Assembly: GCA_049509455.1 (NCBI GenBank)
Contig: JBEKZX010000033.1
Span: 1 to 16,327, forward strand
Direction of reading: 5' to 3'
Length of the DNA stretch: 16,327 bases
Source: Conexivisphaerales archaeon
Lineage (GTDB): Archaea; Thermoproteota; Nitrososphaeria; Conexivisphaerales; DTJL01
Below, piece by piece: positions 1 to 16,327 of this stretch. The notes beneath the pieces are model-generated. The model saw nothing but the letters and a program-made list of their open reading frames with translations. It was not told the DNA's origin and made no database searches. Every line of letters starts with the position of its first letter. The first letter of the stretch is position 1. The position numbers and the translations under genes are program-made.

Positions 1-114
1 TCCGAGGGACTTCGCCAAGTCAGGGATCTTGCCGGCGCCGAAGATCAGGACGACCACGATGACGACCACTACCAGCCATTCCGAACCCTGCAACAGCAAC
101 GGTGCGAACAACAT
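1..114 (-). CDS. tatA: Twin-arginine translocase TatA/TatE subunit, N-terminal 38 codons (runs off the left edge of the window)
   Basis: Manual translation from ATG at 114: MLFAPLLLQGSEWLVVVVIVVVLIFGAGKIPDLAKSLG. This has the TatA pattern E(W) - TM helix - FG hinge - K-I-P-x-L-A-K-S-L-G amphipathic helix. A strong SD (GAGGAGGA, 121-128, minus strand) lies 6 nt upstream. Not in the ORF track. Confidence 0.92.
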   Translation of the reverse strand, partial: MLFAPLLLQGSEWLVVVVIVVVLIFGAGKIPDLAKSLG

Positions 115-278
115 TAGCTATCCTCCTCGCAGAGACGAGGCGGGAGATATAGGCTTTATGGATGTGGCGGAGCAACTCCTAAAAGCGAGCGCGGTCCACT
201 CCCTGAATTATGGCCACACGGACAAGCGCCCTGCCGGTCGATCAATCAGATTTCGTTCTTCGTGTTTTCCAATCGTAG

Positions 279-1007
279 CTGGGGGGAAGAGAGACGGCCA
301 AATCGGAACCATCGCTTGAGTTTAATTCTTCGCACCCGTATCTGTCGGAGTTCATCCTAGGGAGCCAGGACGGGCTTGTCGCCCTGCTAGGCGTCCTATT
401 GGGGGTTTCCGCGGCGACGAGCGATGTGAGGATAGTCTACGCTGCGGCTCTCGCAGCTCTTTGCGCCGAATCGATTTCGATGGGCGCTGCCGCCTACACT
501 TCTACTGAAGCCAGGCGTCGGCACTATATGAAGAAAGTCTCTCGGGAGCTGCTTGAGATGAAAGAGGTTCCCGCCTCTGAGCTTGAGGAGGTCCGAGATA
601 TCTTGAAAGGATGGGGTTACGAAGGCAAAGACATCGATGACGTGGCCGACCACATCGCGTCGAACCCTAAAGCGATGCTGGAAGTCATGATGTCCTTCGA
701 ACATAAGCTCGCTCCGGTCGACAAGGGCGCGGCCAGGCGCAGCTTCGCAGTCGTGCTGGCCTCCACTGTTTTCGGCTCGATCATACCGTTGATTCCGTTC
801 TTCTTCGTTACGGCAGCGACGATATCTTCCGGGGCGATCGCGTCAGCGATTCTTGGTGGGGCGGTGCTCTTTTTCATCGGTGCATACGAAGCGAAAACGA
901 CGGTGGGCTCTATATGGTGGAGCGGCTTAGAGATGACGTTAATCGGACTATCAGCCGGGTTCGTGGGCTACCTGATTGGACACCTCATTGGGGCCATTCC
1001 CGTATGA
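279..1007 (+). CDS. VIT1/CCC1-family iron/manganese transporter (start codon uncertain)
   Basis: The ORF-track frame (399..1007) stays open upstream to the TAG at 276-278 and encodes the family TM1 motif YLSEFILGSQDGLVALLGVLLGV. It continues with AESISMGAAAY, a Glu-rich cytoplasmic domain (ELLEMKEVPASELEEVRDIL) and three C-terminal TM helices. There is no ATG/GTG/TTG before 399; CTG at 279 is used here as a provisional start. Confidence 0.88.
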   Translation: MGGRETAKSEPSLEFNSSHPYLSEFILGSQDGLVALLGVLLGVSAATSDVRIVYAAALAALCAESISMGAAAYTSTEARRRHYMKKVSRELLEMKEVPASELEEVRDILKGWGYEGKDIDDVADHIASNPKAMLEVMMSFEHKLAPVDKGAARRSFAVVLASTVFGSIIPLIPFFFVTAATISSGAIASAILGGAVLFFIGAYEAKTTVGSIWWSGLEMTLIGLSAGFVGYLIGHLIGAIPV

Positions 1008-1300
1008 CCTCACAGGCATCTGGGACCAACTGACGGCCATGGAGACAGAGTTGGTTTCCTCCTTACGTGAGTCTGCCTGTCGTCACCTGAGGGGCCCGGG
1101 TGGACGTGTATCCGCTTCTAAGCGGGACTGACGTTTGGCCGGCTCAAAGTGGAACTACAAGGCATACTCTGATGTGAAGATATCATCTGATGCTTCGATG
1201 GGTAACGACACGGCAAGATATCACTTGAGACTTGAAGCGCACGCCAAGACTATCATGAGTGCGGGGATAAAGGTCCCACCGTTCCGGTCAGCCAAGCCCT

Positions 1301-1322
1301 GAACCAGAATCAAATCTGGTTC
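1301..1322. repeat. Perfect 8-bp inverted repeat GAACCAGA-N6-TCTGGTTC in the VIT1-znuA intergenic region
   Basis: Read directly from the sequence; function unknown. Confidence 0.6.
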
Positions 1323-1537
1323 TGGTCCTGCCGGCTACGCCTCAACAGTACGGGGCACACCTTTGGACAATTGATTCTTCGCGCCCAAGAGGTCGAGGCC
1401 GGCGCCGTCCGCAGAGAGTCCTGAAGCGCCCTAGACGCGATGAAGGGAGTGGGACCACAATCCGACGCGATGCTCCGTGCCTCTCCCGGGACAAATCGAT
1501 CCTGCTGGACATCAGCATCCATTCAGACTGCATCTGC

Positions 1538-1597
1538 TTTAATAACATACGTTGAAGTCAGGAGCCATCTTTAATAATGACTTAGTAATAGTTATTA
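1538..1597 (+). promoter_or_regulatory. AT-rich promoter/operator region of the znuACB operon
   Basis: TTTAATAAC (1538-1546) and TTTAATAAT (1570-1578) are TATA-like. An inverted repeat TAATAA-N14-TTATTA spans 1572-1597, with an inner TAATA-GT-TATTA (1586-1597), about 20 nt before the ATG. Confidence 0.55.
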
Positions 1598-1618
1598 GAA
1601 CGTCAGGACGAGTCGAGT

Positions 1619-2605
1619 ATGATGGGAGCAGAGGGCACAGGAGAAGCCAGGACCGGACGCCTGTGGGCGGTTATCGTCATCCTTTTGATAATGACCGCGA
1701 CGTTCGGAGCATACGTGTTAGTCTATACGAGAGGCTCGACGTCGTCCCCCGGCCCCAGTTCCAATACCCCCACGCTCAAGGTCCTGGCCTCCTTCTTCCC
1801 CCTCCAAGACTGGGCCCTGAACGTCGGAGGTGTCAAGGTCAGCGTTTCGCTCCTGGTTCCCGTAACAGAGGACATCCACGATTTCGAGCCGACCTCGGCA
1901 GCCATAGAGGCCATTGCGTCGGCGAACGTCCTCATACTGAACGGGGCAGGCCTGGAGCCTTGGGCGCAGCAGGCGATAGCCGCTGCCGACAATCCAAACC
2001 TTGTGGTGGTGGACTGCAGCCAGAACGTCACCCTCATAACGGTCCCGCCGCAGTTCCAGGTGGCCAATCGGGCCATCGACCCCCACATCTGGCTCGATCC
2101 GGTCGATGCGATGACCATGGTTCAGAACATATTGAAAGGGCTCATCAAGGCGGACTCCTCTGACGCGGCCTACTTCACGGCCAACGCCAACACATACGAC
2201 GCGAAGCTCGAATCGTTGGACCAGCAGTTCAAGAGCTTGGCCAGCTCGAACCTCGCTACGAGGGACTTCGTCACCTTCCACACGGCCTTCGGCTACCTGG
2301 CCCAGCAGTACAACTTGACGCAGATTCCGGTCTTCGGTCCCTTCGAAGAGGAGCCCACTGCTGCTGACATCACCAACGTCGTCAACGCGATAAACCAGAA
2401 CCACCTACTCTACGTCGGCTACGAATCGCTTGAGAACGCGGCCGTGCCCGAAGCGATAGCGAGCCAGACCAACGCCACGCTTGTCCCGATGAACCCGATA
2501 GAGGGTCTCACGCCCCAAGAGCAGGCGCAAGGGCAGACCTACCTGACCCTGATGGCGCAGAACCTGCTGGTCCTAACGTTGGCTCTGAACCACTTGGGAG
2601 GTTGA
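1619..2605 (+). CDS. znuA: Metal ABC transporter solute-binding protein, ZnuA/AdcA-type (cluster A-I), N-terminally membrane anchored
   Basis: Motifs DIHDFEP (H87), DPHIWLDP (H156), FHTAFGY (H221) and MNPIEG (E295) give a 3His+Glu site like AdcA. It has an N-terminal TM anchor, a Ser/Thr/Pro linker and N-x-T sequons (NVT, NLT, NAT). There is no His-rich loop. Confidence 0.9.
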   Translation: MMGAEGTGEARTGRLWAVIVILLIMTATFGAYVLVYTRGSTSSPGPSSNTPTLKVLASFFPLQDWALNVGGVKVSVSLLVPVTEDIHDFEPTSAAIEAIASANVLILNGAGLEPWAQQAIAAADNPNLVVVDCSQNVTLITVPPQFQVANRAIDPHIWLDPVDAMTMVQNILKGLIKADSSDAAYFTANANTYDAKLESLDQQFKSLASSNLATRDFVTFHTAFGYLAQQYNLTQIPVFGPFEEEPTAADITNVVNAINQNHLLYVGYESLENAAVPEAIASQTNATLVPMNPIEGLTPQEQAQGQTYLTLMAQNLLVLTLALNHLGG

Positions 2606-2631
2606 TTGGCTTGAAAGAGGGGAAGCCGGAA

Positions 2632-3450
2632 ATGGAAAGCGTAAAGTCCGCCGAATCGATTCATGACGGCGGACGGCAGAACTTGGCTCAGGGTTCCGCT
2701 CAGCCCGTCGTGGAACTCCATGACGTTCAGGTGACGTACCCAGGAGATATCGTCGCCCTCGAACACATCTCCCTGAAGGTACAAGCAGGCGACTTCCTCG
2801 GCCTCATCGGCCCGAACGGCGCCGGCAAGTCAACTCTCCTCAGCGTCATAGTTGGGCTCGTGAAGCCCACTGCAGGCTACGTCAAGCTTTTCGGAGCTCC
2901 CGTGTCGGCTGAGAGCCTCAGGAAGGTAGGGTTCGTGCCTCAGACGCCTCATACCAAGGACTGGAACTTCCCGGCGACAGTCTACGAGACCGTGCTCTTG
3001 GGGAGAGTTCCCCTCTCCAATCACTTTCCTTGGTTCGACGCGGAGGATCACGCCAAGGCGGCCCAGGCCCTGGAGCGCCTGGGCATCGGCGACCTCAGAC
3101 GAAGGAGCATCAACGAACTCTCAGGTGGACAGTTGCAGCGGGTGTTCACGGCGAAGGCCCTGGTTGGCGACCCCCAGTTGCTGATATTCGATGAGCCCAC
3201 CAGCGGGGTGGACGCTCATGCTAAGAGCGAGTTCTACTCCATACTTGAGCATCTGAACAAGGACCTTGGAATCACGACGATCCTCTCGCTGCATGATATC
3301 GGAGTGGTGACGAGGCTTGCGAAGACGATAGTCTGCGTCAACAGGACGCTGTACTTCGACGGGAAGACGAAGGACTTTGATGCGGGCTCGATACTATCCA
3401 GGGCTTACGGGTACCCCATAGAGGTCGTGGAGCATGGAGAGCATCCTTAG
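2632..3450 (+). CDS. znuC: Metal ABC transporter ATP-binding protein, ZnuC-type (alternative TTG starts at 2602 or 2611)
   Basis: Walker A GPNGAGKST, VGFVPQ Q-loop, signature LSGGQLQR, Walker B LLIFDEPT and H-loop LSLHD. It lies between the SBP and permease genes. Confidence 0.92.
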   Translation: MESVKSAESIHDGGRQNLAQGSAQPVVELHDVQVTYPGDIVALEHISLKVQAGDFLGLIGPNGAGKSTLLSVIVGLVKPTAGYVKLFGAPVSAESLRKVGFVPQTPHTKDWNFPATVYETVLLGRVPLSNHFPWFDAEDHAKAAQALERLGIGDLRRRSINELSGGQLQRVFTAKALVGDPQLLIFDEPTSGVDAHAKSEFYSILEHLNKDLGITTILSLHDIGVVTRLAKTIVCVNRTLYFDGKTKDFDAGSILSRAYGYPIEVVEHGEHP

Positions 3451-4297
3451 CTCCCTCCTCGGCTACCTGTCCGCCGGCTTTGTGCAGCGGGCGTTCATCA
3501 TAGGAATCGTGGTCGCCCTCCTCAGCTCGATGCTGAGCGTCTACATCGTACTCAAGAGGCTTTCGCTGATAGGGGATGGGCTGGCCCATACGGCCTATGG
3601 CGGCATAGCCATCGGCCTGGCGGTGGGCAGCCTCTTCCCGTCTCTCTCCGGCCTTAACCCGTACTGGATAGGAGGCGCGATAGTCGTCATGGGCTCGATC
3701 ATGATCACCAAGGTGATCCGTTCCCGGAGGCTGGCAGGAGACGCGGCCGTGGCGGTCTTCCTCGAGCTGGGCCTCGCTTCGGGGATATTCATCACGAGCG
3801 TCACCCTGAACTACGGGTTCGCCCTGAACAGCCTGCTCTTCGGGAGCATCCTGCTGGTGACATGGCAGCAGATCTACGCTGCCATCGTCGTGACCATCGC
3901 GGCCGCCGCCTTCCTCATCTTCTTCTACAAGGAGCTCCTCTACACCGTGTTCGACGAAGTGCAAGCTCAGGCGGCGGGCATCGTGACTTGGAAGTACGAT
4001 TACCTCCTCGCTGTGCTTGCGGGGATAGCCGTGGTCGTCTCGATCCCGATAGTCGGGATCCTCCTCATATCGGCGCTCCTGGTGCTGCCCGCCCTGTCGA
4101 GCATGCAGGTAGCCCGCTCCTTCAAGCAGACCATCTTCATCTCCCCGGTGTTCGGCGTGGCGGCGGTGGTCCTTGGGCTTCTCCTTTCGCTGCTGATGCC
4201 GAACGCAGCTCCGGGGGGCGCCATCGTCTTGGTAGCATTGGCGATGCTTCTGGTCGTGATGCTCCTCAAGAAGCTCGTAGTGTTTCTGTCTCAGTGA
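3434..4297 (+). CDS. znuB: Metal ABC transporter permease, ZnuB/ABC-3 family
   Basis: Polytopic hydrophobic protein with the ABC-3 motifs LKRLSLIGDGLAHTAYGG, LFGSILLV and VGILLISALLVLPA. Overlaps znuC by 17 nt. Confidence 0.92.
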   Translation: MESILSSLLGYLSAGFVQRAFIIGIVVALLSSMLSVYIVLKRLSLIGDGLAHTAYGGIAIGLAVGSLFPSLSGLNPYWIGGAIVVMGSIMITKVIRSRRLAGDAAVAVFLELGLASGIFITSVTLNYGFALNSLLFGSILLVTWQQIYAAIVVTIAAAAFLIFFYKELLYTVFDEVQAQAAGIVTWKYDYLLAVLAGIAVVVSIPIVGILLISALLVLPALSSMQVARSFKQTIFISPVFGVAAVVLGLLLSLLMPNAAPGGAIVLVALAMLLVVMLLKKLVVFLSQ

Positions 4298-4325
4298 TGA
4301 CTGAATAAGAAGCGCTTGCACGTGT

Positions 4326-4709
4326 TCAGATGATCAGAAGTCTCACGCTGCGTATGCCGTCCTCCTTTTGAAACTCCTTGGTCATGGAGGTCACGTAGGA
4401 GCCGGCTCCCTCCAAGAGGAAGAGCTCGACGCATCTCTTCTTGGCGGTCTTGTTGTGGATGTGGGTGCGCACGATGCCGTCGAACTTGTGCTTGATTCGC
4501 GTCACCGCCTCCTCGTCCTCCTCGTTGTGGGTGAGCACGACCACGGCGCTCACGTTGCCCGTTATGGAGCTCTTGTCCCTGACATCCTGAAGGAGCAGAC
4601 GGATGCCGGACCTAACGAGCTCGGACCGGCCGGTGAAGCCCAGCGACTTCTGGACTTCGTCCATCTCCTTTATCATCTGCTCTGGGAACGAAAGGCTAAC
4701 GATAGGCAC
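4326..4709 (-). CDS. NikR-family (ribbon-helix-helix + ACT-like) metalloregulator with a non-canonical metal site
   Basis: N-terminal RHH (MPIVSLSFPEQMIKEMDEVQKSLGFTGRSELVRSGIR) and C-terminal NikR-like domain (KHKFDGIVRTHIHNKTAKKRCVELF). GTG start; convergent with znuB. Confidence 0.88.
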   Translation of the reverse strand: MPIVSLSFPEQMIKEMDEVQKSLGFTGRSELVRSGIRLLLQDVRDKSSITGNVSAVVVLTHNEEDEEAVTRIKHKFDGIVRTHIHNKTAKKRCVELFLLEGAGSYVTSMTKEFQKEDGIRSVRLLII

Positions 4710-4719
4710 GACAGAACCA

Positions 4720-4762
4720 GTTATTAAAAGGGGTATATATTGTTATGTTGTTCTTAGTAACA
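4720..4762 (-). promoter_or_regulatory. Promoter/operator region of the NikR-like gene
   Basis: On the minus strand, ATATATAC (4733-4740) is about 28 nt upstream of the GTG, consistent with a leaderless transcript. TTTAATAAC (4720-4728) lies between the TATA and the start. An inverted repeat TGTTA-N12-TAACA spans 4741-4762. Confidence 0.5.
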
Positions 4763-5038
4763 TGCTAGCCGGCTCAGCAGGGCCAACAATGCGATGGCGA
4801 ACCGTCTTCCCGTCAGAAACCAAACGAATCAAATCAAAGCCAGGGGAAGCATCACACACATTGCATGTATGACGACGAAGACGTTGGCGGCAGCTCCAAA
4901 TTGAAGGACGTCCGAGATGAGGACCACGGCGCTAAGGATAATCAAGAGCTGATCGGAGATGCAAAGGCCTCCGGATTGGGTGCGTCCGCCAGCAACAGAA
5001 TCCCTGATCCTACCGGTTTCCGGCATCTGGGCCCCCAC
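4754..5038 (-). pseudogene. Possible small membrane protein interrupted by an in-frame TGA at 4829-4831 (or an intact 65-69 aa ORF ending at 4829)
   Basis: Translation ...ISDQLLIILSAVVLISDVLQFGAAANVFVVIHAMCVMLPLALI*FVWFLTGRRFAIALLALLSRLACY*. Codons in 4870-4950 (gtc, ctc, atc, gcc, ttc) resemble those of the real genes in the window. No family recognised. Confidence 0.3.
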
Positions 5039-5048
5039 TATCGAAGGG

Positions 5049-5258
5049 TCAAGGCTCCACTTGAGGGGTGCTTACCTGCAGGATACGAAGCGATGAGCCT
5101 CCATCGTTCGGCCGCCTGACGTGCTGCATGTCCTCCACCTCTTTGAAGCCCGAGGGGTGTTCCCGTTCAACCATCCCGACTGATATGTGCCTTGAGGGCG
5201 GTCCAGTGGCGCCGCTGGCTATAGGCTCCATGCGGTAGGCGGCCACAGCGCTTGGCAC
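5049..5258 (-). CDS. Hypothetical 69-aa protein, possibly translationally coupled to the ESCRT-III gene
   Basis: The GTG start overlaps the ESCRT-III TAG by 1 nt (TAGTG). Codon usage is plausible; no recognisable motif. Confidence 0.25.
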   Translation of the reverse strand: MPSAVAAYRMEPIASGATGPPSRHISVGMVEREHPSGFKEVEDMQHVRRPNDGGSSLRILQVSTPQVEP

Positions 5259-5899
5259 TACTGGCCGTATCCCTGTTCCTCGGTGTACTTGAAACGAGGG
5301 ACCTCGGGTAACTTGTCCTTCATCCTTTCTTCGGCTAGCCCTTCTGCTTCCCTCAGGATCCTTTCGGCGTCCTCGTTGGCAGCTTCGAAGTTGACGCCGG
5401 ATTCGCCTACGATCCCGGCATCGCTGATGACGCTACTGAGGAGATCGCCGACCTCAGATATCTCCCGCTCTGCCTCGGGGATGACTCCTTGAAGCCCTGG
5501 CCTTACGTTCTTCAAGATGACCTCGGCAGGTGCCAGTATGGTCACTACGTCGCCCAGATCCGTGGCCGTCTTCAGGCGCTGCAGGATGCCTTCGAAGGCT
5601 ACCTGCACCGATGAGATGAGCCTTTCGAGCTTCCTGAGCTCCACGAGCTCGTTGGCGTAGACGGCAGCGTGCTGACCGTCACGGGTTTGGATGTAGTGGA
5701 CCACTTTGGAGAAGATGACGGCGTCTCGGTCTCGCAGCTTGCTGCTGGTCGAGTCAAGCAAGGCTATGTAAGACTGGAGGCCCCTGCTGGCGGTCTCTAT
5801 CTTGGGTTTGAGCGGTCCGTCCGACCTGAAGAACCCGCTGAGCCTGTCCTTCAGGCCAGGCTCCTCCGAGGCTTTCCATTTCCTGCTGAACTCTGCCAA
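5258..5899 (-). CDS. cdvB: ESCRT-III / Snf7-family cell-division protein, thaumarchaeal CdvB-like
   Basis: From TTG at 5899: MAEFSRKW...GPLKPKIE...KLRDRDAVIFSKVV...ANELVELRK...RLKTATDLGDVV...IPEAERE...ERILREA...KLPEVP. This matches the pattern I recall for Nitrosopumilus/Nitrososphaera CdvB paralogues. The ORF-track extension to 5995 looks spurious. Which paralogue (CdvB, B1, B2 or B3) cannot be decided by eye. Confidence 0.85.
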   Translation of the reverse strand: MAEFSRKWKASEEPGLKDRLSGFFRSDGPLKPKIETASRGLQSYIALLDSTSSKLRDRDAVIFSKVVHYIQTRDGQHAAVYANELVELRKLERLISSVQVAFEGILQRLKTATDLGDVVTILAPAEVILKNVRPGLQGVIPEAEREISEVGDLLSSVISDAGIVGESGVNFEAANEDAERILREAEGLAEERMKDKLPEVPRFKYTEEQGYGQ

Positions 5900-6066
5900 C
5901 TCTACGGCACCTGGAACGTTTTCGATATCGTAGAGGCTTATTATGACTTGGGTAACCGGCAACGAGCGCTCAGCAGTGACTCCCTTGGAAGGCACTCTCT
6001 GCCAGCCTTAGAGGCACATCCGAAGCCGTCGCCTCCTAGGTTGAACCGTCGCCATGGGCTGATCCT

Positions 6067-6519
6067 TCAGTCGTAAGGGGAAGGGAGCGCGCCCAACTTC
6101 ACCCCGGCGAGAGCGTTCAGCCTGACGTCCTCGAAGTTCTGCTCCTTCGCCAACGCCATGGCGATATCTCTTGCTGCGATGATGCCCACTATGTCGTCCT
6201 CCTCCACAACGGGGAGATAACGTATCTTGTAAGTCGTCATCTGCTCGCAAGCTTCTTCGATGGAGGCGGTCGAAGCGACGGTGACCAGCGGAGTTGACAT
6301 GACTTCGGCGACGCGGATCTTCGAAGCGTCCACACCCTCGGCGACTATCTTCCGCACGATGTCCCTTTCGGTCACGATGCCCACTGGCCTCTCGTCGACG
6401 ACGGCGAGTATGCTGCCCACGTCGGCCCTACTCATCAGCTCTGCTGCCTCCCGGACGCTGCGTTCGATTGCTAGCGAAGTGACCTTCTTGACCATGATCT
6501 CCTTCACCTGAACGACCAT
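6067..6519 (-). CDS. Stand-alone tandem CBS-domain protein (alternative TTG start at 6525)
   Basis: Two CBS repeats: VKEIM...VGSILAV...PVGIVTERDIV and VAEVMSTPLVTV...IRYLPVVE...IVGIIAARDI. Confidence 0.9.
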   Translation of the reverse strand: MVVQVKEIMVKKVTSLAIERSVREAAELMSRADVGSILAVVDERPVGIVTERDIVRKIVAEGVDASKIRVAEVMSTPLVTVASTASIEEACEQMTTYKIRYLPVVEEDDIVGIIAARDIAMALAKEQNFEDVRLNALAGVKLGALPSPYD

Positions 6520-6549
6520 GCCCAATCGGGGATTCGTTCCCCGCGGAGG

Positions 6550-6558
6550 GCTATAAAC
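6550..6558 (-). promoter_or_regulatory. TATA-like element GTTTATAGC upstream of the CBS gene
   Basis: About 25-30 nt upstream of the starts at 6525/6519. The identical 9-mer lies upstream of nikR (8449-8457). Confidence 0.5.
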
Positions 6559-6571
6559 CCTTCAGCAAAGT

Positions 6572-7249
6572 TCAGGCGGCGTTCGCGGTGCCTTCGGCGG
6601 GCAGGGGCTTGGACTTCCTTCTCCAGAAGGCGACGCGACCTGGCCTCCTAATCTTGAGTAGCGTCACGAAGAATACCGCCAGGAGTATCTTGGAGCCGTA
6701 GTTGAGCGCGAGGGCCACATGGTAGGGGTCGGCGGTGTGCAGGACGGGTGGAATGAAGAAGCCGCTCGCAAAGTATTGCGGGAAGCCGAAGAGGACCCAA
6801 ACAAGCATGCTGAGGATGAACGCAGCGAGTGCGCAAGCGCTGACCCTCTTGAAGGAAAGATGCTTCCTGACGAGCAACAACGGGATGACCATGGTAAGCT
6901 CGACGACGAGGAACTTGACATCGGTTCCCTTGAGGAACGGGAACTGGAGGGAGTATATCGGAAAGGTGAAGTGATAGATGATCTCGTAAGCCTCGAGGAA
7001 GGCGTTGGCGAAGAGGACGCCGAGGATGATTGAGTCCCCTGTTCCACGGCCTTCGCGCGCGAACTGATACTGCGACAGGAGGTAGAGGACGCTGGCTGAG
7101 CCCACCGAGAAGGGGCTGGTACCGCCAAGGGGCGAGATCCAGAACTGTTGGCGAGGAATAAGGTATAGCGAATACAGTAGGGCCAGGAGGGCGACCACTC
7201 GGAACGCCCACACGGTGAGGAACGCCGGTCCTCTGCGGATGAGCTGCAA
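6572..7249 (-). CDS. Hypothetical polytopic membrane protein (about 6 TM), family not recognised
   Basis: 225-aa ORF with coding-like codon usage, about six hydrophobic segments, basic cytoplasmic-type termini and a TTG start. Confidence 0.8.
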   Translation of the reverse strand: MQLIRRGPAFLTVWAFRVVALLALLYSLYLIPRQQFWISPLGGTSPFSVGSASVLYLLSQYQFAREGRGTGDSIILGVLFANAFLEAYEIIYHFTFPIYSLQFPFLKGTDVKFLVVELTMVIPLLLVRKHLSFKRVSACALAAFILSMLVWVLFGFPQYFASGFFIPPVLHTADPYHVALALNYGSKILLAVFFVTLLKIRRPGRVAFWRRKSKPLPAEGTANAA

Positions 7250-7389
7250 GGACCCTCTGGCCCTTCAAGGATGGCACCTACGGTTAAAGATTGTCAGAGA
7301 CGGCGGCCAGAGGTGCGGATGTAAGGATAAAATCCCGGCAACTTTTTTAGGCCGGGAATAGACACCATCGAGCTCCGCGGCGGGCTTAA

Positions 7390-7818
7390 ATGAACAGTGA
7401 AGCTGAAGATGACATCGCTGCGCTCCTTGATAAGAGGAGGAAGCAGTGGGAGAAGGAGAATTCGCAGGCAAAGGAGGGGACTTCAAACAATATCGTGGAG
7501 CTGACCGACGCCAACTTCGACAAGACGTTGAGCAGTCAGAAGCTGATGCTGGTCGATTTCTGGGCGCCATGGTGCGGTCCCTGCCGTTGGGTTTCACCCA
7601 TCTTGGAGGAGATCGCGAAGGAAAACGCAGGAAAGCTCGTCCTGGGGAAGATGAACGTGGACGAGAACCCCAGGACCTCGTACCGCTTCGGAATAGAGGG
7701 GATCCCGACTATACTGATATCGCAGAGCGGGAACGTAGTGGACAGAATAGTCGGCGCCGCTCCCAAGGAATCCCTCATAGGGAGGATTGCGCCGTTCCTG
7801 AACGGACCAGGCTCCTAG
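7390..7818 (+). CDS. trxA: Thioredoxin with a charged N-terminal extension
   Basis: VDFWAPWCGPC active site, GKMNVDENP, cis-Pro motif GIPT and VGAAPKE. About 30 extra N-terminal residues. Confidence 0.95.
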   Translation: MNSEAEDDIAALLDKRRKQWEKENSQAKEGTSNNIVELTDANFDKTLSSQKLMLVDFWAPWCGPCRWVSPILEEIAKENAGKLVLGKMNVDENPRTSYRFGIEGIPTILISQSGNVVDRIVGAAPKESLIGRIAPFLNGPGS

Positions 7819-7994
7819 GGGAACTGGGGGATCCTTCTCGGATAGCCCTCCTAGTAGGAGCATTCAGGTATGCAACGCGCTCTTCGTCCGCTGAGGGCGT
7901 CCTTTGCCGGCCTGGCTTCGCGAAAGCTGCTAGCGGCAGTCTGCTCTCAAGGCGCTCAAGCAGAGATATAGGGCTAAAGGTCCGCTTCTGCAGG

Positions 7995-8420
7995 TCAATC
8001 GGATTCCGTCTTGAGGAAGGATACTCTGAGCTGAAGCACGCCCCTCAAATTCCTGAGGTTTCGTTCTAAGACTTTCATCTCCCCGAACCGCCCACGGAGG
8101 ACTATTATCTTCAGACATCGCTTGGAATCCATGTGTACGTGTATGGAAGAGGTGATTAGCCTCATACTATGGTGCTCCAAGTCCGTCAGCGCCGCATCAA
8201 TCCCCCTCGTTTCGTGGTCATAAAGGACCAAGAGCGAACCGGTGATCGGGCTGTCGTCTCGTAGAGTCTGCGCCTGCTCCGTTATGAAGTCTCGCATCGT
8301 CGCCTGCAGGGCCTTCGAGCGATCCTTGAAGCCAGCCCTGGTCGCCGCCTCGTCGAACTTGGACAATAGCTCGGGTGGAAGTGACAGGCTCACTCTGGCC
8401 ACACCTCCTCTTGGGTGCAT
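7995..8420 (-). CDS. nikR: Nickel-responsive regulator NikR (canonical Ni site)
   Basis: RHH strand ARVSLSLP and RSKALQ helix. Metal site EHH-x9-HVH-x5-C gives H83/H94/H96/C102, with the same +11/+13/+19 spacing as E. coli H76/H87/H89/C95. ATG at 8420 has GGAGG 7 nt upstream; alternative TTG at 8444. Confidence 0.92.
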   Translation of the reverse strand: MHPRGGVARVSLSLPPELLSKFDEAATRAGFKDRSKALQATMRDFITEQAQTLRDDSPITGSLLVLYDHETRGIDAALTDLEHHSMRLITSSIHVHMDSKRCLKIIVLRGRFGEMKVLERNLRNLRGVLQLRVSFLKTESD

Positions 8421-8448
8421 CAATCTGCCTCCGGTATTACTCAAGCAA

Positions 8449-8457
8449 GCTATAAAC
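8449..8457 (-). promoter_or_regulatory. TATA-like element GTTTATAGC of nikR
   Basis: Lies about 30 nt upstream of the nikR ATG; identical to 6550-6558. Confidence 0.5.
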
Positions 8458-8464
8458 TAGATTA

Positions 8465-8492
8465 GTATTACCAACGACAAAGATTTTAATAC
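8465..8492. promoter_or_regulatory. NikR operator GTATTA-N16-TAATAC overlapping the TATA box of nikMN
   Basis: Perfect 6-bp inverted repeat with a 16-nt spacer, the same geometry as the E. coli NikR operator GTATGA-N16-TCATAC. The right arm overlaps TTTTAATA (8484-8491), about 28 nt before the GTG at 8516. Confidence 0.8.
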
Positions 8493-8515
8493 CGTCGCAG
8501 CGCCTCGCATGGGTC

Positions 8516-9592
8516 GTGCACATTCCCGACGGATACCTTGGACCACTTACGTGCGTCTTCTTCTTCGTCATCATGATTCCCTTGTGGTTCCTCGCGTCCA
8601 GGAAGGTCGAAGGGAGCCTCAAGACCAGGCAGATACCATGGCTCGCCTTCGGCGTGGCCTTCTCGTTCATCATCATGATGTTCAACTTCCCCGCCCCCGG
8701 CGGGACGACGGGCCATGCAGTGGGCGCGGCCATCCTGGCCCTGACCCTGGGCCCGTGGTGCGGCTTCCTAGGGGTCACTGGCGCGTTGTTGATTCAGGCG
8801 CTCCTGTTCGGTGACGGGGGGATAACGACATTCGCAGCTAACTCTTTCAACATGGGCCTCGTAATGTCCTTCGTCAGCTACTTTGTCTACAGGGTGCTGG
8901 CTGCGCGCGCACCTCTCCTCTCTCGCCGCCGTTGGCTGGCTGCGGCCGCATCCGCATATATCGGCCTGAACGCCGCCGCCTTCTGTTGTGCTGTGGAGCT
9001 CGGACTCCAGCCCTTGCTGTACCACACCGCGGACGGCACTCCACTGTATGCTCCCTTCCCGCTGTCGGTGACCATTCCTGCCATGTTCATATCGTACGGG
9101 CTCATCTTCGGGTTAGTCGACGCGGCGGCGACTGGTTTCCTAGTGTCCTATCTGTTACGGTCCGACCCTTCCCTGCTGGCCCCCAGCATCACGAGGAGCA
9201 TCCCGAGCCTTTCAGCCAGCGTGCCCGTCGCGAAGGTGGAGGGGATGACATCGTCCGATGGCCGTTCCTGGACCAGGAGGCTTTGGATCCTCCTGGGCGC
9301 GCTGGTGGTGCTGGTCCCTCTGGGCCTCCTCGCCCCGGGCGAGGCCTTCGCCGAATGGGGGGCTAGCAAGCTGGAGTCTCTGGTCAGGTTCGCTCCTGCT
9401 GGGCTCACGGGCATGGAGGGACTGTATAGCGCTCCTATGGCGGGCTACAGCCTGCCGGGGCTTGCCAGCTTCACGTCGCTGAGCCTGGCATACGTGCTCT
9501 CGGCCGCCGTGGGCACATCCGTCCTCGGCCTCCTTTTGTTTGGGTGGTACAGGATCCGCTCTAAGGGGGAGGGGGCCCAACGCGATTCCTGA
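8516..9592 (+). CDS. nikMN: ECF nickel transporter S component NikM fused to a NikN (PDGLE-like) domain
   Basis: N-terminal metal-binding MHIPDGYL (NikM-type rather than the MHIMEG CbiM-type), GGTTGHAVG and LLFGDGGITT. The C-terminal two-TM NikN-like domain follows a linker. Adjacent to nikR. Confidence 0.88.
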   Translation: MHIPDGYLGPLTCVFFFVIMIPLWFLASRKVEGSLKTRQIPWLAFGVAFSFIIMMFNFPAPGGTTGHAVGAAILALTLGPWCGFLGVTGALLIQALLFGDGGITTFAANSFNMGLVMSFVSYFVYRVLAARAPLLSRRRWLAAAASAYIGLNAAAFCCAVELGLQPLLYHTADGTPLYAPFPLSVTIPAMFISYGLIFGLVDAAATGFLVSYLLRSDPSLLAPSITRSIPSLSASVPVAKVEGMTSSDGRSWTRRLWILLGALVVLVPLGLLAPGEAFAEWGASKLESLVRFAPAGLTGMEGLYSAPMAGYSLPGLASFTSLSLAYVLSAAVGTSVLGLLLFGWYRIRSKGEGAQRDS

Positions 9593-10517
9593 ATGGTTGA
9601 AGCAGGGATCAGCCACCGGTCCCTGTCCACCCTCCACCGCCTCCGGCCCAGGCAAGAAGAGCACTCTAGACTGGATGATAGGAGCCTTCGCCAGTTTCTT
9701 CAGTGAGTCCAGCTATTCGGAAGGATACGCAAGGGCGGAAGGGCTGCTGCAGTCCGTCGATCCGCGCTTCAAGCTCGTGGGAATGCTGGCCCTCCTCGTG
9801 TGCGTCATCTTCGTCACCCGCGTGGAATGGGTGCTGGCCGTCATCGCCGTCACCTTGCTCCTGGCGGTCGCCTCGAGCGTAAGGCTCGGTTACTATCTGA
9901 AGAGGGTCTGGCTCTTCGTTCCACTGTTCACCTTGGTCATCGCAGCGCCAGCCATGTTCAGCTTCGTAGTCCCGGGGAAGCCTCTTCTTGTGCTTTTGAC
10001 AAGGGGGCAGGTTCTGGGCCCACTGGTGTCCCCCTGGACGATAGCGTTGACGGTCCAAGGTGTGACCGGCGCGATCCTCTTCGTCATGAGGACTGGCGCT
10101 GCCGTATCGCTCGTCGTGCTTCTGGCTATGACGACCCCCTGGACTGACCTGCTGGCCTCGCTCGAAAGCCTGAAGGTCCCCAGGGCCTTCGTCATGGTAC
10201 TCGGGATGACCTACAGATACGTCTTCGTCCTCGTCGGAATCGCACAGGATATGTCCTTGGCGATGAAGAGCAGGATGCTGAGGCCCGAGCGGACCGGGGA
10301 CATGAGGAAGCGGCTGGGCTCCATCATCGGAGTTCTGTTCCGTCGCTCGATGAACATGAGCGAACTTGTCAACCTGGCCATGATCTCCCGGGGTTACGAC
10401 GGCAGGGTGAGGAAGGCCACGGCCTTCCGATCCGAGCCGTTCGACTGGGCATTTCTAGGCTTCCTCATCATGATCGCACTCATCCTCCTGACAATTCGCA
10501 ACGTCGCGGTGATATGA
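9585..10517 (+). CDS. nikQ: ECF nickel/cobalt transporter T component NikQ/CbiQ (start uncertain: TTG 9540, ATT 9585 or TTG 9597)
   Basis: GLLQSVDPRFKL, LKRVWLFVPLF, LAMTTPWTDLLASL, MTYRYVFVL and the Arg-containing coupling motifs AMKSR and AMISRGYDG. Confidence 0.9.
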   Translation: MPEWLKQGSATGPCPPSTASGPGKKSTLDWMIGAFASFFSESSYSEGYARAEGLLQSVDPRFKLVGMLALLVCVIFVTRVEWVLAVIAVTLLLAVASSVRLGYYLKRVWLFVPLFTLVIAAPAMFSFVVPGKPLLVLLTRGQVLGPLVSPWTIALTVQGVTGAILFVMRTGAAVSLVVLLAMTTPWTDLLASLESLKVPRAFVMVLGMTYRYVFVLVGIAQDMSLAMKSRMLRPERTGDMRKRLGSIIGVLFRRSMNMSELVNLAMISRGYDGRVRKATAFRSEPFDWAFLGFLIMIALILLTIRNVAVI

Positions 10518-10518
10518 C

Positions 10519-11334
10519 ATGGCCCAAGAAGGAGAGCCCGTCTACCGGCTCGACGGTGTCTGCTATGACTATGCCGGAGGCCGTCCCGCGCTCAGGAACG
10601 TCTCCATGGAAGTCAAGCAGGGGGACTCCATCTCCATACTGGGAGCGAACGGATCTGGGAAATCGACGCTCCTCAAGCTGATGGACGCTCTGATCTTCCC
10701 CTCGCGGGGGACCATCAAAGCCTTCGGGTCTCCTCTGACCGAAGGAGGAATGGAGCTGAACAGAAGTGAGTATGCCCGCTATTTCAGACGTAAGGTGGGG
10801 ATGGTGTTCCAGGACGCCGATTCTCAGCTCTTCTCGCCCGTGGTCTGGGAGGAGGTGTCCTTCGCTCCTTTCCAGCTAGAGTTGGACCAGGGCGAAGCGC
10901 AGAGGCGTGTAGACGACGTCCTCTCGCTCCTGGGGATATTGAGCCTCAAAGACAGGAGCCCTCAGGCGTTGAGCCAAGGTGAAAAGAGAAAGGTGGCTAT
11001 TGCGGCCGTCCTCTCATCGGCTCCCGACGTCCTCCTGCTGGACGAGCCCAGCGCGGACCTCGACCCCCGCACTCGCGTTTGGCTACAGGACTTCCTCAGG
11101 GAGCTGAATCAGGGAGGCAAGACCATCGTGACGGCTACGCATGACCTGGAGCTAGCCTACGAGACCTCCAACCGCTGCATAATCCTCGACGAGCAGCACA
11201 GGATGGTCGCCCAAGGTCAGACGGAGGAGCTCCTTGAAGACACTGACCTTCTCCTGAGAGCCAATCTCATTCACGAGCATGCGCACAGGCATGGCCCCCT
11301 GTCCCACTCTCATCCGCACGCGCATCCAGAATAG
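10519..11334 (+). CDS. nikO: ECF nickel/cobalt transporter ATPase NikO/CbiO
   Basis: Walker A GANGSGKST, VGMVFQDADSQLF, signature LSQGEKR, Walker B LLLDEPS and ATHD. His-rich C-terminal tail. Confidence 0.92.
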   Translation: MAQEGEPVYRLDGVCYDYAGGRPALRNVSMEVKQGDSISILGANGSGKSTLLKLMDALIFPSRGTIKAFGSPLTEGGMELNRSEYARYFRRKVGMVFQDADSQLFSPVVWEEVSFAPFQLELDQGEAQRRVDDVLSLLGILSLKDRSPQALSQGEKRKVAIAAVLSSAPDVLLLDEPSADLDPRTRVWLQDFLRELNQGGKTIVTATHDLELAYETSNRCIILDEQHRMVAQGQTEELLEDTDLLLRANLIHEHAHRHGPLSHSHPHAHPE

Positions 11335-11386
11335 AGGGAGGGAGCCCCCGGTCTGGGATAGCGAAATCCAAGCTTGCAAGAGATAT

Positions 11387-11410
11387 GGGGTACCCCGTCC
11401 ATCGGGACGG
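11387..11410. terminator. Possible terminator-type hairpin/palindrome between convergent nikO and ask
   Basis: GGGGTACCCC palindrome (11387-11396) overlapping the hairpin CCGTCC-ATCG-GGACGG (11395-11410). No U-tract. Confidence 0.25.
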
Positions 11411-11434
11411 CGACTCGGTCGGCAAGGGAAGTCT

Positions 11435-12847
11435 CTATCGCTCGGCCCTGGCGAGATCGAACTCGGCGTGGATGGCCTGTATCGAAGACGTGCTGTCGGA
11501 CTCCTTGACGACGAGTGAGAAGCCCATCTCCGAAGAGCCCTGGGCTATCATCCTCACGTTGACCCCCTTCTTGGCGACGGCCGAGAACACCCTAGCCGCT
11601 ACGCCTGGGGTGTCCTTAACCCCGGCTCCCACCACGGAGACTACGCAGACGCCATCTTCAGAGGTCACTTCGCGAATCAGACCGCTCCCGAGGAGCGATA
11701 TCTCGAGAGCGCTGACAGCTTTCTCGAGCACGCTGTCCCTGATCACGAAAGAGATGTTGGCTTCTGACACACTCTGTGAAATCATCATGATGTTGATCCC
11801 ATTCCTGCCCAGGATCTCGAACACTTTCGCTGCGGTCCCGGGGACGCCAACGATGCCCGCCCCGCTGACGGTCACGACCCCCACGTTCCTGGCGACGGTC
11901 ATGGCCTTGACGGGGCTGTGGGCCCTAACCTTCTGATCCTTGACTATGAGCGTCCCCGGGTTCTTCGGGTTGAAAACGTTCCTTATTCTGACGGGGATAC
12001 CGGCTTCCAGCGCCGGTTCCAGCGCCCGCGGGTGCATCGCCTTGGCCCCGAAGACGATCATCTCGACGGCTTCCTGGAAGGACAGCTCCTGCAGGACGGC
12101 CGAATCAGGCATGATCCTCGGGTCACACGTCATCAGCCCATCCACATCGGTCCAAATCCAAACTTCATCGGCCGATACGGCGGCCCCTATCAGCGTGGCC
12201 GTGTAGTCCGAGCCACCCCTTCCCAGGGTGGTGATGGCGCCTTCCTGGGATTCGCCGATGAACCCGGCGACGACCGGAACCACGCCTTCCGCCAGGAGCG
12301 AGGAGACCTTACGTTCGACCTCAGCGTAGGTCACACCCTTCAGCGGATGCGCCTCCCCGAAGTTCGAATCCGTGAGAATCCCCGCCTCACCCCCAGTAAG
12401 GGACCTAGCTGGCACGCCCAAGGAGCTCAGGGCTGCCGCGACTATGGGAGTGGAGAGCCTTTCGCCGAACGAGAGGATGTTGTCCTTCGACCTGGGGGAC
12501 ACCTCTCGCACGTAGGCCACTCCCGTCAGCACCTTGTGCAGGTCGGCCACCTTCGTCGTGATGTCAACCTTGATCTCGTCCAGGGACCGGCGGTCCGCGA
12601 CGGCACCCTCGGCCACTCCCAGGTGCTTGGAGAGGATCCCGTTCCTGAACTCTTCTATGAAAGGGCCGTCGCCCTCCTGGCATCGCTCAGCCGCCATCAC
12701 GAGGTCCTCGGTGACTCCGTCCAGCGCTGAAACCACGGCGACGACCTGATGGCCCTGGGTCCTGTAGGTCTGGATAAGTTTGGCTACCTTCCGTATCCTA
12801 GGGCCGGTCGCGACGGCGGTTCCACCGAACTTCATGATGTACTTCAT
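11435..12847 (-). CDS. ask: Aspartate kinase (monofunctional, two ACT domains); alternative TTG start at 12856
   Basis: MKFGGTAV, VVAVVSA, SFGERLS, ITTLGRGGSDYTA, WTDVDGLMTCDPR, GAKAMHP and C-terminal ACT repeats. Confidence 0.96.
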   Translation of the reverse strand: MKYIMKFGGTAVATGPRIRKVAKLIQTYRTQGHQVVAVVSALDGVTEDLVMAAERCQEGDGPFIEEFRNGILSKHLGVAEGAVADRRSLDEIKVDITTKVADLHKVLTGVAYVREVSPRSKDNILSFGERLSTPIVAAALSSLGVPARSLTGGEAGILTDSNFGEAHPLKGVTYAEVERKVSSLLAEGVVPVVAGFIGESQEGAITTLGRGGSDYTATLIGAAVSADEVWIWTDVDGLMTCDPRIMPDSAVLQELSFQEAVEMIVFGAKAMHPRALEPALEAGIPVRIRNVFNPKNPGTLIVKDQKVRAHSPVKAMTVARNVGVVTVSGAGIVGVPGTAAKVFEILGRNGINIMMISQSVSEANISFVIRDSVLEKAVSALEISLLGSGLIREVTSEDGVCVVSVVGAGVKDTPGVAARVFSAVAKKGVNVRMIAQGSSEMGFSLVVKESDSTSSIQAIHAEFDLARAER

Positions 12848-12859
12848 CTTACTCAACTC

Positions 12860-13888
12860 TCAGCTCAAGGCGGAGGTCGTTTCGGCAAGGGTCTGCTTCA
12901 CTTCGATGAGGTCCCTGAGGATGGCGCTGGCGGTCTCGGGGCCTCCAGCGCCCCTTCCCACTATGGTCTCCTCGCCGGCGAACTCCGACACGAAGGTCAC
13001 GGCGTTCAGCACGCCGCTGACGGCAAGCGGGTTCTGCCTGTCCATCTCCGTAGGCCGGACCTTCAACCCGCCGTCTATGGTAGCCAAGAGCTTGATGGTG
13101 CGGCCGGCGGCCCTGGCGCGGCGCATGTCATCCAAGGTGACCCCGCGAATGCCAGTCACGTCGACGTCCTTCAATGTGCACTTCCTCTTCATCGTCCAGT
13201 TGGCGAGGATCACAAGCTTCGCGGCCGAGTCCACTCCATCCACATCACCGGAAGGGTCCGCCTCGGCATAGCCCAGCTCTTGCGCCCCGGCTAGAGCTTC
13301 ATCGAAGGAGATGCCCCTCTCGTCCATCTCGGTGAGAACGTAATTCGTGGTGCCGTTGAGGATGCCCCTTATCGCCAGCACCCTGTCGCCCTGGAGGAAC
13401 CTCCCGATCTCCAGCACCGGGGTCCCTCCCCCCACCGTGCCGCTGAATCTCAGGGATACGTGGTTGAATTTGGCCAGCCCCTCCAGAGTCGGCAAAGCCA
13501 GCGCCAGAGGTCCCTTGTTGGAAGTCACCACGTGCCTCCGGGCCATGAAGGCCGCCTTGATGTGAGAAATGGCCGGCTCACCGCTACGCAAGTCGGTGGG
13601 CGTGGCCTCCACGACAGCCTCGGCGGCTACGTCTCGTATCACCTCCATCGGGCCTAGGGAAGGGTGACCGAAGCCCGGAACGGCCGCCACTGTTCCCTCC
13701 TCCGCCTTGCTCCTGAGGAGGGTCGCAAGATCTAACCCCTTTGGGTTCACGGCGGCGCCTCCGCGGTCGACGACGGCGACAATCCGCGGGCGGAAGCCAT
13801 GGAGGTCGAGCAGCTCCTCCTTCCTCGTCACCAGCATCTTCACGAGGCTCTGGTTGACCACGCCGAAGCCGAGCAGTACGATCCTCAG
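12860..13888 (-). CDS. hom: Homoserine dehydrogenase (no ACT domain); probable CTG start at 13888
   Basis: RIVLLGFGVV, VVTSNKGPLA, TVGGGTP, GILNGTTNY, AQELGYAEADP..DVDGVDSAAKL and GRGAGG.ETASA. The ORF-track extension to 13969 overlaps thrC and looks non-homologous. Confidence 0.95.
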   Translation of the reverse strand: MRIVLLGFGVVNQSLVKMLVTRKEELLDLHGFRPRIVAVVDRGGAAVNPKGLDLATLLRSKAEEGTVAAVPGFGHPSLGPMEVIRDVAAEAVVEATPTDLRSGEPAISHIKAAFMARRHVVTSNKGPLALALPTLEGLAKFNHVSLRFSGTVGGGTPVLEIGRFLQGDRVLAIRGILNGTTNYVLTEMDERGISFDEALAGAQELGYAEADPSGDVDGVDSAAKLVILANWTMKRKCTLKDVDVTGIRGVTLDDMRRARAAGRTIKLLATIDGGLKVRPTEMDRQNPLAVSGVLNAVTFVSEFAGEETIVGRGAGGPETASAILRDLIEVKQTLAETTSALS

Positions 13889-13889
13889 C

Positions 13890-15143
13890 TCACTTCCCTC
13901 CCTGAGAAACAGGCGCCTTCGATGCTTCGAAGAGGCCGAGGCATCGTTCGATGGACTCCATCGAGGCATCCATCACCAGCGGACTCGACATCCCGGAGAC
14001 GGCGCCCGGGTCCTTTAGGCCGTGGCCCGTTGCAACGCAGACGATGTTTTCGTTTCGATCCACCTTGCCGTCGCCTACCAACCTGGCCAGCCCCGCGATG
14101 GAGGAAGCGCTAGCCGGCTCCACGAATATCCCTTCGAGCCTTGCGAGGAGCTTCTGCGCCTCCAGTATCTCGCCGTCTGAGACGGCTTCCGCCGCCCCTC
14201 CTGAATCCCTGATGGCCCTCATCGCCCTCTTCCAATTGACCGGTGACCCAATCCTGATCGCAGTCGCCACAGTTTCGGGCCTCGGCTCGGGAACTATCTC
14301 CTCTCTGCCCTCTCTGATGGCGCGCACGATGGGCGAAGCCCCCTCCGCCTGTATCCCCATCATTCTTGGCAGGGACTGCGTGAAGCCCAGGTCAACCAGT
14401 TCGTTGAAGCCCTTCCAGTAGGCTGTAATGTTCCCCGCGTTTCCGACTGGAAGGAATACGCTGTCCGGCGACGCCGGGTCCAGCTGGTCGCAAATCTCAA
14501 AGGCAGCTGTCTTCTGGCCTTCGATCCTGAACGGGTTTATCGAGTTCAGGAGGTAGATTTCAGTGTGTCGGAGAGACAGCTCCTGCACAAGGCCCATGGC
14601 ATCGTCGAAGCTCCCCCTGACCTGTAGTATCTGGGCACCGTGAATGACGGCCTGGGCCATCTTCCCCAGCGCCACGTTGCCCGAAGGAACGAGGACTACG
14701 CAGCGCACTCCGGCCTTTGCAGAATAGGCCGCCAGAGAAGCTGATGTGTTTCCAGTGGAGGCACAAATAAGGGTCTTGACGCCCATCTCGACCGCCCTGG
14801 TCACCCCGACGGTCATTCCCCTGTCCTTGAAGGAGCCCGTCGGGTTCTCCCCTTCGTTCTTCACGAAGAGTGACCGCAGGCCCAGCTTCTCTCCCAGCCG
14901 TTCGCACCTGTGAAGGGCTGTGCCCCCTTCGGCCAGCGAGACTATCTTTGTTTCGTCATGGATTGGCAGCGCCTCCCTATACCGCCAGACCGAGATGGGA
15001 CGCTCGCGCCAGGAGCTTCGGGCGACCTCCCTGATCCTCTCAGTGTCGAGCCTGATTTCCAGCGGGTCGCCGCACTTGGGGCATCGGTACGCGACGGCAT
15101 CGGCGTCCTGCTCGTGGCCGCAGGTGACGCACTTCAAGATCAA
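13890..15143 (-). CDS. thrC: Threonine synthase with an N-terminal Zn-ribbon
   Basis: TTG at 15143 overlaps the thrB TGA (TTGA), with a GGGGAG SD upstream. CxxC-x12-CxxC at the N-terminus, PLP-Lys motif NPTGSFKDRG, ASTGNTSAS, PVGNAGN, EPASA and TGHGLKD. Confidence 0.96.
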   Translation of the reverse strand: MILKCVTCGHEQDADAVAYRCPKCGDPLEIRLDTERIREVARSSWRERPISVWRYREALPIHDETKIVSLAEGGTALHRCERLGEKLGLRSLFVKNEGENPTGSFKDRGMTVGVTRAVEMGVKTLICASTGNTSASLAAYSAKAGVRCVVLVPSGNVALGKMAQAVIHGAQILQVRGSFDDAMGLVQELSLRHTEIYLLNSINPFRIEGQKTAAFEICDQLDPASPDSVFLPVGNAGNITAYWKGFNELVDLGFTQSLPRMMGIQAEGASPIVRAIREGREEIVPEPRPETVATAIRIGSPVNWKRAMRAIRDSGGAAEAVSDGEILEAQKLLARLEGIFVEPASASSIAGLARLVGDGKVDRNENIVCVATGHGLKDPGAVSGMSSPLVMDASMESIERCLGLFEASKAPVSQGGK

Positions 15144-16087
15144 GCAGGGTCTCCCCTGATCAGCCTGGCTCCTGGCCCTGGCCGGGTCACTAGGGCCTCG
15201 CAAGAGATTCCATGGCGCGCGAAGGCAGCGATACCAGCCGAAGCAACTGCGTCCTTGCTCTTCTGGCCGCTTCCAACCAGCACTATCAATGAGGGGCCCG
15301 CACCGCTCAGGGCCACCCCCTTTGCTCCCGACCGAAGGACCTCTTCTTTCGCGTCCTGCAACCCTGGGTAGAAGTGGGACCGCGCGCTTTCGATGACGGC
15401 GTCGGACATGCCCTTTCCCATCAGCTCCAAGTCACCCGTGACGATGCCCGCCACGAGAGAAGCGACCCGTCCAACGTTATAGACGAGCTGTGACAGCTCG
15501 ATGCTTCTGGGGAGGACGGCTCTCATGGCAGCCGTGTCCTTCTTTCCAATCGACGGGATGAGAACTACAAACTCCACGACACCACGCGAGGGGAGCTGCA
15601 CTACGTCGATTGGATCGTACGACCTCACTAAGGTGAAATAACCCAACAGGGCAGGGGCTACGTTGTCGGCGTGTGGTGCGCCTGCCGACGCGACTTCCCC
15701 TCTTGCGGCCACGGGCACCAGCTCCATCAGTGACAGGCCTAGGCCGAGAGATTCATTCACCGCCACGGCGGCCGCGGCCGCGCTCGCCGCGCTGCTACCG
15801 AGCCCGCTTCCGGGAGCTATCCCCTTCTCTATGGTCAGCTTGAGCCCGCGCCTCTCCCGCGATGCCGCCAGGAGCTCCTTCGCAACAACTCCGGCCGTAT
15901 TCCGACCCGGATCGATTGGGACCGAGCGCGAGCCCTTTCCGGTGGCCTCGATGCGCACTCCTTCGCCGCTGACGACCTCCACGCCTACGACGTCATGGAG
16001 GCAGTCCAGGGCTACGCCCAACACGTCGAAGCCAGAACCTAGGTTGGCTGACGTGGCTGGAGCGAGAGCTCTTGAAAACGACGTCAT
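15140..16087 (-). CDS. thrB: Homoserine kinase (GHMP family); alternative ATG at 16135
   Basis: PATSANLGSGFD, GSGLGSSAAS, HADNVAPALLG and ALSGAGPS. ATG at 16087 has GGAGG 7 nt upstream. Confidence 0.96.
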   Translation of the reverse strand: MTSFSRALAPATSANLGSGFDVLGVALDCLHDVVGVEVVSGEGVRIEATGKGSRSVPIDPGRNTAGVVAKELLAASRERRGLKLTIEKGIAPGSGLGSSAASAAAAAVAVNESLGLGLSLMELVPVAARGEVASAGAPHADNVAPALLGYFTLVRSYDPIDVVQLPSRGVVEFVVLIPSIGKKDTAAMRAVLPRSIELSQLVYNVGRVASLVAGIVTGDLELMGKGMSDAVIESARSHFYPGLQDAKEEVLRSGAKGVALSGAGPSLIVLVGSGQKSKDAVASAGIAAFARHGISCEALVTRPGPGARLIRGDPA

Positions 16088-16246
16088 AGCATCCCCTCCG
16101 TCGAAGCGAGAATAGACAACGAGTGGCCTAGCCATGCGTTCTTCCCACGTACGAATATCCTGATCGAGGCCAACACAAGACCACTCCCTTTCAAGAGGAA
16201 GGTTTGCCAGTTGACAGCCAAACAGAGAATGAATGCGGTCAGGTGT

Positions 16247-16327
16247 TCACAAAGGGAGTTTGGCTGCCGACCGGTCCTTCAGCCGGACGTGGCCATAGTT
16301 GACTTCCATCCCGTCGATGTTGCTAAG
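16247..16327 (-). CDS. C-terminal end of an unidentified gene entering from the right edge
   Basis: Open frame ...LSNIDGMEVNYGHVRLKDRSAAKLPL* with codon usage like the neighbouring genes; TGA at 16247-16249. Confidence 0.5.
   Translation of the reverse strand, partial: LSNIDGMEVNYGHVRLKDRSAAKLPL

What the first reader, a model, noticed from the sequence alone, without database searches (positions are those of the whole stretch)
4326..4709. NikR paralogue with a re-wired metal site beside a Zn-type ABC importer: candidate zinc-sensing NikR (Zur substitute)
Seen: relative to the first His, the ligand pattern is H74, H83(+9), H85(+11), K87(+13), C93(+19), whereas the canonical nikR in this same window has H/+11 H/+13 H/+19 C. 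The His equivalent to E. coli H89 is replaced by Lys, and a new His appears two residues before the H87 equivalent. The DNA-reading beta strand (PIVSLS) lacks the Arg found in the canonical copy (ARVSLS). The gene is convergent with a znuACB operon whose SBP has a 3His+Glu Zn-type site. Known: the square-planar H76/H87/H89/C95 site gives NikR its Ni selectivity, and bacteria typically regulate znu with Zur/AdcR. Inference: NikR duplicated and diverged into a Zn (or Mn/Fe) sensor with its own operator. I recall similar THxH-x7-C proteins in Thaumarchaeota annotated simply as NikR, but I know of no functional characterisation.
Basis: partly seen in the sequence, partly recalled or inferred. Interest (0 to 1): 0.78.

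Follow-up and report, generated by a model that had tools for sequence, protein, structure and literature searches.

The report
NikR-like regulator of archaeal zinc uptake
This small gene encodes a relative of the nickel sensor NikR that, in ammonia-oxidising archaea and several other archaeal groups, sits beside zinc-type importers behind one conserved DNA site, so it most likely switches zinc uptake off; that would give a 'nickel-only' sensor family a second metal, but no experiment has tested it.

Summary
Window 4326-4709 (-) encodes a 127-aa NikR-fold protein with H61, H74, H83, H85, K87 and C93. Lys replaces the E. coli H89 ligand, and a new His lies two residues before the H87 equivalent.

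The signature holds in 114 of 115 close homologues and in all Nitrososphaeria orthologues read.

In at least 111 of 139 Nitrososphaeria genomes carrying it, the gene lies within 3.5 kb of a ZnuA-type binding-protein gene. The window's binding protein has a His/His/His/Glu site and matches solved zinc binders best.

A 9-bp palindrome, GTTAWTAAC, forms a three-box module (spacing 32 and 21 bp) at the znuA promoter and two boxes at the regulator's own promoter. The same module occurs in Methanobacteriaceae, Bathyarchaeia and Aenigmatarchaeota.

The reading needs correction. The link to ZnuABC or ZIP importers belongs to a much older archaeal clade, many of whose members keep the canonical His3Cys set, so the Lys87/His83 change did not create the link.

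Kaster et al. (2011) proposed a zinc-responsive NikR homologue for methanogens. This scan reached the same reading before on other archaeal DNA (Poseidoniales, Thermoplasmatota, Micrarchaeota).

The sensed metal is inferred, not shown.

The parts
4326..4709 (-). NikR-like regulator gene (127 aa, GTG start), with H61, H74, H83, H85, K87, C93
   Evidence: (PF08753, 41.4 bits)
4720..4728 (-). Operator box C' (TTTAATAAC on the gene strand), 11-19 nt upstream of the GTG and downstream of the TATA box
   Evidence: 14.9 bits. The same position (-17 to -20) recurs in other lineages
4734..4741 (-). Probable TATA box of the regulator gene (AATATATA on the gene strand); inferred
   Evidence: a TATA-like element lies between the two boxes in all lineages read
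4753..4761 (-). Operator box B' (GTTACTAAG on the gene strand; degenerate), 33 nt from box C'
   Evidence: 7.4 bits; this pair ranks fifth genome-wide
1538..1546 (+). znuA promoter box (TTTAATAAC), -81 from the ATG
1570..1578 (+). znuA promoter box (TTTAATAAT), -49 from the ATG
1591..1599 (+). znuA promoter box (GTTATTAGA; weaker), -28 from the ATG, at or next to the TATA position
   Evidence: stronger copies sit at the same offset in G065, G063 and G057
1619..2605 (+). znuA-type substrate-binding protein with an N-terminal membrane anchor and a His87/His156/His221/Glu269 site
   Evidence: (PF01297, 226.8 bits)
2602..3450 (+). ABC ATPase (znuC-like)
3434..4297 (+). ABC-3 permease (znuB-like)

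Best explanation
The gene encodes a metal-dependent transcription repressor of the NikR fold (ribbon-helix-helix DNA-binding domain plus ACT-like metal-binding domain). It controls the neighbouring Zn-type ABC importer znuACB and its own gene. Each ribbon-helix-helix dimer is proposed to read one 9-bp palindromic box, GTTAWTAAC. Two boxes 21-22 bp apart match the 22-bp half-site spacing of canonical NikR operators, and a third box lies 32-33 bp away. The boxes flank or overlap the TATA and start regions, so a bound tetramer would block assembly of the archaeal pre-initiation complex. The most likely effector is Zn(II): when zinc is sufficient, the holo-protein binds and shuts off uptake, the role Zur or AdcR plays in bacteria. 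Shown here: the fold, the conserved residue signature, the conserved gene neighbourhood, the conserved box module, and the Zn-type ligands of the transporter's binding protein. Inferred: tetramer formation, binding to these boxes, repression rather than activation, and zinc as the sensed metal. Which residues bind the metal is open. H61, H83, H85 and C93 are invariant in the Nitrososphaeria branch. H74 is replaced by Leu in one family. In a regular beta-hairpin, H83 is probably too far from C93 to share one ion with it, so the site may be H83/H85/E95 or H74'/H85/C93.
For: Fold: PF08753 scores 41.4 bits. The AlphaFold2 model has pLDDT 92.3 and Foldseek gives TM 0.82 to Ni-bound P. horikoshii NikR and to the H. 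pylori NikR-DNA complex. Signature: conserved in 114 of 115 close homologues and in 31 orthologues from loci. Neighbourhood in 201 Nitrososphaeria genomes: 139 carry the gene (at least 87 bits); in at least 111 of these a PF01297 gene lies within 3.5 kb. Of those, 99 are divergent with a median 217 bp between the matches, 7 convergent and 5 co-directional. Outside the class: 59 of 61 Methanobacteriaceae loci have ZnuA within the locus, 54 of them adjacent and divergent. ZnuABC or ZnuA also lies next to the Bathyarchaeia relative P0128, to P0134, to the relative in locus L118 and to P0206. A ZIP transporter lies next to P0162, P0172 and the relatives in loci L119 and L123 (Aenigmatarchaeota). 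Binding proteins: all 21 read have His/His/His at the first three ligand positions and 18 have Glu at the fourth. Several carry His/acid-rich loops. The window's binding protein matches the Zn binders YcdH (153.6 bits), AdcA (120.7) and ZnuA (114.6) better than the Mn/Fe binders (96 bits or less). Operator: TTAWTAAC occurs twice in the window, at the two promoters, against 0.09 expected. The only cluster of two or more TTAWTAA sites in the 2.05-Mb genome is the znuA promoter. With a weight matrix built only from loci of other phyla, the znuA pair ranks first genome-wide and the other two pairs of this locus rank fourth and fifth. The three znuA boxes keep their offsets (32 and 21 bp) in three congeneric genomes whose flanking sequence is otherwise unalignable. 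Boxes at about -72, -50 and -18 from the regulator's start recur in Methanobacteriaceae, Bathyarchaeia, Aenigmatarchaeota and Nitrosopumilaceae. Paralogue logic: the same window holds a canonical NikR with its own GTATTA-N16-TAATAC box and cbiMNQO, so nickel is already covered. The own genome has no DtxR-family match, and full-length Fur-family proteins were found in 4 of 51 sampled genomes of the class.
Against: No experiment exists. The metal is inferred only from the transporters, and ZIP and cluster A-I importers include Mn/Fe carriers. Most of the wider clade keeps the nickel-type His3Cys set, which is compatible with nickel sensing. The own genome holds one Fur-family protein of unknown specificity. 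Some close relatives are not next to any metal transporter: P0049, P0029, P0133, and G034, where no ZnuA was found and no boxes precede its ZIP gene. Single TTAWTAA sites also serve as TATA-like elements 20-45 bp upstream of many genes of this genome, so the box nearest znuA may be partly a promoter element. The genomes counted are close kin, so the tallies overstate independence.
Confidence: 0.58

Rival explanations
1. It is still a nickel-responsive (or nickel/cobalt-responsive) NikR. It controls this importer either because the ZnuA-like system also carries Ni or Co, or as cross-regulation between metals.
For: Three of the four canonical ligands are kept, and most of the wider clade keeps all four. 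One relative, P0136, sits next to a nicotianamine-synthase-like gene; from general knowledge, the opine metallophore systems related to that enzyme family carry Ni, Co and Zn. A 2024 review states that NikR proteins sense nickel only (PMC11672702, section 3.2.8).
Against: The window already has a canonical NikR with its own operator and a CbiMNQO/NikMNQO importer. The binding proteins have AdcA/ZnuA-type His3Glu sites and His-rich loops. The pair is nearly universal in ammonia oxidisers, and from general knowledge many of these have no known nickel enzyme apart from an optional urease. Lys at the H89 position removes one ligand of the square-planar nickel site.
Confidence: 0.12
2. It senses Mn(II) or Fe(II), and the importer is a Mn/Fe (MntABC/SitABC/TroABC-like) system. 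The protein would then stand in for the missing DtxR/MntR regulator.
For: No DtxR-family gene was found in the own genome. NCBIfam scores for Deinococcus MntC and MntA are close to those for AztC and AztA. TroA-like His3+Asp proteins can bind Mn and Fe (general knowledge). A VIT1 Fe/Mn exporter gene lies just upstream.
Against: The third ligand is His in all 21 binding proteins read, whereas Mn binders have Glu there. The best solved matches are zinc proteins. Four relatives sit next to ZIP transporters.
Confidence: 0.1
3. The Lys87 branch no longer uses a transition metal. Its ACT-like domain binds another small ligand, or the protein acts as a constitutive or pH-dependent repressor.
For: Position 87 is highly variable in the wider clade (H, K, N, D, E, S, T, C, R, Q). 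H74 is Leu in one Nitrososphaeria family. ACT-like domains commonly bind small molecules, and H. pylori NikR also responds to pH (PMC11672702).
Against: H61, H83, H85 and C93 are invariant across orthologues that are only 38-54% identical, which is typical of a metal site. The regulated genes are metal importers.
Confidence: 0.1
4. The adjacency has no regulatory meaning. The AT-rich boxes are ordinary promoter elements and the regulator acts elsewhere.
For: TTAWTAA sites act as TATA-like elements elsewhere in this genome. Some relatives are not beside transporters.
Against: The neighbourhood is kept in divergent, convergent and co-directional arrangements and across several archaeal phyla, with two unrelated transporter families. 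Box spacing and offsets are kept in GC-rich genomes whose flanks have diverged. One box lies between the TATA box and the start codon, where a TATA box cannot act.
Confidence: 0.04

Closest known systems
NikR of E. coli, H. pylori and Pyrococcus horikoshii (PDB 1q5v/2hza, 2ca9/6mrj, 2bj1/2bj7)
   Same: The same two-domain fold: ribbon-helix-helix plus ACT-like metal-binding domain (TM 0.82; PF08753). His and Cys are conserved at three of the four ligand positions. Operator half-sites lie about 22 bp apart. It sits beside a metal importer and is probably autoregulated.
   Different: Lys at the Ec H89 position and a new invariant His at the Ec T85 position. Ile instead of Arg as the first base-reading residue. 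It scores below every NCBIfam NikR cut-off (62.5 against 111). It has 9-bp palindromic GTTAWTAAC boxes in a three-box module instead of a 6-N16-6 dyad. Its partner is ZnuABC or ZIP rather than NikABCDE or CbiMNQO.
MTH603 / MTBMA_c09830, the NikR homologue beside ZnuABC in Methanothermobacter (Kaster et al. 2011, PMC3087415)
   Same: I did not fetch or compare the MTH603 or MTBMA_c09830 sequence itself. The Methanobacterium and Methanobacteriaceae relatives I read (P0129 and loci L061-L116, L120-L125) fall in the same wider clade and have the same divergent ZnuABC neighbourhood and the same three-box module. [quoted passage not shown]
   Different: The Methanobacteriaceae branch keeps the canonical H74/H85/H87/C93 set with Gln at position 83. 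The window's Nitrososphaeria branch has His83 and Lys87. Neither has been characterised.
Zur (Fur family) and AdcR (MarR family), the bacterial zinc-uptake repressors
   Same: The proposed role is the same: the zinc-loaded repressor sits on the promoter of znuABC/adcABC-type importers.
   Different: The folds are unrelated. There is no FUR or MarR domain in this protein, so the likeness is one of function only.
DtxR-family ZntR/MntR regulators predicted for archaeal ZIP and TroA-type importers (Leyn and Rodionov 2015, recalled from memory and not read here)
   Same: They are archaeal metal-uptake regulators proposed by comparative genomics to control ZIP and cluster A-I importers.
   Different: They belong to a different protein family. 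No DtxR-family gene was found in this genome.

Membership tests
NikR family (Pfam NikR_C + RHH) | C-terminal ACT-like NikR metal-binding domain | tested here: met
   PF08753 scores 41.4 bits against a cut-off of 22. Foldseek's top hits are all NikR structures.
NikR family (Pfam NikR_C + RHH) | N-terminal ribbon-helix-helix DNA-binding domain | tested here: met
   Pfam RHH_1 did not reach E 0.01. However, the NCBIfam NikR models align residues 4-126, the model shows two helices (10-23 and 28-47) after the N-terminal PIVSLS segment that aligns with NikR's DNA-reading strand, and full-length TM is 0.82 to DNA-bound HpNikR.
Nickel-responsive NikR proper (NCBIfam equivalogs TIGR02793, NF002815, NF003381) | Score above the curated equivalog cut-off | tested here: not met
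   37.6 against 175.45, 48.5 against 83, and 39.4 against 105; the best subfamily model gives 62.5 against 111. The canonical copy in the window also falls short, but only slightly (82.9 against 83; 98 against 105).
Nickel-responsive NikR proper | Square-planar His3Cys ligand set (Ec H76', H87, H89, C95) | tested here: not met
   H74, H85 and C93 are present, but the H89 position is Lys87. This residue is present in 114 of 115 close homologues and in all Nitrososphaeria orthologues read.
Nickel-responsive NikR proper | Sits with and regulates nickel uptake genes through a 6-N16-6 type dyad | tested here: not met
   The neighbours are ZnuA-type ABC importers. The GTATTA-N16-TAATAC dyad lies at the other paralogue's cbiMNQO promoter and is absent from 1500-1620 and 4710-4800.
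Nickel-responsive NikR proper | Obligate homotetramer; Ni(II)-dependent DNA binding | not testable with these tools
   This needs biochemistry.
Archaeal ZnuABC/ZIP-associated NikR-like clade (unnamed; MTH603 type) | Ile/Val-Ser-Ser reading strand, His61, Gln/His83, His85 and Cys93; placement inside the clade on a tree | tested here: met
   (FastTree of 142 sequences; support values not examined).
Archaeal ZnuABC/ZIP-associated NikR-like clade (unnamed; MTH603 type) | Adjacent Zn-type importer and GTTAWTAAC box module | tested here: met
Zur (Fur family) | FUR domain | tested here: not met
   No FUR match in P0001. The single FUR gene of the genome lies on another contig.

The most novel reading that the evidence does not exclude
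A pan-archaeal branch of the NikR family is a zinc sensor, the functional counterpart of Zur. Its Nitrososphaeria sub-branch, a near-universal core gene of ammonia-oxidising archaea, has moved one metal ligand along the beta-strand (His83 gained, His89-equivalent changed to Lys), which changes the geometry of the sensing site. This would overturn the view that NikR proteins sense nickel only. It would also name the missing zinc regulator of organisms that mostly lack Fur-family proteins.
Probability: 0.5. Interest if true: 0.75.

Novelty: new variant of a known kind. Interest (0 to 1): 0.62.

Why it matters
[quoted passage not shown] A large archaeal branch wired to zinc importers would give the family a second metal. 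It would also offer a natural experiment in how one scaffold changes selectivity, because branches with the canonical His3Cys set and branches with Lys, Asn or Asp at one ligand position all sit beside the same transporters.

In ammonia-oxidising archaea the gene is routinely annotated 'nickel-responsive regulator' and taken at face value; one recent paper, for example, draws nikR beside urease in a pathway scheme (PMC12774514). Re-reading it as the zinc-uptake switch would change how metal limitation in these globally important nitrifiers is interpreted.

The predicted operator (GTTAWTAAC boxes 21-22 and 32-33 bp apart) makes the hypothesis directly testable.

Tried and rejected
(1) Complex prediction with four copies of the protein plus four Zn gave no verdict. 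It is not used as evidence either way.

A single-protein scan with P0129 was used instead.

(3) Search for more regulon members in the own genome. After the locus itself, the best box pairs lie upstream of an Lrp/AsnC-type regulator (C97:54084) and in the RFC/MCM region (C108:13456). They look like ordinary AT-rich promoters, so I do not claim them.

(4) No boxes were found upstream of the ZIP genes of G034 and G119, so no trans-regulated ZIP is shown in Nitrososphaeria.

(5) I tested whether the 600-bp non-coding stretch upstream of znuA holds a remnant regulator gene or an RNA. The two small ORFs show no likeness to the regulator, and there is no tRNA and no Rfam match.

(6) A gapped alignment that places H83/H85 on Ec H87/H89 (HMMER against H. 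pylori NikR) was considered. I rate it less likely than the ungapped one, but it is not excluded without a structure.

(7) Literature searches found no functional study of this clade. The only relevant text is the one-sentence proposal in Kaster et al. 2011.

The geometry argument rests on secondary structure only.

Full report
**Anatomy**

The window is a metal-homeostasis neighbourhood of a Conexivisphaerales-like Nitrososphaeria genome (close homologues named by their sources; genome 2.05 Mb, 95.5% complete). In order, it holds these genes:
- VIT1, 399-1007 (+)
- znuA-type binding protein, 1619-2605 (+)
- ABC ATPase, 2602-3450 (+)
- ABC-3 permease, 3434-4297 (+)
- the NikR-like gene, 4326-4709 (-)
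- an unassigned ORF, a CBS-domain gene, a membrane protein and a thioredoxin
- a canonical nikR, 7995-8444 (-)
- cbiM(N)-cbiQ-cbiO, 8516-11334 (+)
- threonine-pathway genes

**The observation**

The translation shows H61, H74, H83, H85, K87 and C93. The canonical copy has H91, H102, H104 and C110, that is +11, +13 and +19.

- MAFFT aligns the two without gaps from H74 to G101.
- HMMER does the same against P. horikoshii NikR.
- On this alignment Lys87 occupies the E. coli H89 position, and His83 occupies a position that is Ser or Thr in canonical proteins.
- HMMER's alignment to H. pylori NikR is gapped instead and places THIH on THIH.
- The equal H74-C93-G101 spacing and the 3-residue beta3-beta4 turn of the model favour the ungapped reading.
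- The reading strand is PIVSLS against ARVSLS.

**Family and fold**

- Pfam NikR_C scores 41.4 bits.
- All NCBIfam NikR models match over nearly their full length, but far below their cut-offs.
- AlphaFold2 with alignment A1 gives pLDDT 92.3. The strands are 52-62, 80-88, 92-102 and 119-126, so H83, H85 and K87 lie on one face of beta3, and C93 and E95 lie on the neighbouring strand.
- Foldseek's best matches are NikR structures only, with TM 0.82 to Ni-bound PhNikR and to DNA-bound HpNikR.

The protein is therefore a NikR-fold protein that fails the tests for nickel-type NikR proper.

**Conservation**

- 420 close homologues were found, and those that carry a source name are named Nitrososphaeria-type archaea (Conexivisphaerales, Nitrososphaerales, Thaumarchaeota).
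- 114 of 115 full-length ones carry H-x8-HxHxK-x5-C.
- In a sample of 201 genomes of the class, 139 have an orthologue at 87 bits or more (160 have some match at E up to 1e-5, weaker NikR-family hits included). The Nitrosopumilaceae-like family has a match in 112 of 115 genomes and the Nitrososphaeraceae-like family in 14 of 14.
- In orthologues only 38-54% identical, H61, H83, H85, K87 and C93 never change.
- H74 is Leu in one family (f11), and position 86 is often Cys.
- One genome of the sample (G131, locus L023) is unpublished. It contributes one row to these tallies and one sequence. No claim depends on it.

**Neighbourhood**

I combined the coordinates in a script.
- At least 111 of the 139 genomes have a PF01297 gene within 3.5 kb of the regulator.
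- 99 of these are adjacent and divergent (median 217 bp between the matches), 7 are convergent as in the window (its own genus among them), and 5 are co-directional.
- For 18 genomes the ZnuA rows were not printed, so 111 is a lower bound.
- Exceptions exist. P0049 and P0029 (70-72% identical) and G034 have the regulator without an adjacent importer.
- The genomes are kin, so these counts are not independent events. Three different gene arrangements argue for selection on the linkage.

**The importer is zinc-type**

- The window's binding protein matches B. subtilis YcdH (153.6 bits), S. pneumoniae AdcA (120.7) and Synechocystis ZnuA (114.6) better than MntC, YfeA or PsaA (96 bits or less).
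- It has His, His, His and Glu at the four ligand positions.
- The same three His residues are found in all 21 regulator-adjacent binding proteins read; 18 of the 21 have Glu at the fourth position.
- Several of them carry His/acid-rich loops. One (L053) has a repeat with 13 His.

**Operator**

TTAWTAAC occurs exactly twice in the window, at 1539-1546 (+) and 4720-4727 (-), against 0.09 expected.
- The znuA promoter has boxes at 1538, 1570 and 1591, with spacing 32 and 21 bp.
- The regulator's promoter has boxes at 4720 and 4753 (33 bp apart), with a TATA-like element between them.
- The proximal box lies 11-19 nt upstream of the start codon, where a TATA box cannot act.
- In the whole genome the only cluster of two or more TTAWTAA sites within 70 bp is the znuA promoter.
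- A weight matrix built only from loci of other phyla ranks the znuA pair first, and the other two pairs of this locus fourth and fifth, among all correctly spaced pairs in 2.05 Mb.
- In three congeneric genomes the three znuA boxes keep their offsets (-87/-55/-34, -80/-48/-27 with a weaker middle copy read by eye, and -83/-51/-30), while the flanks are unalignable.
- The same module, at about -72, -50 and -18 from the regulator's start, is present in Methanobacteriaceae, Bathyarchaeia (GC-rich background), Aenigmatarchaeota, an ANME-1 relative (with a longer second spacing) and Nitrosopumilaceae.
- The 21-22 bp spacing equals the centre-to-centre distance of canonical NikR half-sites. One such site, GTATTA-N16-TAATAC, sits in this window at 8465-8492 in front of cbiM.

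A caution applies. Single TTAWTAA sites serve as TATA-like elements 20-45 bp upstream of many genes here, so the box nearest znuA may double as a promoter element.

**The wider clade**

An exhaustive HMMER search found 459 representative clusters. In an alignment of 128 full-length representatives:
- a large group shares Ile/Val3-Ser5-Ser7, His61, Gln or His at 83, His85 and Cys93;
- position 87 is His in most and Lys, Asn, Asp, Glu, Ser, Thr, Cys, Arg or Gln in others.

On a FastTree tree (support values not examined) the Nitrososphaeria His83/Lys87 proteins form one sub-branch. It lies next to a group from Methanobacteriaceae, ANME-1, Bathyarchaeia and Aenigmatarchaeota.

Neighbourhood spot checks outside the class gave these results:
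- ZnuABC or ZnuA: P0129, P0128, P0134, P0206 and L118
- ZIP: P0162, P0172, L119 and L123
- a nicotianamine-synthase-like gene: P0136
- nothing metal-related: P0133 and L117

In Methanobacteriaceae, 59 of 61 loci hold ZnuA, 54 of them adjacent and divergent.

The link to zinc-type importers therefore predates and outreaches the Lys87 change.

**Other regulators**

- The own genome has two NikR-family genes, one Fur-family gene on another contig with no metal gene beside it, and no DtxR match.
- In 51 sampled genomes of the class, only four have a full-length Fur-family match; the rest are weak helix-turn-helix hits.
- For most of the class, then, a Zur is not found. For this genome it cannot be excluded.

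**Literature**

- Kaster et al. [quoted passage not shown]
- A 2024 review states that NikR proteins sense nickel only (PMC11672702).
- No paper in the library characterises the clade or mentions it for ammonia oxidisers. There the annotation 'nickel-responsive regulator' is used as given (PMC12774514).
- Earlier notes of this scan reached the same reading for Poseidoniales, Thermoplasmatota and Micrarchaeota. They include a TTAATAA-N15-TTATTAA site, which matches my 22-bp box pair. I treat these notes as leads.

**Mechanism and what remains open**

The best-supported reading is a metal-loaded repressor that occupies boxes flanking the TATA and start regions of znuA and of its own gene.
- Zinc is the most likely effector because two unrelated zinc-type transporter families are the recurrent partners, and because nickel is already covered by the canonical paralogue in this window.
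- The metal site cannot be assigned. In a regular hairpin, H83 lies across from F97 and about two rungs from C93, so H83 and C93 probably do not share one ion.
- Candidate ligand sets are H83/H85/E95, or H74'/H85/C93 with Lys87 as a charged neighbour.
- This, the oligomeric state, the direction of regulation and the metal all need experiments.

**Verdict**

This is a new variant of a known kind: a NikR-fold regulator with a different regulon, a different operator and probably a different metal. It was hypothesised once in 2011 and has not been characterised.

Noticed in passing
window 1008-1618: About 600 bp with no convincing ORF, tRNA or Rfam match lies upstream of znuA, yet it carries the full three-box module that elsewhere lies between divergent znuA and regulator genes. 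It looks as if the regulator gene was moved from an ancestral divergent position to the 3' side of the operon, taking a copy of two boxes with it.
   Followed up: partly
window 8465-8492: GTATTA-N16-TAATAC, a dyad with E. coli NikR operator geometry, lies between the canonical nikR and cbiM. The window therefore holds two NikR paralogues with two distinct operators.
   Followed up: partly
L013, L014, L016, L017, L019 (family f11 of the class): In this Nitrososphaeria family the H74 (Ec H76) ligand is Leu and position 86 is Cys (THLHCK), while H61, H83, H85 and C93 are kept. This hints that H74 is dispensable for the site in this branch.
   Followed up: no
L053 (G120:C2), znuA-type gene: The binding protein has an 84-residue loop made of EEHSGE repeats (13 His, 37 Asp/Glu), an extreme form of the His-rich loop of zinc-specific ZnuA proteins. 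This genome also has two copies of the regulator.
   Followed up: no
L128:3115-3912 (-): One clade member (P0136) is divergent from a nicotianamine-synthase-like gene (PF03059), a possible metallophore link for this regulator family.
   Followed up: no
G000:C108:38262-38609 (L004:1450-1887): The single Fur-family gene of the genome (145 aa, two CxxC pairs) lies between a metallophosphoesterase-like ORF (not tested) and an acetyltransferase-like ORF (not tested), with no metal transporter beside it. Its specificity is unknown.
   Followed up: partly
window 5258-5995 (-) and 6572-7249 (-): Two ORFs (245 and 225 aa) between the two NikR loci have no Pfam match at E up to 0.001.
   Followed up: no
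L041 (G034:C19) and L132 (G034:C9): A relative in the same family has the regulator, with boxes in its own promoter, but no ZnuA gene was found in the genome. Its only ZIP gene has no boxes, so the regulator's target there is unknown.
   Followed up: partly
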